Program-made: the position numbers and the translations under genes
The notes under the pieces: model-generated
What the model was told of the DNA's origin: nothing
Databases searched by the model: none
The model's input: only the letters and a program-made list of their open reading frames with translations
From: an uncultured Gammaproteobacteria bacterium
GTDB lineage: Bacteria > Patescibacteriota > Patescibacteriia > Magasanikbacterales > UBA922
Length of the DNA: 44,376 nucleotides
NCBI GenBank assembly: GCA_964603435.1
Contig: CAZRUM010000001.1
Location: 27,045 to 71,420 of the forward strand
Direction of reading: 5' to 3'
Part shown: one piece after another, positions 1 to 44,376 of the stretch
How positions within the stretch are numbered: position 1 is the first letter of the stretch
Layout of the letters: each line of letters opens with the position of its first letter

Positions 1-2
1 TT

Positions 3-821
3 TTTCTTTGTCTGGAGACCAAGATACATTTTCTACGCTATGAAAAAGCAATTTTAGAATATCCAGATGGCTCAAATATTATTTATGACTTCGAGACACA
101 AACCCAAGTCACTCTACCAAAACATTGGGAAGATTTTTCCTTTTCTGGAACTGGAGACAAAATTGCTGCCAAGAGCTTGGGTTTTTCCGAAGAAAACCAA
201 TGGCTCATTACCTCTGATGCAGAGGGTAAAAACATAAAACTTATTGAACCAATGGGGGCAAATGCTGACAAAGTAGAAGTCAACTGGTCCCCTAGCAACC
301 AAGTGGTGGCTCTATCACGCACTGGTGAAGCTTTGGGTTCAGATCGTCAACAAATTTTATTAGTTGGTTTGAATGGTGAAAATTTTCAAGGCCTTATCGT
401 TGAAGGACGTGGGCTAGTGGATCAATGGTCACCTCAAGGTGAAAAACTTCTTTACAGTGTTTATAATGCTCGTAATGATTATCAACCTGAATTGTGGGTA
501 GTAAATGCTTATGGAGATCAAATTGGAACCAATAGACGATTGTTAGGTCTAAATACTTGGGCCGACAAATGTACTTTTGAAAATGAGAGATTTGTTTACT
601 GTGGGGTACCCAGTTTTCTAGAAACTGGAGCTGGCTTTGCTAGACAAATAGCAGATTATACTACCGATAAATTAATAAAAATAGACTTGGAAAGCGGTAT
701 AAAAACTGAAATTCCTCTAAATAGTTCTCACACTATAGATACTATTTTCTTGGACTCGACTAATGAAAATATTTATTTTACAGACAAAAGTCAAAATGGA
801 CTTTTTAGCATAGAATTATAA
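3..821 (+). CDS. 5'-truncated beta-propeller/TolB-like surface protein
   Basis: Frame is open from nt 3 (…KAILEYPDGSNIIYDFETQTQVTLPKHWEDFSFSG…), so the 177 start is internal; repeated WSP motifs resemble TolB/PD40-like propellers. Confidence 0.6.
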   Translation, partial: FLCLETKIHFLRYEKAILEYPDGSNIIYDFETQTQVTLPKHWEDFSFSGTGDKIAAKSLGFSEENQWLITSDAEGKNIKLIEPMGANADKVEVNWSPSNQVVALSRTGEALGSDRQQILLVGLNGENFQGLIVEGRGLVDQWSPQGEKLLYSVYNARNDYQPELWVVNAYGDQIGTNRRLLGLNTWADKCTFENERFVYCGVPSFLETGAGFARQIADYTTDKLIKIDLESGIKTEIPLNSSHTIDTIFLDSTNENIYFTDKSQNGLFSIEL

Positions 822-898
822 AGATAATTTTTTTGTAATTTTATTTTTTTCATATTTAATATATTATTAATTAGCAATTTATTTATCTCTAAAATCTT

Positions 899-1546
899 AT
901 GATAAAAATAAGAACTTTATTACTCATCCTCATCCCTGCTTTTATCATCTTAGCATTGGCTATGTTTGTACGCATACTCCAATTCCAATCTATAACCCCT
1001 TCTGAAAAAGAAATTGAAAAATGGGCAGATGCTAAAAATTTTACCATCCCCCTTTACAAGGAAGACCCTATTATTGGTAACAGCAGAGTAGGTATCAATA
1101 TAGTAATATTTGAAGACTTTAATTGCGCAGCCTGTAAAGTACAAAATACATTATTAAAAAAGCTAGTCAATAAATATCCAGACAAAGTAAAAATAATCTG
1201 GAAAGGCTTATCCTCAGCAGGATTCCCCTACCCCACTGAAATGGCGCACAGCTACAGCTACTGTGCCAATGAACAAAATAAATTTATAGAATTCAAAGAC
1301 TTTGCTTTTGTTAACAGTGATAATCTTTCAGAAGATACACTAAACTTAATTATAGAAAATATTGATATAAATCTAAATAAATTTGAAAAATGTCTTCAGT
1401 CAGATTCACCTGCCATTCACTTACAAAAAAACGAAATAATTGCCCAAGCACTCAATATTCAAAATATTCCTACCGCTTTTATAAATAACAAACAAATTCA
1501 AATACCATCTTTACTTGAAGGTTGGGAAACATTATTATCATTATAA
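899..1546 (+). CDS. Membrane-anchored DsbA-family thioredoxin-fold protein
   Basis: N-terminal TM segment, FEDFNCAAC CxxC motif, C-terminal IPTAFIN cis-Pro loop. Confidence 0.85.
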   Translation: MIKIRTLLLILIPAFIILALAMFVRILQFQSITPSEKEIEKWADAKNFTIPLYKEDPIIGNSRVGINIVIFEDFNCAACKVQNTLLKKLVNKYPDKVKIIWKGLSSAGFPYPTEMAHSYSYCANEQNKFIEFKDFAFVNSDNLSEDTLNLIIENIDINLNKFEKCLQSDSPAIHLQKNEIIAQALNIQNIPTAFINNKQIQIPSLLEGWETLLSL

Positions 1547-1549
1547 ACT

Positions 1550-3373
1550 ATGCCTGCATTCAATAATAAAAAAAAGTTATTTGGATTGTTCTTAATACTA
1601 TTTTTTTTACTATCTTTTTTTAATATCGGACAGACCCAGGCAGCTAATAAAAAAGTCGCAGTTATTGGTTCCTCTACTTTTGACAGAGGTTGCAATACTC
1701 CTACTGGTTTTGTAAAAATATTAGCAAAGGAACTACCAAATTATAATTTCGTTTGTAAAGTTGGCAATGAAAAACTAGCCTTACAAAGCAAAAATTCTAC
1801 ATTTTTTTTAACTCAATTTCAAAATTATGTCAGTAATAAAGGATACGATGAATTATTACTTTATGCTGATCTAAATGGTCTATCTAATGCAGTTACCTTG
1901 AAAAGATCCCAAAAAAACCTCGCCACTATTATTCAATCTGCCAAAAGCCAAGGTATGCGTGTAATTGTGGTGGGGGCTCAACCAGCCAAAGGTTATGGCA
2001 AGGTTAATGACACATGGATAAAAAATATAAAATCTAATAACAATTTCCTGGCTACAAAACCATATAATATAGATATTTTTATTGAAGTATATAGTGTTGT
2101 TGACAAAAATAACGACGATTTTTTAGATGAAAATCTAACAACTGATAAAATTCATTTAAACCCTGACGGCAATAAAATTTTAGCCGACTTACTTCTAACT
2201 CAAGCTTATGGTACGGGAAGTACATCACAAATTCAAATTATACAAAATACAAGACCTGCCGGTGATAGCGAAAACGGTTTTCGTCTACTAGAACCACAAA
2301 CAGTTATTACACTACCTGGCTTAAACTTTACCCCCATAGATTTTGTCAAAAAATATAGTGGCATAGATGAAAGCGGTCAATATTTATTTTTTCCTTATAT
2401 CGGAGAATACTTATCAGCAATTTATAAATATGGCATAGTAGCAGGTGGTGTAGTGGCCATAGTGATGATTATTATTGCTGGTTTTCAATGGACCACCTCT
2501 GGTGGTAACGCAACTCAGACTCAAAAAGCTAGAACTAGAATCACCCAAGCTATAGCAGGCCTAATACTACTAGTTGGTTCATATTTTATACTCTACACTT
2601 TAAATCCAAACCTTGTCACTTTCAAAAATCTAAAAGTTTTATATATACCAATAGACAGCTTGGAAAGAAATGTGATTGTTAATAATGGCACTTTCAAATA
2701 TACTACACCATCTACTGGAATTGTTGGAACTGGCTCAGCTAAAAAAATAGAAAATGAAACTTTTGATGATACTTTCAAAGCCTTTGCTAATTGTGTCGGA
2801 GCTGACTGGAGAATTCTAAAAGCTTTTGCCTACAAAGAATCTAAGTTAAATCACACTATAGACAATAAAAGAGGATTTATAGGTCTTTTTCAAACCAATT
2901 CTAAAAATTGCCGTGAGTCTCTAAAAAAATATCCAGCATGGGCAGCTCTATGTGGTGACATGACTAACCCAGCAGTAAACACAGCAGTCGGCGCAAAGAT
3001 GCTTGGATTAGGTATGGCTAATATTGAAAAAAGATGTGGTGATATACCAAAAAGAGATGCCGCAGCACTATTTTATCTAAATCATAACAGTGGTTATTAT
3101 GCAGTTACCTGGATAATAAAAAATGGAAATGCCTGCAAAGGTGAAATTTTTGTAAAGAAAAGCATAATTGATTTTTGGAACCAACATAAAAACGGAATAC
3201 ACAAAGGAAAACTTATGGGTGAAATTAGAGGTCCTTATGCTTATGCTACGGCTGACCTAACCTTACAACTAGGAGTAACAGATTTTCATGATACTTCTGG
3301 TAACAATAACTTTGAATGCCCCTCAACGGTAGCCCTGAAGATTTTGAAAATTTTCTTAAAGCAAGAGCTTTGA
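1550..3373 (+). CDS. Secreted fusion: SGNH hydrolase + two-TM pilin (TrbC/VirB2-like) + lytic transglycosylase (SLT) domain
   Basis: Signal peptide; VIGSS and DKIH SGNH blocks; pilin segment AGFQWTTSGGN…KARTRITQAIAGLILLVGSYFILYTLNP; SLT motifs AYKES, GLFQ, NHNSG. Confidence 0.75.
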   Translation: MPAFNNKKKLFGLFLILFFLLSFFNIGQTQAANKKVAVIGSSTFDRGCNTPTGFVKILAKELPNYNFVCKVGNEKLALQSKNSTFFLTQFQNYVSNKGYDELLLYADLNGLSNAVTLKRSQKNLATIIQSAKSQGMRVIVVGAQPAKGYGKVNDTWIKNIKSNNNFLATKPYNIDIFIEVYSVVDKNNDDFLDENLTTDKIHLNPDGNKILADLLLTQAYGTGSTSQIQIIQNTRPAGDSENGFRLLEPQTVITLPGLNFTPIDFVKKYSGIDESGQYLFFPYIGEYLSAIYKYGIVAGGVVAIVMIIIAGFQWTTSGGNATQTQKARTRITQAIAGLILLVGSYFILYTLNPNLVTFKNLKVLYIPIDSLERNVIVNNGTFKYTTPSTGIVGTGSAKKIENETFDDTFKAFANCVGADWRILKAFAYKESKLNHTIDNKRGFIGLFQTNSKNCRESLKKYPAWAALCGDMTNPAVNTAVGAKMLGLGMANIEKRCGDIPKRDAAALFYLNHNSGYYAVTWIIKNGNACKGEIFVKKSIIDFWNQHKNGIHKGKLMGEIRGPYAYATADLTLQLGVTDFHDTSGNNNFECPSTVALKILKIFLKQEL

Positions 3374-3424
3374 TCAAAAAAGGACTTGAGGTAATAAGTT
3401 CCTAATTATAAATAATCAATCAAT

Positions 3425-6256
3425 ATGAAAACCAATATAAAAATATTTTTTTTATTTATATTAGCATTTTTTTTGATACCTTCTTTTGCGTCAGCACAAA
3501 CAGGATCTAGTCCTATTTTTAGCTTCGCAGTTATTTCTGACACACACGATGCAAATCAATGTGGCTCTAAACAAGGAAAATGGTCTGATATGGCAATTGA
3601 AATAATTAACACACGAAAACCAGATTTTGTTATAGGTGTTGGAGATTTAGTAGCTGGTGGAGGAAGTTGCCCTAACGGTGGAAATGGAATTGAAAAACAA
3701 TTAGAAGAATTCAAAAAGGTCTATCTTGATAAACTAAATGTACCTTTCATCCCAATGGCCGGCAATCATGATTTTAGTACGGAGCCAACCCATGCCAAAA
3801 CAGCTTGGAATAATTTTTGGAATAGCAATAAAAATAAAGTATTATCCAATGGAAGTTTTTCTGGATATCCCAGATCATATACCTTTACACACAAGGGAAT
3901 AAAATTTGATATTTTAGATTATTATGGCAACTACGGCTACAATACAGCTGAAAAACAATGGATAAAATCCAATGTAACCTCAGGAGACTTAGTCTTTAGA
4001 CATGTCAATCCGTATGGAGTAACCAACGCTCATTTTGCCATGAGAAGTACTGGTAATATAAAGGATTATGAACAACTAACAGAATTACTAAAACAAAAAG
4101 GAGTCAAGGCTTTATTCTCAGGACATACCCATGGTTTTTATGAAGGAATTTGTGACAACCTACATTTTATAAACACAGGTTCACTAGGTGCAAGAAGTAT
4201 GGAATATGCAGAAGGTATCCCCTCTGAATTCCAAAAAAAACAAGCTTTTGTTTGGGTAGACGTTTTATCTGGTGGAGCTATTGATGTTTCTTTTTACTAT
4301 TACAACGGAACAGGATTAGTAAAATTTGATAAAACCAACTTTCCTAAAACAATTGAAGCAAAAAAAATTACTAGAACTAAAGATGGAAAAACTTTTTATG
4401 AAGGTGTTGCAGCAACATGTAAAAGAGTAGATTCACTCGTACAAACAGCTGGTAGTCAAAAAATCTTAATGATCGGAGACTCTCATTCTGCACATTATTT
4501 TTACGGAAAACATTTACACAAACTTATTAGAGAAGCTGGTTTTCAAGTAAAATTATACGGTATTGGTGGAACTACTTCTAAAAGTTGGATGTCTGGTAAA
4601 AAAGGAACAGGGAAACTCATATCAAGTGTTCATGCTGACGAGCAAGGAATCATTACGCCCCTACCAACTGGAGAGACGTACACACTTAAAAACCTAAAAG
4701 AAACTTACAAACCAGATACGGTTATTATTTCATTAGGAAGTAATGAAGTCCCAAAAGAAGACTCTTTTTTCTCCACTTTTGATGCCCCATTAGCAGAAAT
4801 AGCTGCTACAGGTGCGAAATGTTATTGGGTTGGTCCTCCAAAAATCACAAGAAAAGGTTTTGAAAAATTTCAAGAAACCTCTACTAAAATAAAAGCAATA
4901 GCTGAAAGCAAGGGGTGTACATTTATTGATTCTATTCCACTAAGTGATGACAGTCTTCTAAAAGCCGACGGGATTCATTATACTCAGCCCGGTGGAGAAC
5001 AATGGGCAGCAAAAGTATTTGCACAATTAAATTTAACACAAAATCTAATCTATAGCACAAGCAAATCTGTCATAAGTCAAATGACTATAGATGAAGTGAA
5101 AGAATTATTGAGAACACCATCCACAAAAATAACTATACCTGGTCTAAATTTCTCCACAAAAGAAGAAGTCTCCAAAATGGTAACTGATGAAAACGGAAAT
5201 TTTTATATTCATATACCATTTTTAGCAGAATATCTCGTTGCCATTTATAAATATGGTATTATAGCTGGTGGAGTAATTGCCATTGTCATGTTGGTGATCC
5301 AGGGTTTTAGTTTGGTAACATCTGGAGGAAATTCTACAAAAACAAGTGAAGCCAAGAAAAAAATTGGTAACTTAGCGATTGGTTTTCTATTACTAATCGG
5401 ATCATATTTAATACTTTATATAATAAACCCCCAACTTCTAACTTTAAAAAGTTTAAAGGTGCTTTATGTAAAAGAACTCACAGTAGATGCGGCCATGGAA
5501 AATACTGATATGCCAGATGGTGGACCAATCATACAATTTGGAGGGGCAAATATACAATTCAATAACACAGAAATTGATGGACTCAAAAAGAAAAGTGATT
5601 ATAATTGCTCTCCTCAAGATATTGCTGATGTTGGACATGCTTATGGTCAAGCTGGTATTTGCCTTCGACCAAAAACTTGTGCGTCTACTATTTCTTTTTT
5701 ATTAAATAGAGCTGGTTGTAAAAAAAAAGATGGCAGTGAATTTACTGGTATTACTTCTTCAAAAGCCTTGGGAGGATTGACAGAACAAGAGATGGGTTGG
5801 ATAAAAAAAGACATAAGACAAATGAAACCGGATCAACTAAAAAATTTGCCGGTTGGTGTTTTATTTAAACCACTACATCACTCTGGTTTGCACATAGGGA
5901 AGGGTAAGATGGTAGAATCATCTTATGGTATAACACCTCTTATTGAATTTTCAAAACCAAAATCACTTTGGAAACAGATAAAAACTAATTTACCAACTTT
6001 AACAGGTATAAATAACCGTCCTAATGATTTAGAAAAAATCAAAGCAATAGATAAAGCTACACTTATACCAAATAACAACTGTCCTATACACGCAGAAAAT
6101 TCTCAAAAATATCCAAAATTATGTGAATATTGCGACGCTATCCCGAAGCTATCCCCCACATTAGGTCCTCAAGGCAACGGCTATATAAATCATTATCTTT
6201 TTGAAAGTGGTGTGACAAGAATGGACCAATTTGATTTTCTATATTACAAACCCTAA
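3425..6256 (+). CDS. Secreted fusion: metallophosphoesterase + SGNH hydrolase + two-TM pilin + putative NlpC/P60-like cysteine peptidase
   Basis: Signal peptide; DTH, GDLV, GNHD, GHTH motifs; GDSH, GSNE, DGIH SGNH blocks; pilin segment; TCASTIS…HSGLHIGKGKMVES Cys/His pattern (weakest call). Confidence 0.72.
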   Translation: MKTNIKIFFLFILAFFLIPSFASAQTGSSPIFSFAVISDTHDANQCGSKQGKWSDMAIEIINTRKPDFVIGVGDLVAGGGSCPNGGNGIEKQLEEFKKVYLDKLNVPFIPMAGNHDFSTEPTHAKTAWNNFWNSNKNKVLSNGSFSGYPRSYTFTHKGIKFDILDYYGNYGYNTAEKQWIKSNVTSGDLVFRHVNPYGVTNAHFAMRSTGNIKDYEQLTELLKQKGVKALFSGHTHGFYEGICDNLHFINTGSLGARSMEYAEGIPSEFQKKQAFVWVDVLSGGAIDVSFYYYNGTGLVKFDKTNFPKTIEAKKITRTKDGKTFYEGVAATCKRVDSLVQTAGSQKILMIGDSHSAHYFYGKHLHKLIREAGFQVKLYGIGGTTSKSWMSGKKGTGKLISSVHADEQGIITPLPTGETYTLKNLKETYKPDTVIISLGSNEVPKEDSFFSTFDAPLAEIAATGAKCYWVGPPKITRKGFEKFQETSTKIKAIAESKGCTFIDSIPLSDDSLLKADGIHYTQPGGEQWAAKVFAQLNLTQNLIYSTSKSVISQMTIDEVKELLRTPSTKITIPGLNFSTKEEVSKMVTDENGNFYIHIPFLAEYLVAIYKYGIIAGGVIAIVMLVIQGFSLVTSGGNSTKTSEAKKKIGNLAIGFLLLIGSYLILYIINPQLLTLKSLKVLYVKELTVDAAMENTDMPDGGPIIQFGGANIQFNNTEIDGLKKKSDYNCSPQDIADVGHAYGQAGICLRPKTCASTISFLLNRAGCKKKDGSEFTGITSSKALGGLTEQEMGWIKKDIRQMKPDQLKNLPVGVLFKPLHHSGLHIGKGKMVESSYGITPLIEFSKPKSLWKQIKTNLPTLTGINNRPNDLEKIKAIDKATLIPNNNCPIHAENSQKYPKLCEYCDAIPKLSPTLGPQGNGYINHYLFESGVTRMDQFDFLYYKP

Positions 6257-6275
6257 TTAAAATAATTAAAAAAAC

Positions 6276-6345
6276 AAAAACCGCCCCTTTCCTCCTTGCT
6301 TTATTTCTAAAACTTTAGAAACAAGGCAAGTTGTGGGCGGTTTTT
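6276..6345. terminator. Long bidirectional hairpin between convergent units
   Basis: AAAAACCGCCC (6276-86) pairs with GGGCGGTTTTT (6335-45); inner CCTTG/CAAGG and TTTCTAA/TTAGAAA arms. Confidence 0.65.
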
Positions 6346-6431
6346 ATACTACCCACAACTCTCGAATGAGCCAGGAGGCTCGATGAGGATGTTGTGGGGG
6401 GGGGTGGTGTGAGATAGCACCAACAAAGAAA

Positions 6432-6638
6432 CTACTGAGTGGGGAGGACGGCGACCTGGGAGGTCTCGACCTGGGGGACGAAGACCTTTTTCTTCACGAA
6501 ACCTCTTTGCGGGTACTTGATCCTGTGATCAGATACCCCCATTCCCTGCGCTCTCTCCGCCGTAGTGAGAAAACCTCCACTACCAGTATCTACGCTCACA
6601 GTACGAATGTCTGTCATTTTTACCTTGCTTCCTGACAT
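6432..6638 (-). CDS. Small hypothetical protein (68 aa), GC-richer than flanks
   Basis: ATG ORF with its own upstream promoter and downstream structured terminator; no recognisable motif. Confidence 0.5.
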   Translation of the reverse strand: MSGSKVKMTDIRTVSVDTGSGGFLTTAERAQGMGVSDHRIKYPQRGFVKKKVFVPQVETSQVAVLPTQ

Positions 6639-6707
6639 TTACAACAGCCCTTCACTGACCCCACACATGTGGAATAAGCAAAAAAGCCTTCACCAAAACT
6701 TCGTCAA

Positions 6708-6736
6708 ATATTATCATAAAAAAAATCTCCTGTCAA
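6708..6736 (-). promoter_or_regulatory. sigma70-type promoter for the 68-aa ORF
   Basis: TTGACA-17 nt-TAATAT with extended -10 TGn. Confidence 0.65.
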
Positions 6737-6746
6737 GACCAAAACA

Positions 6747-6773
6747 AAAGATTATCTCTGTGAGATAATCTTT
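6747..6773 (-). terminator. Hairpin downstream of recG
   Basis: AAAGATTATCTC-TGT-GAGATAATCTTT perfect 12-bp stem followed by T-rich tract on the minus strand. Confidence 0.65.
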
Positions 6774-6805
6774 ATTTATATATTTTTAAATAAAAAACCA
6801 ACAAC

Positions 6806-8920
6806 TTACTCCAAATGAACTCCACTTTCCCACTCTTTTACTTTATCCTTTAAGGCTGGATTTTGTTCAAAATCAGTACCTTTTGCCAAATCGCGAGATA
6901 ATTTTATAAGATCCATATCTTGCAGAGTTGCCATACGAAACCCTAACGATCCACTCTGATTTTTCCCATACACCTCCCCTGGTCCGCGGGTTTCAAGATC
7001 ATATTCCGCCACTTTGAAACCATCGGTATTTTTTGAAAAGAAAGCTAATCTCTCAAGTGCTTTGTCATTGTCTGTATCTGTAAAAAGAAAACAATAGGAC
7101 TGATACACACTTCTCCCCACTCGCCCACGAAACTGATGAAGCTGAGCTAAACCAAATCTCTCTGCGCCCTCTATCATCATTACACTAGCATTAGGAATAT
7201 CAACTCCAACTTCAATAACAGAGGTGGCAACTAAAATATCCAAATTCCCATTAGAAAAGTCGTTCATAACATCTTCTTTTGTTCGCGATTTTCCGCCCAA
7301 GGCGGACCCGCCTCGAGCGGGCATTTTACCATGAAGAAATCCTACTTTTAATTTTGGAAAGATTTCTTTTGATAATTTTTCATATTCACTCATGACAGAT
7401 TTCTTTTCGCTATCTTCATTTTCTATCAACGGACAAATCACAAACACCTGTCTCCCCTCACCCACCTGCGTTTCAATAAATTTATAAGCTTGGGTGCGTT
7501 TGTTTGGTGGAACAAATTTTGTCTCAATTGGTTTTCTGCCTTGTGGTAGTTGATTGATAATAGATAAATCTAAATCACCATAAAGAGTAAGAGCAAACGA
7601 ACGTGGGATTGGTGTCGCTGTCATAGAGAGAAAATGTGGCATAGTATTTTCATCTCCCGACTTTTCACTAATAGTTTTTCTCTGTTCCACACCGAAGCGA
7701 TGTTGTTCATCGACAATTACAAGTCCAAGATTTTTAAATTCAACCTTGTCTGACAACAGTGCATGTGTACCAACAACAACATCAACTTCCCCTTCTTTTA
7801 TCTTTTTTATCACTTCCCTCTTCTGCCCTGCTTTTGTTTTTTCTGCAGATTCAAAACCAGAAATTACAGATTGGGTACGTGTAAAAATACTTATCTTTGC
7901 TTTATCACCCAGGAGTTTTACGAACCCATCATAATGTTGCTTTGCCAAAATTTCTGTCGGCGCCATTATCACAGTCTGATTTTTATTCAAAATTGTGTTG
8001 TACATGTTAATTGCTGCGACCACAGTCTTACCAGAACCAACATCTCCCTCAAGTAAACGATTCATCGGTTCAGTATTTTCTAAATCTTTTAATATTTCCC
8101 AAGTAGATACTTTTTGAGCTTTTGTTAATTCAAATGGTAAATTTCTAACAAATTCCTTAATATCTTTTTCTTGAAATTTTAATGGTATTGCATTTGATCT
8201 TTTTAGAGACTGACGAATCATCTCAGAGCGAAGCTGCATGATATAGAGCTCACCAAACTTAAGACGACGCTCTGATTGTTTTAGATCAACTTCGTCAACT
8301 GGAAAATGGACCCCACGCACAGCGTCAGCTAGTGGAATTAAATCAGCCTTTTCTAAAATACTCTCTGGCAACCACTCCTCTATCACATCTACTTTATCTA
8401 TAATTTGTTTGGTCAGAAAACGCAACTGCTTGTGAGAAATACCAGAAGTAAGATGATACATTGGTATAATTCTAGCGGTATGCGTTGTTTCTTTTTCTCC
8501 TCTCGCCTTTTGTCCTGTCTCTTTTTCATAATTAGGTGAAGTCATTTGCAAACCCATTTTACCATCACTAATTTTTCCAGATAAATATATTGTGTCCCCT
8601 GGTTTTATTATTTTTTTTATAAATGGTTGCCCAAACCAAATAACCTTGAGTCTGCCAGACTCGTCAGTCACAATCGCATCAGTCATATTTGTCTTATTCT
8701 TCCACAAACGACGACTTTCAATTATTTCTACTTTGCCACGCACTGTCACCACTTCGCCCACTTCCAAATCATCAATCATCTTACATTTACTATAATCCTC
8801 ATAACGAAAAGGTAAATAAAAAAACAGATCTTGGACACATCTAATACCAAGCTTTTTTAAAGTTTTATCTAACTTCTTTGCAATATGACTGATTTCTGAA
8901 ATTGGTGTTTCTAATTTCAT
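6806..8920 (-). CDS. recG: ATP-dependent DNA helicase RecG
   Basis: RLLEGDVGSGKT, DEQHRFG, TATPIPR, QLHQFRGRVGR; start reassigned to ATG 8920 (MKLETP) because the longer ORF runs through a tRNA. Confidence 0.96.
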   Translation of the reverse strand: MKLETPISEISHIAKKLDKTLKKLGIRCVQDLFFYLPFRYEDYSKCKMIDDLEVGEVVTVRGKVEIIESRRLWKNKTNMTDAIVTDESGRLKVIWFGQPFIKKIIKPGDTIYLSGKISDGKMGLQMTSPNYEKETGQKARGEKETTHTARIIPMYHLTSGISHKQLRFLTKQIIDKVDVIEEWLPESILEKADLIPLADAVRGVHFPVDEVDLKQSERRLKFGELYIMQLRSEMIRQSLKRSNAIPLKFQEKDIKEFVRNLPFELTKAQKVSTWEILKDLENTEPMNRLLEGDVGSGKTVVAAINMYNTILNKNQTVIMAPTEILAKQHYDGFVKLLGDKAKISIFTRTQSVISGFESAEKTKAGQKREVIKKIKEGEVDVVVGTHALLSDKVEFKNLGLVIVDEQHRFGVEQRKTISEKSGDENTMPHFLSMTATPIPRSFALTLYGDLDLSIINQLPQGRKPIETKFVPPNKRTQAYKFIETQVGEGRQVFVICPLIENEDSEKKSVMSEYEKLSKEIFPKLKVGFLHGKMPARGGSALGGKSRTKEDVMNDFSNGNLDILVATSVIEVGVDIPNASVMMIEGAERFGLAQLHQFRGRVGRSVYQSYCFLFTDTDNDKALERLAFFSKNTDGFKVAEYDLETRGPGEVYGKNQSGSLGFRMATLQDMDLIKLSRDLAKGTDFEQNPALKDKVKEWESGVHLE
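7292..7322. repeat. In-frame GC-rich double-hairpin insertion in recG (PARGGSALGG)
   Basis: TCCGCC-CAA-GGCGGA followed by CCCGC-CTCGA-GCGGG, right after the HGKM motif. Confidence 0.7.
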
Positions 8921-8964
8921 AGTTGTATTGTAACAAAAAACCTCCTGTTTGGGGAGGGTTACAG

Positions 8965-9036
8965 TGCTCTCGCTAGGAATCGAACCTAGATCATCGGTTC
9001 CGCAAACCGACATTCTATCCGTTGAACTACGAGAGC
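8965..9036 (-). tRNA. tRNA-Arg(GCG)
   Basis: GCTCTCG/CGAGAGC acceptor stem, anticodon arm TCGGT-TTGCGGA-ACCGA, GGTTCGATTCC T arm; CCA not encoded. Confidence 0.95.
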
Positions 9037-9051
9037 ATATAAAACGAGAAT

Positions 9052-9080
9052 ATTATAGTATAAATATCAAAATAAGTCAA
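9052..9080 (-). promoter_or_regulatory. Promoter of tRNA-Arg
   Basis: TTGACT-17 nt-TATAAT. Confidence 0.7.
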
Positions 9081-9085
9081 GAATA

Positions 9086-9109
9086 AAACCATCCTATATA
9101 GGATGGTTT
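9086..9109. terminator. Palindrome/terminator, copy 1
   Basis: AAACCATCCTA-TA-TAGGATGGTTT, just downstream of the 9128-9634 gene. Confidence 0.65.
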
Positions 9110-9127
9110 CTATTATATAGATTCTGG

Positions 9128-9634
9128 TTAGTGTATCCTCCAATTTCTCGCAGCCCTATCACTAAGTGGCTCTTCTTCTTTTTCAAAGTCTTCTTCTAAG
9201 AATTCTCGCAAGGTATGCTTCACTTCTATAGGGTTGGTATCAAGTAATGGAATCGTAATTCTAGGACGCATAACCCCTTTTGGTTCTAAATATAAGGTCT
9301 TTACGTCTGGTGGACTATAGATAATATAAAAATTCTCTAATTCTGAATAAGCAAAAAAACGACTACCCAAAATAATACCTAATTCTGTAATTTGAAATAA
9401 AACTTGTGGGGGTGTTTGGTGACTTTGTAAAAACAAAATGATAGATGACAAAATAATAATAAGAGCAAACAAAAAATTACCCGACACCATACCATAAATA
9501 ACCAACCCCAGACCTAATGTAATCATCAAAAAATACCACAATCTACCACGATCAGAATGTTGTTCATATTCTTGAATTGTCCACTCATGCAAGGTGTCTC
9601 CCAAGAGTGTTTGTTCTGTTATTTTTTCAGGCAT
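9128..9634 (-). CDS. Hypothetical membrane protein (two TM helices plus soluble domain)
   Basis: 168-aa ORF with an N-terminal hydrophobic hairpin. Confidence 0.75.
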   Translation of the reverse strand: MPEKITEQTLLGDTLHEWTIQEYEQHSDRGRLWYFLMITLGLGLVIYGMVSGNFLFALIIILSSIILFLQSHQTPPQVLFQITELGIILGSRFFAYSELENFYIIYSPPDVKTLYLEPKGVMRPRITIPLLDTNPIEVKHTLREFLEEDFEKEEEPLSDRAARNWRIH

Positions 9635-9711
9635 ATGTTTCTAAAAAATAATGGCTAAAATAAGCTAGATATAGTCATTATACCAAAAAAACAAGATAGC
9701 CACAAGGAATA

Positions 9712-9740
9712 TTGCCAAAAACCTCTAAATAGTCTATAAT
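9712..9740 (+). promoter_or_regulatory. Promoter of LCP-der unit (near-leaderless)
   Basis: TTGCCA-17 nt-TATAAT ending 8 nt before ATG 9749. Confidence 0.65.
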
Positions 9741-9748
9741 ATGCCCAT

Positions 9749-11176
9749 ATGGAAGCTGGAAATGTAAATTTCATACATAATCAGGGTTTTAAACAAGACG
9801 AACCGCCAAGATCAAAACGTTGGCTTTTTTTAATTTTAGTTCTATTTATTCTTTTTACTGCCGGCTGTATTACTAGACAAATCGTAGGAGAATACGAACC
9901 ACAAGATCCTGGACAATATGACCCCATAACTCTTGAACCAAAAAGCCCAGATGGCTTATTTAAAAAACTCAGCCATTTTGTTTTTTCCAAAGAAAACAAT
10001 TTAGAAGGTTACAGCAAAGACAGAATCAATTTACTCTTACTTGGTATGGGAGGAATTGGTCATGACGGACCATTTTTAACAGATACTATTATTATCGCCA
10101 GTATAAAACCTTCCACTGGTCAAATTGCCATGATCTCTATCCCTCGTGATTTGGGAGTAAAAATTCCTGGTCATGATTGGGGTAAAATTAATAACGCCAA
10201 TGCTTATGGTGAAGCTAAAAAAAGCGGTACTGGCGGAAAATTGGCCACAGAAGTAATTGAAAAAACTTTTGATATAGATATTCATTATTATGCTCGTGTT
10301 GATTTCAAGGCTTTTGAAGAAATTATTGATGAAGTTGGTGGTCTAACTATAAATGTAGATCGCGGTTTTGAAGACCCTATGTACCCAGCTGAAAATTATG
10401 AATACCAAACTTTGGATTTTTCTGCTGGAATACAAACTATGTATGGTGAGAGAGCTTTGCAGTTTGTCCGCTCTCGTCATGGTAATAATGGTGAAGGTTC
10501 TGACTTTGCCCGCGCTCGTCGCCAACAAAAAGTTTTGTTTGCTTTAAAAGAAAAAATATTATCATTTTCCACATTAATAAACCCTTTAAAAATAAACAAC
10601 ATTAAAAATAGTTTAGAGCGCCATATTACGACAGATATGGATTTTGCCGATATTATGGCTTTTGTAAAATTAATCAAAGAATTGGATACCAGCTCTATTA
10701 TTACTATGGTATTGGATGATAGTCCAACCAACTTTTTGGACAACGGCTATACAGCTGGTGGGTCTTTTATCCTGACTCCTAAAACTGGCAATTTTGATGA
10801 CATCAGCAATATGATTGAAAATATCTTTGCAAAAGAAAAAACAAACAATGACACACCAAAACAAGACAAACCACAAATTGACTATTCTTATGCTAATATT
10901 GAAATTCAAAATGGCACCTGGTCCGTTGGTATGGCAGCCCGCATGAGAAAAAGATTAGAAGATAAAAATTTTTATATAGAAACCATTGGTAACGCCGAAG
11001 AAAAACCAATTGAAACAAGTGGAATATTTAAACTTTCGGACAAGAATGTTAGTGATATTGTCAGTGCTTTGCAAACAGAACTTCACATCCCAGTAAAAGA
11101 GTATCCCCCAAAAAACGTGCAAGCAACCAGTACAACTGATATACTAGTCTTAATAGGAAATGACATAACAGAATAA
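9749..11176 (+). CDS. LCP (LytR-CpsA-Psr) family phosphotransferase with LytR C-terminal domain
   Basis: TM anchor; LTDTII, SIPRDL, KINNANAYG, FVRSRH, SDFARARRQQ; C-terminal QNGTWSVGMA. Confidence 0.92.
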   Translation: MEAGNVNFIHNQGFKQDEPPRSKRWLFLILVLFILFTAGCITRQIVGEYEPQDPGQYDPITLEPKSPDGLFKKLSHFVFSKENNLEGYSKDRINLLLLGMGGIGHDGPFLTDTIIIASIKPSTGQIAMISIPRDLGVKIPGHDWGKINNANAYGEAKKSGTGGKLATEVIEKTFDIDIHYYARVDFKAFEEIIDEVGGLTINVDRGFEDPMYPAENYEYQTLDFSAGIQTMYGERALQFVRSRHGNNGEGSDFARARRQQKVLFALKEKILSFSTLINPLKINNIKNSLERHITTDMDFADIMAFVKLIKELDTSSIITMVLDDSPTNFLDNGYTAGGSFILTPKTGNFDDISNMIENIFAKEKTNNDTPKQDKPQIDYSYANIEIQNGTWSVGMAARMRKRLEDKNFYIETIGNAEEKPIETSGIFKLSDKNVSDIVSALQTELHIPVKEYPPKNVQATSTTDILVLIGNDITE

Positions 11177-11177
11177 T

Positions 11178-12593
11178 ATGCCAAAAAATACCATTGAAAA
11201 CAAAACTATAGATACACAGAATTTACCAGTCATCGCACTTGTTGGTCGTGTTAATGTTGGCAAATCTACACTCTTTAATAAACTGACAGAAGAAAACAAA
11301 GCTATCATCTCAAAAATCCCTGGTACAACTCGCACCAGCAACGAAGGTTTAATTATCTGGCGAGGCAAGTACATAAAATTAATTGATACGGGGGGACTAA
11401 CTTTTGAAGATGATGTGCCTTTAGAAAAAGAAATATTAGGACAAAGTGAGCGTGCCATGAAAGATGCTGACGTTATTCTTTTCATTACTGATGCCCAGGA
11501 CGGAATCCTACCCCAAGAACGAGAACTAGCAAAACGCTTACGACGTATTGTAGAAAAACCTGTTCTTTTGGTAGCTAATAAAATTGATAATGCTCGTATA
11601 GAAACAAACTTATCAGAACCAGAATGGCCAAAATTAGGCCTAGGGCAACCTTTTTCAATTTCAGCTGCCAATGGTAGAAATGTTGGTGACTTGTTAGACT
11701 TAATTTACAAACAACTAAACAAAGGCAAGCGTCGACCTAAAAAAAACGCAGTAAGAGAAAGTGACAAAGCCATAGACATTAGTATCATTGGTAAACCCAA
11801 TGTTGGTAAATCATCTTTGTTTAATAAATTGATTGGACAAGAAAAAGTTATTGTCAGTGAGATGGCCCATACTACTCGTGAACCTCACGATATTTTAGTA
11901 GACTATGAATATAAACTTGGGAAAAAAATAATTAAAAAGAAAATTAATTTTGTAGACACTGCTGGTATCAGACGAAAATCAAAAGTAAAAGGTCAGCTGG
12001 AACGCGAAGGTATTTTTAAAAGTATCGAGTCAGCCCAGCATTCCGATATTATTTTATTTGTCATTGATGGTAATGAAATTATTTCTTCTCAGGATATGCA
12101 ATTGGGAGGACTCTTGGAACGTCATGCCAAAAGTGTAATTATCTTGGTTAATAAATGGGATCTAGCCGAAGATAGAAGCGATACCGATCGTAATGAAGTG
12201 CAGAGTCTGGTTTATTCTTATTTCCCTCATCTAAAATTTGCCCCAATTGTATTTGTTAGTGGAAAGACAGGTTATCATGTTCATGATATTTTTCCTCTTA
12301 TTATAAAAGCGTGGGAAGCCCGTCACATAAAAATTCCTCGTTCTGTTTTGTACAATTTTATAGACGAAGTTCAACAAATACACAAACCGGCTCGTGGTAA
12401 AGGAACAAGACATCCAAAACTTTTAGGTATGAAACAAATAAATATCGCTCCGCCAATTTATGAAATTATTGTTAAATACCGCACTTCTCTACATCGCTCT
12501 TATATGAACTTCATAGAAAATAAACTTCGTGAAAGATTTAATTTTTTTGCTACCCCGATTGTTATTAAATTGAAAAAATCTAAAAAAGTGTAG
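11178..12593 (+). CDS. der: Ribosome biogenesis GTPase Der (EngA)
   Basis: Two GTPase domains (GRVNVGKS/DTGG/NKID and GKPNVGKS/DTAG/NKWD) plus KH-like C-terminus. Confidence 0.96.
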   Translation: MPKNTIENKTIDTQNLPVIALVGRVNVGKSTLFNKLTEENKAIISKIPGTTRTSNEGLIIWRGKYIKLIDTGGLTFEDDVPLEKEILGQSERAMKDADVILFITDAQDGILPQERELAKRLRRIVEKPVLLVANKIDNARIETNLSEPEWPKLGLGQPFSISAANGRNVGDLLDLIYKQLNKGKRRPKKNAVRESDKAIDISIIGKPNVGKSSLFNKLIGQEKVIVSEMAHTTREPHDILVDYEYKLGKKIIKKKINFVDTAGIRRKSKVKGQLEREGIFKSIESAQHSDIILFVIDGNEIISSQDMQLGGLLERHAKSVIILVNKWDLAEDRSDTDRNEVQSLVYSYFPHLKFAPIVFVSGKTGYHVHDIFPLIIKAWEARHIKIPRSVLYNFIDEVQQIHKPARGKGTRHPKLLGMKQINIAPPIYEIIVKYRTSLHRSYMNFIENKLRERFNFFATPIVIKLKKSKKV

Positions 12594-12600
12594 ATTAAAT

Positions 12601-12740
12601 TTATCCTGAGAAATCCCGACGATAGTCGGGGTGACGTAAGGATCCCTTTCCAAAGCACTATTAGTTGCACTAAATACAGTTTAATTTAATGCAATTTAAG
12701 TGGCTTGAAAAGGGATTCCTCACTACGCTCGGAATGACAA
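12601..12740. mobile_element. Gene-less inverted-repeat (REP/MITE-like) element related to the GIY-YIG element ends
   Basis: Left …AAGGATCCCTTTC and right GAAAAGGGATTCCTCACTACGCTCGGAATGACA arms resemble the repeats at 23005-23037 and 23391-23423; inner CCCGAC-GATA-GTCGGG hairpin. Confidence 0.7.
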
Positions 12741-12746
12741 CGAAAT

Positions 12747-13280
12747 ATGAAACTAATAGTAGGCCTAGGTAACCCAGGCAAACAATATAAAAAGACTCGA
12801 CATAATGTTGGTTTTATCATACTTGATAGTTTGCAAAAAGAACTGAGTGGTTCGGATTGGACACTTAGCAAAAAATTTAATGCTGAAATTTCTGATATTG
12901 GACAAGGTGAAGATAAAACAATTTTAGCCAAACCAATGACCTTTATGAATAATTCTGGTCAGGCAGTTGGTCTAATTATGAATTATTACAAAATCAAACC
13001 TGATAATTTAGTTGTCGTGCATGATGATAAAGATATAAAACTCGGAGAAATAAAAATGCAGAGCAATAAAAACCACGCTGGTCACAATGGAATCAAATCT
13101 ATTATAGAACATATTGGTACCAAAAACTTCATGCGTTTGCGTATTGGTGTGGCAAGCGAAAACAAACGAAAAATGTCAGACACTTCCCGCTTTGTACTAG
13201 GTAAGTTTGGTTTATTTGAAAAAAAGAAATTGGAAGAAATAACCAAAAAAAGTATAGCGGAAATAAAAAAGTTAGTTTAA
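12747..13280 (+). CDS. pth: Peptidyl-tRNA hydrolase
   Basis: LIVGLGNPG, TRHNVGF, KPMTFMN, GHNGIKSI, RLRIG. Confidence 0.97.
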   Translation: MKLIVGLGNPGKQYKKTRHNVGFIILDSLQKELSGSDWTLSKKFNAEISDIGQGEDKTILAKPMTFMNNSGQAVGLIMNYYKIKPDNLVVVHDDKDIKLGEIKMQSNKNHAGHNGIKSIIEHIGTKNFMRLRIGVASENKRKMSDTSRFVLGKFGLFEKKKLEEITKKSIAEIKKLV

Positions 13281-14360
13281 ATGAAAAAAGAAATCCTGCT
13301 CTCATACTTCCCCAAAATAACCACACGACGCTACGGGCAACTGCTAGCGTTTTTTTCTTCTCTGGATAATGCTTGGAAGGCTGGCGTCGAGGATCTCAAA
13401 AAAGCTGGTTGGAAAGAAGATGTCATAGATAAATTTTTAGAATGGAAAAAAGAAGTAGATGAAGAAAAAATTGAAAAGATTTTAAAACAAGAAAATATTA
13501 CCTGTATTTTCAAAGATGATGAAAATTACCCCGAACTTCTGAAAGAAATTTATGATCCTCCTTTTTGTTTATTTATTCGTGGTGAGTTTGAACCAGATGA
13601 ATTTTCTCTGGCAGTAGTTGGCACAAGAAAATATTCTCCCTATGGTAAACAAGTGACCCAAGAATTGGTTTATGATCTTGCCAACCAAAATATAACAATT
13701 GTTAGTGGACTAGCTCTTGGTATTGATGCTATAGCTCACGAAGCAGTCCTCAAAGCTGGTGGCAAGACTATTGCTGTACTTGGTAGTGGAATAAACAAGA
13801 ATCATGTCTACCCCTTTCAAAACAAAGACCTTGGTGAGAGGATAATCGCTGCCGGAGGTGCCCTCATTTCCGAATACCCACCAGGTACGGTTCCCTCTAG
13901 GTACACTTTCCCAAAGAGAAACAGAATAATAGCTGGCATGACACTGGGTACACTTGTAGTGGAAGCCCCTGAATCTTCTGGTGCACTTATCACATCTCAA
14001 TGCGCACTTGATAATGGTCGTGAAGTTTTTGCCATCCCTCAAAATATAAACGCAACTAACTCAGCTGGACCTAATGAATTAATCAAAAATGGTGCCCACC
14101 CTGCTCACAAAGCTAGTGACATTTTGGACACACTAAATCTACAAGACGTAAAAAAATATATTAGTAGCAAAGAAATCATTCCTGACTCCCCCACCGAAGC
14201 CAAGATTTTAGAAAATTTAACCCGTGAACCTGTTCACGTAGATGAGCTAGCCAAAAAATGCAAACTGGCTAGTGCTGAACTAAACAGTAATTTGACACTA
14301 ATGGAAATGAAAGGTAAAATACGAAACCTCGGAGGTATGAACTACGTTTTAAGCAGATAA
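13281..14360 (+). CDS. dprA: DNA-processing protein DprA
   Basis: AVVGTR, VSGLALGID, FPKRNRIIAG, SGALIT, C-terminal winged helix. Confidence 0.96.
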   Translation: MKKEILLSYFPKITTRRYGQLLAFFSSLDNAWKAGVEDLKKAGWKEDVIDKFLEWKKEVDEEKIEKILKQENITCIFKDDENYPELLKEIYDPPFCLFIRGEFEPDEFSLAVVGTRKYSPYGKQVTQELVYDLANQNITIVSGLALGIDAIAHEAVLKAGGKTIAVLGSGINKNHVYPFQNKDLGERIIAAGGALISEYPPGTVPSRYTFPKRNRIIAGMTLGTLVVEAPESSGALITSQCALDNGREVFAIPQNINATNSAGPNELIKNGAHPAHKASDILDTLNLQDVKKYISSKEIIPDSPTEAKILENLTREPVHVDELAKKCKLASAELNSNLTLMEMKGKIRNLGGMNYVLSR

Positions 14361-14376
14361 TCCTATGTCGCAGGTA

Positions 14377-14464
14377 ATAGAACTCAAATTATACAAATCA
14401 AACAAATTTACACAAATATATAATTTGCGAAAATTTGTAATAATTTGTTAGATTTGTGTTCTAT
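14377..14464. repeat. AT-rich imperfect inverted repeat of CAAAT/ATTTG units
   Basis: ATAGAAC…GTTCTAT ends; four CAAAT then four ATTTG units spaced 9-10 nt. Confidence 0.65.
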
Positions 14465-14499
14465 AAAACTTTTTAAAATAACTAACTTATAAAATATAT

Positions 14500-15165
14500 A
14501 TGAGCCAACATTATAAACTAACCCTCCTCACTGCTATTTTCGTTGGTGGACTACTTGCCTCCAATACCCTGGGTAGTAAAGTTACTACTTTATTTGGTAT
14601 TGCCGTGTCTGTTGGTATTTTTGCCTATCCTTTGACATTTATGATGACTGATGCAATAGCTGAAGTCTATGGCAAGAAAAAAGCCAAACAAGTTGTTTGG
14701 GCAGCATTAATTGCTCAAGTCCTAGTTCTTATTCTAACTTTTATTTCTATAAAGCTACCTCCAGCCGGACGCTACCACCTAAACGAACAGTATGTATTGG
14801 TTTTTAGTGGAAGCCTGCGCATGATTATTGCTAGTCTAATTGCTTTTACAGTTTCACAGACTTACGATATCTGGGCTTTTGAATGGTTTAAAAAGAAAAC
14901 AAAAGGTAAAATGCTTTGGTTACGTAATAATCTATCTACCATGAGTAGCCAAGCAATTGATACTCTACTTTTCATGTTTATCGCTTTTTATGGTATCAAT
15001 GATAAATTTACCGTGAGTTTTATCCTCCAACTTTGTCTAAGTTATTGGTTATTCAAGATCCTGTTTGCTCTACTTGATACCCCATTTGTTTATTTATTAG
15101 TGAAATGGTTACGCCAGCCTGGTAAAACAGAAGATGTACCCGATGCACTACCCTTGCAAAATTAA
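14500..15165 (+). CDS. yhhQ: Queuosine precursor transporter (YhhQ/Vut_1 family)
   Basis: Multi-TM; YPLTFMMTDAIAEVYG, ASLIAFTVSQ, WLRNNLSTMSSQAIDT. Confidence 0.9.
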   Translation: MSQHYKLTLLTAIFVGGLLASNTLGSKVTTLFGIAVSVGIFAYPLTFMMTDAIAEVYGKKKAKQVVWAALIAQVLVLILTFISIKLPPAGRYHLNEQYVLVFSGSLRMIIASLIAFTVSQTYDIWAFEWFKKKTKGKMLWLRNNLSTMSSQAIDTLLFMFIAFYGINDKFTVSFILQLCLSYWLFKILFALLDTPFVYLLVKWLRQPGKTEDVPDALPLQN

Positions 15166-15173
15166 ATAATATC

Positions 15174-16427
15174 ATGACTTTTGATGAAGCCTACGACTGG
15201 CTACTATCACTTTCGAATTTTCCTCGTAAAGAATATATGTCTGACCCCAGACATTGTTCTTGGTATTTAAAAAGATTACAATTTTTCTTAGATATTCTAG
15301 GAAATCCAGAGCGTAAAATCCCGCATTATATTCATGTCACCGGTACCAGCGGAAAAGGTTCCGTCACTGCCATGCTACACTCTATACTACATGAATCTGG
15401 TAAAAAGGTTGGTTCAACTTATTCTCCTCACCCCACAACAATACTTGAAAGATGGAAGGTTGGAAATAAAAACATGAGTAAAAAAGAATTTGTTGAAATT
15501 GTTGAATTTATAAAACCAAAACTTGATGAGTATATCAAAACCACCCCTTATGACATGCTATCTTTTTTTGAACTAACAGAAGTAATTGGTTTTGTCTATT
15601 TTGCAAAAAAGAAAATTGACTGGGCAATTCTAGAAGTAGCTTGTGGTGGACGCTATGATGCTAGTAATATTATTCCTTACAAGGATGTAGCTATTATAAC
15701 GAATATTGATTTGGATCATGTTGGGGTAATTGGAAACAACAAAGAAGAAATTGCTTATGAAAAAGCAGGGATTATAAAACCTGGTTGTGCTGTATTCACA
15801 CAAGAAAAAAATAAAAAAATACTTGAAATTATTGAAAGTGAATGTAGAAAGAATAAAACAAGTCTAAATAAAATCAATAAAAAAATTAATTACAAATTAA
15901 ATGTCTTAGGAGAACATCAAGAAAAAAACGCTGCTTTGTGTACAGAGGTAGCCCAACATTTAAATATTGCTGATAACAAAATTAAAGCAGGTTTACTAAA
16001 AGTTAGTCTACCTATCCGCATGGAAATAATTTCTAAAAAACCTCTAATAATTCTAGATGGTGCCCATAACCCAGATAAGGTAAAATCTACTGTAAACACA
16101 GTTAAAAAATTAAAAACTAACAAACCTATAAATTTAGTAGTTGGTTTCTCAGAAAATAAGGACACAACTAAAATGATCAAACAACTAGCTACTCTAAAAC
16201 CCAAATCTATTGCCTGTACTCGCTATACAAATAACCCATTTCGTAAGGTAGCTGACCCGGCTGAGATAGCTAAAAAATTCAAAAAAATACTCCCCAAAAC
16301 TAAGATTGAAATCTTTCTAGACCCTACAGATGCACTGGACTGGAGCAAAAAGCAAAAAAACGGTATAATAGTAACCGGATCAATCTTCTTGTCAGGGCAA
16401 TTACGTGAAACCTTGACCCGCGCATAA
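15174..16427 (+). CDS. folC: Folylpolyglutamate/dihydrofolate synthase family
   Basis: IHVTGTSGKGS, LEVACGGRYDASN, IDLDH, IAYEKAGIIK, LDGAHNP, VTGSIFL. Confidence 0.9.
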   Translation: MTFDEAYDWLLSLSNFPRKEYMSDPRHCSWYLKRLQFFLDILGNPERKIPHYIHVTGTSGKGSVTAMLHSILHESGKKVGSTYSPHPTTILERWKVGNKNMSKKEFVEIVEFIKPKLDEYIKTTPYDMLSFFELTEVIGFVYFAKKKIDWAILEVACGGRYDASNIIPYKDVAIITNIDLDHVGVIGNNKEEIAYEKAGIIKPGCAVFTQEKNKKILEIIESECRKNKTSLNKINKKINYKLNVLGEHQEKNAALCTEVAQHLNIADNKIKAGLLKVSLPIRMEIISKKPLIILDGAHNPDKVKSTVNTVKKLKTNKPINLVVGFSENKDTTKMIKQLATLKPKSIACTRYTNNPFRKVADPAEIAKKFKKILPKTKIEIFLDPTDALDWSKKQKNGIIVTGSIFLSGQLRETLTRA

Positions 16428-16466
16428 TGTTCACTCCGGCTCGTTCCACTTCGCCGAGAGGAACAT
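16428..16466. repeat. GC-rich hairpin right after folC
   Basis: TGTTC-A-CTC-CGGC…GCCG-A-GAG-GAACA imperfect stem with no U-tract. Confidence 0.4.
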
Positions 16467-16545
16467 CTGCGGGGCGAGACTGTGATATAATGAGACAAGA
16501 GTTAATCCAAAAACCTCTCATTTAACACTCTTTTTCTCCAAAACC

Positions 16546-16574
16546 TTGACAAAGTAGGTTTTTTACTATATCAT
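16546..16574 (+). promoter_or_regulatory. topA promoter
   Basis: TTGACA-17 nt-TATCAT. Confidence 0.65.
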
Positions 16575-16612
16575 TATTACACCTTAATTATTGCCGTAAA
16601 AATAGCAATATC

Positions 16613-18883
16613 ATGTCAAAATTAATCATTGTAGAGTCTCCTACAAAAGCCAAGACAATTTCAAAATTTTTAGGAAAGGAATTCCAAGTAGAATCCTCTT
16701 TTGGTCATCTGCGAGATTTACCGAAAAGTAAGATGGGGATTGATATTGAGGGTGGTACTTTTGAGCCAGATTATGTCATACCAAAAGACAAGGCTGCTCA
16801 AGTAAAAAAACTACAAACCCTAGCCAAAAAAGCTGATGAAATTATATTTGCTACTGATGAAGATCGCGAAGGTGAGGCCATCTCTTGGCATTTGGCCCAG
16901 ATTTTTGGTGTTGATCCTGCAAAGGGTAAAAGAATTGCTTTTCATGAAATTACTAAGCACGCTGTAGAAGAAGCCCTAGAACATCCTAGAACTATTGACC
17001 AGAAATTGGTTGATGCTCAACAAGCTAGACGTGTGCTAGATAGATTGGTTGGTTATGAACTTTCACCATTCCTCTGGAAAAAAGTTGCTCGTGGGCTGTC
17101 TGCTGGACGTGTTCAGTCTGTGGCCGTTAGATTGACAGTAGACAGAGAGCGTGAAATTGAAGCTTTTGTTTCAGACGAATATTGGACACTAGAAGCTTTG
17201 TTTGATCACAAACATGAATTTATTGGCAAACTTCATTCTATTGGTGGCAAGAAAATTCAAAAACTTGATATCAAAGAAAAGGAACGAATGGACGCGATTT
17301 TGTCTGATCTAGAAAAAGCAAAGTATACAATCGACAGTATCAAAAAAACTGAAGCTAAACGTAATCCCCCACCAGCTTTTATTACTTCTGGATTACAACA
17401 GCATTCAAATAATAAACTTGGTTATTCTGCCAAACAAACAATGCGCCTAGCCCAACAACTCTATGAGGGTGTAGTAATCGGTAGCGAAGGACAGGTTGGT
17501 TTGATTACTTATATGCGTACTGACTCTACAAACCTATCAGAAAAATTTGTCAAAGAAACAAATGATTTTGTTAAAAAAGAATTTGGCGATGAGTATAGTC
17601 TAAAAAAACCTAGACTTTACAAAACCAAATCAAAAAATGCTCAGGAAGCTCATGAAGCTATCCGCCCAACTGACCCTACAAAGACTCCTGATTCTGTTGA
17701 ATCATACCTAACACCCCAACAACACAAACTGTACAAACTAATCTGGAGCAGAGCTGTGGCCACTCAGATGGCAGAAGCCAGACTAAACAGAACCGCTATC
17801 AGTATTACTGCTGATAAATACATGTTTAGAACCAGTGGTCAAACTATGGTTTTTCCTGGCTGGCTAAAACTATACCCAGAAAGCATAAAGGAAGACATGC
17901 TACCAGAATTAAAAGAAGGTGAAAATATTGACTGCAAAGAATTGAAACCAGAACAGCATTTTACTGAACCACCAACTAGATATTCTGATGCTACCCTGGT
18001 AAAAGCTATGGAAGAACACGGTATTGGTCGTCCTTCTACTTATGCCCCAACTATTGGCACAATCGAAGCTAGAGGCTATGTGGAGCGCGATGACAACAAA
18101 CGTCTACAACCAATGGACATTGCCATGATTGTAACTGATTTATTGGTAGAACACTTTCCTCAAGTTGTTGATTTTGCTTTTACCGCCCAGATGGAAGATA
18201 ACTTGGATCAAATTGCCAATGGTACAGAAGACTGGAAACCGATCATCTCAACTTTTTACCACCCCTTCCACGAAAACTTGGAAAAGAAAACAGAAGAACT
18301 AACAAAGGAAGAAACTGTTGGTATGAGAGAAGTTGGAACTGATCCTGTATCTGGAAAACCAATTTATGCTCGTGTTGGTCGTTTTGGACCATTTGTCCAA
18401 AAAGGCTCAAAAGATGATGAGGAAAAACCAAAATTTGCTTCTCTAAAAAAAGGACAATCCATCCAAACTATTACTCTGGAAGAATCTTTGGAACTGTTTA
18501 AGTTGCCAGCAATTTTAGGTAAAGATGAAGATGGGCATGATGTCATTGCAAACATTGGTCGTTATGGACCTTACATTCAGATAGAGAAAAAATATTATTC
18601 TATCAAAGAAAAAGATCCATACAATATTACTTTTGAAGAAGCTATGGAAATTGTAAAAGAAGGTAAAGAAAAAGAAGCCAATAAAATTATTAAAGAATTC
18701 CCAGATTCTACTATCCAGGTTTTGAATGGTCGCTATGGACCCTATATTACCAATGGAGAAAAGAATGCCAAAATTCCAAAAGACAAAGAACCAGCTGACC
18801 TAACTTTTAAAGAATGCGATGAACTCATAAAGAATGCACCTGAAAAAAAGAAAAGATACACTAAAAAGAAAAAGAAAGACTAA
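16613..18883 (+). CDS. topA: DNA topoisomerase I with C-terminal GR(F/Y)GP repeats
   Basis: IVESPTKAKTI, ATDEDREGE, SAGRVQS, LITYMRTDS, GIGRPSTYA; GRFGP/GRYGP repeats instead of zinc ribbons. Confidence 0.97.
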   Translation: MSKLIIVESPTKAKTISKFLGKEFQVESSFGHLRDLPKSKMGIDIEGGTFEPDYVIPKDKAAQVKKLQTLAKKADEIIFATDEDREGEAISWHLAQIFGVDPAKGKRIAFHEITKHAVEEALEHPRTIDQKLVDAQQARRVLDRLVGYELSPFLWKKVARGLSAGRVQSVAVRLTVDREREIEAFVSDEYWTLEALFDHKHEFIGKLHSIGGKKIQKLDIKEKERMDAILSDLEKAKYTIDSIKKTEAKRNPPPAFITSGLQQHSNNKLGYSAKQTMRLAQQLYEGVVIGSEGQVGLITYMRTDSTNLSEKFVKETNDFVKKEFGDEYSLKKPRLYKTKSKNAQEAHEAIRPTDPTKTPDSVESYLTPQQHKLYKLIWSRAVATQMAEARLNRTAISITADKYMFRTSGQTMVFPGWLKLYPESIKEDMLPELKEGENIDCKELKPEQHFTEPPTRYSDATLVKAMEEHGIGRPSTYAPTIGTIEARGYVERDDNKRLQPMDIAMIVTDLLVEHFPQVVDFAFTAQMEDNLDQIANGTEDWKPIISTFYHPFHENLEKKTEELTKEETVGMREVGTDPVSGKPIYARVGRFGPFVQKGSKDDEEKPKFASLKKGQSIQTITLEESLELFKLPAILGKDEDGHDVIANIGRYGPYIQIEKKYYSIKEKDPYNITFEEAMEIVKEGKEKEANKIIKEFPDSTIQVLNGRYGPYITNGEKNAKIPKDKEPADLTFKECDELIKNAPEKKKRYTKKKKKD

Positions 18884-18888
18884 ATTAT

Positions 18889-18912
18889 AAAACAGACCGC
18901 GAGGTCTGTTTT
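18889..18912. terminator. Bidirectional intrinsic terminator
   Basis: AAAACAGACC-GCGA-GGTCTGTTTT. Confidence 0.8.
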
Positions 18913-19148
18913 TCTTCTCAATCCCACCCTTGAATACTCAACAGTAAGATAGTTGAAGGCACGGTCGACGGGAGTCGAACGTGCGGCTTCTACGCACTGA
19001 GAGCCTTCGAGGATGAAGACGTGTCGCTTCTTTTGCAGAAGAGAGATCTCAACAGCGTTGACCTGACGAATCAGATCGTTGTTTCACATACCACCCGAGT
19101 TTTTGTAATGGGATACATGTGAAGGTTGGAAGGAACGAATGCCGACGT

Positions 19149-19778
19149 CTAACCGTCGTGCTTCTGCTCGAGGAAGTCTTCAGAGGTGAGAGGCCCCTGA
19201 TCTTCTTGTTGAAGCATGACGTGGCCGAGCTCACGCAAGAAGATTCTCTGAGCGTCAACCGCGGTCTCCCAGTCGACACCGGCTATCTGCCCACCGTTGG
19301 GCAGCTTGCACCCAGCGTGAAGCACCAAGCCGACCGTGCCGACGAAGAGCTGACTCAAGTCACAGCCTTGAGCGATGAGATCGTACTCACCCTCATCCAA
19401 AGAGACTATCAGACTGTGCGGCACGAGATATGACATGGTCCAGACCAGAATCTGAACATTGGCAGGCCCGTAGTACGTCACGAACCAACCACCGTTGACA
19501 CCACGCCTCACATCAAGCTGCGTGTCGTGGTCCAGGATTCCGTCCATGCGAACACTGCAATCTAGAAAGACCCGATGGAGATCCTTCTGAACATAGCCGA
19601 CCCAACCGTCGACCTTCATGCTCACATGCCCCTGAACGTCTTCCGGAGAAATAGCCTCTTCCTGGTTATACCAAGCAAGAGCACTGTTGAGTGCCACCTT
19701 CGCCGGCCGGGCTACACCCTGCCAGACAACAAGGAGCTTACACAACTGACGCCAGGACACCCCTGCTGTAACTCGCAT
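19149..19778 (-). CDS. Hypothetical protein (about 209 aa) in a GC-rich patch
   Basis: Longest ORF in the patch, GGAGA SD-like site before GTG-ATG, upstream promoter on the same strand; no motif recognised. Confidence 0.6.
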   Translation of the reverse strand: MRVTAGVSWRQLCKLLVVWQGVARPAKVALNSALAWYNQEEAISPEDVQGHVSMKVDGWVGYVQKDLHRVFLDCSVRMDGILDHDTQLDVRRGVNGGWFVTYYGPANVQILVWTMSYLVPHSLIVSLDEGEYDLIAQGCDLSQLFVGTVGLVLHAGCKLPNGGQIAGVDWETAVDAQRIFLRELGHVMLQQEDQGPLTSEDFLEQKHDG

Positions 19779-20036
19779 CACTTCTCTCCATATCTAGCGC
19801 GCAAATCAATGTCACGCGCCGCCATGAGTTTTGAACCAATAGACCTAGAATTTCTAACTACCCAAATAAAATTATATCGAAATATAAATATATTTGGATA
19901 GTGAGACTTTAATAAAATTGAAATAAACAACCCACCCAACCAGACGGAGAGAGGCACAAAAAATAGTATTTTTAAGGTCAACTACCCTTGGATCTCTCCT
20001 TCCAAAAATAGCTACTACTGTAGATTGTAACGGCAA

Positions 20037-20065
20037 AGTATAGCATTTATTCTTGATTTTGTCAA
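20037..20065 (-). promoter_or_regulatory. Strong promoter for the GC-rich unit
   Basis: TTGACA-17 nt-TATACT with extended -10 TGC. Confidence 0.75.
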
Positions 20066-20074
20066 GCCTTACAA

Positions 20075-20172
20075 ATAAAAAACACCACCTACTAGGAGTG
20101 ATGTACTTTAGTAGCGGCGAGGAGGCTACCTCAAAACTATTTGTGATACCAAGGACCTCTTTACCGCTACAT
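20075..20172 (-). ncRNA. Candidate ~100-nt structured sRNA
   Basis: Promoter TTGATT-17-TATACT (20177-20205); GTAGCGG/CCGCTAC closing stem; terminator CATCAC…GTGGTG-TTTTTT. Confidence 0.55.
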
Positions 20173-20237
20173 CTGGAGTATATAAAATTCTTTTAAAAAA
20201 ATCAAGTGTGAATACATATTGAAAATATTATTTTATC

Positions 20238-20361
20238 AGCGAGCAACCCCTCCACCCTTCGGGCACCTCCCCTTAGAAGGGGGAGGAAACGAAATTCCCC
20301 TCCCTTTTAGGGCACACTATCCTTTAGGGTTAAGGGAGGGGGTAGGGGTGGGTTGCTCACT
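20238..20361. repeat. GC-rich multi-hairpin REP-like element
   Basis: Outer GAGCAACCC/GGGTTGCTC arms enclosing CCTCCCCTT-AG-AAGGGG and CCCCTCCCTT…AAGGGAGGGG hairpins. Confidence 0.7.
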
Positions 20362-20384
20362 AACAAAACTACCATTAAAATTTC

Positions 20385-20457
20385 TAAAAAAATAAACCCC
20401 TGTCATATGACTGGGGTTTATTTTAGGCTTTGAAGGTTACCTTTCCTTAGTATCACT
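20385..20457 (-). ncRNA. Candidate ~75-nt transcript (sRNA or leaderless 12-codon sORF)
   Basis: Promoter TTGACA-17-TAATAT (20464-20492); terminator AAAATAAACCCC-AGTCATATGACA-GGGGTTTATTTT. Confidence 0.5.
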
Positions 20458-20574
20458 AACTAAATATTATTATTATTTAACTACATTGTCAATAGGTGAA
20501 TAACTTATTTTGATACAAAAACTTGCAAAATTTAGCTAAATTTGGTACAAATTATAGTACAGTAAAGCAATTTT

Positions 20575-22062
20575 ATGGCAAATAAAAAACAAACCTTAGC
20601 AGATTTGCTAAAAAAAATCACAACCTATGACGAAAAAGCTGATTTGGATATGGTCAAACTAGCTTTTGATTTTGCCAAAAATGCTCATGAAGGACAAATA
20701 CGTAAATCTGGCGAACCCTACATTGAACACCCTCTCGCAGCCGCCCATATCCTAGCTAACATGCGTATTGACCCTATCATTATTGTCGCTACTCTACTAC
20801 ATGATGTCCCAGAAGATACTGATATTACTTTAGAAGAAATAGAAAAAAACTTTGGTGAAGAAGTAGCTTCTATGGTAGAAGGTATTACCAAATTGGGAAA
20901 ATTGAAATATCGTGGTGTAGAACGCTACATAGAAAATCTACGTAAAATGTTTGTCGCTATGGCAGAAGACGTTCGTGTTATGATTATTAAATTTGCTGAT
21001 AGAATTCACAACCTCACAACTCTCGGCGCCCTACCTCCACAAAAACAATATCGTATCGCCCTGGAAAGTTTGGAAATCTACTCCCCTATCGCCAATCGCC
21101 TTGGCATGGGTGAGATGAAAGGCATGTTGGAAGATTTATCTTTTCAATATGTTTACCCAAAAGAATATGCGCGTGTTACAAAAAATAGAGAGATTAAATT
21201 AAAAGGAAAAGAAAAATTTTTAGAACATGTCCAACAAGAAGTAAAACACGAACTTTTGGAAACCGGAATAAAAGCTGTTTCTATTAGTGGACGCAATAAA
21301 CGTCTATTTAGTCTATATAAAAAATTGCAAAAAAAAGGTGATGACATAACACAGATTTACGATTTGGTGGCCATAAGAATCATTGTACCAAGTATTGCTG
21401 ATTGTTATGCCTCTCTGGGCATCATTCATAAGCGTTGGAAACCACTAAAAGGTAGAATTAAAGACTATATTTCCCAACCAAAACCAAATGGTTACCAATC
21501 TCTTCACACTACTGTCTTTGTTGATAATGGAGAAATTGTAGAATTTCAAATAAGAACTCTAGAGATGCACGAAGATGCCGAATTTGGTGTAGCCGCTCAC
21601 TGGCATTATGATGAAAAAGGAGCTCGTCGCCCTAGTAAAGAAGTAAAATGGGTAAAAGAATTGGCTGAAATCCAAAAAGATATTTTGAACAAATTATCAG
21701 ACTTAGAAGAAATCAAAGTAGATTTTTTACAAGACAGAATTTTTGTCTTTACCCCAAGAGGTGATGTGATTGATTTACCAGAAGAAGCCACTCCAGTTGA
21801 TTTTGCTTATCACATTCACAGTGAAGTTGGTAACACTTGCAACGGGGCTCGTGTCAATGAACAAATGGCTAGTCTTAATACTAAATTAAAAAATGGTGAT
21901 GTAGTTGAAATTCTAAATGATAAAAATCGTAAAGGTCCCAGCCAAGATTGGATGAAATTTGTCAAAACTCATACTGCTAAAACTCATATTACAAATTATA
22001 TTAAAAATCAACAAAAAAGTAGAATTGCTGATTGGTTTAAATATGTACTTCCTAAAAAATAG
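20575..22062 (+). CDS. rel: RelA/SpoT family (p)ppGpp synthetase/hydrolase (HD + synthetase + TGS)
   Basis: RKSGEPYIEHP, LLHDVPED, KFADRIHN, KPNGYQSLHT, EFQIRT, TGS TPVDFAYHIH; ends without the ACT domain. Confidence 0.93.
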   Translation: MANKKQTLADLLKKITTYDEKADLDMVKLAFDFAKNAHEGQIRKSGEPYIEHPLAAAHILANMRIDPIIIVATLLHDVPEDTDITLEEIEKNFGEEVASMVEGITKLGKLKYRGVERYIENLRKMFVAMAEDVRVMIIKFADRIHNLTTLGALPPQKQYRIALESLEIYSPIANRLGMGEMKGMLEDLSFQYVYPKEYARVTKNREIKLKGKEKFLEHVQQEVKHELLETGIKAVSISGRNKRLFSLYKKLQKKGDDITQIYDLVAIRIIVPSIADCYASLGIIHKRWKPLKGRIKDYISQPKPNGYQSLHTTVFVDNGEIVEFQIRTLEMHEDAEFGVAAHWHYDEKGARRPSKEVKWVKELAEIQKDILNKLSDLEEIKVDFLQDRIFVFTPRGDVIDLPEEATPVDFAYHIHSEVGNTCNGARVNEQMASLNTKLKNGDVVEILNDKNRKGPSQDWMKFVKTHTAKTHITNYIKNQQKSRIADWFKYVLPKK

Positions 22063-22084
22063 CACTAATTAAAACAAATTTTTA

Positions 22085-22108
22085 AAACCATCCTATTTAG
22101 GATGGTTT
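22085..22108. terminator. Bidirectional terminator/palindrome, copy 2
   Basis: AAACCATCCTA-TT-TAGGATGGTTT between convergent rel and parB. Confidence 0.75.
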
Positions 22109-22137
22109 TTCAATTTGAATCTGTTTAAATCAATACC

Positions 22138-22998
22138 TTAACTCAATTCACTTATCAACCTTTTCAATTCTTCTTTTGAATAATATTCAATATTTATAGT
22201 ACCTTTTTCTCCACGTCCAGAAATATGTACTTTGCTACCGAGTCTTTCTTCCAAAAGCTGTTCAGCTGAAACAAGGTTTGGATCTCGACGAACAGAACCC
22301 TTACGAGAAGCTTGTCCATGACTAGCCACGGCTTTATTTACATCACGTACTGTCATCTTTTCTCCCATCATACTAGAAAAAATATCTAATTGTTCTTTTT
22401 CGTCTTTCAAACTAAGCAATGCTTTAGCTTTACCTACACTAATTTTTCCATCGACTAAAGCTTTCTGAATACTTTCTGGTAAATTTAGTAGGCGTACCAT
22501 ATTGGCTATAGTTGGTCTACTTTTTCCAACTTGGTCAGCTACTTCTTCTTGAGTAAGATTAAATTCATCCATCAGACGACGATAAGCAAAGGCCTCTTCT
22601 ATGGCATTCAAATTCTGTCTTTGTATATTTTCAATTAGAGCCAATTCTAATTTTTCTTGTTGAGTTACACTGCGCACAATCGCCGGTACTGTTGGTAATT
22701 CAGCAATTTGTGAAGCACGCAAACGACGTTCCCCCGCGATTAATTCATAACCATTGTCTTCTTTTTCTGTTACCACCAAAGGTTGCAAAATACCATGTTT
22801 TTTAATTGAAGCTACCAAATTTTCTAATTCACTGTGAGAAAATTCGGTTCTAGGTTGCTCGGAATTTGGTACAATCTCAGAAATTGGAATATGCCAGATT
22901 TTATCATTATCACCATTAACTACACCCGTTTCTCTACGGATCATTTTACGAGTTTTTTGTTGTGGAATAAGTGAACTCAATCCCTTACCTAAAGCCAT
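22138..22998 (-). CDS. parB: Chromosome partitioning protein ParB/Spo0J
   Basis: MALGKGLSSLI, IAGERRLRA, LIENIQRQNL, HTH; ATG 22998 preferred over TTG 23010, which lies inside a repeat. Confidence 0.95.
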   Translation of the reverse strand: MALGKGLSSLIPQQKTRKMIRRETGVVNGDNDKIWHIPISEIVPNSEQPRTEFSHSELENLVASIKKHGILQPLVVTEKEDNGYELIAGERRLRASQIAELPTVPAIVRSVTQQEKLELALIENIQRQNLNAIEEAFAYRRLMDEFNLTQEEVADQVGKSRPTIANMVRLLNLPESIQKALVDGKISVGKAKALLSLKDEKEQLDIFSSMMGEKMTVRDVNKAVASHGQASRKGSVRRDPNLVSAEQLLEERLGSKVHISGRGEKGTINIEYYSKEELKRLISELS

Positions 22999-23004
22999 AT
23001 TTTT

Positions 23005-23423
23005 TGTCAATCCCGAGTAGAACGAGGGATCCCTTTCCTGTGTATCAAATGTTGGATACTATCCAAATCATCGTACCAGTCGAGAGCCTTGTCTTCCCAC
23101 TTCGGGTTAAGTTTATTAATTAAATCTTGTTTCTTTTTTCTAGTATAACTTTTTATCTATTTTTCTCTTTCTAGTGTTTCTTTTCTAGTTTTATATTCTT
23201 CATAATATACTAATTTGGTACAACTATATTTCTTACTAAAACCTTCTATTAGTTTATATTTATATTCATATACTCTGCTTATTATATTGTTGGTTTGTCC
23301 AGTATACAAAGTACCAGTTTTACTTGCCATTATATATACATAGAATTTATCTAAGTCTGTGGATATATTATGCGTCATAATGGTGACTTGTAAAGGGATT
23401 CCTCACTTACGTTCGGAATTACG
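23005..23423 (-). mobile_element. Inverted-repeat-bounded GIY-YIG nuclease cassette between parA and parB
   Basis: Left GTCAATCCCGAGTAGAACGAGGGATCCCTTT and reverse-complemented right GTAATTCCGAACGTAAGTGAGGAATCCCTTT flank the nuclease gene. Confidence 0.72.
23007..23378 (-). pseudogene. GIY-YIG nuclease pseudogene
   Basis: YVYIMAS…LYTGQTNN…LVYYE; in-frame TAG at 23157-59 in REK*IK, and the frame continues IKSYTRKKKQDLINKLNPKWED to TGA at 23007. Confidence 0.85.
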
Positions 23424-23435
23424 AACGACTGCTTC

Positions 23436-24206
23436 TTAGTAAGTTCGATGTTTTTCCATTATTTCCCTAGCCAATCTCTCATATGCCTTGGCCCCTTTAC
23501 CTTTCGGATCATAATGTAAAATTGACTGCCCAAAACTAGGAGCTTCGGCCAATCTAACTGTACGAGGAATTACACTTCTAAATATAGTGTCAGGAAAATA
23601 TTTATAAAGCTCATTCATTATATCTTCTGATAATCTAGTACGTTTATCAAACATAGTAAGCACTGCCCCTAGAATCTCCAAATCTGGCTTTAAATGCTCT
23701 CTAATAAGCTCTATAGTACTCAAAAGCTGACCTAACCCCTCAAGAGCATAATATTCGGCCTGAACAGGTATTAGAAGCTCATCAGCCGCCACTAGACTAT
23801 TTATAGTGAGCAGACCAAGGGAAGGTGGACAATCTATGATAATATAATCATAAGCATGTTTTAGCTCTTCTAATAGATCTAACAATTGAAATTCACGCCT
23901 TTCCACATCTACCAATTCGATACTAGCTCCTGATAGATTTGCAGTAGCTGGGATAATACGCAAACCTTCGTGTTTAGTATTTTTCACGACATCGTGAATT
24001 CGTTTTTGTTTTGCCAAAGCTTCATAAATTCCATGTTCCAAATCTTCTTTTACAACACCGAGCCCACTAGATGCATTGGCCTGTGGATCCATATCTACGA
24101 GCAAAACAAAATTACCTAGCTCAGCCAAATAAGCTGCTAAGTTCATGGCAGTAGTTGTTTTTCCTACTCCACCTTTTTGATTAACTACAGATATAACTTT
24201 TCCCAT
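23436..24206 (-). CDS. parA: Chromosome partitioning ATPase ParA/Soj
   Basis: NQKGGVGKTTT, DMDPQANAS, IDCPPSLG, PVQAEYYALEG, RLAEAPSFG. Confidence 0.96.
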   Translation of the reverse strand: MGKVISVVNQKGGVGKTTTAMNLAAYLAELGNFVLLVDMDPQANASSGLGVVKEDLEHGIYEALAKQKRIHDVVKNTKHEGLRIIPATANLSGASIELVDVERREFQLLDLLEELKHAYDYIIIDCPPSLGLLTINSLVAADELLIPVQAEYYALEGLGQLLSTIELIREHLKPDLEILGAVLTMFDKRTRLSEDIMNELYKYFPDTIFRSVIPRTVRLAEAPSFGQSILHYDPKGKGAKAYERLAREIMEKHRTY

Positions 24207-24227
24207 ATAGTGATATTATACATCATA

Positions 24228-24256
24228 TTGACAGAAAAGTGAATATAATATATAAT
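24228..24256 (+). promoter_or_regulatory. Consensus promoter for tRNA-Leu unit
   Basis: Perfect TTGACA-17 nt-TATAAT; overlaps the divergent parA promoter. Confidence 0.85.
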
Positions 24257-24305
24257 GTACACGTTCTTTTTCTAAGCTTTAGTTTGTACCCACACTTAGA
24301 AATAA

Positions 24306-24387
24306 GCCCGAGTGGCGGAATTGGTAGACGCGCGCGACTCAAAATCGCGTTCCTCACGGAGTGAGAGTTCGATTCTCTCCTCGGGCA
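24306..24387 (+). tRNA. tRNA-Leu(CAA)
   Basis: GCCCGAG/CTCGGGC acceptor stem, CGCGA-CTCAAAA-TCGCG anticodon arm, long variable arm; CCA not encoded. Confidence 0.96.
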
Positions 24388-24392
24388 CAAGT

Positions 24393-25361
24393 ATGCATAT
24401 TTTCTTCGACCTACTAATAACGATTGGAATTGTAATAACTGCTTTACCTGCGGTTATTTTGTTATATTCTCGCAGTAAAAGAAAAAAAAGCTGGGAATAT
24501 AACCATAAAAAATTAAGTCTACTTCTCTCTCTTATTCTTTTGCTCGGAACTAGTATTTTATTGTACGGTAGTTTTGTTGAACCACAACTATTGATTACAA
24601 ACTATTACGAAATTGATTTAGAAAATATTGATGAAGAAATTAAAATTGCCTTTGTAGCTGACTATCAACTAGGAATATACAAACAAACTGACTGGACAAA
24701 TAAAACAGTAGACAGAATATTAGAATTAGAACCAGACATAATTTTGCTCGGTGGAGATAATGTAGACAATGCCAATTATGATCTGGAAGAACTAACTTAT
24801 CTGGAGCCACTAACTAGATTAGCCAAAATAATTCCAACCTACGCTATACAAGGCAATCATGAATATGGTGTTGGTGGAGGAAAATCAATTTACAATTCAA
24901 AATACCGTGTCGCTAATATGAGCCAAGAAACAAAGAAAAAATTCACAAGTCTTGGTATAAAAACTCTAGAAAACGAATTAGAATTAATTGAAATTAATAA
25001 TAGCAAATTCTATCTATTTGGAGCTGATTCCTTCTGGGCTGGAAAATTAAATTATAAAGTTTTAGAAAAAAGAAATTTAGATATTCCGACTATAGCTATG
25101 ATTCATAACCCGGCTTTTTATATAAAGTCTTATCCAAAAATGGATTTGGTTTTATCTGGTCATACTCATGGTGGGCAAATTCGTTTACCTTTTATAGGTC
25201 CCTTGGGAAGAGTTGACGATATTTTACCTAGTGAATACTACCAAGGTTTACATGAACTAGATACTGGCACAAAATTATTAGTAACGAGTGGTATTGGAGA
25301 GACTGGAACTAGGGCGAGATTGTTCAATCCCCCGGAAATTGTAATGATAACTATAAATTAA
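24393..25361 (+). CDS. Membrane-anchored metallophosphoesterase (YkuE-like)
   Basis: Two N-terminal TMs; GGDNVD, GNHE, HNP, SGHTHGGQIRLP, RLFNPPEI; start moved past the tRNA. Confidence 0.88.
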   Translation: MHIFFDLLITIGIVITALPAVILLYSRSKRKKSWEYNHKKLSLLLSLILLLGTSILLYGSFVEPQLLITNYYEIDLENIDEEIKIAFVADYQLGIYKQTDWTNKTVDRILELEPDIILLGGDNVDNANYDLEELTYLEPLTRLAKIIPTYAIQGNHEYGVGGGKSIYNSKYRVANMSQETKKKFTSLGIKTLENELELIEINNSKFYLFGADSFWAGKLNYKVLEKRNLDIPTIAMIHNPAFYIKSYPKMDLVLSGHTHGGQIRLPFIGPLGRVDDILPSEYYQGLHELDTGTKLLVTSGIGETGTRARLFNPPEIVMITIN

Positions 25362-25367
25362 AATCTG

Positions 25368-25952
25368 CTATTTAGCAGATTTTTTGTTTTCTAGAAACTT
25401 TAATATTACACCCACAGATCTATCTTCTTTTATCCTACCATCGATGCACATCTCTCTTGCTACTGAAAAATCTTTCCACTCTACTTCTATTACCTCTCCT
25501 AATTCCAAAGATTGTCCTTGTGGTAATTCTTCAAAATCTTCTGCTACAAAATAGAATAAATCCCAATCAACAGTAGCGCCTGATTTTGCTGTATAAAAAT
25601 GATATATATTTAATATGTTTATTCCAGTCTCTTCGACCGCTTCTTTCTTGGCAGCCTGTTTGGCGTGAGTCAAAATATTTTCTCCTTTTTTAAGAGCCAA
25701 CAGATACTCTTCTAATCTATCAAAAACTTTACCACCTGGTAAACGATAATCGTAACCATCCAATTCAGTTCTGTATTCCTTTGTCAAAAGTAATTGTTTA
25801 TCTTTAACAATAAATAATCTAACACCAGGAGATCGTCTTACCATTTCAAACACAATATCTTTATCTCCTACTTTCATAGGTTGTTTAACAACTTCAAAAA
25901 TCTTACCTTGAAAAACTATCTCCTCTGGACCATTTTTCTTTAATTTATCCAT
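25368..25952 (-). CDS. NUDIX hydrolase
   Basis: LPGG…AAKKEAVEETG Nudix box. Confidence 0.88.
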   Translation of the reverse strand: MDKLKKNGPEEIVFQGKIFEVVKQPMKVGDKDIVFEMVRRSPGVRLFIVKDKQLLLTKEYRTELDGYDYRLPGGKVFDRLEEYLLALKKGENILTHAKQAAKKEAVEETGINILNIYHFYTAKSGATVDWDLFYFVAEDFEELPQGQSLELGEVIEVEWKDFSVAREMCIDGRIKEDRSVGVILKFLENKKSAK

Positions 25953-25971
25953 ATATAACATTATTTATAAT

Positions 25972-26475
25972 CTAAAAAATAGCCCTAATAGTTCCGCCAG
26001 CAAATAAAGTAATAATGGTAACGAGTGTGGCTGCCATACATACTCCAATAAAAATTAGAGGAGCAGCCCGTCTAAATTTTATATTAAAAACAAAAGAAGC
26101 TAGTGACCCAGTCCATGAACCAGTGAACGGCAATGGAATGCCCACAAAAACAATCAGAGCAATTGCGCCATATTTAAAATACTTTCCAGAAAATTTTCTA
26201 TCAGCTTCTTCCAATTTTTTAGTAAGAATTTTACCTAAAAATTTTTGTTTTACCACCCAATCATGAACATAGGGTATAGCAGCTAAAATAAATAAAGCCG
26301 GAATAACGTCCCCGACCACAGCAATCAACCAAACTTTCCAAACAGCCATTTTATAAACCTCAATTCCAATCGGGATAGAGGCTCTAAGCTCAGTAATTGG
26401 AATCATGGAAATAAAAAATACAGCCCACTCTGGTGAGATATTTACAAACCAATCTACTGGATTTAGACTAAACAT
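25972..26475 (-). CDS. Small multi-drug export family membrane protein (COG2426-like)
   Basis: SMIPITELRASIP and FVGIPLPFTGSWTG motifs; ATG 26475 avoids overlap with the upstream gene. Confidence 0.82.
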   Translation of the reverse strand: MFSLNPVDWFVNISPEWAVFFISMIPITELRASIPIGIEVYKMAVWKVWLIAVVGDVIPALFILAAIPYVHDWVVKQKFLGKILTKKLEEADRKFSGKYFKYGAIALIVFVGIPLPFTGSWTGSLASFVFNIKFRRAAPLIFIGVCMAATLVTIITLFAGGTIRAIF

Positions 26476-26482
26476 ATTTTTA

Positions 26483-27484
26483 TTATTCTGACCACTGATA
26501 ATTAGTAAGTGCCCACTTGGCAATATCGCGAGCTTCGGTAAAGCGAGCTTCGTGACTATCTGTACCCAAGACCACTACATCTACCAAATGCCCATTCCCC
26601 ACTCTCATACAAAAATTATAACCAGAAGCATTGATAAAGCCAGTTTTTCCACCATAAAAACGTTCGAAATCATGTTCTACCCAACCAAGCAAGAGCCAAT
26701 CTGTATTCCACATATGATGTGACTTACTTCTTTCTTCTGAATACAAATTTTGTTCTTTTGTCAACAATGCTTCTTGAATCTTGGGATATTTCAAAACTTC
26801 GTTTAATAAAATTACTATATCTGAGGCCGAAGCCACATTGGTCTCATCCAAACCTGTTGGGTCAGTAAAGTGGGTTTCTGTCATACCCAGTTCTCTTGCC
26901 TTTTGATTCATCCGCTCTACGAAAGCCTCTATCGGCCAGTCCAAAGCATTAACCAAAGACAAGATTGCCTTATTAGAAGACGCCACTAAACCGGCTAGCC
27001 AGAGCTGATCCAAAGTATATACATCTCCCTGATACACATGAGTACCAAGTGAATCCTCTCCCACAACCACAGTACTAGTAGTCCAATCCGGATGTTTTTC
27101 GAGTATCACCAAAACGCTCATTAGTTTGGTAATACTTGCCATTGGCCATTTATCATATTCTTGTTTTTTATAAAGAACCATACCAGTTTTCACATCTTTG
27201 ACAATCATACTGTGAGCACTAAATTGACTCGAATCTGGTATTTCTCCAGTTACCAATGGTAATTGTGGTTTTACTGGTAAAGGTGGCTCTACCACAATAT
27301 CGCCACCTATTTTTTCACCAACGTTTTGCAAAGGTTGCAAAACTTTATTTAAAATACTACTATTTTGAAAATCAATTTTTTGAATTGTAAAACCACCAAC
27401 AGCTATTATAATTACAAAAATAGCCACTAGATTTCTCCACGCGCTTGATTTATCTTTAGCAACTTCAACTTCTAAAAAATTCAT
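26483..27484 (-). CDS. D-alanyl-D-alanine carboxypeptidase (peptidase S11)
   Basis: ASITK (SxxK), SSN (SxN), GKTG; N-terminal TM. Confidence 0.92.
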   Translation of the reverse strand: MNFLEVEVAKDKSSAWRNLVAIFVIIIAVGGFTIQKIDFQNSSILNKVLQPLQNVGEKIGGDIVVEPPLPVKPQLPLVTGEIPDSSQFSAHSMIVKDVKTGMVLYKKQEYDKWPMASITKLMSVLVILEKHPDWTTSTVVVGEDSLGTHVYQGDVYTLDQLWLAGLVASSNKAILSLVNALDWPIEAFVERMNQKARELGMTETHFTDPTGLDETNVASASDIVILLNEVLKYPKIQEALLTKEQNLYSEERSKSHHMWNTDWLLLGWVEHDFERFYGGKTGFINASGYNFCMRVGNGHLVDVVVLGTDSHEARFTEARDIAKWALTNYQWSE

Positions 27485-27487
27485 AAT

Positions 27488-28024
27488 TTATTCTTTGTTT
27501 AAAGCGTTGTCTATAAACCCATGGGCATGTAGAGTTTCAAAATCTGGAAGTTCAGAAACAGACTTTACACCCAAATGACGTAAAGCCTCTACCGACAAAG
27601 TATAGACAGGTAAAATCTTTTGTTCATCATCACTTTCTTCTACCAACCCACGCATAAGTAAATTACGTATTATAACAGCACAATTTACCCCCCTGATTTG
27701 TTCTAATTCTGGACGTGTAATAGGTCCACGATAGGCTACGACTGTTAAAGTTTCAAGCTGCGCTTTGGTCAATTCTCCTGAGACTTCATCTTTTATAAAC
27801 ATATCTACCACTTCAGCATTTTTAGAATTAGTAGCCATCTGATACTTTTCACCTTCTGCCAAAATAAAAATACCAGACTCTTCTCCATTAAATTTCATCT
27901 TTAATGTTTCTAGAATCTCCTCTACTTCTACTTCCTTTTTTTGTACAGCTTTAGAAATCTGTTTAGCAGTCAGTGGTTTTGAAGCTACAAACAAAATTGA
28001 CTCAACTTGTGATAATAAACTCAT
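27488..28024 (-). CDS. scpB: Segregation and condensation protein B
   Basis: ESILF, LETLTVVAYRGPITRPELEQIRGVN. Confidence 0.95.
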   Translation of the reverse strand: MSLLSQVESILFVASKPLTAKQISKAVQKKEVEVEEILETLKMKFNGEESGIFILAEGEKYQMATNSKNAEVVDMFIKDEVSGELTKAQLETLTVVAYRGPITRPELEQIRGVNCAVIIRNLLMRGLVEESDDEQKILPVYTLSVEALRHLGVKSVSELPDFETLHAHGFIDNALNKE

Positions 28025-28713
28025 ATTTTTTTTATAGAAATATCTGAAAAATTATTATTTTGACCTAGTACCACTGTTTTTTGTTTTACAAGCTCAAGTA
28101 AAGCTAAAAAACCAACAATGACTTCTGTTTTATTCTTACTATCTGATAGTAGGTCTGAAAAACTAGTTTGTTTATTTTTTTTGATAAAATCTCTGATCTG
28201 ATTAATTTTTTCTTTTATACTAACCGACTTATCTATATGTGTTTCTGGTAATGGTTTTGATGGAGTCAAACGGTGTAACAATTTTTCTATTGATTCACGT
28301 AAATTTTCTGTAGCCAAATTATTTGGAGGAGTAAATTCTTCCAACTTTTTTGGAGGTTCTTTTCTAAAAACAGACTTCTTTTTATCAAGCCAACTTTTAT
28401 TCAACTTTTTACTAGCTTCTACAAAAGACCTATAAAGACGCAATTGATCCTCAAGACTTGGACCCTCTTCCTCTTCTACACCAAATTGTGGTAATAAATT
28501 TCTAGACTTTAAAAGCAGTAACCTGGTAGCCACAACTAAAAAATCCGCCAATTCCTCTGGTTTTTTATTTTCTAGACTGTCCAGATGGTCCAAATACTGC
28601 TCTGTAACTTGCGATATAGACACTTCACTAATATTCATTTCCTTTTCATCTAGAAGCCCAAGCAGTAAGTCTAGAGGTCCTTCAAATTTTCCAAATTTAA
28701 ATTTTGCAATCAT
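28021..28713 (-). CDS. scpA: Segregation and condensation protein A
   Basis: FEGPLDLLL, ADFLVVATRLLLLKSRNLLP, FLALLELVK. Confidence 0.95.
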   Translation of the reverse strand: MIAKFKFGKFEGPLDLLLGLLDEKEMNISEVSISQVTEQYLDHLDSLENKKPEELADFLVVATRLLLLKSRNLLPQFGVEEEEGPSLEDQLRLYRSFVEASKKLNKSWLDKKKSVFRKEPPKKLEEFTPPNNLATENLRESIEKLLHRLTPSKPLPETHIDKSVSIKEKINQIRDFIKKNKQTSFSDLLSDSKNKTEVIVGFLALLELVKQKTVVLGQNNNFSDISIKKI

Positions 28714-28763
28714 AATAAAAAGTAGGTCTATTCTATCATATTAATTAGTTTTTGTCTTCCTAT

Positions 28764-30911
28764 TTACTCAGATTTAATTATAATATAAATATTTCTCTCC
28801 ATGTCCCAATGCAAGATAACTTCTCCTGGGGCAGGCTCTACAATTTGATCTTTTTCAAGAAAAACTATCCTATTCTCTGGAATTTGTGCTTTATATTCCA
28901 ACAAACCAACAACATGAGCAAAATTCTTTTCAAATGGCCTATCCCATTCCACAAAGATTCTATCAGGTTGGACAACAGCTATTTCTTCAACTACAGCAGA
29001 CAAACTTCTTCCAGTATCATATACATAAGAATATTCATTCCTTAAAATACCCGCCATATTATAAAATTGTAAAAAAATGGAAAGAATTAAAACCCAAAAA
29101 AGACTTTGTACAACGCGAAGATACCTGGCCTTGCGAATAAGCTCTGTCAAAACTGCAGAAATTATAAAAATCACACCAACTCGTACACTGTATGTATATC
29201 TTGAAGGTAAAATTTCCCACCAATTTGAAAAATTGAAAAAAACAACCACACCCACAGCAAGCAAAGCCCACAAAAAACCAAACCTCACCAAAATATTATC
29301 TCTAAATTTATAAAAAACGAAAATTAAAAATGACAAAGCCACAGAAAAGATCAGCCAAGCAGTTTTTTCTGAAAGTATATAATTGAGTGGGACGAAGACA
29401 TCCATAATTGCGATTGGAATCCGTGCCAAAAGCTGTGGGGAAAAAGAAAGAGAACCGGAAGTAAGCCAAATACTCTGATGTTGCGCCACATACTGCTTTA
29501 TTATATACATAAGAGTTGTCGAAAAAAACAATACCCAATAAATAATATATGCAAAATTAACTTTATCTTTATTTTTTAACCTAAAATAAACACCGATTGT
29601 AAACAAAAGTACAGGCAACGCCATGGATATTTCCTTTGTACCAAAAGCTAAAACCAACGACAAAAAGGAAGTTGAAAGACAAATAATCTGATTTTTTTTG
29701 TCTATACTGTTGTAGTACTTTACTAAAAACAAACAACTAAGTAACATAAAAAACACTGCAAAGGAATGCATATTAGCTCCAATCCAAACCAAAGGCTCAT
29801 AAGCACTGCCGGCCAATGCAAAAAGCATGGTAGCAAAAAGACCAGTGACATATGATTTACTTATATCACGAGCCAAAAGACCAACTAAGAAAGAATTGCA
29901 CACATGCACCATCAGGCCAATAAAAAAATAATAAGCTGAGTAAGAATTAAAAATTCCCACAGAAAAAGCATAAAAAGCATTTAAAACCGGGGAATAGAAA
30001 GTTGACATATGTGCACCAAAGACAGTTATCTCTCCAGTTAAAATTTTCCAACCATGCCATAGCCAGGTAAAATCATCTGAGAAAAAATAACCAAATTTCA
30101 TTGTCCAACCAAATAAAACAAAAGTTATAATAAAAGGAAATAAAAAATACAAAAAATTCCAAACTCTTTTTTTAATTACTAACTCGGAAATTAAAGTGGT
30201 GTCCAAAAGATAACGCACAGCATCCTGCCAACTAACACTCGAAGCATCTTTGTGATCCCAAAATATTGAAATTTGTTTTACTAAAAACCCACTTATGTGT
30301 ACAAGAGATAACAACTCCAAATCAAAAGAAAATCTTGTTCTTTCTACTTTTAAAGCTAAATTCTTGATATCGTTGTTAAAAAATTTAAAACCACATTGGA
30401 CATCATGAAAAGGTAAACGAAAAATTGAACGAGAAATAAAATTAAAAAAAGCTGAACCGAATCTCCTTAACCATGAATAACCTGAAAATCCAAAATCTTG
30501 TCGCTCCCCTGCCACAACACCAAATCCACCAACACTCAGGGCATTTAAAGCTTGTGGAATAGCTTTTTTATAATCAACAGACAAATCCACATCTAAATAG
30601 CCGTAAAAATCAGTCTCCACACTTTTCAATCCAGCCTGAATCGCAGCCCCTTTGCCCTGATTTTTTTCAAGAAAGACAGATACAAATTTAATACTTTTAT
30701 CATCACTATTATTAACTTTCTCTTTTGATTCCAAAATCTTTTGTTTACTAGAGTCAGAGCTACCATCATCAACAAAGACCAAAATCCAAGTAAAATCTTT
30801 TTGCTCTGCACAAAAAGAAGACAGATTATGTACTGCTTCTTTTATTTTACCTTCCTCATTAAAAGAAGGAACAATTATAGCACAAGTTTTTTTATTAATA
30901 ATTTTTTCCAT
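28764..30911 (-). CDS. GT2 polyprenol-phosphate glycosyltransferase fused to a GT-C-like multi-TM domain
   Basis: PSFNE, VDDGSSD, NQGKG, YLDVDLS, DVQCGFK, FDLELL, then FFSDDF loop and many TM helices. Confidence 0.82.
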   Translation of the reverse strand: MEKIINKKTCAIIVPSFNEEGKIKEAVHNLSSFCAEQKDFTWILVFVDDGSSDSSKQKILESKEKVNNSDDKSIKFVSVFLEKNQGKGAAIQAGLKSVETDFYGYLDVDLSVDYKKAIPQALNALSVGGFGVVAGERQDFGFSGYSWLRRFGSAFFNFISRSIFRLPFHDVQCGFKFFNNDIKNLALKVERTRFSFDLELLSLVHISGFLVKQISIFWDHKDASSVSWQDAVRYLLDTTLISELVIKKRVWNFLYFLFPFIITFVLFGWTMKFGYFFSDDFTWLWHGWKILTGEITVFGAHMSTFYSPVLNAFYAFSVGIFNSYSAYYFFIGLMVHVCNSFLVGLLARDISKSYVTGLFATMLFALAGSAYEPLVWIGANMHSFAVFFMLLSCLFLVKYYNSIDKKNQIICLSTSFLSLVLAFGTKEISMALPVLLFTIGVYFRLKNKDKVNFAYIIYWVLFFSTTLMYIIKQYVAQHQSIWLTSGSLSFSPQLLARIPIAIMDVFVPLNYILSEKTAWLIFSVALSFLIFVFYKFRDNILVRFGFLWALLAVGVVVFFNFSNWWEILPSRYTYSVRVGVIFIISAVLTELIRKARYLRVVQSLFWVLILSIFLQFYNMAGILRNEYSYVYDTGRSLSAVVEEIAVVQPDRIFVEWDRPFEKNFAHVVGLLEYKAQIPENRIVFLEKDQIVEPAPGEVILHWDMERNIYIIIKSE

Positions 30912-30917
30912 AAAAGA

Positions 30918-32639
30918 TTACTCAATCTCTACCCTATCCCAAACCACATATTCTTTGTTTTCATATACCTTAGTAAAGAATGGCTCCACTATCAAATCCT
31001 TTTTTATTTCTACCACCAGACCTTTGGAAAGATTAGGAAAATTATCAATTTCGAAAGCCAAATTATAAATACCTTGATCTTTTTTATACAATATAAATCT
31101 ATCAATTGGACTATAAAAATTAGAGGATGACAAATTATAAAATTCTTCAGCATTACCACTAAGAGAAAGATTTTTTATAAAACTTAGTCTACCAGAAAAC
31201 AAAGCTGCCGGATGAGAATTGTGCTGATTAAAATAAATAAAATTATTTATAGGCAAGAAAGCATTTAACTCGACTATACCAGAATGAAGAATTGTCTTTT
31301 GTTCTATCTCCTTATCTTCTTCCAAAAATTTTACAAGATCCGCAATTGGAGCCGATAAGAATCTAGACTCCACCAACCTACTCTGTACCTTTGGATTATC
31401 TATAAAAAATCCAAAAAACATTTGGGTAGACAAAAATAGTAAAGCTACCAATAAAACTGGTTTTTCAAATTTATTAAAAGACTTTGTTTTTTTCAAAAAA
31501 CCCCAAAGTTCCCCTATCCCATAAGCCAAAGCAAAAGCCAATACAGTGCGATTTAAAAAATAAAAACCTTTAAACTCTTGGATAGGAGTATCAAATAATA
31601 ACACAGTGAGAAAACCGACTGTTTGCCAAATATATGAAGACAAGAATATAAAAAATAATATTTTGATATACTCACGCTTATAAAAAAATAACAAGCTAAA
31701 AAAACCACCCAACATCAAAAAGGATTTCAAAGAAACAAACTCAAACATGGGTGCATACAAAGAAATACCTTTACTCGTTATTAAAATAGTTTGCCAATTT
31801 TCAGAACCATTGACCTGATACGTCGCTATCAAGGGAAAAATATATGGAGATGACACCAACAAAGTTATTACCCCTACACCCAACAATCTTAAATAAAACC
31901 TAATTTGCTCCTTTTTTGACACAGACAAAGCATAAAAAGATATGGCAATTGCACCAAAAACCAACCAAAGATAATAGGTCATAAATATAATTCCACCTGT
32001 AATACCATAAATCAAAAAGGATTTCCAACCAAAAGACTTTCTCCTAATATCCAACACTAAAAAACTAATCCACAAAATAGACAAAGCCACTGACAATAAT
32101 TCGTAAGGTTTTTGTACAAAAGCATCCCAATCAATAAAAAGACTAATTATAATTGGCGTTAAAAAAAATACTAACTTGTGTGGTAAATTTATATCTTCTT
32201 TTTTTTCATTCCAGTACCACTTTTGAATAAAATAAATTAACCAAGGAAACAAAAATAAAGACACAAAAGCTGCCAACTTGGCCATCTGCACACCATTAAA
32301 ATCTAACAACGAACCTAAAAAGCCAAACAGGCAAAAAAACAAAGGTGGGTAAAATGCTGTAAAATTTGAATAAGAAAAATCTTTCCATGGTAGATGAGAC
32401 ATTTTTTCGTACATAGCTGCTATAGTCAGCTCATCACCTCTCAACCCCCAAAACATCAATTGCATATCATTTGCAAATATATAATAAGCCAAAGCTGACA
32501 AAATAGTATAAAGTAATAAAAACCAATAGTCTTTGGCTTTTTTCCAAATCAAAACACTGCCCACTATCCAAAAAATTGGTAACAGCAGTTTTATAGTCAA
32601 AATTTGTTTTAACAAATGAATATCAAAATCTATTGGCAT
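30918..32639 (-). CDS. AftA-like arabinofuranosyltransferase (GT-C)
   Basis: GLRGDE…DFSY…FYPPLFF, KPYE, multi-TM core and soluble C-domain with SHPAALFSGR, recalling actinobacterial AftA motif order. Confidence 0.62.
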   Translation of the reverse strand: MPIDFDIHLLKQILTIKLLLPIFWIVGSVLIWKKAKDYWFLLLYTILSALAYYIFANDMQLMFWGLRGDELTIAAMYEKMSHLPWKDFSYSNFTAFYPPLFFCLFGFLGSLLDFNGVQMAKLAAFVSLFLFPWLIYFIQKWYWNEKKEDINLPHKLVFFLTPIIISLFIDWDAFVQKPYELLSVALSILWISFLVLDIRRKSFGWKSFLIYGITGGIIFMTYYLWLVFGAIAISFYALSVSKKEQIRFYLRLLGVGVITLLVSSPYIFPLIATYQVNGSENWQTILITSKGISLYAPMFEFVSLKSFLMLGGFFSLLFFYKREYIKILFFIFLSSYIWQTVGFLTVLLFDTPIQEFKGFYFLNRTVLAFALAYGIGELWGFLKKTKSFNKFEKPVLLVALLFLSTQMFFGFFIDNPKVQSRLVESRFLSAPIADLVKFLEEDKEIEQKTILHSGIVELNAFLPINNFIYFNQHNSHPAALFSGRLSFIKNLSLSGNAEEFYNLSSSNFYSPIDRFILYKKDQGIYNLAFEIDNFPNLSKGLVVEIKKDLIVEPFFTKVYENKEYVVWDRVEIE

Positions 32640-32676
32640 AATAAAATATAAAAATATAGCCTTACTAGTGCTATTA

Positions 32677-32982
32677 TTATCGAGATTTAAAAGGTAATTT
32701 CTCCTGCCCCTGAGACATAATAATCAAAGCCTGTTTTTCACCTTTGCTGGTCAATTTTATATGTGTAATAAACCACTTGTGAGGAGTACGCCTACCGTAG
32801 CCAATAAGCAGTTCTTTATCAATTAGACGTTCGATGCTTTTGGTAATAATACTTTTCTGATATTTCTCTGTAGCTTTTCTTTTTGAGGTTTCGTAAAAAC
32901 CACGAAGAATTTTTCTATCTTGTTTATTTCCTTTTCGTAAACACTCCGTTAAAATGTATCTTTGGAGTGTACTAAATTTCAT
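32677..32982 (-). CDS. Small basic hypothetical protein, possible winged helix
   Basis: ITKSIERLIDKELL…IKLTSKG pattern. Confidence 0.65.
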   Translation of the reverse strand: MKFSTLQRYILTECLRKGNKQDRKILRGFYETSKRKATEKYQKSIITKSIERLIDKELLIGYGRRTPHKWFITHIKLTSKGEKQALIIMSQGQEKLPFKSR

Positions 32983-32988
32983 ACCAAA

Positions 32989-34422
32989 TTATTTTTTATC
33001 AATTTTGACTTTTAGGTCTTTCAACTGATCTTCCGGAACCTCAGATGGAGCTTCCATCATCAAATCTTTGGCGTCAGCTGTCAATGGAAAAGCTATCACC
33101 TCACGAATAGTATCTTCTGCTTGTAATATAGAAAGCATTCTATCAAAACCAGGAGCCATACCTCCATGAGGAGGTACTCCATAGGTAAATGCTTCTAACA
33201 TATGACCAAATTCTTGTTTTTTCTTCTCGTCAAAACCAATAAGATCAAAGACTTTTTCTTGTATATCTCTATCATAAATTCGAAGAGCTCCCCCACCAAC
33301 TTCCACACCATTTAAAACTAGATCGTGCTGATAAGATTTTACTTTACTAGGATCTGTATCTAATAAAGAAAGATCCTCTTCTTTTGGTCTAGTAAACATA
33401 TTGTGAGCTGGTGCCCATTTACCAGAGCTTCCATGGAAGTGATCTTCTGATCCTTTATCTTCTGTTTGAGGTTCAAACAATGGCCAATTAACAATAAAAG
33501 CAAAAGCTAATTCATCTTTGTCTTCTTTATTTTTTCTAAGATCTGGTTTATCAGTACCATATTTATCCATTACTTCTTGCCATTCTAGTCTTGGCCATTT
33601 TTCAAAAGTCATTTTCTTTTCCGGCCAAAGTTCTTTAATCATTTTAGTAAACATTTCTTCTACTAAATCCAAAATTTCACCCTGACTCATAAAACTCATT
33701 TCCATATCTAGCTGATAAAATTCTCCTGGTGATCTGTCGGCTCTGGCATCTTCATCACGAAAACACGGTGCAATCTGAAAATACTTTTCCATACCAGCTA
33801 CCATGAGCAATTGTTTATATTGTTGTGGAGCTTGTGGTAAGGCAAAAAACTGCCCTGGAAACTTGCGAGATGGAACTAGATAATCTCTGGCTCCTTCTGG
33901 AGTTGATTTTGACAATATCGGAGTGTGAATTTCATTGAAATCTTGACCATGTAAATGACCACGCAAAAAAGCCATCATTTTGGAACGCATTATCATATTA
34001 TTTTTCATTCGCTCTGAACGTAAATCTAGATAACGATATTTCAAACGCAATTCTTCATTAATAACTTTTGTATCTTTATCAATTTCAAATGGAGGTGTTT
34101 TACATTCACTCAACACTTTCAAACCTTTGGCTAAAATTTCAACATTACCAGTCGGCATGTCTGGGTTTTTTTGCCTATCTCCACGTTCTTGGACAATACC
34201 AGTGATTTCAACCACCCACTCTGGTCTAACACGTGTTAACTCCTCTTGTGAGGCTTCATCTAGCTCTGCTGGCACGCCCACAACCTGGACAACACCTTTC
34301 ATGTCACGCAAATCTAAAAACGCAATTTTGCCCATATTACGACGGGCATTGACCCAACCTTTTAGTAAGACTTCTTTACCTACCATTTCAGAAGTTTGTG
34401 TAGAATAAATTCTCTCATTCAT
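32989..34422 (-). CDS. aspS: Aspartate--tRNA ligase (short, no GAD domain)
   Basis: YRYLDLR, TPEGARDYLVPSR, CFRDEDARADR, GVPPHGGMAPGFDR. Confidence 0.95.
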   Translation of the reverse strand: MNERIYSTQTSEMVGKEVLLKGWVNARRNMGKIAFLDLRDMKGVVQVVGVPAELDEASQEELTRVRPEWVVEITGIVQERGDRQKNPDMPTGNVEILAKGLKVLSECKTPPFEIDKDTKVINEELRLKYRYLDLRSERMKNNMIMRSKMMAFLRGHLHGQDFNEIHTPILSKSTPEGARDYLVPSRKFPGQFFALPQAPQQYKQLLMVAGMEKYFQIAPCFRDEDARADRSPGEFYQLDMEMSFMSQGEILDLVEEMFTKMIKELWPEKKMTFEKWPRLEWQEVMDKYGTDKPDLRKNKEDKDELAFAFIVNWPLFEPQTEDKGSEDHFHGSSGKWAPAHNMFTRPKEEDLSLLDTDPSKVKSYQHDLVLNGVEVGGGALRIYDRDIQEKVFDLIGFDEKKKQEFGHMLEAFTYGVPPHGGMAPGFDRMLSILQAEDTIREVIAFPLTADAKDLMMEAPSEVPEDQLKDLKVKIDKK

Positions 34423-34484
34423 ATAAAAAAAATAAGGTTATTTAAATATTGTATATATTTTAGCATATCTCAATTGATTTTACA

Positions 34485-34523
34485 ATTAAAAAACCCTCTG
34501 TTTTTTATGAAAAATAAAGGGTC
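34485..34523 (-). terminator. Probable terminator after the rRNA methyltransferase gene
   Basis: ACCCTTTATTTTT-CAT-AAAAAACAGAGGGT followed by T-tract on the minus strand. Confidence 0.5.
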
Positions 34524-34538
34524 ATTTTTTGGCTTATC

Positions 34539-35555
34539 TTAGCCTTTTTTTAGCAATTTTACCACAAAAAACCCTTCCATCTCTTTATCAGGCATAATGC
34601 GTAAAGATTTTTTAACAACGTCCTTATTTATTTCCTTATTTTTGAATATTTTTACAATTGGCAACCTCGCTACATCCAAGTCAATTGGAAGTATTTCACA
34701 ATTACTCGTATGTTCTACAAATTTACTAATTTGCAATTCATTTTCCTCTGGAGCAAAAGTACAAGTAGAATAAACTAAAACTCCTCCCGGTTTAAGAGCT
34801 CCCCAGGCAGATCTCAACAAATCTGATTGTTTGTGTGCCATTTCTTTAACTTTTTGCTCGTTCCAATAAGAAAAACTCTTAGGTCTATCAACCAAAAATC
34901 TAGCTTCTGCACTACAAGGTGCGTCAAGCAAAATTTTATCAAAATACTCTGGATATTCTTTACCAAGTACTACTCCATCCTCCGAACGAAGAGTAAATTG
35001 CCAATCATCGAGCTCCCCCTCTATAACGGCAGACGAGTTTACCACACCCAACAATTCCATATTATGTTTCAACTTCAAAAATCTTATTCTATTATTATCA
35101 TTAGCGACTAGCTCACCTTTTCTCACCCCCTCTGAATCAGACATCAAAGCGGCAATTTGTGAAGTTTTACTTCCAGGAGCGGCGGTCAGATCCAAAACTT
35201 TTTCTCCGGACTGAGGAGATAAAACTAACGGAGGGACCATGCTAGCTAAACTCTGCAAATAAATTTTACCTGTCTTATAAATATCCAAATCAAGTATGTC
35301 TTGTTTCCACTTGTTTTGCAAAATAAAAGCATCTTTATACCAAGAGACATCTTTGAGTTTGAAACCATTTTCTAATAATATCTTTTCAATATCTTGTCTT
35401 GTTGTTTTTAAACTATTAGCACGAAAAGTAATTGGTTTCTTTACAAAAGTAGACTTAATTTCCTCAGACAAAGAAACACCAAACATTTCTGTCAGGCGTT
35501 CTAAAAAAATTTCTGATATAGAAGTAGATTGTTTTGTTTTTTTATTTTTTCCCAT
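34539..35555 (-). CDS. RsmB/RsmF (NOL1/NOP2) RNA m5C methyltransferase
   Basis: YLQSLASM, LDLTAAPGSKT, ILLDAPCS, LVYSTCT, EGFF. Confidence 0.92.
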   Translation of the reverse strand: MGKNKKTKQSTSISEIFLERLTEMFGVSLSEEIKSTFVKKPITFRANSLKTTRQDIEKILLENGFKLKDVSWYKDAFILQNKWKQDILDLDIYKTGKIYLQSLASMVPPLVLSPQSGEKVLDLTAAPGSKTSQIAALMSDSEGVRKGELVANDNNRIRFLKLKHNMELLGVVNSSAVIEGELDDWQFTLRSEDGVVLGKEYPEYFDKILLDAPCSAEARFLVDRPKSFSYWNEQKVKEMAHKQSDLLRSAWGALKPGGVLVYSTCTFAPEENELQISKFVEHTSNCEILPIDLDVARLPIVKIFKNKEINKDVVKKSLRIMPDKEMEGFFVVKLLKKG

Positions 35556-35582
35556 AGAAACACAAAATCCCATTAACCATGA

Positions 35583-36878
35583 TTATGGCTTGAGACGATT
35601 TACCAATCTAGGAAACAGGGTACATTCACGAATATGTTCTGCCCCAGATATCCAACGTACAGTTCTTTCAATGCCTATACCAAAGCCACTATGTGGCACA
35701 GAGCCATATTTTCTAAGATCAGTATACCATTTGTAATCTTCTTCACTTAAATTATCTTCTTTGATGCGTTCTGATAATAAAGCAAAATCATCCTCACGTT
35801 GTGAACCACCAATCAGCTCCCCTGCCCCTTCAATTCCAATCAGATCACTATTCAAAACTCGTGAATCATCTTCCTTATCAATCTTCATATAAAATGGTTT
35901 GATATTTTTTGGCCATTTTTCTATAAAGACTGGCACATCAGAATCTTTCGTAAGCAAACCTTCATCGTCATTTCCCAAATCTTCTCCATGTTTTATATCA
36001 CTACCCACCTCATTTAATTTTTTGATAGCTTCATCATAAGTATAACGAGTAAATGGTTTGTCCATCATTTTTTCCAATGCAGCAGTATCACGTTCTAGAA
36101 TTTTAAACTCTGCCCCACAATCTGCTAAACATTTTTTAACAATGGCTTTTACCAGACCTTCTTGAATATCCAAGTTTTCATCATGTTCTACAAAAGCAGC
36201 TTCTGCATCCATCATCCAAAATTCTGTTAGATGACGCTTGGTAGTAGATTTTTCTGCTCTAAACACTGGACCAAAATCATAACAACGCCCCACTGAAGAA
36301 ATGGCTGCTTCAATATAAAGCTGTCCAGATTGAGATAGATAAGCTTCACCTAGATCAAAGTATGGCACAGGGAATAAAGTAGTAGTCCCTTCACAAGCAT
36401 TTGGAGTAAAAATTGGTGAGTCAGTTCTAATAAAACCAATAGTATGAAGATATTCATTTACAGCAGTTTCAATCACATCACGAATACGTAAAATTGCCCA
36501 CTGTTTTTTTGAGCGAAGCCAAAGATGACGATTGTCTGATAAAAATTCTGGACCATGTTCTTTTAATGCAATTGGATATTCTTCTGCCAATTGAATAATT
36601 TTAAAATCCGTTACTTGAAGCTCAAAGACACCTTCTTGCTTTGGGTGAGCTACCACCTTTCCACTAGCTTCCAAAGATGACTCTTGGGTTATTTTCTCGA
36701 CCTCTTCCCACATCTCTTCTGCTAAATCACTTTTGGCAGCCACAGCCTGGACAAAACCAGTACCGTCACGCAATTCCAAAAAAGCTAATTTTCCAGATGA
36801 GCGTTTGTTGTATAGCCAGCCTTTAATTGTAACTTCGCTATCAACATGACTAGAGATATCTTTTATAAATGTCTGCAT
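35583..36878 (-). CDS. asnS: Asparagine--tRNA ligase
   Basis: NRHLWLRS, YLSQSGQLY, FRAEKS, HLTEFWM, GGSQRE, YGSVPHSGFGIGIER; start at MQTFIK. Confidence 0.96.
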   Translation of the reverse strand: MQTFIKDISSHVDSEVTIKGWLYNKRSSGKLAFLELRDGTGFVQAVAAKSDLAEEMWEEVEKITQESSLEASGKVVAHPKQEGVFELQVTDFKIIQLAEEYPIALKEHGPEFLSDNRHLWLRSKKQWAILRIRDVIETAVNEYLHTIGFIRTDSPIFTPNACEGTTTLFPVPYFDLGEAYLSQSGQLYIEAAISSVGRCYDFGPVFRAEKSTTKRHLTEFWMMDAEAAFVEHDENLDIQEGLVKAIVKKCLADCGAEFKILERDTAALEKMMDKPFTRYTYDEAIKKLNEVGSDIKHGEDLGNDDEGLLTKDSDVPVFIEKWPKNIKPFYMKIDKEDDSRVLNSDLIGIEGAGELIGGSQREDDFALLSERIKEDNLSEEDYKWYTDLRKYGSVPHSGFGIGIERTVRWISGAEHIRECTLFPRLVNRLKP

Positions 36879-36900
36879 ATTTTTATGTTTAAGTATAATT

Positions 36901-36929
36901 ATATTAACAATTTTAGCTAATTTTAGCAA
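36901..36929 (-). promoter_or_regulatory. Probable asnS promoter
   Basis: TTGCTA-17 nt-TAATAT with extended -10 TGT. Confidence 0.5.
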
Positions 36930-37008
36930 GGTTTGGTTCCCACCATTGGACACATTCCGAACTATGGAGTGGGAAAGGATGTCTGGTTGGATAAAACCTA
37001 GTATTTAT

Positions 37009-37506
37009 TCATCCTACAAATACTGAGTAATGTTTGTTGATGTTATCCATTAAAGACACCGGTACTACTTTATCAGCAGATTCACAAAAAAAGTTAAACA
37101 ACGGCATCACCTCACAAGTTAAGCCTTTGACATCCCATGGTCTATTCTCATCATTTGCATCCAATCTAAAAGTCGTGAGATGACCCACTTCTTTATCCGC
37201 ACGGTTTTTTGCTCTCACAAGTGTTTCACTTAAATCTGACCTGATTTCTTCCCAAGTCTCTTTTTTAATAAAAAAATTCTTTGCGCACACATCAGTATCT
37301 CTTACTTCACCTGGTGGGTAAAGAAAATTAATCAGATTACGCAGATGAATCACATATGATTCAAGAGTCATGTACTCTAATCCCCGTGTAATTTGAAATT
37401 CTTCTGCTATTGCGTGTGTCGCATTTAATAACATTTGAACTTCATACCTTACGTGTTCCTTAAAGTAATCTAATAATTGTTCTTCACTTAAATCTTTTGT
37501 TTTCAT
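37009..37506 (-). CDS. Hypothetical helical protein, possible HEPN-like RNase
   Basis: LESYVIHLRNL and RADKEVGH (Rx6H); sits at the tRNA-Asn 3' end. Confidence 0.6.
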   Translation of the reverse strand: MKTKDLSEEQLLDYFKEHVRYEVQMLLNATHAIAEEFQITRGLEYMTLESYVIHLRNLINFLYPPGEVRDTDVCAKNFFIKKETWEEIRSDLSETLVRAKNRADKEVGHLTTFRLDANDENRPWDVKGLTCEVMPLFNFFCESADKVVPVSLMDNINKHYSVFVG

Positions 37507-37558
37507 ATTGATTAATCATAACAAAAAAGAAGCAAACCGTAAAGTTCGAATCCAGTCG

Positions 37559-37631
37559 CTCCCCCAGCTGGGTTTGAACCAACAACCTCTGCGTTAACAG
37601 CGCAGCGCTCTACCAATTGAACTACAGGGGA
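37559..37631 (-). tRNA. tRNA-Asn(GTT)
   Basis: TCCCCTG/TGGGGGA acceptor stem, CTGCG-CTGTTAA-CGCAG anticodon arm, GGTTCAAACCC T arm; CCA not encoded. Confidence 0.94.
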
Positions 37632-37639
37632 ATAAAAAT

Positions 37640-37665
37640 AAAAAACCCGCTTGTTTAGCGGGATT
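37640..37665 (-). terminator. Attenuator terminator upstream of tRNA-Asn
   Basis: ATCCCGC-TAAACAA-GCGGG-TTTTTT ending about 8 nt before the tRNA. Confidence 0.82.
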
Positions 37666-37688
37666 TTAGTAATTTTTTATATATAAAA

Positions 37689-37742
37689 CTACATCCCGCA
37701 AGCGGTATTATTATTGTTATTATTGTTATTTAATAGTTTCAT
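37689..37742 (-). CDS. Asn-rich leader peptide MKLLNNNNNNNNTACGM
   Basis: 17-codon ORF with 8 consecutive AAT/AAC codons; its 3' part GCGGGAT can pair with the terminator 5' arm. Confidence 0.85.
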   Translation of the reverse strand: MKLLNNNNNNNNTACGM

Positions 37743-37746
37743 ATGT

Positions 37747-39066
37747 TTATATTGTAGTAGACTTTAGGCTGTTTGTCAACCTATCTATTCTAATCTTGTA
37801 AGAATCTATATCTAAATTTCCTGCCGCCCCTAAAGATACTTTTGATTTTAAATTATTTTCAACATCCACCTCGTAATCAGCAAACTTTTCAGATGCTTGC
37901 TTGTAGGCATCTCTGAACGGTAGATTCTCTTTCAAAACCAACTCGTTTGCATAATCTGCCATAAAAATATCTTTATTGATATTACTCTTTATTTCTTCTC
38001 CATTTGGTTTTATTCCCTTCAGTACCACACCTACAACCTCTATAGTATCTAGGATAATCTTAATGCTTTCAAATAAAGGTTTTTTCATAAGCTGGCTTTG
38101 TCTATTGTAACCAGAGACAATTCCATTATTCAGATTTTTTAACATCATTTGATTGGCCGAAATTACTTCTGCCTGACCTTTTACAATTTCCAGCACATCT
38201 AGATTTTTCTTGTGAGGCATAATACTCGAACCCGTCACGATATTATCATGAACTGAAAAATACTTACATTCTTGAGAGGTAAAAAACAACATGTCAGTAG
38301 CAAATCTCGACATTGTCATCATAACCTGAGACAGACCCTCCATCATCATACTCTCATACTTTCCTTTTCCCGCCTGACAATAGAGAGAATTGACTTGTAT
38401 ACTTGCAAAACCTAGATTCTCAGTTGTGTTTTTTCTATCAAGCGGGATATTCACTCCAAACCCAGCAGCAGAACCCAGAGGATTTTTGTCTATCAGTTTT
38501 TGTATTGAATCTAGATAATCAATATCATCTAGAATACTTTCCAAAATACTTGCCATATAATGTCCCACACTAGAAAGCATAGCTTGTTGGGTATGAGAAT
38601 AACCTGGTAGAGGTATCTGTTCGTGACTCTTAGCAAAGTTAAAAAACTTTTGTGCTAACCCCAAATAATTTTTCTTTACCTCTTTCAACTTATTTTTCAT
38701 ATAGAGTCTCATAGCTACCAAAACCTGATCATTCCTACTTCTGCCAGTATGAATTTTTTTACCCACGTCTCCCAGCTTTTCTACTAAATAATTTTCAATT
38801 ACAGTATGACAATCCTCATCTTCAATTTTTATTTCTATTTTCCCACCTTCCCAATCTTTTTTAATCTCACCTAGAGCTGTTTGTAATTGTTCATTTTCCT
38901 CACCCGAAATAATTCCTATTTTCTCCAACATCTTGGCGTGAGCCTGGCTAGCTTCTACATCATAAAGAAACAATTCTTTGTCCCAAATAAAATCTTCACC
39001 CACAGTATATTTTTCAATACTTGGGTGTAACACCACATCATCTTTTTGCCAAAGTTTTTTATTCAT
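37747..39066 (-). CDS. argH: Argininosuccinate lyase
   Basis: IHTGRSRNDQV, PGYSHTQQA, PLGSAAG, TGSSIMPHKKNLD, PFRDAY. Confidence 0.96.
   Translation of the reverse strand: MNKKLWQKDDVVLHPSIEKYTVGEDFIWDKELFLYDVEASQAHAKMLEKIGIISGEENEQLQTALGEIKKDWEGGKIEIKIEDEDCHTVIENYLVEKLGDVGKKIHTGRSRNDQVLVAMRLYMKNKLKEVKKNYLGLAQKFFNFAKSHEQIPLPGYSHTQQAMLSSVGHYMASILESILDDIDYLDSIQKLIDKNPLGSAAGFGVNIPLDRKNTTENLGFASIQVNSLYCQAGKGKYESMMMEGLSQVMMTMSRFATDMLFFTSQECKYFSVHDNIVTGSSIMPHKKNLDVLEIVKGQAEVISANQMMLKNLNNGIVSGYNRQSQLMKKPLFESIKIILDTIEVVGVVLKGIKPNGEEIKSNINKDIFMADYANELVLKENLPFRDAYKQASEKFADYEVDVENNLKSKVSLGAAGNLDIDSYKIRIDRLTNSLKSTTI
37751..37779 (-). promoter_or_regulatory. Promoter of Asn leader/tRNA-Asn, inside the argH 3' end
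   Basis: TTGACA-17 nt-TACAAT ending 8 nt before the leader ATG. Confidence 0.8.
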
Positions 39067-39071
39067 ATACT

Positions 39072-40346
39072 TTAATTCTTATTTAATTCACCTTCAAAAT
39101 CATAAACATTATAAGCTGTCTTTTGTGCCATAGTATATAACTCAATAAAACCAGGTGAAGCATTTTGATTGAATTTCGGATCTTTATTGAATGTTGCCAA
39201 ACTCTCATCAAACAAAGAATAAGGTGAAAACAAAGCTGTAACTGTAATATTACCTTTATACAATTTTATTTTTGCCTTACCTGCCACCTTTTTATTCTGA
39301 CTATTAATAAAAGCATGGATATGATACATGACTGGGTCATACCACTTGGCACCATAAGTAAGATATGACCATTTTGTATCCACAAATTCTTTCAGTTCAT
39401 TTTCCTCTCTGGTAGATACTAATTGCTCCAATTTTTTATGAGCTGAAATGAGCATTGAGGCACCAGGGTTTTCATATATACCTCTAACCTTAAGCCCCAC
39501 AATTCTATCTTCTATCAAATTGAAAACTCCTACCCCATGCTTTGCTCCAATTTTATTACACTCCATTATTATTTCGCTCAGTTTTTTCTTTTCACCATTT
39601 AGCGCTACAGGTATACCTTTTTTGAATTCAACTTCAATAATCTCGGCTTCATCTGCAGAATTTTCTACAGTTTGACACCATTGCAAAATATTTTCCAAAG
39701 GTGGTTCTAATTCTGGATTTTCTATTTCCCCACCCTCACCAGTATTACTCCACATATTTTCATCATAAGAATATGGTGAATCTTTTTTTTGCTTTACTTC
39801 AATACCGTGTTTAACGGCATATTCTAATTCTTCTTCCCTGCCCATACCCCACTCCCTCACCGGTGCAATTATTTTGATATCTGGATCAAGTGTAGTCATA
39901 TAACCCTCAAATCTCACCTGATCATTACCTTTGCCAGTACAACCGTGAGCTATTACCTGACAACCATGTTCCTTGGCAACTTTGATAGCCACCTTGGAAA
40001 TTACAACTCTACCCAAAGGGCAACCCAGTGCATAGCCACCCTGATAGTCAGCATTGGCTTTGATAGCTTCTGACAACATCACATCGGCAAATTCGTCTTT
40101 AGCGTCATACACAATCACCTCGCTAGCCCCTAATTTCAAACCCTTCTCCTTTATCTCTTCTAGATTATCAGCAGTTTGACCAATATCAATGGTAAGGGCT
40201 ACTACCTCACAATTATATTCTTCTTTTATCCACTTGAGCATGACTGAAGTATCAAGCCCGCCAGAATAAAGTAAAAGACATTTATCAAATTCACCTTTTT
40301 TAGCTTCATAAGAAGCAATTTTTTTGTAATTATTTTGTGTATCCAT
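39072..40346 (-). CDS. argG: Argininosuccinate synthase
   Basis: YSGGLDTS, HGCTGKGNDQVRFE, YSYDENMW, IEDRIVGLKVRGIYE. Confidence 0.97.
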   Translation of the reverse strand: MDTQNNYKKIASYEAKKGEFDKCLLLYSGGLDTSVMLKWIKEEYNCEVVALTIDIGQTADNLEEIKEKGLKLGASEVIVYDAKDEFADVMLSEAIKANADYQGGYALGCPLGRVVISKVAIKVAKEHGCQVIAHGCTGKGNDQVRFEGYMTTLDPDIKIIAPVREWGMGREEELEYAVKHGIEVKQKKDSPYSYDENMWSNTGEGGEIENPELEPPLENILQWCQTVENSADEAEIIEVEFKKGIPVALNGEKKKLSEIIMECNKIGAKHGVGVFNLIEDRIVGLKVRGIYENPGASMLISAHKKLEQLVSTREENELKEFVDTKWSYLTYGAKWYDPVMYHIHAFINSQNKKVAGKAKIKLYKGNITVTALFSPYSLFDESLATFNKDPKFNQNASPGFIELYTMAQKTAYNVYDFEGELNKN

Positions 40347-40435
40347 ATATTTCTATTATTAGATTAATTATACTATTTAGCTTACCAATACCATTGCCAA
40401 ATCGGTTATGATAAAAGATTTGCCTCACGACAAAT

Positions 40436-40465
40436 AAAAAACCTCTCTCGTAAGAGGAGGTTTTT
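40436..40465 (-). terminator. Attenuator terminator upstream of argG
   Basis: AAAAACCTC-CTC-TTAC-GAG-A-GAGGTTTTTT. Confidence 0.82.
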
Positions 40466-40486
40466 AAAGTTTGTAAATATACTAAA

Positions 40487-40546
40487 CTAACCAACTCTTA
40501 CGGAGAGGAACATACGACGACGGTTATTTAGTAAATAATTTTTCAT
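40487..40546 (-). CDS. Arg-containing leader peptide MKNYLLNNRRRMFLSVRVG
   Basis: 19-codon ORF with CGT-CGT-CGT; its CGTAAGAG is complementary to CTCTTACG of the terminator. Confidence 0.83.
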   Translation of the reverse strand: MKNYLLNNRRRMFLSVRVG

Positions 40547-40555
40547 AACAAATCT

Positions 40556-40584
40556 AGTTTAGCAACTATTTAATTTTATGTCAA
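40556..40584 (-). promoter_or_regulatory. Promoter of Arg leader/argGH
   Basis: TTGACA-17 nt-TAAACT with extended -10 TGC, ending 9 nt before the leader ATG; -35 overlaps the last recO codons. Confidence 0.78.
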
Positions 40585-41196
40585 GTTTACAATCTTACCC
40601 CAATCCCCAACTTTCCTATCAGTATTAAAAACCAAAGCTTTGTAAATAAAATTATGAACTTGTTTATTATATTCTAATTTACTTACAGCCTGCCAATTTC
40701 CCTCAGACAATTCTTTTAGCCCCACCTTCACACTAGCAGAGGCTTTTTCTAATTCTGTAATATCAAAACCTAACAAAATTAATAATTTAACAAAAAAACT
40801 ATCTAATAAAGTTTGATATTTAGATTCTGAAGTCTGAAGGCTAACGAATTCAAGCCAACTCAAAATTAAATTAAAAATATCTTGATCTTTCTCACCTTCA
40901 TGTAATATTTTATCGAGGGCTGACATTACAAACCCAGCTGATAAACTTTTTTGTAAATCACGTCTGATATTGGAAAAATAATTCACAGGCTGGGCTGCAC
41001 CGAGATACGCAATCCCCTTCCCAGAAATAATTTCTAAATCTACGAAAGAAAACGGCTCTAAATGAGCCGAATTTTTACTAGTTATTTTTTTTACTCCCCG
41101 TGCAAGAACTTCCAGTTTTCCTTTTTCTAAAGTATAGAATGAAATAATCTGATCGTTTTCTTTTATGTCACGGCGAGAGAGGATGAGAGATTGCAT
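40576..41196 (-). CDS. recO: DNA repair protein RecO
   Basis: ENDQIISFYTLEKGKLEVLARGVKKITSK, HLEPFS OB-fold N-terminus. Confidence 0.9.
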   Translation of the reverse strand: MQSLILSRRDIKENDQIISFYTLEKGKLEVLARGVKKITSKNSAHLEPFSFVDLEIISGKGIAYLGAAQPVNYFSNIRRDLQKSLSAGFVMSALDKILHEGEKDQDIFNLILSWLEFVSLQTSESKYQTLLDSFFVKLLILLGFDITELEKASASVKVGLKELSEGNWQAVSKLEYNKQVHNFIYKALVFNTDRKVGDWGKIVNLT

Positions 41197-41199
41197 ATT

Positions 41200-41547
41200 T
41201 TAAATCTCAGTATATTTTTTATTATCACCTTTACATTTTTCTACTGGATATTTTTCTGCATTCTTTTTCATCTTCTGTTCTACGGCTTCAAAAATATCAA
41301 TGTTCAAGACTTTAGCTAATTCAAATAGATAAACTGCTACATCAGCCATTTCATCTTTGATATCATTATGCTTTTCTTTTACTCGTTTATCTAGTTTTTC
41401 GGCTGTCACCCATAAAAATAATTCGGACAGTTCGCTAGCTTCAATGGACAGGGCCATAGCCAAATCTTTGGGGTTGTGAAACTGACGCCAATCACGATCT
41501 TGCATAAACTTATCAATCATCTTAAGTGTTTCATCGTATCTATCCAT
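41200..41547 (-). CDS. MazG-like nucleotide pyrophosphohydrolase
   Basis: RDWRQFHNPKDLAMALSIEASEL, DEMADV, KNAEKYP; start at MDRY. Confidence 0.92.
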   Translation of the reverse strand: MDRYDETLKMIDKFMQDRDWRQFHNPKDLAMALSIEASELSELFLWVTAEKLDKRVKEKHNDIKDEMADVAVYLFELAKVLNIDIFEAVEQKMKKNAEKYPVEKCKGDNKKYTEI

Positions 41548-41548
41548 A

Positions 41549-41914
41549 TTATTTTTTATTATCCAAATAACCTCGTAAAATAAGCATGGCAGCTTTTTCA
41601 TCTCGACTGGCTTCTCCCTCCATTCTATCGGCCTGCGCTGAAGTAAAACGCTCGTCGACAAAAAATATTGGTTTATCTATTTTAGTTTTCAATTCACCCA
41701 CAAATTCATTTACCCTATCAGTGTTTTTATTTTCCTTTGCATCCAAACCAAAAGGCATTCCAAATACTATTTTGTCTATATTTTCTTTTTTAATAACAGA
41801 CACTAATTCTTCCAAACCACCAACTACACCAAAAGGCAAGACAACATCAAGACCAACTTGCATCCAAGCAAGGCCCGTGCGTTTTTTTCCATAGTCTACA
41901 CCAAGTATATTCAT
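41549..41914 (-). CDS. yqgF: YqgF/RuvX nuclease
   Basis: LGVDYGKKRTGLA, GMP, VDERFTS, DEKAAMLIL. Confidence 0.92.
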   Translation of the reverse strand: MNILGVDYGKKRTGLAWMQVGLDVVLPFGVVGGLEELVSVIKKENIDKIVFGMPFGLDAKENKNTDRVNEFVGELKTKIDKPIFFVDERFTSAQADRMEGEASRDEKAAMLILRGYLDNKK

Positions 41915-41916
41915 AA

Positions 41917-42750
41917 TTATTTTAATTCTTGAGGTCTTCTAGTTACAACCATAGGACCTGTCTTTGTAATAACAATAGTATGTTCCTGATGAGAACAAAG
42001 CTTTCCATCTACTGTAGAAATACTCCAACCATCATCAGCTGTTTTTACATGATAATCACCAATAGTAATCATCGGTTCAATCGCGATTACCACACCTTCT
42101 TGTAAAACATAACTTTCTAAATTTTTATCATAATAATTTGGTACACGAGGATCTTCATGAACACTATGACCTACACCATGCCCAACCAAATCACGCACGA
42201 TACCATAACCCTGAGGCTCCACCCAAGATTGAATTGCTTTGCCAATATCTGCCACTGTATTTCCAACCTGACATTGTTCTATACCAATTTCCAAAGCCTT
42301 TTTTGTAACGGCAATTAATTGTTTAGTTTTCTCTGGCACCTCACCCACAACAACTGTGATAGCAGTGTCAGTGTAATATCCATTTCCATTCTCTCCAACT
42401 GGCTTGCCCGCCGTAGCTTTAGCAGAGGTGGGCCATTGCATACCAATATCAATACTGAAGATATCACCATCATTTAATACTTTATCTTTAGTAGCAATAC
42501 CATGTACTAACTCTTCATTTTTGGAAGCACAAATGGTAGATGGAAAAGGAGGGTCACTTTTTCTCCCTTTATACCCCTTAAAAGCTGGTCTTCCTCCAGC
42601 TTCTTTTATAAGACGCTCTGCTTCTACATCAACATCCCAGGCAGTTATACCTGGTTTTACCATATCTCCCAATTTTTCTAAAATTTCCCCCAAAATTTTA
42701 CCACCTTGTTTAATTTTCTCTATTTCTTCTTGTGATTTTATATAGCTCAT
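41917..42750 (-). CDS. map: Methionine aminopeptidase type I
   Basis: VHGI, SIDIG, DTAIT, GHGVG…HEDP, AIEPM, HQEHT. Confidence 0.96.
   Translation of the reverse strand: MSYIKSQEEIEKIKQGGKILGEILEKLGDMVKPGITAWDVDVEAERLIKEAGGRPAFKGYKGRKSDPPFPSTICASKNEELVHGIATKDKVLNDGDIFSIDIGMQWPTSAKATAGKPVGENGNGYYTDTAITVVVGEVPEKTKQLIAVTKKALEIGIEQCQVGNTVADIGKAIQSWVEPQGYGIVRDLVGHGVGHSVHEDPRVPNYYDKNLESYVLQEGVVIAIEPMITIGDYHVKTADDGWSISTVDGKLCSHQEHTIVITKTGPMVVTRRPQELK
42406..42433. repeat. In-frame palindromic insertion in map (PTSAKATAG)
   Basis: GCCCGCC-GTA-GCT-TT-AGC-AGA-GGTGGGC hairpin in the loop between the two metal-binding Asp residues. Confidence 0.68.
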
Positions 42751-42758
42751 ATGTATAA

Positions 42759-42787
42759 ATCATACCAAATTTAAATCTTTTTTTCAA
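42759..42787 (-). promoter_or_regulatory. map promoter (near-leaderless)
   Basis: TTGAAA-17 nt-TATGAT ending 8 nt before ATG. Confidence 0.6.
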
Positions 42788-42892
42788 TAGTAACTACTTA
42801 TCAACAGGAACCCTAAACAAAAGCCAAAAACTATGTTAAACTATTGCACATCAAAACTCGTATCATTGGGTAGATATAGAATTTTGATAGCA

Positions 42893-43012
42893 AAAAACGG
42901 ACTGTATATCCGTTTTTATAACCCCGCTCTTTGTACAAGATATCTTACCGTAACCGTTCTACGAACGAGGGAAAAAATGCTAGCACATTCCCCCGAGGTA
43001 GGGCGGTTTTTG
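42893..43012 (+). ncRNA. Candidate structured RNA between adk and map
   Basis: AAAAACGGA/TCCGTTTTT hairpin, then CCGCTCT/AGGGCGG stem plus T-tract enclosing CGTTC-TAC-GAACG and GGGAA…TTCCC arms. Confidence 0.4.
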
Positions 43013-43020
43013 GTTTCAGT

Positions 43021-43064
43021 TGTCATTCCAACACTGAGAGAAACGAAGGGGAGGAATCCTTTTC
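43021..43064. repeat. Solo REP-like copy of the GIY-YIG-associated repeat family
   Basis: TGTCATTCC…GAGGAATCCTTTTC matches the ends of the 12707-12740 arm. Confidence 0.65.
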
Positions 43065-43142
43065 TAATGAAATAAAAAATATATAAAACTCAACAAACTT
43101 TAAATAACCAACTCGGCACTTTTACTTTTTAAAAAAACAAAA

Positions 43143-43805
43143 TTATTTCTCTAAAATTTTAAATAAATCTTTTTCTACTTCTGAAATTCTAAGCTCACCG
43201 TCAATAGTTTCCAAAACACCAAGTTCACGATAATAATCTAAAATTGGCTGAATAGCTACATTACCCTGCTCCACAATTCTCTTCTTGGCAGACTCTGGAT
43301 TGTCATCATCACGTACAACCAATTCTCCGTCGCATTCAGGACACTTAGTCTTCTTTTCGTTCTCAAGTGAGTAAAACAGTATATAACCGCAGGAAGAGCA
43401 AATTTTGCGCTTTGTGAGGCGTTTGAGACTGGTCTCATCTGACAAAGAAAGCTCTAAAACTAGAATTTCACCTAATAACCCTTTATCCTTAAAATACTCT
43501 TGGTACCTTTTGGCTTGTTCAACATTCCTTATGGCACCATCCAAAAGTACACCCTTGCCAGCGTCTAAATTTTTATCCATCTCTGCAAAAGCTAATTTGT
43601 AAATAAGATCATCAGCCACTAGCTTACCGGCTTTCATATCAGCTAGTTTTTGTTTATCTATTGGATCTGCATTTTCATCTTTATCAAGCGCACGCAACAA
43701 ATCTCCAGTTGAGATATGAGCATAACCATTTTTTTCAACAATCTTTCTAGCCTGTGTCCCCTTTCCACTACCAGGCACTCCCATAAGGATAATAATACGT
43801 TTCAT
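43143..43805 (-). CDS. adk: Adenylate kinase with zinc-binding LID
   Basis: GVPGSGKGTQA, HISTGDLLR, CSSC…CPEC, RDDD. Confidence 0.93.
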   Translation of the reverse strand: MKRIIILMGVPGSGKGTQARKIVEKNGYAHISTGDLLRALDKDENADPIDKQKLADMKAGKLVADDLIYKLAFAEMDKNLDAGKGVLLDGAIRNVEQAKRYQEYFKDKGLLGEILVLELSLSDETSLKRLTKRKICSSCGYILFYSLENEKKTKCPECDGELVVRDDDNPESAKKRIVEQGNVAIQPILDYYRELGVLETIDGELRISEVEKDLFKILEK

Positions 43806-43860
43806 ATATTTATAATATATTTTTATAATAGTTAAATTAATTTATCTTAGATATTCCTCA

Positions 43861-43979
43861 AATTTCTAATTACTAATTTTCAATTTCTAATCAAATATTA
43901 ATGTCAAATTATTAATTTTGAAAATTGAACATTTTGATTTTTATTAGGTGAATTAGATATTAGGTGAATTAGTAATTTT
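43861..43979. repeat. AT-rich heptamer inverted-repeat element
   Basis: AATTTCT-AATTACT-AATTTTC-AATTTCT on the left; complementary units such as AATTAGTAATT on the right. Confidence 0.6.
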
Positions 43980-44279
43980 CTAGTTATATTTTTGAAAATA
44001 ATCTTGAAAAACTTTCATCAGTCCATTTCTATCTGCCACACTAATCTTATATTTATTTTTAAGTTTGGTTAAGGCTTCATAAATTTGAAATAAAGAAATC
44101 TTACCATCACCATGTCGACGTTGCATTATGGTACTTTCTACCAAATCTTCTTCTCCATCAGTTAAACTTTTAACCTTAACTTGAGAAACCAAAATTTTAA
44201 TTTGCTGAGCTGATAAAGCGTGTTCTGTTTTTGAATATTTACTTGAAGTAGAACCAAAAACCATTGAAAATAATCCCAT
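43980..44279 (-). CDS. Hypothetical protein (99 aa)
   Basis: ATG ORF with an upstream TTGATT-17-TATACT promoter. Confidence 0.72.
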   Translation of the reverse strand: MGLFSMVFGSTSSKYSKTEHALSAQQIKILVSQVKVKSLTDGEEDLVESTIMQRRHGDGKISLFQIYEALTKLKNKYKISVADRNGLMKVFQDYFQKYN

Positions 44280-44343
44280 ATCTTATTGTATTAAGTAAAA
44301 TTAGTATAGCATTTTTTATAACGCTAATCAAGGCTTTTATAAA

Positions 44344-44376
44344 TAAAAACATCCGTATATTTACGGATGTTTTTTA
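44344..44376. terminator. Intrinsic terminator at window end
   Basis: TAAAAACATCCGTA-TATT-TACGGATGTTTTTA. Confidence 0.75.

Follow-up and report, generated by a model that had tools for sequence, protein, structure and literature searches.

Putative wall-enzyme fusions carried on a T4SS pilin-like hairpin in a conserved dsbA-led operon, with a tentative role at the producer's own cell wall

Two predicted secreted proteins, encoded in tandem directly downstream of a dsbA gene, carry different enzyme domains around the same two-helix pilin hairpin. In related genomes the dsbA-fusion operon and its gene order are conserved and the enzymes are swapped, and the Cys and catalytic residues of both fusion proteins are invariant across orthologues. 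From these observations, we infer a topology, peptidoglycan as the substrate, the wall that is cut and any link to a T4SS (type IV secretion system). The interpretation to which we give a slight preference, held tentatively, is that the fusion enzymes open or remodel the producer's own wall in a VirB1-like manner; action on the wall of a host, as proposed in an earlier note on this DNA, is considered below as a possible but less probable reading.

Organization of the locus

The window, i.e. the whole 44,376-nucleotide stretch analysed, contains a co-directional trio of open reading frames (ORFs; 899-6256) separated by gaps of 3 and 51 bases, confirming the tandem fusions beside DsbA that had been described earlier. 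The upstream gene encodes a β-propeller protein of ~410 aa in relatives, with a weak TolB-propeller match (E 0.039). No T4SS genes were found in the 44-kb window. The producer is a very small candidate-phyla bacterium. The features are as follows.

3-821, + strand: β-propeller gene, 3' part only (open frame), preceding dsbA in the conserved gene order
899-1546, + strand: dsbA ORF, 215 aa
1550-3373, + strand: protein 1 ORF, 607 aa
1550-1642, + strand: predicted signal peptide of protein 1 (residues 1-31; hydrophobic segment 10-28)
1646-2215, + strand: SGNH/GDSL esterase domain of protein 1 (about residues 33-222)
2267-2653, + strand: shared module of protein 1 (residues 240-368; helix 1 294-312, helix 2 331-349)
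2735-3358, + strand: lytic transglycosylase domain, SLT/GH23 (about residues 396-603)
3425-6256, + strand: protein 2 ORF, 943 aa
3425-3496, + strand: predicted signal peptide of protein 2 (residues 1-24; hydrophobic segment 5-23)
3521-4429, + strand: calcineurin-type metallophosphoesterase domain (about residues 33-335)
4451-5017, + strand: SGNH esterase domain of protein 2 (about residues 343-531)
5090-5476, + strand: shared module of protein 2 (residues 556-684; helices 612-630 and 649-667)
5585-6253, + strand: NlpC/P60-CHAP-fold (papain-like) domain (about residues 721-943)

Enzyme domains of the two fusion proteins

Protein 1 is composed, from N- to C-terminus, of a signal peptide, an SGNH esterase, the linker and pilin hairpin, and an Slt-type lytic transglycosylase, and has a full-length orthologue at 42-43% identity (P0004; G012). 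Signal peptide cleavage sites were read by eye in both fusion proteins (T-Q-A before the cut in protein 1, A-S-A in protein 2). The esterase domain scores 20.8 bits for Lipase_GDSL_2, below the Pfam cut-off of 32.9; a profile of six orthologues matches solved SGNH hydrolases (E 7.7e-8), and the candidate catalytic residues S41/S42, N109, D199 and H202 are invariant in these sequences. The solved structures matched by this profile are generic acylhydrolases and TesA-type esterases, and likeness specific to Ape-type O-acetyl-peptidoglycan esterases was not found among them. The transglycosylase domain scores 28.3 bits for SLT (cut-off 21.3), with E430-S431, G445-L-F-Q448 and six Cys invariant in orthologues. 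Its profile has as top solved match the N-terminal transglycosylase of phage T7 gp16 (7eyb, 6yt5; E 2.6e-5), with the E-S motif aligned and a likeness of ~80 residues only, and also matches phiKZ gp144, Slt70, EtgA and MltF. This is the only SLT match in the 97%-complete genome, in which Amidase_2 was not found. The proposed joining of SGNH and SLT on one protein is borne out by Pfam for SLT, and by profile searches and invariant catalytic residues for both domains. SGNH and SLT are found paired again in relatives, in two distinct domain orders, which fits functional coupling.

Protein 2 comprises a signal peptide, a metallophosphoesterase, an SGNH esterase, the linker and pilin hairpin, and a domain of NlpC/P60-CHAP fold, and has one full-length homologue (P0017, 66% identity). 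The phosphoesterase domain scores 68.4 bits for Metallophos and its metal-binding motifs are complete (DTHD 39, GD 73, GNHD 113, H 193, GHTHG 233), the motif columns being invariant in the homologue alignment. The closest solved relative is a purple acid phosphatase (E 1.9e-3), uninformative on teichoic acid, and the search of solved relatives did not find likeness specific to teichoic-acid hydrolases. The SGNH blocks G-D-S-H 351, G-S-N-E 438 and D-G-I-H 515 are invariant in four homologues; Pfam scores are all just sub-threshold (Lipase_GDSL_2 27.8 bits against a cut-off of 32.9, DUF459 24.8, Lipase_GDSL 21.7), and no solved relative was found by sequence. Residues about 690-943 have no Pfam match. 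An AlphaFold model of the C-terminal domain, built from a 17-sequence alignment (pLDDT 80.7, pTM 0.81), superimposes on the NlpC/p60 domain of SagA (6b8c) with a VIA-align Z of 11.2 and an rmsd of 2.3 Å over 105 residues, and NlpC/P60, CHAP or wall-hydrolase entries dominate almost the whole top of the VIA-align list. The candidate dyad, C752 and H819 (C68 and H135 in domain numbering), is invariant in the 17 sequences, further conserved Cys are found at 728, 746, 765, 886, 900 and 903, and searches with the domain's relatives give scores for Pfam CHAP or NLPC_P60. The three enzyme assignments proposed for protein 2 thus stand, including what had been a guess at NlpC/P60; in both proteins the domain calls hold under profile searches and, for the NlpC/P60 domain, a structure model, with catalytic residues invariant in orthologues.

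A shared pilin hairpin module

The hairpin module is the only part common to both paralogues, which share 45% identity over 197 residues (BLASTP, E 2e-37), the rest being at noise level. In protein 1 it consists of a linker (IPGLNF... EY..A.YKY), helix 1, a basic loop (SGGN...K.R.R), helix 2 and a tail (NP.LV..K.LKVLY). A family consensus of 154 members agrees with the motif string given earlier, with many positions >80% conserved, so that the shared linker and two-helix module is well founded. At the DNA level the two modules are just 54.5% identical (211/387 bases; third positions 49/129), so that gene conversion has not occurred recently. Scores for Pfam T4SS_pilin lie under the cut-off of 26.6 (25.1 bits in protein 1, 20.6 in protein 2), and none of the Pfam matches of the three ORFs is to a type IV pilin family. 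The hairpin does align with the genome's three short VirB2-type T4SS pilins, which form an array on contig C35 (hhalign 97.3% probability, E 2.3e-11), over module columns 59-111 only; the short pilins lack the linker.

Within genomes, tandem hairpins are closer to each other than to the modules of cargo-orthologues: they are sisters in a FastTree phylogeny for 10/13 pairs, and median identity is 54.6% within against 35.7% between genomes (about 129 aligned residues in both analyses). The P0001 module, for example, is 49.6% identical to that of P0002 and 40.3% identical to that of its own orthologue. This may reflect independent duplications in each lineage. We take the hairpin, from its strong conservation, its homology to the T4SS pilins and the within-genome likeness of tandem copies, to be probably a specific docking or carrier module rather than a passive anchor.

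The fusions could also be read as polyprotein precursors, in which linker and tail are processing sites, the enzymes are freed as soluble proteins and the pilin is left for the pilus. The linker (IPGLNFS...) and tail (NP.LV.F..LKVLY) are conserved in the 154 proteins though the cargo varies, and some family members have 3 to 8 hairpins on one polypeptide (P0041, P0049, P0073), an arrangement suggestive of processing. In Gram-negative systems, moreover, VirB2/TrbC pilins mature by being cleaved at both ends. We regard this reading as unlikely: a structural or docking role would account just as well for linker conservation, Pfam annotation reveals no protease gene in the operon, and the linker is missing from the genome's own short pilins.

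Topology and disulfide formation

In a simple hydropathy scan, each protein shows a signal-like N-terminal segment and two central hydrophobic helices, and the loop between the helices has a net positive charge in 136/154 family members. A basic loop staying in the cytoplasm would place all parts flanking the hairpin outside the membrane. An outward-facing position of the enzyme domains on both sides of the hairpin is therefore supported as a prediction, in line with the earlier proposal.

The link to DsbA is also supported. ORF1 scores above the Pfam cut-offs for Thioredoxin_4 (61.4 bits) and DSBA (32.5 bits), and the oxidoreductase has an N-terminal membrane anchor by hydropathy (residues 6-24) and a C-A-A-C active-site motif (residues 76-79). 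Only two DsbA-like ORFs occur in the genome, each directly upstream of pilin fusions, and a VKOR is also encoded. Every Cys of protein 1 (8) and protein 2 (13) lies outside the hairpin by the same hydropathy scan, and all eight of protein 1 are invariant in six orthologues. Across 134 family members the cargo flanks contain 3.0% Cys against 0.81% genome-wide, with an even number in 158/213 flanks; together, enrichment and even counts point to disulfides. The suggestion that the many Cys fit the upstream DsbA is thus much strengthened, also by the conserved gene arrangement described next.

Conservation of the operon and exchange of cargo

DsbA lies directly upstream of pilin fusions in 19/20 and 12/12 loci of the same taxonomic order and in 5/5 loci of other orders of the class; in other classes it was found beside 0/7 loci. 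The β-propeller orthologue adjoins dsbA or the fusions in 19/20 related loci, and the chromosomal succession ClpB, HU, propeller, DsbA, fusions and RecG is syntenic across the order. At this same site the cargo varies by genus (SGNH+SLT, EEP+Amidase_2, VanY, M15_4, C39-like, CHAP, GH18). When the domains fused to the hairpin were surveyed in 143 family representatives, 81 carried SLT, M15/VanY, Amidase_2, C39-like, NlpC/P60, CHAP, M23 or GH18. Pfam GDSL occurs in 8/143, four of them also with SLT and none with another wall-hydrolase family; two further GDSL-scoring representatives have a cryptic SLT domain. Two unrelated phosphoesterase folds, Exo_endo_phos in P0050 and L039 and Metallophos here, each have a wall amidase or peptidase as fusion partner. 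The genome encodes a VirB4-like ATPase, which occurs in 36/41 genomes of the order, this one included.

The exchange of cargo bears on whether the proteins are scavenging ectoenzymes, the esterases and phosphoesterases harvesting lipids, nucleotides or phosphate and the wall hydrolases harvesting muropeptides for an organism unable to make such building blocks, with wall opening incidental. Nucleotidases, nucleases and phospholipases are among the members of the Metallophos and Exo_endo_phos families, the protein 1 SGNH profile matches enzymes that are not wall-specific, and P0052 has an Abhydrolase_3/steryl acetyl hydrolase-like α/β-hydrolase domain in place of SGNH. Nutrient acquisition in such bacteria is stressed as unexplained in excerpts of PMC11665869. 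Scavenging is nevertheless improbable in our view, as the commonest hairpin partners among the 143 representatives are peptidoglycan hydrolases of every bond type, not nucleases or lipases, and most of the few GDSL domains accompany SLT.

Relation to known systems

In our assessment the fusions belong with two known kinds of protein, modular pilins and the wall hydrolases of T4SSs. Among the latter, the VirB1-type enzymes of Gram-positive conjugative T4SSs include TraG of pIP501 and PrgK of pCF10 (PMC12102498, in excerpt). Like the fusions here, such hydrolases are membrane-tethered, extracytoplasmic (a prediction in the present case) and combine a transglycosylase or muramidase with a CHAP/NlpC-P60 peptidase, and they open the producer's own wall for the secretion machine. 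CwlT and TcpG are further members of this type. In the fusions, by contrast, each of the two activities has its own protein, and anchoring falls to a VirB2-like hairpin in the middle rather than to an N-terminal helix. The fusions have SGNH and phosphoesterase domains in addition, and their genes have dsbA and housekeeping genes around them rather than a T4SS cluster.

PilB of Streptococcus sanguinis exemplifies the modular type IV pilins, which likewise graft varied effector modules onto a conserved pilin carrier, with many architectures in candidate-phyla bacteria (PMC8179133, in part). Those pilins bear a class III signal at the N-terminus and one helix, whereas the putative carrier here is a central T4SS (VirB2/TrbC-like, PF18895) two-helix hairpin with cargo at one or both ends. 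The hairpin is homologous to the short C35-array pilins and so to the VirB2-like arrays of Patescibacteria, described in excerpts of PMC12102498 and PMC10633639 as short pilins of about 130-190 aa beside virB4; the proteins here have 607 and 943 aa, possess a fusion-specific linker and are located apart from the array. The excerpts of PMC12102498, PMC12857230 and PMC10633639 contain no mention of enzyme cargo on such arrays.

Two further comparisons concern protein 1. T7 gp16 belongs to the virion, from which it is ejected into the host envelope, and has neither pilin hairpin nor esterase. Ape-type O-acetyl-peptidoglycan esterases work ahead of lytic transglycosylases in Gram-negative bacteria, a pairing here united on one polypeptide, although the SGNH domain shows no Ape-specific sequence likeness. 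As a whole, the earlier interpretation is supported in part: for the domains, the predicted outside topology, the DsbA link and the SGNH-SLT pairing, but not for a host's wall as the target or for Ape-type and teichoic-acid-specific enzymes.

Which wall is opened

The earlier proposal, which we consider possible and only somewhat less probable than action at home, is that the enzymes work in trans, their target being the wall of a host bearing the producer as an epibiont: the esterases and phosphodiesterase would strip O-acetyl and teichoic-acid decorations, and the transglycosylase and NlpC/P60 peptidase would open the peptidoglycan for contact, secretion or feeding. That genera differ in their cargo at a single syntenic locus agrees with adaptation to a variety of host walls, and this reading also draws on the SGNH-SLT pair kept in two domain orders, the two phosphoesterase folds each joined to a wall amidase or peptidase, and a transglycosylase profile best matching phage wall-piercing enzymes. 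The carrier is a pilin homologue, and VirB2-like pilins and a T4SS are required for epibiotic growth of a Saccharibacterium (PMC10633639; PMC12857230, both in part). Against this, two membrane helices with spacers of just about 40-70 residues would put the enzymes beneath the producer's own wall, and reaching a host would require extraction into a pilus or proteolytic release. The organism is without a known host, and the searches of solved relatives gave no likeness specific to Ape-type esterases or teichoic-acid hydrolases. The producer's genome also provides for peptidoglycan of its own and probably for wall-linked polymers (LCP ligase; Acyl_transf_3), so the enzymes have substrates at home.

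Opening of the producer's own wall is favoured by the tether in the producer's membrane, the chromosomal and syntenic locus, and the sole SLT match in the genome. In Gram-positive VirB1 proteins a lytic transglycosylase is joined to a CHAP domain, a pair that is divided between two genes here, and most VirB2-bearing Patescibacteria are without a VirB1 homologue (both from excerpts of PMC12102498). The genome encodes an LCP ligase, a Mur ligase, a DD-carboxypeptidase and an Acyl_transf_3 protein, and its own wall may thus carry the same decorations. Several points argue the other way: the operon lies outside any T4SS gene cluster, genus-level cargo change is unusual for housekeeping autolysins and more typical of a variable foreign target, and one signal-anchor helix would be enough for tethering, a pilin module being expected also of enzymes that travel outward on a pilus. 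Among solved proteins, the transglycosylase best matches phage enzymes attacking from outside (T7 gp16, phiKZ gp144), a weak argument.

With the producer's own wall as the preferred target, the three genes would form a dsbA-led operon for envelope enzymes. Each fusion protein would be exported via its cleavable signal peptide and then held in the cytoplasmic membrane by the central two-helix hairpin, the short basic loop remaining cytoplasmic and both flanks outside. Membrane-anchored DsbA, re-oxidised by VKOR, would form the conserved disulfides outside the membrane. The enzymes on display would be, on protein 1, an SGNH esterase with a lytic transglycosylase of Slt type (GH23) and, on protein 2, a metallophosphoesterase, another SGNH esterase and an amidase or endopeptidase of NlpC/P60-CHAP type. 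Acting jointly, they could remove decorations linked by ester or phosphodiester bonds and cleave the glycan strand as well as the peptide stem of peptidoglycan. The wall directly above the tethering membrane would thereby be opened, letting the T4SS pilus and other envelope-spanning machines through and the wall grow, and the fusions would supply a VirB1-type function mostly missing in Patescibacteria. A layout that is kept in relatives while its enzymes are swapped offers a concrete handle on how such bacteria open cell walls.

Genomic context of the operon

The operon consists of three co-directional ORFs, spaced by 3 and 51 bases, which encode a putative DsbA and two large proteins that carry enzyme domains on both sides of a shared hairpin. 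The earlier observation of this gene set at 899-6256 was confirmed and considerably extended.

Operon ORFs in the window, with Pfam matches, and related loci on other contigs of the source genome (G000)
899-1546: ORF 1, putative DsbA, 215 aa; Thioredoxin_4 (61.4 bits) and DSBA (32.5 bits), both above their cut-offs
1550-3373: protein 1 (P0001), 607 aa; SLT, T4SS_pilin, Lipase_GDSL_2
3425-6256: protein 2 (P0002), 943 aa; Metallophos, Lipase_GDSL_2, DUF459, T4SS_pilin
C13:13802-16337 (minus strand): second locus (L006), DsbA homologue of 259 aa with a C-P-Y-C motif, directly upstream of a fusion
C48:42-1463: VirB4-like ATPase, cut by the contig end

The remainder of the window is occupied by housekeeping genes, which include those for RecG, an LCP ligase, Der, Pth, DprA, a Mur ligase, TopA, RelA/SpoT, ParAB, ScpAB, tRNA synthetases and others, and no T4SS gene was found in it. 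The G000 assembly comprises 0.90 Mb in 48 contigs and is 97% complete; among full-length homologues of P0001, the closest has Candidatus Magasanikbacteria as its source name. Six sequencing runs contain part of the window, with no RNA run listed among them. An apparent split in the beta-propeller gene upstream of dsbA (contig C1, about 26,620-27,050, just before window base 1) was considered and rejected: the two parts are separated by 10 N and the same peptide stands on either side, which marks a scaffold gap or overlap. In 19 of 20 relatives the orthologue, of about 410 aa, is uninterrupted. A terminator-like hairpin at 6747-6773, between the third gene and recG, was the sole notable one in a scan whose counts did not exceed those of shuffled sequences. 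Further along, 1.7 kb between topA and relA/spoT (18884-20574) has a G+C content of 0.44, compared with about 0.34 in its surroundings; no convincing ORF or Rfam family was found there, and the stretch is not conserved in the 40 relatives. A short dispersed repeat, of which contigs C3, C17 and C1 have more copies, lies at about 20217-20356. Since the ORFs of a metallophosphoesterase (24312-25361) and of recG (6806-9013) begin inside tRNA-Leu (24306-24388, plus strand) and tRNA-Arg (8964-9036, minus strand), respectively, the true starts of both genes are probably further in than the ORF ends.

A predicted pilin hairpin common to both fusions

The sole stretch common to P0001 and P0002 is 45% identical over 197 residues (E 2e-37) and is made up of a linker, two hydrophobic helices around a basic loop, and a short tail. 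Against the T4SS_pilin family (PF18895, cut-off 26.6 bits), P0001 and P0002 score 25.1 and 20.6 bits, respectively, both under the cut-off; a third paralogue in G000 reaches 27.0 bits, and many family members exceed the cut-off. Ten G000 proteins match this model, seven of them in an array on contig C35, one on C13, and the two window proteins. Three of the array proteins are short pilins of 133-165 aa (39.8-43.6 bits), and an hhalign comparison of these with the alignment of the module, that is, linker, hairpin and tail, gave 97.3% probability (E 2.3e-11) over 53 columns covering both helices and the loop. By this comparison the hairpin is a homologue of the stand-alone pilins of the T4SS array. 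Neither the linker nor the tail that bounds the hairpin in the fusions is shared with the short C35 pilins. A VirB2-TrbC-like pilin is by definition a small protein, of about 100-150 aa, which VirB4 helps to polymerise into a pilus; the window proteins have 607 and 943 aa. The array (C35:698-9039, locus L015) also encodes fusions of 399, 483, 229 and 518 aa, the non-pilin parts of which matched no Pfam family, and a solute-binding protein gene sits mid-array.

In the window proteins, a hydropathy scan predicts a signal peptide followed by the two hydrophobic helices and their short basic loop; in the family, 136 of 154 members have a net positive charge in this loop. The positive loop, together with the N-terminal signal-like segment, would place both flanks outside the membrane.

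Enzyme domains of the two fusions

The earlier note had assigned five enzyme domains to the two proteins, and all five assignments hold on the basis of Pfam matches, residues invariant in orthologues, profile matches to solved proteins, and a fold model of the C-terminal domain. In P0001, the SLT model is matched with 28.3 bits (cut-off 21.3), and E430-S431 and the G-L-F-Q motif are invariant in orthologues. For a profile restricted to the SLT domain, the best solved match was T7 gp16 (E 2.6e-5), in which the E-S motif lines up; phiKZ gp144, Slt70, EtgA and MltF followed. The domain is thus predicted, from the model score and the catalytic Glu in E-S, to be a GH23 family-1 lytic transglycosylase. 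The N-terminal domain of P0001 scores 20.8 bits with Lipase_GDSL_2, under the cut-off of 32.9; its S41/S42, N109, D199 and H202 do not vary among six orthologues, all arranged as SGNH-hairpin-SLT, and the orthologue profile matches solved SGNH hydrolases (E 7.7e-8). Among the 37 solved sequences matched by this profile at E <=0.1, no entry was named O-acetyl-peptidoglycan esterase, the Ape-type enzyme (Ape1) that acts on O-acetylated MurNAc. The SGNH domain of P0002 scores 27.8 bits with Lipase_GDSL_2 and 24.8 bits with DUF459, again under the cut-offs, has its G-D-S, G-x-N and D-x-x-H blocks invariant in four homologues, and found no solved relative by profile search. Conservation of Ser (block I), Asn (block III) and Asp-x-x-His (block V) identifies both domains as putative SGNH/GDSL hydrolases.

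The N-terminal domain of P0002 matches Metallophos with 68.4 bits (cut-off 21.5) and has the D-x-H, G-D, G-N-H-D, H and G-H motifs, the full metal-binding set of such enzymes, all invariant in homologues. It is accordingly annotated as a predicted calcineurin-like metallophosphoesterase (PF00149), with a purple acid phosphatase as its nearest solved relative (E 1.9e-3). Residues 690-943 matched no Pfam family at E <=0.1, and so neither PF00877 nor PF05257. Built on an alignment of 17 sequences, an AlphaFold model of this C-terminal domain has pLDDT 80.7 and pTM 0.81, as against a useless pLDDT of 37.1 from the single sequence. Foldseek found no match to the model in the PDB at E <=0.001; NlpC/P60 proteins nevertheless headed its list. 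By VIA-align against 48,161 representatives, the model superimposed on the NlpC/p60 domain of SagA with Z 11.2 and rmsd 2.3 Å over 105 residues, and the 28 top-ranking entries, with Z from 11.2 down to 8.0, were nearly all NlpC/P60, CHAP, endolysin, autolysin or wall peptidase structures. All 17 aligned sequences retain C752 and H819. Together, the model and these residues point to a papain-like NlpC/P60-CHAP fold in which the Cys-His dyad is conserved. In Pfam, CHAP is matched by homologues of this domain (P0100, P0121 and locus L055), and an iterated search from it weakly reached NLPC_P60 proteins. ESM Atlas matches at 0.87-0.89, with cluster names that pair NlpC/P60 or CHAP with T4SS_pilin (0.87-0.88), are leads only. 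Only one other protein, P0017 (66% identity), was found to have the complete domain set of P0002. It was found in none of the 40 relatives, whose matches span the hairpin and in some cases the C-terminal domain as well.

DsbA and conserved cysteines

ORF 1 combines a C76-A-A-C79 motif with an N-terminal hydrophobic anchor, and a VKOR homologue was detected in G000 (83.7 bits), in which DsbB was not found. A thioredoxin fold, a C-x-x-C motif, a predicted location outside the cytoplasm and a candidate re-oxidising partner are what is expected of a DsbA, and ORF 1 is annotated as one. All eight cysteines of P0001 are invariant in six orthologues, and seven in the C-terminal domain of P0002 are invariant or nearly so. 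Across 134 family members with a single module, cysteine makes up 3.0% of the flanks compared with 0.81% in the long ORFs of G000, and 158 of the 213 Cys-bearing flanks have an even number; only 12 of the 134 members have any cysteine inside the module. The link between the fusions and DsbA put forward earlier is well supported by the conserved cysteines, the Cys-rich flanks with even counts, and VKOR.

Conservation across relatives

Both P0001 and P0002 have matches, mostly through the module, in 40 of the 41 genomes of the same order (G000 counted). In 19 of 20 loci fetched from this order, a DsbA homologue is encoded immediately upstream of the fusion gene or genes, which occur as two tandem fusions in 13; the upstream beta-propeller gene is kept in 19 of the 20, and ClpB, HU and RecG surround most. 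The twentieth locus is of a paralogous type (DsbA, Cys-rich fusion). The cargo at this site differs by genus, with SGNH-hairpin-SLT, hairpin-SLT-SGNH, Exo_endo_phos-hairpin-Amidase_2, VanY, M15_4, C39-like, CHAP, GH18, and the NlpC/P60-like domain of P0002. At the second dsbA-fusion locus of G000, on contig C13, the fusion has 582 aa, is Cys-rich and lacks a recognised enzyme domain, and uvrA follows it. All 12 relatives looked at keep this pair of DsbA and Cys-rich fusion, and 10 of them have UvrA adjoining it.

In a phylum-wide sample of 151 genomes (G000 counted), 25 have a module match at E <=1e-15, and matches that include the linker are confined to the same order and class. Among 12 loci fetched from other orders, DsbA adjoins the fusion in all five from the class and in none of the seven from outside it (DsbA profile, ORFs of at least 100 aa); the coupling to DsbA is a feature of the class and not general to pilin fusions.

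The wider fusion family and its cargo

Searched against 1.84 billion representatives, the module profile matched 39,756 proteins at E <=0.001, 9,550 at E <=1e-10 and 188 at E <=1e-30; many of the weaker matches will be ordinary pilins. Cargo was surveyed by a Pfam scan at E <=1e-4 in 143 proteins, those of the 150 best matches that were new. A wall-hydrolase-type domain was present in 81 of these, each protein being counted once, or in 69 when Peptidase_C39_2, the wall role of which is not established, is left out.

Cargo domains in these 143 module matches
SLT: 17
VanY / M15 / M15_4: 25
Amidase_2: 16 (one also with M15_4)
Peptidase_C39_2: 12
NlpC/P60 or CHAP: 9
M23: 3
GH18: 1

Four further proteins have GDSL only and two DUF218 only, and the remaining 56 show the pilin alone or nothing, including polypeptides with 3-8 hairpins. 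Such 'polypilins', with 3 to 8 T4SS_pilin hairpins per chain, are represented by P0041, P0049 and P0073 (also P0025-P0027, P0030 and P0031). In the 134 members with a single full module, more than 100 residues follow the hairpin in 131 and flank it on both sides in 68. GDSL was scored by eight of the 143 proteins, four of which also have SLT and none another wall-hydrolase family, and family-specific HMMs disclosed a cryptic SLT in two more GDSL proteins, P0077 and P0095. SGNH and SLT thus occur together in two orders, SGNH-hairpin-SLT and hairpin-SLT-SGNH.

Likeness of tandem hairpins

A tree of 48 modules groups 10 of the 13 tandem pairs as sisters (support 0.56-0.999), and the median module identity is 54.6% within a genome versus 35.7% between genomes, values that come from a small sample of non-independent kin and, for the tree, from about 129 residues. 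The module of P0001 is 49.6% identical to that of P0002 and 40.3% to that of its cargo-orthologue in the relative G012, whose own tandem pair is 59.7% identical. Recent gene conversion between the two G000 hairpins was rejected because their DNA identity is low (54.5%, and 49 matching third positions out of 129). The likeness could stem from duplications that took place separately in each lineage; we read the pattern as a hint that tandem hairpins share a common, lineage-specific constraint.

Producer wall or host wall

The enzymes may act on the wall of the cell that produces them, in a VirB1-like role, a reading to which we give slightly less than an even chance. Consistent with it, the two helices are predicted to tether the enzymes to the producer membrane through spacers of tens of residues, the operon locus is core and syntenic, the SLT match in P0001 is the only one in G000, and Amidase_2 was not found in this genome. 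Elsewhere, G000 encodes three M23 proteins and one NlpC/P60 protein. Two statements of PMC12102498 were also counted in its favour, namely that VirB1 is absent in most VirB2-bearing Patescibacteria and that Gram-positive VirB1 proteins combine a transglycosylase with a CHAP domain. VirB1-type proteins are encoded in the T4SS cluster itself and needed for its assembly, whereas in G000 the VirB4-like fragment and the pilin array lie on contigs other than that of the operon; in four relatives (G029, G032, G035 and G040), virB4 is found 7-8 kb from the dsbA-fusion operon.

The earlier note saw in these proteins a possible means of breaching the wall of a host cell. This interpretation is supported in part: its enzyme calls and its DsbA link stand, and we regard the host wall as target as possible and rather doubtful. 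The swapping of cargo at one locus and a carrier homologous to pilins would fit it. According to PMC10633639, PMC12857230 and PMC11665869, the T4SS and pilins of Saccharibacteria are essential yet unexplained, and in the last of these the transglycosylases of these bacteria are proposed to damage the host envelope. A VirB4-like ATPase is present in 36 of the 41 genomes of the order (G000 counted), with 67-85% identity in 35 relatives, and is conserved far more than the pilin modules; no match was found in the other five, which are 86-99% complete. Owing to this wide occurrence, presence or absence of a T4SS does not separate action on the producer's wall from action on the host's. The PF04610 model (TrbL/VirB6) found no match in G000, which in a 97%-complete assembly of 48 contigs does not amount to absence.

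It is also conceivable, if unlikely in our judgement, that the hairpin is a true pilin carrier and that the T4SS extracts cargo-bearing minor subunits into or onto the tip of a VirB2-type pilus. Were this so, a pilus essential for epibiosis would bring swappable, disulfide-stabilised wall-cutters to the host as an enzymatic drill-head, tandem hairpins would be alike within a genome since both must fit the same filament, and cargo would be swapped cassette-like to match host walls.

Relation to published systems and significance

The T4SS with its VirB2-like pilins is the one machine on which the epibiotic growth of a cultivated Patescibacterium has been shown to depend, and its role is called completely unknown (PMC11665869, PMC10633639). 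The pilins of S. epibionticum are short, and its T4SS-linked lysozyme/peptidase is listed in the authors' table without a pilin domain. VirB2-type pilin-enzyme fusions were not found described in the literature searched, although the supplements of PMC12102498 may list them as VirB2 homologues, and they are not mentioned in the available parts of PMC12102498, PMC12857230, PMC11665869, PMC10633639 and bioRxiv 10.1101/2025.04.23.650224. The closest printed concept is the modular type IV pilin (PMC8179133).

The fusions described here lend themselves to experiment: their domains are defined and have clear catalytic residues, their operon is likewise defined, and their linker is conserved. They may account for the lack of a recognisable VirB1 in most of these genomes (PMC12102498). 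A large family appears to use one pilin hairpin as a carrier for predicted peptidoglycan hydrolases of every bond type, and the dedicated DsbA, together with conservation in place across the order while the enzymes are exchanged, would provide a concrete link between pilins and wall cutting.

Follow-up and report, generated by a model that had tools for sequence, protein, structure and literature searches.

The window, i.e., the whole stretch of 44,376 nucleotides of DNA that was analysed, carries on its minus strand, in this order, argH, a short Asn-rich open reading frame (sORF), an intrinsic terminator, a tRNA-Asn(GTT) gene and, further downstream, asnS. The argH ORF (37747-39066) ends with a TAA codon (37747-37749), which is separated by 4 nt from the ATG of the sORF. 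The leader promoter, composed of the -35 hexamer TTGACA (37774-37779) and, across a 17-nt spacer, the -10 hexamer TACAAT (37751-37756), scores 11/12 and represents the top promoter-like site within positions 34000-41000. It is embedded in the 3' end of argH, a detail that is absent from the first-pass annotation of this DNA.

The leader sORF (MKLLNNNNNNNNTACGM*; 37689-37742) starts with an ATG at 37742, located 8 nt past the -10 hexamer, with no space for a Shine-Dalgarno sequence. Eight of its 17 codons specify Asn and form an uninterrupted AAT/AAC run (37707-37730, as read from the sequence), which is the proposed sensing site. Segment 1 (CCGC; 37702-37705) is a weak candidate partner of segment 2 (GCGGGAUGUAGUUUU; 37685-37699), the 5' strand of the putative antiterminator, which covers the last three codons of the sORF including its stop codon TAG (37689-37691). 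The antiterminator 3' strand, segment 3 (AAAAUUAC-UAAA-AUCCCGC; 37658-37676), contributes its final 5-6 nt as the 5' arm of the intrinsic terminator (37640-37662), which consists of the stem CCCGCU/AGCGGG with the loop AAACA (37646-37662) and a run of six T residues (37640-37645). The predicted terminator fold (-11.2 kcal/mol) was equalled by one of 200 shuffled sequences, and the 2:3 pairing between GCGGGAUGUAGUUUU and AAAAUUAC..AUCCCGC (-15.0 kcal/mol, z -5.2) by none of 200, while the 1:2 pairing is confined to CCG/CGG (-2.8 kcal/mol) and was matched by 39 of 200 shuffles. Including its promoter, the element spans ~140 nt and is self-contained. Twelve sequencing runs are listed for positions 36800-38400, all of them recorded as DNA, with no RNA run among them.

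The tRNA-Asn(GTT) gene (37558-37631, minus strand; 60.9 bits to the Rfam tRNA model; CCA not encoded) starts 8 nt past the T-run and is the sole tRNA-Asn gene of the window genome. The first-pass annotation had described a promoter, an ATG 8 nt past the -10, an sORF, a terminator and a tRNA-Asn(GTT) about 8 nt further on, and each of these was found where it had been placed. No credible promoter was detected between the leader start codon and the tRNA in the window, the best site scoring 7/12.

Between the tRNA and asnS lies an ORF of 165 codons (37009-37506, minus strand), which is not part of the conserved unit, as it occurs downstream in just one of 95 loci, that of the window; it yielded no Pfam or NCBIfam match, and its atlas neighbours are without names. 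The asnS gene, encoding asparagine--tRNA ligase (35583-36953, minus strand; 514.8 bits against an NCBIfam cut-off of 414), probably starts at the ATG at 36878, i.e., 680 nt beyond the tRNA, in agreement with the earlier estimate of about 0.7 kb. It is followed on the same strand by rsmB/F and aspS, and a promoter-like stretch is present ahead of it. In the window, nothing resembling a terminator was found in the interval that separates the attenuator from asnS, and asnS is a possible additional target of read-through at this locus.

Among the 43 tRNA genes of the window genome, no convincing case of a cognate-codon sORF followed by a terminator-like hairpin was found except that of tRNA-Asn; a promoter-like site scoring at least 10/12 lies just upstream of 15 of the 43. 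A second sORF of similar build (CGT CGT CGT) is situated ahead of argG in the window. When 151 genomes of the order were searched at the DNA level for an Arg-codon leader before argG, only short matches (24-60 nt) were returned.

Occurrence of the leader in related genomes

Among the first-examined loci carrying tRNA-Asn, 25 of 27 were found to possess the promoter, the poly-Asn sORF and the terminator, the other two (L027 and L030) displaying a plain promoter instead of the leader. Alignment of 25 leaders using MAFFT followed by RNAalifold produced a near-zero consensus (five pairs, -0.33 kcal/mol) because the stems are out of register, and the covariance model R1 was therefore built with a hand-set terminator, and the leaders were realigned. 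In the window genome (903 kb, GC content of 35.9%) R1 returns one strong match (E 9.4e-12; next best 0.11), and the leader run is the only run of at least five AAY codons on either strand. Sequences resembling the terminator are present elsewhere in this genome.

Within the order, R1 matched 83 of 151 genomes, almost invariably once in each, and within the class it matched 23 of 151. For 27 of the 29 matches examined in the order, tRNA-Asn is located 95-212 nt past the ATG, the other two lying at contig ends, and 15 of the 22 first-examined R1 loci of the class exhibit a poly-Asn sORF followed by tRNA-Asn. The 68 genomes of the order (of 151) without an R1 match, together with the two plain-promoter loci, indicate that the element is dispensable. 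A number of R1 matches were rejected: the weak matches L083-L086, L088 and L091 have neither tRNA-Asn nor an sORF, nothing leader-like is present at the weak matches L156 and L159, L162 and L163 are not leaders, and L090 possesses a tRNA-Asn and no sORF by the criteria used.

A pattern scan of ~185,000 species genomes, in which the criteria were an AAY run and tRNA motifs only, yielded 62 loci, and in all of these (62/62) an in-frame start codon opens an ORF of at most 30 codons. Patescibacteria lineage labels are attached to 36 of these loci (14 Magasanikbacteria/Magasanikiibacteriota, 3 Kuenenbacteria, 3 Komeilibacteria, 1 Uhrbacteria, 1 Kerfeldbacteria, 1 Parcubacteria group and 13 'Patescibacteria group'), and no other lineage is credibly labelled. 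These labels agree with the CPR membership assumed in the first-pass annotation. A further 24 are labelled 'uncultured Gammaproteobacteria'; the five of these that were checked belong to genomes of 0.9-1.3 Mb, and two of them match, in contig and coordinates, genomes placed in the window's own order.

Reading frame and pairing across loci

The following comparisons employ 100 distinct related loci, which were chosen for an Asn-rich sORF before tRNA-Asn and which are kin rather than independent cases. The tRNA-Asn gene is the only constant neighbour of the leader across this set; the upstream genes are not conserved, argH being found there in one of 95 loci. In-frame sORFs of 12-29 codons are present at all 100 loci, with 5-10 Asn residues in 99 and 18 in the remaining one. 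The Asn codons vary synonymously (487 AAT and 180 AAC), and where the run is broken, it is by whole codons. Among the pattern-scan loci, the nearest start codon past the -10, selected blind to frame, was in frame with the Asn run in 52 of 55 cases, lying 4-14 nt past the -10 in this test and mostly 8-9 nt past it in the 100-locus set. A Shine-Dalgarno sequence is absent from the leader of the window and from those of the related loci alike, and the spacing suggests that transcription would start at, or 1-2 nt before, the ATG of the sORF, making the leader leaderless or near-leaderless.

The -35 hexamer reads TTGACA at 71 of the 100 loci. A score of at least 9/12 is reached by the promoter ahead of the sORF at 93 of them, and promoter-like sites lying between start codon and tRNA score no higher than 8/12 at 95; transcription of the tRNA would, on these scores, depend on the leader promoter. 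A terminator is present at all 100 unique loci. Its stem, for which the figures carry the bias of an alignment (A2) that was fitted to the terminator, is 92.2% paired across 85 sequences with 126 double-change cells, a result matched by none of 500 shuffles, with slid controls reaching at most 52.6%. The comparison of relatives that the first-pass annotation had called for has thus returned a conserved poly-Asn sORF, a frame that is kept, and a terminator stem that covaries.

The position of the predicted antiterminator relative to the sORF is likewise maintained. At 97 of 100 loci, the best complement of the terminator 5' arm in the whole leader starts between -18 and +6 nt from the stop codon. 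At 99 of 100, the Asn codons begin at least 16 nt upstream of segment 2, and in most cases 6-11 nt separate the last of them from that segment. Counted column-wise on A2, the best antiterminator diagonal is ~55% paired, a poor value explained by segment 2 being out of register in the alignment, and support for the antiterminator consequently rests on an alignment-free test comparing cognate and non-cognate duplexes, which was run with 25 loci and then with 100. In the latter, segment 2 pairs with the terminator arm of its own locus at a mean of -10.20 kcal/mol versus -7.01 kcal/mol with those of other loci, a difference reached in none of 20000 permutations. The earlier claim that segment 2 can pair with the terminator 5' arm therefore holds both in the window, where the pairing is strong, and in relatives, where it is locus-specific. 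The 1:2 helix averages -3.97 kcal/mol over the 100 loci versus -2.24 kcal/mol for shuffles, and at only 25 of 100 loci does it beat 95 of the locus's own shuffles. Accordingly, of the trp/his/thr-like geometry that had been put forward, the 2:3 and 3:4 pairings are borne out, whereas the 1:2 helix is weak in the window and in relatives.

Proposed mechanism and alternative explanations

From these sequence patterns we infer translation of the sORF, stalling of ribosomes on its Asn codons and a regulatory outcome. The element is most likely a ribosome-mediated, near-leaderless, Asn-specific transcription attenuator of a single tRNA-Asn gene, which in some relatives would also act on asnS and which in another class would act on asnS instead. 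The comparative test thereby supports the core of the original reading, in which a poly-Asn leader would decide between antiterminator and terminator before the cognate tRNA.

Under this proposal, a strong sigma-70-type promoter would start the RNA at or within ~3 nt of the AUG, so that translation of the leader peptide would take place on a leaderless or near-leaderless mRNA, and the ribosome would reach 5-8 Asn codons after ~4-8 other codons. Where Asn-tRNA-Asn is ample, the ribosome would proceed to the stop codon on or beside the G-rich segment 2 and block its pairing, upon which the 3:4 terminator would form and RNA polymerase would halt 8-20 nt before the tRNA. Slow decoding of AAU/AAC codons, due to scarce tRNA-Asn, poor charging or perhaps poor modification, would instead stall the ribosome within the Asn run, at least 6-11 nt short of segment 2. 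The latter could then pair with segment 3 (-15.0 versus -11.2 kcal/mol for the terminator in the window), blocking the terminator and allowing the tRNA to be transcribed and subsequently excised from its precursor. More tRNA-Asn is thus probably made when ribosomes slow at Asn codons, and the net outcome would be a negative feedback loop through which charged tRNA-Asn limits the production of its own tRNA. The predicted design is better described as occlusion of the antiterminator by a ribosome at the stop codon than as a trp-type 1:2 switch; given the weakness of the 1:2 helix, an untranslated leader should default to read-through. It counts against the proposal that more transcription of a tRNA alone is no cure for an amino-acid shortage.

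It is improbable that the output consists of the downstream protein genes (asnS and perhaps aspS), with the tRNA serving as a passenger or as an operon processing signal. Such an arrangement would suit the window, where nothing terminator-like separates the attenuator from asnS and where rsmB/F and aspS lie further along the same strand, as well as the 16 of 95 loci at which the next element after the tRNA, in the same orientation, includes asnS. It would equally suit family f118 of another class, in which a poly-Asn-type leader directly precedes asnS at L154, L155 and L161 (the L155 ORF reaches 529.4 bits, the NCBIfam asnS cut-off being 414, and those of L154 and L161 were recognised by their AsnRS-like N-terminal sequence), and there are precedents for leader-peptide control of synthetase genes in pheST and hisS, which are considered below. 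However, asnS is absent from the examined downstream sequence at 79 of 95 loci, a terminator-like site occurs within 130 nt past the tRNA at 31 of 92, and 22 of 92 have their next long frame on the other strand. The tRNA remains the sole constant neighbour at the 100 unique loci, and in the window asnS is preceded by a promoter-like stretch.

Slightly less probable still is a conserved RNA switch that operates without a ribosome, its A-rich run and hairpins binding a protein, the tRNA itself (in the manner of a T-box) or a small molecule, the reading frame being incidental. An antiterminator/terminator pair would suit any sensor, and translation of an sORF whose ATG has no Shine-Dalgarno sequence ahead of it is a prediction. 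An incidental frame does not, however, fit a run that varies solely by synonymous AAT/AAC changes and whole-codon interruptions, that is in frame with a start 4-14 nt past the -10, and that is followed by an in-frame stop pinned to segment 2. Furthermore, no conserved structured domain was found upstream of segment 2 in the ~100-nt leader, and in searches against Rfam 15 the leader fell below every gathering threshold with nothing comparable found: the matches to Trp_leader (RF00513; 29.4 versus 41 bits, the best), Phe_leader (RF01859; 23.5 versus 55 bits) and Thr_leader (RF00506; 21.3 versus 55 bits) fall on the hairpin part of the leader, and the T-box model is not represented among the 16 Rfam matches up to E = 10 in positions 36800-38200.

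An ordinary terminator that ends the argG-argH transcript, accompanied by a chance ORF, an AAT/AAC run that is mere AT-rich low-complexity sequence and a tRNA with a promoter of its own, is strongly disfavoured and very improbable: the promoter and the sORF ATG do abut the end of argH (4 nt from stop to ATG) in an AT-rich genome (GC 35.9%) with similar terminator sequences elsewhere, but promoter, sORF and terminator persist where argH is upstream in only 1 of 95 loci, the AAY run is the sole one of at least five codons in 903 kb with its frame kept in 52 of 55 cases, at 97 of 100 loci the stop codon falls on the strand that forms the antiterminator, and no credible promoter is placed between terminator and tRNA (7/12 in the window, at most 8/12 at 95 of 100).

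Significance and comparison with known systems

Patescibacteria possess genomes of ~1 Mb with few recognised regulators, and most cannot be grown alone. The leader would represent a cis-regulatory RNA family specific to Patescibacteria, would add Asn to the amino acids known to be sensed by leader peptides, and suggests that near-leaderless translation is used for regulation in this group. To our knowledge, all known leader-peptide attenuators control protein-coding genes, and, apart from the stringent response and growth-rate control, little is known of how individual bacterial tRNA genes are regulated. In the present case the conserved product is the cognate tRNA, and the sensed charged tRNA-Asn would act back on the production of its own backbone.

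The GatCAB pathway converts Asp-tRNA-Asn to Asn-tRNA-Asn, as is the case in Thermus and Deinococcus. The window genome encodes AsnRS, AspRS (477 aa) and GatB, and neither AsnA nor AsnB was found in it, two Asn_synthase-like matches corresponding to NadE and MnmA. Tentatively, and with considerable doubt, it may be envisaged that tRNA-Asn is regulated in the manner of an Asn-biosynthesis gene, with AspRS also charging tRNA-Asn and the tRNA being the scaffold of Asn synthesis. If true, production of more tRNA-Asn upon stalls at Asn codons would raise Asn synthesis itself. The leader would in that case be the first attenuator with an RNA as its biosynthetic output, forming a closed loop through which a charged tRNA governs how much its own gene is transcribed.

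Neither an Asn leader peptide nor an attenuator before a tRNA gene was found in searches of the open-access and bioRxiv literature, in which supplementary lists of predicted attenuators could hold one. The closest likeness is shared with several established systems. As in the classical trp, his, thr, leu, phe and ilv attenuators, a short ORF with a run of cognate codons precedes mutually exclusive antiterminator and terminator structures, and the stop codon is sited such that a terminating ribosome would block the antiterminator. In contrast to these systems, the leader described here would sense Asn, has a tRNA gene rather than enzymes as its product, belongs to Patescibacteria, lacks a Shine-Dalgarno sequence (being near-leaderless) and has a weak 1:2 helix.

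The T-box is a structured leader of at least 200 nt that binds uncharged tRNA directly and that does not require translation. In both systems the charging state of one tRNA would switch between antiterminator and terminator before genes for charging or supply, whereas the present leader is shorter (~100 nt), has an ORF at its core and gave no T-box match.

With respect to synthetase genes, pheM-pheST of E. coli is reportedly controlled by a leader-peptide attenuator. The direct counterpart of such attenuators is the f118 variant, with its leader before asnS. As in such attenuators, the speed of the ribosome would here read the charged cognate tRNA, and a component of charging would be regulated. 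The amino acid and the lineage differ, as does the target, in that most of the loci described here would regulate the tRNA itself. A His leader before hisS/hisZ, a further system of this type, has been described in bacilli (PMC2965389).

Finally, polycysteine leaderless sORFs of mycobacteria are reported to act as Cys-responsive attenuators (bioRxiv 10.1101/834739). They differ from the present leader in amino acid, phylum and targets, which are protein operons in mycobacteria, and they share with it a leaderless sORF at the 5' end of the transcript, in which a run of codons for a single amino acid controls the downstream genes.

A poly-Asn leader ahead of tRNA-Asn in the window

The first-pass annotation had placed a promoter, a start codon, a poly-Asn short open reading frame (sORF), a terminator and a tRNA-Asn gene in succession on the minus strand, and all of these elements are indeed present in the window. 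The putative promoter, TTGACA-17-TACAAT (-35 at 37779-37774, -10 at 37756-37751), scores 11/12 and is the top promoter-like site within 34000-41000. From the predicted transcription start, translation would be initiated in leaderless fashion at the ATG at 37742, which lies 8 nt past the -10 element. The sORF, encoding MKLLNNNNNNNNTACGM (37742-37689), reads ATG AAA CTA TTA (AAT AAC AAT AAT AAC AAT AAT AAT) ACC GCT TGC GGG ATG TAG and is followed by an AU-rich stretch, the terminator hairpin CCCGCU-AAACA-AGCGGG (37662-37646) with T6, and, 8 nt beyond T6, tRNA-Asn(GTT) at 37631-37558 (ARAGORN; Rfam tRNA, 60.9 bits).

A feature absent from that annotation is the position of the promoter within the last codons of argH (ORF 39066-37747, minus strand; Lyase_1), whose stop codon lies 4 nt ahead of the sORF ATG; in this genome, argG-argH transcripts would also reach the candidate attenuator. 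On the other side of the tRNA gene, and likewise on the minus strand, are a 165-aa ORF (37009-37506), asnS (514.8 bits; cut-off 414), an rsmB/F-like methyltransferase gene and, two genes beyond asnS, aspS (32989-34422). The 165-aa ORF has no family match in Pfam or NCBIfam and is probably an insertion, since it was found 3' of the tRNA in only one of 95 loci, that of the window; its Atlas neighbours are unnamed, and the HEPN-like structural matches among them are distant ones that fall under the threshold.

The element is not due to chance. The 903-kb genome (GC 35.9%) possesses exactly one run of at least five AAY codons on either strand, which is that of the leader, and one tRNA-Asn gene among 43 tRNA genes, the only one of the 43 to be preceded by a cognate-codon sORF with a terminator-like hairpin directly after it. 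A promoter-like site of at least 10/12 ends 12-26 nt ahead of 15 of the 43 tRNA genes, while the top such site between sORF start and tRNA-Asn reaches 7/12 only. ARAGORN also reported, in the same genome, a tRNA that has a two-letter anticodon and no assigned identity (C5 6138-6208), a tRNA-Ile(AAT) (C13 10171-10247) and a tRNA-Ile(TAT) (C12 3940-4015).

Occurrence and anatomy of the leader in relatives

DNA searches returned matches in 44 of 61 genomes (that of the window and 60 relatives), several of them spanning the ATG through the terminator and into the tRNA. tRNA-Asn(GTT) was present in 27 of the 32 loci from the first DNA search, and 25 of these 27 exhibit the same build, i.e., TTGACA-17-TAnnnT, a close start codon and a short ORF that contains an Asn run and has G-rich sequence at its stop codon, and then a GC hairpin plus T-run; the exceptions, L027 and L030, have a plain promoter directly ahead of the tRNA. 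R1, a covariance model built on the 25 leaders, gives one strong match, at E 9.4e-12, when run on the window's genome, the runner-up being at E 0.11. Within the order, and with a limit of E <= 0.01, it matched 83 of 151 genomes, nearly all of them a single time (families f1, 40/58; f4, 37/59; f8, 4/7; f2, 1/2), with no match in f3 (6 genomes), f6 (5), f7 (4) or f9 (7). Where these matches were fetched, 27 of 29 had tRNA-Asn 95-212 nt beyond the ATG, the other two being contig ends. R1 furthermore matched 23 of 151 genomes of the class and 9 of 151 in a sample of the phylum, seven of the latter lying outside the class. The 22 class loci first fetched comprise 15 with a poly-Asn sORF and then tRNA-Asn, one tRNA-Asn without such an sORF and six weak matches that were empty. 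The proposed arrangement, a poly-Asn sORF upstream of tRNA-Asn, recurs in relatives.

A collection of one genome per prokaryotic species was also scanned with a pattern of five AAY codons, 70-100 nt, GTAGTT, 17-20 nt and CTGTTAA, yielding 62 matching loci. By title, 14 belong to Magasanikbacteria/Magasanikiibacteriota, three each to Kuenenbacteria and Komeilibacteria, one each to Uhrbacteria, Kerfeldbacteria and the Parcubacteria group, 13 to 'Patescibacteria group' and 24 to 'uncultured Gammaproteobacteria' (among L094-L153). The last title is unreliable for at least L094 and L104, as these coincide in contig and coordinates with G155 and G131, genomes placed in the window's own order; the five of the 24 genomes that were checked are all 0.9-1.3 Mb. 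No credibly named lineage outside Patescibacteria is represented among the 62 loci, a count that, because the pattern is strict, is a lower bound within Patescibacteria; it does not prove absence elsewhere.

The pooled fetched loci include 125 with an Asn-rich sORF ahead of tRNA-Asn, 100 of them distinct; having been selected for these two features, they are informative as to the remaining ones. A terminator is present in all 100, and a promoter of at least 9/12 in 93, with an exact TTGACA in 71; the distance from the -10 end to the start codon is mostly 8-9 nt, and the tRNA begins a median of ~12 nt past the terminator stem. The predicted leader peptides are 12-29 aa long (median 17) and contain 5-10 Asn residues in 99 loci, the remaining one having 18, encoded overall by 487 AAT and 180 AAC codons, and interruptions of the Asn run are whole codons without exception.

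The first-pass annotation had made its reading depend on the AAT/AAC run being kept in frame in relatives, and this was found to be the case. All 62 pattern loci, which were picked regardless of start or stop codons, have an in-frame ATG/GTG and an ORF of at most 30 aa, and in 55 a promoter of at least 9/12 ends 4-12 nt ahead of the in-frame start. In a frame-blind test, the start codon used was the first one lying 4-14 nt past the -10 element of the best promoter; both promoter and start codon were present in 55 of the 62 loci, and the AAY run was in frame with that start codon in 52 and out of frame in three, where chance would give one third.

tRNA-Asn is the sole constant neighbour of the leader. 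Upstream genes vary (argH in 1/95 loci), asnS lies 3' of the tRNA on the same strand in 16/95 loci (starting 42-235 nt from the tRNA end in nine of the 16), a terminator-like site occurs within 130 nt past the tRNA in 31/92, and in 22/92 the long frame that comes next runs on the opposite strand. In family f118, from another class of the phylum, the leader and terminator stand directly ahead of asnS in L154, L155 and L161 (leader peptides such as MKSVFVNDNNRNNNRTS and MKTQRNNNFDANNNWA); the L155 ORF reaches 529.4 bits with the NCBIfam asnS model (cut-off 414), and those of L154 and L161 were taken as asnS from their AsnRS-like N-terminal sequence. L160, from a fourth f118 genome, has the leader ahead of tRNA-Asn. 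The two targets, tRNA-Asn and the asnS product, are the two macromolecules that jointly make Asn-tRNA-Asn; in functional terms, the existence of both kinds of target is the best argument for the leader sensing Asn decoding.

Some loci display unusual tRNA arrangements 3' of the leader. In L014 (G023:C2) and L024/L056 (G012:C2), one tRNA lies inside another: an outer tRNA-Asn-like gene is split by ~95 nt at the 5' strand of the anticodon stem, the insert consisting of a 9-bp stem (TCCCGATAA/TTATCGGGA) around a complete inner tRNA-Asn(GTT), and the outer gene continues from the anticodon loop. The 170-nt spacing of these loci is also seen in L054 (G142). Beyond the nested tRNA, L056 carries a second Asn-rich sORF, MKHLYTNNNNQNNIFSYGM (1799-1858), ending in GGGATGTAG as does the window's leader; a degenerate T-run hairpin and an ORF for a membrane-like product of 198 aa follow. 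In L007 (G026:C16) and L031 (G001:C11), the leader is followed by a tRNA-Asn 5' fragment interrupted by a pair of GC hairpins (each TCCGCC-NNN-GGCGGA), with an intact tRNA-Asn ~100 nt downstream.

Alternative folds and the proposed switch

The whole leader of the window folds at -28.4 kcal/mol (z = -5.25). Segment 2 (GCGGGAUGUAGUUUU, 37699-37685), within which the stop codon TAG (37691-37689) falls, pairs with segment 3 (AAAAUUAC..AUCCCGC, 37676-37658) at -15.0 kcal/mol (0/200 shuffles as good), and the terminator folds at -11.2 kcal/mol (1/200). Pairing of segments 1 and 2 amounts to 3 bp at -2.8 kcal/mol (39/200 shuffles as good), and when segments 1-3 are folded jointly the 2:3 helix prevails. 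The strong alternative folds are therefore antiterminator versus terminator: of the trp-like three-part pairing proposed earlier, the 2:3 helix and terminator hold up, whereas the 1:2 helix is weak. The latter is weak in general, with a mean of -3.97 kcal/mol over the 100 loci versus -2.24 for shuffles, and is better than 95 of its own shuffles in only 25 loci.

The terminator stem covaries in relatives, a check that the first-pass annotation had suggested. In an alignment of 85 leaders, which was model-fitted to this stem and hence favours it, 92.2% of cells are paired and 126 are changed on both sides; 0/500 shuffles scored as high, and slid controls reached at most 52.6%. Column-wise pairing of the antiterminator in the same alignment reaches only ~55%, segment 2 being out of register there, and alignment-free tests were used in place of this count. 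The duplex of the stop-codon window with the terminator 5' arm averages -10.20 kcal/mol within a locus versus -7.01 between loci (0/20000 permutations; 100 loci), and on 25 loci -9.56 versus -7.38 (0/20000). With the whole leader searched, the best complement of the terminator arm begins -18 to +6 nt relative to the stop codon's last base in 97/100 loci and ends at most 13 nt past the stop in 98/100. The first Asn codon lies at least 16 nt 5' of segment 2 in 99/100 loci, and the Asn run usually ends 6-11 nt ahead of it. Ribosome position would therefore decide the masking of segment 2, which would be covered by a ribosome that has reached the stop codon and left free by one held in the Asn run.

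On this anatomy, we regard the element as most likely a leader-peptide attenuator. Under fast decoding, the ribosome would reach the stop codon and mask segment 2, upon which the terminator would form and no tRNA would be made; under slow decoding of AAU/AAC, a ribosome held upstream would allow the 2:3 helix to form and transcription to read through. Since the 1:2 helix is weak and 2:3 the stabler fold, an untranslated leader should read through, unlike that of trp.

With regard to Asn supply, the genome (97.5% complete) encodes GatB, AsnRS and AspRS. The aspS product (477 aa) matches the 590-position bacterial model in two stretches and is shorter than it; EpmA accounts for the third class-II D/K/N paralogue. 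As no AsnA was found in this genome and its only Asn_synthase-like matches are NadE and MnmA, free Asn is probably imported, or may be made on the tRNA.

Other leaders and known systems

A second leader of like build precedes argG (ATG 40346) at 40436-40584 on the minus strand. It consists of a promoter, TTGACA-17-TAAACT (10/12), an sORF encoding MKNYLLNNRRRMFLSVRVG whose ATG (40546) lies 9 nt past the -10 element and which includes CGT CGT CGT, and a terminator, CCUCUU-ACGA-GAGAGG with U6 (40457-40442). Its stop codon falls within a stretch complementary to the terminator 5' arm, and its overall folding energy is -30.5 kcal/mol (z = -4.6). This leader may be an attenuator through which Arg controls argG-argH; no conserved copy was found when 151 genomes of the order were searched at the DNA level. 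A third case, on contig C43 of the window's genome (2868-2990, plus strand), has a promoter-proximal sORF, MIVQRQKFYSFFFMNLP, with four Phe, followed by a terminator (AATCTGC-TGGACT-GGCAGATT with T6) and a 164-aa ORF of unknown function. These two, the Asn leader and one candidate on contig C3 are the only four candidate combinations of promoter, ATG, sORF and terminator in the genome.

The Asn element is a real and conserved cis-regulatory element, and apparently an undescribed one. A T-box identity was rejected. In Rfam it belongs to no family, the top match being Trp_leader (29.4 versus 41 bits), and neither an Asn leader peptide nor an attenuator ahead of a tRNA gene was found in the main texts of the open-access literature. 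Compared with classical leader-peptide attenuators, it has their structural features but lacks a strong 1:2 helix, and its leader ORF is not led by a Shine-Dalgarno sequence. Nearest in concept are the leaders of synthetase genes, that of pheST and that of hisS (the latter in PMC2965389), together with polycysteine sORFs that mycobacteria translate without a 5' leader (10.1101/834739).

Follow-up and report, generated by a model that had tools for sequence, protein, structure and literature searches.

Probable leader-peptide attenuators upstream of argG-argH and of a tRNA-Asn gene in a CPR genome

The window analyzed here is a continuous stretch of 44,376 nt. On its minus strand recO is followed by argG and argH, a tRNA-Asn gene, an open reading frame of 165 aa and asnS. 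Two compact units are inserted in this series, one upstream of argG (the Arg unit) and one upstream of the tRNA-Asn gene (the Asn unit), and each has a promoter, a short open reading frame (sORF) with a run of codons for one amino acid, and an intrinsic terminator. The features are listed in the direction of transcription.

40579..40584, minus strand: -35 hexamer TTGACA of the Arg-leader promoter, over the last recO codons (recO stop 40578-40576); read directly and found by promoter scan
40556..40561, minus strand: -10 hexamer TAAACT with TGn upstream, 17-nt spacer to the -35 hexamer and 9 nt to the ATG at 40546; promoter scan
40487..40546, minus strand: Arg leader sORF, MKNYLLNNRRRMFLSVRVG plus stop codon; direct reading and homologous Arg-codon sORFs 5' of argG
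40514..40522, minus strand: three CGT codons, the tandem Arg regulatory codons; direct reading
40488..40503, minus strand: predicted Arg antiterminator strand, the sORF 3' end, complementary to the terminator 5' arm; E -16.2 kcal/mol, z -5.2
40432..40465, minus strand: intrinsic terminator of the Arg attenuator (stem and U-tract); direct reading, terminator scan and fold
39072..40346, minus strand: argG (argininosuccinate synthase), first gene under the putative control of the Arg unit; family assignment
37747..39066, minus strand: argH (Lyase_1 family, argininosuccinate lyase by position), with the Asn-leader promoter in its 3' end; family and position
37774..37779, minus strand: -35 hexamer TTGACA of the Asn-leader promoter, within argH; direct reading and promoter scan
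37751..37756, minus strand: -10 hexamer TACAAT, within argH (argH stop 37749-37747), 8 nt to the ATG at 37742; direct reading and promoter scan
37689..37742, minus strand: Asn leader sORF, MKLLNNNNNNNNTACGM plus stop codon; direct reading and counterparts in relatives
37707..37730, minus strand: eight Asn codons in tandem (AAT/AAC); direct reading
37692..37706, minus strand: predicted Asn antiterminator strand, pairing with both terminator arms in the minimum-energy fold; fold, duplex z about -6
37632..37662, minus strand: intrinsic terminator of the Asn attenuator, with stem 37662-37646 and a U-tract running up to the tRNA 5' end; direct reading and terminator scan
37558..37631, minus strand: tRNA-Asn(GTT), the sole tRNA-Asn found in the assembly, leaving no space for a separate promoter; tRNA search
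37009..37506, minus strand: ORF of 165 aa, no known family, between tRNA-Asn and asnS; ORF list and family search
35583..36953, minus strand: asnS (asparaginyl-tRNA synthetase type); ORF and family assignment

The two sORFs have 17–19 codons, and their products start with MKNYLLNNRRR... (Arg) and MKLLNNNNNNNN... (Asn). The initial annotation had described a promoter at the 3' end of the upstream gene, an ATG just after the predicted +1, an sORF and a terminator, and all of these were confirmed in both units. It had also placed the stop codon shortly before the terminator, and the distances to the stem are indeed 24–29 nt in the Arg unit and 26 nt in the Asn unit. The design shared by the two units is real and, as described below, conserved: a near-consensus promoter closely spaced to the ATG, an sORF, and a hairpin with a U-tract are present in both.

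These elements stand out from the surrounding DNA. A scan of positions 35000–42000 gave 29 promoter matches, with the two leader promoters as the top two (11/12 and 10/12). Both terminators were called in the same region, where 11 terminator-like sites were found vs 3.3 expected; the terminator finder requires perfect stems, and elsewhere it missed the terminators of L087 and L095. Six AAY codons in a row occur nowhere else in the window and in none of 100 shuffles. The folding of the leaders has a z of -5.1 for the Arg and Asn unit each, and none of 200 shuffles was equally stable. Computed folds and duplexes gave an alternative antiterminator pairing in both units, in which the sORF 3' end takes part and which excludes the terminator; compared with 300 shuffles, the complementarity between the sORF 3' end and the terminator 5' arm had a z of -5.2 in the Arg unit and of -6.0 in the Asn unit. 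At the gathering score, Rfam matched only tRNAs in the whole window, and no leader family reached its threshold. Below threshold, the Asn unit matched Trp_leader RF00513 (29.4 bits, gathering 41), Phe_leader RF01859 (23.5, gathering 55) and Thr_leader RF00506 (21.3, gathering 55), while no Rfam leader-family match was obtained for the Arg unit. The T-box family RF00230 had no match in the window and a single match in the genome, on contig C11, with 28.5 bits vs a gathering score of 93.

Within the family to which the window belongs, 61 genomes were searched and a tRNA-Asn match was obtained in 53. An sORF with at least four Asn codons was found within 280 nt 5' of tRNA-Asn at 46 of 61 loci, and one extra locus with NNN brings the Asn leaders to 47 of 61 loci in 45 of 53 genomes, these counts over related genomes, like those given below, being non-independent samples. 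The remaining 14 of the 61 loci have an ordinary promoter and no AAY run. Outside the family, BLAST gave almost nothing for tRNA-Asn and a covariance model was used instead; an Asn-rich sORF was present at none of the 10 tRNA-Asn loci there. A terminator is present in all 15 Asn leaders inspected, and the antiterminator pairing has z < -2 in 14 of 15 (median -4.5) and begins 8–17 nt past the last Asn codon. The gene that constantly accompanies the Asn leader is tRNA-Asn and not asnS; the latter lies behind the leader in just 7 of 31 loci.

Arg leaders are spread over several CPR lineages. An sORF containing RR followed by a terminator was identified no more than 450 nt 5' of argG in 22 of 37 records titled as CPR, in 2 of 3 titled only as "bacterium", and in 0 of 40 non-CPR records. 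Among the loci of five relatives, three have the leader, and in the remaining two argG lies behind another ORF and has no leader. Terminators are present in the 24 Arg leaders. Antiterminator complementarity with z < -2 was seen in 16 of 23 testable leaders (median -3.2; the set includes the window's own two units). The codons of the run are CGT or CGC in 58 of 69 cases, while AGA makes up 38% of the Arg codons genome-wide. As a side observation, in the four Arg leaders that are closest (the window's own, L075, L080 and L106) the run is adjoined by Asn codons.

The distance between promoter and start codon is also conserved. Promoters scoring at least 9/12 with a -10 box ending 6–9 nt 5' of the ATG were found in 39 of 46 Asn leaders, and the same geometry was seen in 14 of 24 Arg leaders vs 37 of 2944 control ATGs (1.3%). 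As this spacing of 6–9 nt is conserved, near-leaderless translation is likely: judged solely by promoter geometry, the sORFs likely have a 5' leader of 0–3 nt. The base at -1 is T in 45 of 45 Asn leaders scored, which matches the start context in the genome of the window, where T is found at -1 of 82% of 611 gene starts (gene calls being crude, taken as longest ORFs) vs 35% of internal ATGs. The initial annotation had noted the absence of an SD in the two units. No SD-like purine run was seen 5' of either ATG, but this is not a mark of the sORFs: an SD core occurs at only 7.7% of 607 gene starts, so that its absence is the norm in the genome. No 16S rRNA, from which the anti-SD could be read, was found in the assembly. 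The conserved promoter-to-ATG spacing and the strong U(-1) context could also guide the calling of genes and small ORFs in genomes of this kind.

Taken together, the sequence anatomy, the alternative pairings, their conservation and the correspondence of each codon run with its target make it probable that both units are ribosome-mediated (leader-peptide) transcription attenuators. The steps from transcription start over sORF translation and stalling to read-through we infer from sequence. The strong sigma-70-type promoter, with its -10 box ending 8–9 nt 5' of the ATG, would start the transcript 0–3 nt before the ATG, and a ribosome would load without an SD and translate the sORF. With ample charged cognate tRNA, it would reach the stop codon and mask the sORF 3' end, i.e. 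the antiterminator strand; the terminator would then form and transcription would end. If Arg-tRNA for CGY codons or Asn-tRNA is short, the ribosome would stall in the run, 10–20 nt 5' of the antiterminator strand, which would be free to pair with the terminator 5' arm and allow the polymerase to continue. The target of the Arg unit would be argG-argH. The Asn unit would act directly on tRNA-Asn and here probably also on the 165-aa ORF and asnS, and the output of the tRNA-Asn gene would then be under feedback control by its own charged product. Since no terminator was called between them, asnS is possibly co-transcribed with tRNA-Asn; a 9/12 promoter-like site also ends 8 nt 5' of the ATG of the 165-aa ORF.

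Several observations, among them the Rfam scores below threshold, count against attenuation or against its predicted details. Neither unit has an obvious 1:2 pause hairpin. Untranslated transcripts would read through. With the Asn ATG so close to the argH stop (5 nt), and no terminator called ahead of it, the Asn unit may in addition be fed by ribosomes and transcripts derived from argGH. A 9/12 promoter-like site was found by the promoter scan at 40400-40372, between the Arg terminator and argG, and some argGH expression may therefore escape the Arg attenuator. Finally, when the Asn leader is folded to minimum energy, its sORF 3' end pairs with the terminator 3' arm beside the U-tract as well, in a long helix that may not truly prevent termination.

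The units might be real attenuators without being leaderless, with the sORFs translated by SD-independent initiation on longer transcripts (read-through from recO or argH, or distant promoters) and the hexamers being incidental. Nearly all genes lack an SD, and their start codons have A/T-rich surroundings and a U at -1, so that translation does not require transcripts to begin at the ATG. The Asn ATG lies 5 nt past the argH stop, with no terminator called between argH and the Asn unit in the terminator scan. Among other leaders of the genome, described below, the Trp leader overlaps the end of the upstream gene and has no clear promoter, and in the Pro leaders the -10 box is separated from the ATG by 12–13 nt. 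We nevertheless regard this reading as unlikely, given that TTGACA-16..18-TAnnnT ends 6–9 nt 5' of the ATG in the great majority of the Asn leaders and that this geometry recurs far above the control level in Arg leaders from distant CPR lineages; most leaders with such a promoter have no gene end before them at all. Control at the level of translation or RNA stability, rather than termination, is considerably less probable still. A leaderless codon-run sORF can unmask a downstream ribosome-binding site, as in the mycobacterial poly-Cys case in the available part of that report (Canestrari et al., 10.1101/834739), but here each unit closes with a G+C-rich hairpin and then a U-tract, the tRNA gene that the Asn unit would target has no ribosome-binding site to mask, and SD sites are not used by the genome.

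That the sORFs are chance frames in A/T-rich spacers, and the hairpins plain terminators of recO and argGH, seems very improbable, even though both hairpins sit 3' of genes of the same direction without another terminator, and Asn and Lys codons are frequent in A/T-rich DNA. The shuffles never gave six consecutive AAY codons, and at 47 of 47 loci the AAY run of at least three codons 5' of tRNA-Asn shares the frame of an sORF that begins with ATG. The Arg runs draw on CGY codons, rare in this context, and are missing at the 40 non-CPR argG loci, and the antiterminator complementarity follows terminators of differing sequence. We give least credence to the idea that the peptides are functional products acting in trans and that their position before genes is secondary: for one leader peptide, peTrpL, a function in trans has been reported (e.g. 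PMC7298713), yet the peptide sequences of the relatives are not conserved beyond the codon run and the MK start.

Attenuation by near-leaderless leader peptides can be compared with several known systems. Leader-peptide attenuators of enterobacteria (trp, his, phe, thr, leu, ilv; pheST) have tandem codons for the end product and mutually exclusive antiterminator and terminator hairpins, between which the position of the ribosome decides. Both window units resemble these in having a short ORF with cognate tandem codons and hairpins predicted to be mutually exclusive. They differ by lacking an SD, by a promoter that abuts the ATG and a minimal two-helix design, by the putative sensing of Asn or Arg, by their probable targets (argGH and a tRNA gene), and by belonging to the CPR/Patescibacteria. 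The available part of a study on Deinococcus deserti, in which the mechanism of Trp attenuation is also described, reports leaderless leader peptides in 14 units predicted to attenuate transcription (de Groot et al., 2014, PMC4007540). D. deserti belongs to another phylum and, as far as that part goes, its start sites were mapped, whereas those of the window units are predicted. The initial annotation drew an analogy to the leaderless poly-Cys sORFs of mycobacteria, in which ribosome pausing senses amino-acid supply and several loci form a ribosome-directed regulon, or "ribulon". The codon-run sORFs, here predicted to be leaderless, are indeed alike, but according to the accessible portion of the report (Canestrari et al., 10.1101/834739) stalling there relieves sequestration of a ribosome-binding site and so acts on translation, whereas the window units end in intrinsic terminators and one of them targets an RNA gene; on these partial sources, Deinococcus is the closer precedent. 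T-box riboswitches share the purpose of sensing tRNA charging before synthetase genes, as well as the terminator/antiterminator read-out. They bind uncharged tRNA directly and without translation, whereas the window units have start and stop codons, in-frame runs and no specifier loop.

The same genome contains further leaders. A Trp leader precedes trpB-trpS and a Pro-Pro leader precedes an ornithine aminotransferase-proC pair. Upstream of a pyrB-pyrI pair outside the window, an sORF without an amino-acid run ends at or inside the terminator 5' arm. In the pyrBI attenuator of Escherichia coli (pyrL), control depends on the distance that the ribosome keeps behind the polymerase; the unit in this genome resembles it in the position of the sORF end and the missing run, a layout expected for such control, and differs from it in the leaderless promoter geometry and in having no evident U-rich pause region. 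T-box-like leaders were found before thrS and before a class-I synthetase. For thrS, a Thr leader peptide (a GTG/ATG sORF with T-A-T after a TTGACA-17-TATTAT promoter) was considered and rejected, as a T-box-like stretch, GGGTGGAACCG, lies ahead of a strong terminator, although the thrS leader gave no Rfam T-box match even at E <= 1. The region upstream of GlyRS contained no convincing sORF. Other rows of the genome scans with an sORF and a terminator were set aside by eye, being mostly C-terminal pieces of upstream genes or lacking a codon run.

A genome-wide leaderless system, as proposed in the initial annotation, is only partly borne out. Further units (Trp, Pro-Pro and pyrBI-type) exist in this genome and more in related genomes, so that the outcome named there as a refutation, a lack of other cases, did not occur, and the spacing is conserved, but the leader-peptide family is small, about five units beside the T-box-like leaders, and not a sweeping genome-wide system. 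A wider proposal has two parts held jointly: that the main tRNA-Asn gene throughout this family of CPR bacteria (here the only one) is promoterless and transcribed solely by read-through of its attenuator, in a closed protein-free loop, and that near-leaderless sensor peptides, together with the Arg, Trp, Pro, pyr and T-box-like leaders, are the chief layer of metabolic control in these reduced genomes. This joint proposal might about equally well prove right or wrong.

CPR bacteria have tiny genomes, most of them can as yet not be grown on their own, and hardly any work has addressed how they regulate their genes. The window units would offer them a concrete regulatory layer that can be tested and does without a regulator protein, and both the Arg leader, found in several CPR lineages, and the Asn leader, found in one family, are conserved enough to be modeled and searched for. 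If true, control of a tRNA gene by a leader-peptide attenuator that carries the codons of this tRNA would extend a textbook mechanism to a new kind of target and would act as a direct homeostat of tRNA supply. No description of a leader-peptide attenuator on a tRNA gene was found in a full-text literature search that mostly excluded subscription journals, and all that PMC6851277 and PMC12641261 contained on leaderless leaders in CPR were items in the reference lists and the legend of one figure. Deinococcus already provides an example of leaderless leader peptides, its units being compared here as a group; a tRNA gene attenuated through its own codons, and a repertoire of this kind in CPR, appear to be new.

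The two sORF products share an LLNN motif, for which a common origin or cross-sensing of Asn by the Arg leader had been suggested. We do not retain this suggestion, as MK..LLNN fits the general N-terminal composition: 21% of genes have K as the second residue, and 7.5% of residues 2–8 are N. The Arg leaders as a set contain 7.6% N and thus show no Asn enrichment.

Two small units of the same design lie in gaps between reverse-strand genes: a promoter, a short open reading frame (sORF) with Arg codons and a terminator before argG-argH (the Arg unit), and the same arrangement with Asn codons before tRNA-Asn (the Asn unit). The initial annotation had described both as leaderless attenuators, and direct reading of the sequence showed its description to be right on every readable point.

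35–42 kb of the window, all (−): recO, argG, argH, tRNA-Asn, a 165-aa ORF and asnS, with the two small units in the gaps between
40584–40579 (−): Arg unit −35 box TTGACA, 17 nt to the next hexamer
40561–40556 (−): Arg unit −10 element TGn-TAAACT, followed after 9 nt by the ATG at 40546
40546–40487 (−): Arg unit sORF MKNYLLNNRRRMFLSVRVG, from the ATG to the end of the stop codon, read from the sequence
40522–40514 (−): three CGT codons of the Arg unit
40465–40432 (−): Arg unit terminator; argG starts at 40346
37779–37774 (−): Asn unit −35 box TTGACA, 17 nt to the next hexamer
37756–37751 (−): Asn unit −10 box TACAAT, followed after 8 nt by the ATG at 37742
37742–37689 (−): Asn unit sORF MKLLNNNNNNNNTACGM, from the ATG to the end of the stop codon, read from the sequence
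37662–37646 (−): Asn unit terminator stem, the U-tract of which abuts tRNA-Asn(GTT)
37631–37558 (−): tRNA-Asn(GTT)

A 7-kb scan placed the promoters of the two units as the top two of 29 sites, with 11/12 and 10/12 matches to the −35 and −10 hexamers. Promoter-like sites as a class were not enriched (29 found vs. 26.1 expected), and terminator-like sites were (11 vs. 3.3 expected). The Asn unit holds the only run of six AAY (Asn) codons in the window, and none of 100 shuffles contained one. The fold of each leader has a z-score of −5.1 relative to shuffled sequence (0/200 shuffles equally stable), and in both minimum-energy folds the 3′ end of the sORF is paired with the terminator region.

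The layout of both units agrees with ribosome-mediated attenuation in its simplest form, the steps of which we infer as follows. A ribosome at the stop codon would cover the antiterminator strand and the terminator would form; a ribosome stalled in the codon run would leave that strand free to pair with the 5′ arm of the terminator, and the polymerase would read on. For the Asn unit, where the gap between U-tract and tRNA-Asn has no room for a promoter, the first read-through product would be tRNA-Asn itself, and such a loop would keep the pool of charged tRNA-Asn steady. Read-through may also raise the 165-aa ORF and asnS in this genome; no terminator was called between tRNA-Asn, the ORF and asnS, and a promoter-like site (9/12) ends 8 nt ahead of the ATG of the ORF. 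The ORF itself (37009–37506 (−)) sits between tRNA-Asn and asnS, has no Pfam family and was not found beside tRNA-Asn at the other 30 loci compared. The gap between the Arg terminator and argG is 95 nt here vs. 25–35 nt in most relatives, and may hold a bypass promoter. A 9/12 promoter-like site is found there at 40372–40400 (−), with a perfect TATAAT nearby.

The predicted Asn leader class is one that belongs to the tRNA-Asn gene. All 61 relatives have asnS. Of 30 asnS loci compared, including 3 that the script left unplaced, only five have a poly-Asn sORF upstream, exactly those in which tRNA-Asn intervenes between the two. A BLAST search with the tRNA gave 15 tRNA-Asn loci, all with an sORF and terminator directly upstream. 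With a covariance model of the tRNA, the 61 family genomes yielded 61 tRNA-Asn loci, spread over 53 of the genomes. At 46 of these loci (44 genomes) an sORF with four or more Asn in seven residues lies within 280 nt upstream, counts that show conservation and not independent events since the family genomes are kin; one additional locus carries NNN. The other 14 lack an AAY run and have a promoter of the ordinary type adjoining the tRNA; 4 of these occur as a second copy alongside a leader-bearing one in the same genome. Within the stretch compared, asnS lies downstream on the same strand in only 7 of 31 loci. Outside the family, none of 10 tRNA-Asn loci in nine genomes has a poly-Asn sORF (three other families of the order, and Gracilibacteria, Peregrinibacteria, Saccharibacteria and Altimarinota records).

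Most Asn leaders share a promoter of at least 9/12 (41/46), a −10 box ending 6–9 nt before the ATG (39/46; 8 nt in 22, 9 nt in 14 and 6 nt in 3) and Lys as second codon (31/46), and T occupies position −1 in all 45 scored. Among 15 Asn leaders studied closely, the antiterminator has z < −2 in 14 (median −4.5) and starts 8–17 nt past the first base of the last Asn codon, and the distance from stop codon to terminator is 17–37 nt. In one relative (locus L158, genome G026), the region upstream of tRNA-Asn (1501–1574) contains the Asn terminator, the first bases of tRNA-Asn and ∼100 nt of other sequence before the complete tRNA; the arrangement looks like what an insertion or duplication would leave behind.

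The predicted Arg class is conserved across CPR lineages. The closest public ArgG records are titled Patescibacteria, Candidatus Magasanikbacteria, Uhrbacteria, Peregrinibacteria, Gracilibacteria and Saccharibacteria. In 80 public argG loci we scored as an Arg leader an ATG-started sORF of 6–45 codons containing RR, with a perfect-stem terminator, at most 450 nt upstream of argG. It is present in 22 of 37 CPR-titled records and two of three titled only "bacterium", and in 0 of the 40 others (Balneolaceae, other Bacteroidota, Calditrichia and one gammaproteobacterium). Two further CPR loci (L087 and L095) have the sORF and imperfect terminators that the finder missed. A promoter of at least 9/12 with its −10 box ending 5–10 nt before an in-frame ATG is found in 14 of 24 Arg leaders, against 37 of the 2944 ATGs counted across these loci. 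Past the Arg codons, complementarity to the terminator 5′ arm reaches z < −2 in 16 of the 23 cases that could be tested (median −3.2), a set that includes the window's own two units; the complementary stretch begins ∼17–20 nt past the first Arg codon, either at the stop codon or overlapping it. CGT and CGC account for 58 of the 69 Arg-run codons, and AGA makes up 38% of Arg codons in this genome.

Among the relatives argG is patchy (6/61 genomes, own included). At three of the five relatives' loci argG is preceded by an sORF with Arg codons, together with a terminator and an abutting promoter, and in the remaining two argG stands behind another ORF, without a leader. Many CPR lineages share this type of ArgG, at 67–79% identity, with Balneolaceae, Bacteroidota and Calditrichia (loci L071–L150). 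This identity across phyla, together with the rarity of argG in close relatives, suggests lateral transfer.

The proposed mechanism is the textbook one. We regard the units as genuine and conserved, and as probable attenuators of a familiar kind; the setting is new, and so is one type of target. In Deinococcus deserti, leaderless leader peptides have been described ahead of synthetase and biosynthesis genes, and the starts of 14 were mapped (PMC4007540), whereas the starts of the window's units are predicted from the promoter. Corynebacterium glutamicum has leader peptides before trpE, leuA, ilvB and aroF (PMC3890552), and the mycobacterial poly-Cys sORFs act on translation (10.1101/834739). 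Our search lay mostly outside subscription journals; within it, the best literature matches contained no paper on leader peptides or attenuation in Patescibacteria, which leaves absence unproven, and no published description of an Arg leader before argG was found. The literature matches listed included none describing asnS with a leader peptide and, by title and abstract, none relevant to a tRNA gene behind one.

The predicted start (the seventh base past the −10 box) lies 2 nt (Asn) and 3 nt (Arg) upstream of the ATG, and YAT immediately precedes the ATG in 26 of 46 Asn leaders. Together with the conserved spacing and the U present at −1 in every leader scored, this frequent YAT points to a leader of 1–3 nt more than to a start on the A of the ATG itself, and we consider it quite probable that transcription starts within 0–3 nt of the ATG. 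Transcripts from recO and argGH could also carry the window's sORFs. In this genome the −10 box lies 21–40 nt upstream of the start in most long genes, and a 6–9 nt spacing also occurs in ∼15 ordinary genes, including map.

Lack of a Shine-Dalgarno (SD) motif holds for both sORFs but does not set them apart, because both share the general start context of the genome. AGGA, GGAG or GAGG occurs at −18 to −4 in only 7.7% of 607 gene starts, and T is found at −1 in 82% of 611 gene starts vs. 35% of 4099 internal in-frame ATGs (window positions 40347 and 37743 are examples). An A/T-rich stretch precedes the starts, with an A-rich run at −2 to −13. This unusual, strong context could improve gene calling in these genomes. 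The shared MK..LLNN start, which the initial annotation suggested could reflect common origin or Asn cross-sensing, lends neither idea support, as it matches ordinary N-termini of the genome (K is the second residue in 21% of genes and N makes up 7.5% of residues 2–8). The Asn content of Arg leaders is 7.6%. In the four closest of these leaders, Asn codons adjoin the Arg run.

The assembly (903 kb, 48 contigs, 36% G+C, 97% complete, no 16S gene) contains about five leader-peptide units and two T-box-like leaders. The Trp unit (L038:3975–4049 (−)) has sORF MTKNNYNLENRSWRWCFCYSKVQC, with W-R-W, and a terminator 27 nt before trpB-trpS, and it lacks a clear promoter. It adjoins a TrpR-family gene (L038:4036–4317), the end of which the sORF overlaps, in a genome that the initial annotation supposed to have few transcription factors. 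The arrangement suggests two layers of Trp control, with a tRNA synthetase placed behind a biosynthesis gene. Trp-run sORFs also lie directly ahead of trpS in two relatives (3/30 loci, own included). The Pro unit (L040:70–126 (+)) has sORF MNKQYSQFVPPGMDYYIL, with Pro-Pro, an antiterminator and a terminator before a class-III aminotransferase gene and proC. The aminotransferase occurs in two of 61 genomes, own included, and both carry the Pro leader; the counterpart MKQSFLIQVNPPRQRYLL lies at the same place in L205 (upstream of 1501), and in both the −10 box ends 12–13 nt before the ATG.

Before pyrB-pyrI, sORF MVYKFHTIQTINN (L039:2256–2297 (−)) begins 9 nt past a TTGGCA-17-TAGAAT promoter, a leaderless geometry, and its stop codon lies at the base of a strong terminator. 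Of 11 pyrB loci for which upstream sequence was available, own included, 5 have an sORF that ends at or inside the terminator 5′ arm and lacks an amino-acid run; the terminators of the own unit and the four relatives' units resemble one another in sequence. The thrS leader (L188:520–710 (+), before thrS at L188:804–2579) follows a strong promoter and contains GGGTGGAACCG and a terminator of very high stability. It resembles a reduced T-box, and no Rfam T-box match to it was found even at E ≤ 1. A class-I synthetase leader (L191:1501–1633 (+), gene from L191:1676) contains GGGTGGTACCG and a terminator and has a weak T-box match (28.5 bits vs. a gathering score of 93). In this lineage, T-box-like leaders have apparently diverged too far to be captured by the Rfam model.

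In L190, ARAGORN called a tRNA-Ile with anticodon AAT behind sORF MNNLITKNLIHHNKDLW and a terminator (L190:349–402 and 472–548 (+)); the Rfam tRNA model was below threshold there. Finally, a near-identical palindromic hairpin with core GAGACGCGATTAATCGCGTCTC recurs on several contigs of the genome (C10:1453–1480, C17:1620–1647, C40:6001–6032, C8:22294–22321, C13 near 18700 and C2 near 15300); it could be a repeat dispersed through the genome, or a terminator that these loci share.

Follow-up and report, generated by a model that had tools for sequence, protein, structure and literature searches.

The genes argG and argH in the window (the whole stretch of 44,376 nucleotides analysed here) are preceded by a short region that is, with high probability, a ribosome-mediated leader-peptide transcription attenuator, sensing the supply of charged tRNA-Arg and controlling argG-argH. 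Putative leaders with Arg codons are conserved before argG or its operon in many lineages of the candidate phyla radiation (CPR) and in Balneolaceae-type bacteria, and they alternate with T-boxes at the same position. For arginine the standard picture is control through the repressor protein ArgR/AhrC, with T-boxes taking this role in some Firmicutes, and it is not usually listed among the amino acids served by leader-peptide attenuators. Here we describe the anatomy and predicted folding of the region, its distribution among related genomes, and a second element of the same build that stands before a tRNA gene.

Anatomy of the argG leader

All features of the locus lie on the minus strand:

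40556-40584, minus strand: promoter-like site by consensus match only, consisting of TTGACA, a 17-nt spacer with terminal TGC, and TAAACT
40546-40487, minus strand: leader ORF MKNYLLNNRRRMFLSVRVG, 19 codons followed by the stop codon TAG (40489-40487)
40522-40514, minus strand: three tandem CGT codons of the leader ORF, the proposed site of Arg sensing and stalling
40509-40488, minus strand: 5' strand of the antiterminator, formed by the 3'-terminal part of the leader ORF together with its stop, complementary to 40463-40442
40465-40436, minus strand: intrinsic terminator, with A5 (40465-40461), stem-loop (40460-40442) and T6 (40441-40436)
40435-40347, minus strand: spacer of 89 nt between terminator and argG, in which a weak second hairpin and TATAAT (40372-40367) occur
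40346-39072, minus strand: argG, argininosuccinate synthase, 424 aa (PF00764, 2.8e-61; PF20979, 1.3e-68), the first regulated gene in the proposed scheme
39066-37747, minus strand: argH, argininosuccinate lyase-type Lyase_1, 439 aa, separated from the argG stop by 5 nt

A preliminary description of the locus had named a promoter (TTGACA-17-(TGC)TAAACT), an ATG 9 nt after its -10 hexamer, a short ORF (sORF) with three CGT codons and a terminator about 90 nt before argG, and each of these is present at the positions listed. The -35 hexamer TTGACA (40584-40579), which overlaps the stop codon of a recO-like gene (40578-40576), and the -10 hexamer TAAACT (40561-40556) together match the consensus at 10 of 12 positions, with a TG before the -10. 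Because the leader ATG (40546-40544) lies 9 nt past the -10 hexamer, the mRNA is likely to be leaderless or almost leaderless, and no Shine-Dalgarno motif stands ahead of the ORF. The genome as a whole does not use Shine-Dalgarno sites, SD-like motifs occurring upstream of 48 of 617 ORFs, compared with 43 of 617 in a control window. The terminator stem-loop, CCTCCTC-TTAC-GAGAGAGG, comprises seven pairs with one bulged A and a TTAC loop, and its T-run ends 89 nt before the argG ATG at 40346. Arginine accounts for 3.8% of codons genome-wide; CGT and CGC together make up 45% of the Arg codons and AGA 37%, and the tRNA-Arg set of the genome has the anticodons GCG, TCG, CCT and TCT, with no ACG. 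Positions 37000-41700 of the window were found in ten DNA runs labelled as salt-lake metagenome, of which two are probably the source, and no RNA run was listed.

From this arrangement we propose the following sequence of events. RNA polymerase would start at the TTGACA/TAAACT site, placing the 5' end of the transcript at the leader AUG or a few bases before it. With Arg-tRNA plentiful, the translating ribosome would reach the UAG and cover 40509-40488, predicted to be the sole sequence able to pair with the terminator arms, so that the hairpin and its U-run would form and transcription would end before argG. With Arg-tRNA(GCG) scarce, the ribosome would stall at the three CGU codons and the RNA from about 40501 onward would stay free to pair with the 5' arm and the loop of the terminator as these emerge; this pairing would block the terminator, and polymerase would read into argGH.

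Alternative folding of the leader RNA

Pairing of an antiterminator with the terminator had been part of the preliminary description, and the complementarity proved larger than claimed: 40509-40488 and 40463-40442 are complementary over both terminator arms, with a duplex energy of -27.8 (z about -7) that none of 200 shuffles equalled. The MFE fold of the whole leader (-32.2 kcal/mol, z -4.63, 0 of 200 shuffles as good) is the antiterminator. This is also the MFE structure (-17.3) when the RNA is free from 40501, as it would be with a ribosome on the Arg codons; when the RNA is free from 40487, the terminator alone forms. The core stem of the terminator is modest at -7.6 kcal/mol, and with its A/U extension the structure reaches -13.4 kcal/mol (z -4.97), a value that again no shuffle among 200 attained.

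A further pairing suggested at the outset, with CTCT just after the Arg run, is weak and occurs in no MFE structure. The best alternative 5' (region 1:2) hairpin, at -13.2 kcal/mol with z -1.56, was matched by 17 of 200 shuffles and is absent from the full-length MFE. Since no convincing region 1:2 hairpin is present, RNA that is not being translated is predicted to fold as the antiterminator (ON), in contrast to the trp case.

These pairings were also compared after the window had been aligned with two relatives (L130 and L104). In the alignment, 88.9% of antiterminator cells pair, against 43-58% in a control with the partner strand slid, and three of the 18 antiterminator pairs are altered on both sides between the window and the two relatives. 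Judged from this alignment, terminator and antiterminator sequences change together across relatives. Outside small groups the leader sequences are too divergent to align.

Distribution of the leader upstream of argG

To define the leader operationally we used a rule comprising an sORF with at least two adjacent Arg codons and a terminator, both within 330 nt upstream of an ORF start. In the window's genome this rule picks out 14 of 997 starts of ORFs of at least 100 aa, argG among them. One of the others, MFVLFRRRCCLS on contig C21, has an AGG/AGG/CGG run beside a bidirectional terminator with no credible gene after it and was judged a chance match; the other 12 have mixed codons or lie at gene ends. 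A blind scan for the architecture alone (promoter, gap of 5-11 nt, ATG sORF, then terminator) returned four matches in 903 kb, one of which is the argG leader. The match on contig C3 lies inside a coding region, and that on C43 is an sORF with FFF before a 164-aa ORF. An sORF with a Lys run on C6 is an artefact, lying within the 3' end of recA but in another reading frame.

Among 240 genomes of the window's order argG was found in 25, and a leader was identified upstream of argG or its operon at 10 of these 25 loci. At nine loci of the order, which comprise every locus with at least 62% ArgG identity to the window, an Arg-run sORF and terminator lie directly upstream, and at L024, also of the order, the Arg leader stands ahead of argH-argG. 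At 13 of the 25 loci argG is placed behind another gene, and no Arg leader was found in the available upstream sequence of at most 1.5 kb. These 13 loci represent a clade in which the gene directly ahead of a 540-aa ArgG is amidohydrolase-like; at one of them, L016, the upstream sequence contains a terminator together with an sORF that has just one Arg codon. Of 401 genomes sampled from the phylum, 30 have argG; six new loci have a leader by rule, and at L055 the Arg leader lies before the gene preceding argG.

The search was extended to a wider set of 80 ArgG loci, 40 from CPR-labelled or unlabelled MAGs and 40 from Balneolaceae, Rhodohalobacter or other non-CPR sources, related genomes entering these and the preceding counts as non-independent samples. 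A leader was found at 25 of the 40 CPR or unlabelled loci (24 by rule, and L100 by eye), and farther upstream at five more. In the Balneolaceae-type and other non-CPR group, 27 of 40 loci carry a leader about 1.1-1.3 kb upstream of argG, where it precedes an OTC-family gene (argF') located before argG in the order argF'-argG. Two matches nearer argG, at L133 and L141, come from part of the OTC-family gene read out of frame, and the leader candidate at L149 was dropped as dubious. At least one bacterium with a leader, Rhodohalobacter sulfatireducens WB101 (locus L151), is cultured. The element is not confined to Patescibacteria. The upstream genes differ between loci, and the Arg-run sORF with its terminator recurs behind many of them, on divergent sequences.

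Shared features of the leaders and competing explanations

A set of 33 non-identical related leaders was tallied. Their peptides are 9-29 aa long and unrelated outside a run of 2-5 Arg codons; the Arg codons are conserved, whereas a lack of such conservation had been named in the preliminary description as evidence against attenuation. R makes up 20.9% of all residues, compared with 3.8% of codons in the genome. The run codons are CGT (42), CGC (39), CGG (6), CGA (4), AGA (2) and AGG (1), CGT and CGC together providing 81 of 94. A hairpin with T-run follows the stop codon by 19-42 nt in 33 of 33 leaders, and the interval from T-run to argG start is mostly 7-40 nt in relatives. Nineteen of the 33 leaders have complementarity of the antiterminator type that exceeds that of at least 195 of 200 shuffles; in the remaining 14 it is no better than shuffles, and these mostly have their stop directly after the Arg run. 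Leaders with the stop in that position may work differently. A TTGACA-type -35 with an ATG 6-11 nt past the -10 was seen in 9 of 14 related Arg leaders, a count that takes L004 at 9 nt, measured to its first ATG (the rule-chosen ATG lies at 18 nt).

These shared features bear on what the Arg run might do. It is very improbable that the nascent peptide, free arginine or polybasic stalling acts here in place of a shortage of charged tRNA-Arg. Arrest-peptide models for such an action exist in the fungal arginine attenuator peptide, TnaC and SpeFL; Arg runs alone can slow ribosomes; and in one sub-group the peptide ends right after the run and has a short motif in common, SQLRRRR in CPR and LRRRRPxGV in Balneolaceae. 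However, the Arg run is the sole conserved part across the 33 leaders, and its bias to CGT and CGC points to codon and tRNA, not to the residue. Stalling is predicted to give read-through in this design, so arginine-induced stalling would switch the operon on at high arginine, the wrong sign for a biosynthetic operon.

We give an equally small chance to the idea that translation of the sORF acts by another route, be it Rho, mRNA stability or a blocked argG start, and that the hairpin helps to stabilize or process the RNA and is not a conditional terminator. Arg codons in upstream ORFs are used in orf34-speF of Salmonella and rbfL-rbf of S. aureus (PMC6386406, PMC13009471), but every leader tallied here has a canonical hairpin and T-run at 19-42 nt, and it is specifically the terminator arms that the alternative pairing takes up. 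In the window the argG start is 89 nt away, so a ribosome on the sORF could not occlude it.

Slightly less probable still is that the hairpin and T-run terminate the recO-like gene, that argG is served by a promoter in the 89-nt spacer and that the sORF is there by chance: although the terminator lies 115 nt past the recO-like stop codon, and the spacer holds a perfect TATAAT (40372-40367), at a distance of 20 nt from the argG ATG, as well as a 9 of 12 promoter-like match at 40400-40372, the sORF and terminator recur behind varied upstream genes on divergent sequences, most relatives have only 7-40 nt from T-run to argG, the promoter-like site precedes the sORF and not the terminator, the rule has a background of just 14 in 997, and the sORF end is complementary to both terminator arms (z about -7).

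A separate, dominant argG promoter downstream of the terminator had been named in the preliminary description as evidence that would count against attenuation. With 7-40 nt available, most relatives have no space for one; the 89-nt spacer of the window, by contrast, does hold a TATAAT, which is without a good -35, and a weak or minor second promoter at this locus is possible. Arg sensing by ribosome-mediated attenuation is the reading supported by the conservation of the Arg codons, by the short spacers of the relatives and by the failure to find ArgR, considered below.

Other regulators of arginine genes

The preliminary description had pointed to argR as a gene to look for. ArgR (PF01316, PF02863) was not found in the window's genome, which is 97.5% complete, and PF02863 was found in none of the 240 genomes of the order, while control genomes were detected. 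At the position of the leader, three relatives (L012, L095 and L098) have T-box matches of 87.2, 66.2 and 72.2 bits, with E from 4e-18 to 1.5e-12 and under the Rfam cut-off of 93; the alignment suggests CGC as the specifier codon of the T-box at L012. In the window, positions 37500-40700 gave no match to the T-box family (RF00230) at E up to 1. Nor, with E values up to 1 allowed, did 40436-40546 match any Rfam leader family; the models reported there are sub-threshold miRNA, sRNA and RNAI models only.

An Asn-codon leader before a tRNA gene

Beyond argH the same strand of the window contains a second element with the build of the Arg leader:

37779-37640, minus strand: Asn leader, with promoter-like site, sORF, antiterminator strand and terminator
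37631-37558, minus strand: tRNA-Asn(GTT), the only tRNA-Asn gene of the genome, starting 8 nt past the T-run of the Asn leader
37506-37009, minus strand: ORF of 165 aa following tRNA-Asn
36878-35583, minus strand: asnS, downstream of the 165-aa ORF

The promoter-like site, TTGACA-17-TACAAT (37779-37751), lies inside the end of argH. It is followed by the sORF MKLLNNNNNNNNTACGM with its stop codon (37742-37689), in which eight Asn codons occupy 37730-37707, then by an antiterminator strand (37706-37693) and a terminator stem (37662-37646) with T6. The fold has a z of -5.65, and the 3' end of the sORF can pair with both terminator arms. Compared with the Rfam Trp_leader model the element scores 29.4 bits, the cut-off being 41. 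Of 29 related genomes, 27 have the Asn leader directly before tRNA-Asn, whereas just 5 of 30 loci have asnS within 1.5 kb.

In E. coli, pheM-pheST is a leader-peptide attenuator before a gene of the aminoacylation machinery. Leaders with His codons precede hisS/hisZ (PMC2965389). The Asn leader resembles both in having an aminoacylation gene downstream (asnS, in the window), and differs from both in that the first gene past its terminator is the tRNA-Asn itself. In the literature searched, with comparative genomics in subscription journals lying outside the search, no tRNA gene was described as controlled by a leader-peptide attenuator. A ribosome short of Asn-tRNA would directly increase the transcription of the tRNA-Asn gene and, in the window, of asnS as well. 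We lean towards the view that, in this lineage without ArgR or the use of Shine-Dalgarno sites, leaderless attenuators generally sense tRNA charging and have been extended to a tRNA gene. If that is true, leader-peptide attenuation would be a homeostat for a tRNA.

Relation to known systems

The classical attenuators of enterobacteria (trpL, hisL, leuL, thrL, pheL and ilvL), represented in Rfam by Trp_leader, His_leader and others, share with the Arg element a short ORF in which codons for the end product of the pathway stand in tandem, mutually exclusive antiterminator and terminator structures, and an outcome decided, in our prediction for the window, by ribosome position. The Arg element differs from them in its amino acid, arginine, and in matching no Rfam family; from the trp type, in being without a clear region 1:2 hairpin; and from the whole group in its apparently leaderless sORF, in a genome not using Shine-Dalgarno sites, and in its hosts, which are CPR/Patescibacteria and Balneolaceae. 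The Arg-specifier T-box (RF00230) of L012, L095 and L098 has in common with it the position before argG, a tRNA-Arg charging signal and a terminator/antiterminator output; a T-box, however, binds uncharged tRNA directly and without translation, whereas the window element would use a translated ORF.

Two systems with Arg codons in an upstream ORF come closest in other respects. In Salmonella orf34-speF, two consecutive Arg codons cause ribosome pausing at low arginine that selects an alternative mRNA fold; the outputs are Rho-dependent termination, exposure of the ribosome-binding site and decay by RNase G, and the target is polyamine synthesis (PMC6386406). The window element is alike in placing Arg codons in an upstream ORF and in its predicted choice of fold through ribosome pausing at low arginine, and unlike in having an intrinsic terminator and arginine biosynthetic targets. 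The small upstream ORF rbfL of Staphylococcus aureus senses arginine limitation through Arg codons, here the rare AGA/AGG, and a ribosome that has paused obstructs the ribosome-binding site further downstream (PMC13009471). That control acts on translation, has the opposite sign and involves no terminator, unlike the window element. Leader-peptide candidates for a flavobacterium are listed in PMC9723704. Within the literature searched, again with comparative genomics in subscription journals outside the search, we found no case of arg genes described as controlled by transcription attenuation with an Arg leader peptide.

Biological implications

The Arg leader shows how genomes reduced to about 0.9 Mb and without ArgR may retain control over one of the few biosynthetic operons that they have, and it would constitute a new class of cis-regulator to annotate, covered by no Rfam family. 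Its presence at L151 in the cultured Rhodohalobacter sulfatireducens WB101 makes direct testing feasible. Together, a near-leaderless sORF in a genome not using Shine-Dalgarno sites and an Asn element that would gate a tRNA gene would widen the range of a known mechanism.

The arginine-codon leader upstream of argGH

The best reading of the element in the window, from its sequence, is a transcription attenuator with an arginine leader peptide. It occupies the minus-strand interval between a recO-like gene and argG/argH, and its parts, in window positions, are as follows.

41196-40576, minus strand: recO-like gene (RecO_N, 4.5e-16)
40584-40579, minus strand: -35 TTGACA, overlapping the stop codon of the recO-like gene
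40561-40556, minus strand: -10 TAAACT, after a 17-nt spacer with TGC at its end
ATG from 40546, TAG at 40489-40487, minus strand: leader ORF MKNYLLNNRRRMFLSVRVG, its ATG nine bases past the -10
40522-40514, minus strand: Arg codons CGT CGT CGT, within the leader ORF
40465-40461, minus strand: A5, starting 21 nt past the leader-ORF stop codon
40460-40442, minus strand: terminator stem-loop CCTCCTC-TTAC-GAGAGAGG
40441-40436, minus strand: T6, directly after the stem-loop
40346-39072, minus strand: argG, its ATG 89 nt past T6
39066-37747, minus strand: argH

The preliminary description of the promoter, the leader ORF with its three CGT codons, the terminator and the spacing to argG proved correct in every item, the strand being minus.

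Folding of the 121-nt leader gives a minimum free energy (MFE) of -32.2 kcal/mol (z -4.63; none of 200 shuffles equals it), the structure being a long hairpin of 40507-40489 with 40462-40442 in which the end of the short ORF (sORF) occupies both terminator arms. The isolated terminator with its A/U extension reaches -13.4 kcal/mol (z -4.97). When the RNA is free from 40501 on, as with a ribosome on the Arg codons, the MFE structure (-17.3) is still this antiterminator; when it is free only from 40487, as with a ribosome at or past the stop codon, the terminator alone forms. The modeled geometry fits a two-state switch, in which a ribosome stalled on the CGT codons would leave the antiterminator strand exposed, and one at the stop codon would hide that strand and let the terminator form. 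The best trp-like hairpin of regions 1 and 2 is unconvincing (-13.2 kcal/mol, z -1.56, equaled by 17 of 200 shuffles).

Occurrence of similar arrangements by chance

The genome containing the window (903 kb, 35.9% G+C, 97.5% complete) devotes 3.8% of its codons to Arg, of which CGT makes up 35% and AGA 37%. Our rule for an Arg leader specified an sORF with an ATG start, at most 45 aa and a minimum of two Arg codons in a row, together with a hairpin with T-run located -15 to +110 nt from its stop codon, everything lying no more than 330 nt ahead of an ORF that is 100 aa or longer. This rule matched 14 of 997 ORF starts, argG among them; exclusive use of CGT/CGC was confined to argG and one match at a gene end. 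A blind scan of the whole genome for a sigma-70-like promoter followed after 5-11 nt by an ATG sORF of 6-40 aa and then a terminator returned four matches: the Arg leader, an Asn-codon leader preceding tRNA-Asn, one match within a gene, and an sORF with FFF, of uncertain meaning. This last element (contig C43, about 2830-3030, plus strand) consists of a promoter-like site, the sORF MIVQRQKFYSFFFMNLP, a terminator and a 164-aa ORF to which no function is assigned; it may be a leader with Phe codons or have arisen by chance.

Distribution upstream of argG

Few genomes of the lineage have argG, which was found in 25 of the 240 from the order Magasanikbacterales and in 30 of 401 sampled from the phylum. 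Scanning upstream of argG for an Arg-run sORF and terminator, as had been suggested, gave matches in both sets. All nine order loci sharing 62% or more ArgG identity with the window have the arrangement directly upstream (L001, L002, L003, L004, L008, L009, L010, L011 and, by eye, L026). A tenth locus, L024, has the leader upstream of argH-argG, L012 bears a T-box in its place, and L025 lacks its 5' end; at the remaining 13 order loci argG directly follows another gene, and no Arg leader was found in up to 1.5 kb of upstream sequence. In the phylum sample, L027, L029, L030, L032, L033 and L054 match the rule, and L055 has an Arg leader in front of a preceding gene.

A wider set of 80 named loci, with ArgG at 67-79% identity, shares six loci with the first set. 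Forty derive from metagenome-assembled genomes (MAGs) that are unlabeled or labeled as CPR (Magasanikbacteria, Uhrbacteria, Peregrinibacteria, Peribacteria, Gracilibacteria, Saccharibacteria, Moraniibacteriota or "Patescibacteria group"). A leader within 330 nt upstream was found by rule in 24 of these 40, and by eye in L100; in L113, L115, L118, L126 and L160 it lies farther upstream, and L095 and L098 carry T-boxes. The other 40 loci belong to Balneolaceae, Rhodohalobacter, Ekhidna, Calditrichia, Melioribacteraceae and one gammaproteobacterium. Scanning farther upstream revealed in 27 of them (within L133-L173; for example L151:205-340) a strongly conserved leader, M..H.T..S.LRRRRPxGV, with strong terminators (-12 to -21 kcal/mol), preceding an OTC-family gene that is itself upstream of argG. 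Cultured Rhodohalobacter sulfatireducens WB101 is among the genomes with this leader, which matches no Rfam family.

Another clade (L005, L013, L015-L023 and others) encodes an ArgG 54-60% identical to that of the window and about 540 aa long, of which about 130 aa form a C-terminal extension. The gene directly before it encodes about 325 aa and has an N-terminus resembling HxH metal hydrolases; Arg leaders were not seen in this clade. In L016 a terminator stands immediately before the hydrolase-like gene. In the Melioribacteraceae locus L101, a hairpin and T-run precede argG by about 20-55 nt with no accompanying Arg-run sORF; this may be another kind of attenuator.

Features shared among leaders

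Among 33 non-identical leaders (including a few near-duplicates), the peptides are 9-29 aa long (median 18) with 20.9% R, and no common motif was found beyond the Arg run. The run is encoded by CGT (42), CGC (39), CGG (6), CGA (4), AGA (2) and AGG (1). The terminator begins 19-42 nt past the stop codon (median 30), and the T-run ends 7-161 nt before the next gene start (median 32). In 19 of the 33, complementarity between the post-run stretch and the terminator exceeded that of 195 or more out of 200 dinucleotide shuffles, weak cases being mainly those where the stop codon directly follows the Arg run. In the window, L130 and L104, 88.9% of antiterminator cells are paired, versus 43-58% with the 3' partner slid, and both sides have changed in 3 of 18 pairs, in a small sample of three rows from one of which, the window, the structure was derived.

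Upstream of most leaders stand a TTGACA-type -35 and a TAnnnT -10 spaced 16-18 nt apart. Because 9 of 14 leaders have their ATG 6-11 nt past the -10 (counting L004 from its first ATG, at 9 nt; the rule-chosen one is at 18 nt), the sORF probably starts at or a few bases from the RNA 5' end, a position that suggests leaderless initiation of these regulatory sORFs. A missing Shine-Dalgarno site is no objection, since such tetramers stand upstream of 48 of 617 long ORFs in this genome (start sites being approximate), no more often than in the control, where a comparison window gave 43 of 617.

Arginine metabolism and regulation

A check of the genome for argR, as had been suggested, found no ArgR, and its C-terminal domain was detected in none of the 240 genomes of the order, the control genomes being detected. 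Contig C10 has an OTC-family gene within a pyr operon, and neither arginine deiminase nor carbamate kinase was found in the genome; argGH therefore completes the route to arginine that starts from ornithine or citrulline. The surrounding region (C10 13295-22382, minus strand) contains gatB and then the pyrimidine operon with the embedded OTC-family gene (17477-16518); its ORFs pyrB, pyrI-like, pyrC-like, pyrD-like, pyrE-like and pyrF-like are named from N-terminal sequences, the scored matches being two to OTCace and one to gatB only.

The tRNA-Arg anticodons of the genome are GCG, TCG, CCT and TCT (two copies), with one gene in the window at 8964-9036 (minus strand). As no ACG anticodon occurs in the tRNA set, the CGT/CGC sensor codons would be read by tRNA-Arg(GCG), by wobble rules. 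T-boxes were detected upstream of argG at four loci in related CPR genomes, one of them weak.

L012:2989-3244, minus strand: T-box, 87.2 bits, E 4e-18
L095:1160-1441: T-box, 66.2 bits
L098:1155-1438: T-box, 72.2 bits
L048:2749-2979: weak T-box, 34.9 bits, E 1e-4

All four score under the Rfam cut-off of 93, the first three with E-values of 1e-12 to 1e-18. These three occupy the position of the Arg leader upstream of argG, which points to tRNA-Arg charging as the signal used at argG in sister genomes. The L012 specifier looks like CGC (Arg), a triplet of the alignment at what we take to be the specifier position of the T-box.

An asparagine-codon leader preceding tRNA-Asn

A second element of the same build occurs immediately past the argH stop codon (37558-37779, minus strand).

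37779-37751, minus strand: promoter-like TTGACA-17-TACAAT, score 11/12
37742-37689, minus strand: Asn sORF MKLLNNNNNNNNTACGM, ATG 8 nt past the -10, eight Asn codons
37662-37646, minus strand: terminator stem, then T6
37631-37558, minus strand: tRNA-Asn(GTT), eight nt past T6

The sORF end is complementary to both terminator arms (MFE -27.3 kcal/mol, z -5.65), and the only Rfam match is sub-threshold, to Trp_leader (29.4 bits, E 0.003). The genome has no second tRNA-Asn gene; downstream of this one lie a 165-aa ORF without a match in Pfam and then asnS (446.7 bits, above the family cut-off).

Among the tRNA-Asn loci of 30 genomes of the window's family (L056-L085), 29 had sufficient sequence upstream, and in 27 of these the arrangement was recognized by eye; a strict rule found it in 21 of 30. 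In most, the ATG lies 8-9 nt past the -10 and 2-13 nt separate the T-run from the tRNA; only five of the 30 have asnS in the 1.5 kb downstream. Elsewhere in the phylum, one of 26 tRNA-Asn loci has an Asn leader (L191, same class). Four family loci (L058, L060, L084, L074) contain 43-105 nt of tRNA-like sequence between the terminator and the ARAGORN-called tRNA-Asn, perhaps an additional tRNA, an intron or an error in the called tRNA start. As the gap from terminator to tRNA is too short for a promoter, tRNA-Asn transcription appears to require read-through of the Asn-codon attenuator. The literature searched yielded no precedent for a tRNA gene transcribed by read-through of a leader-peptide attenuator.

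Relation to known systems

In its predicted mode the Arg leader works like classical leader-peptide attenuators, and it is a member of no Rfam family. The full-text literature searched, a scope outside which older subscription-journal comparative genomics falls, contained no Arg-codon leader peptide attenuating transcription of arg genes; an earlier description is possible. The two closest Arg-codon sensors in print operate in other ways: orf34-speF of Salmonella via Rho, ribosome-binding-site unmasking and RNase G (PMC6386406), and rbfL-rbf of S. aureus by ribosome-binding-site occlusion (PMC13009471). PMC2965389 describes leader peptides as known at that time from Proteobacteria and Actinobacteria only, and adds His leaders before hisS/hisZ; its passages on leader peptides do not mention arginine. 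For a flavobacterium, PMC9723704 reports candidate leader peptides ahead of amino-acid operons.

The proposal of ribosome-mediated Arg sensing is upheld at the level of sequence analysis. The Arg leader would represent a textbook mechanism in new form, widespread in CPR bacteria and Balneolaceae.
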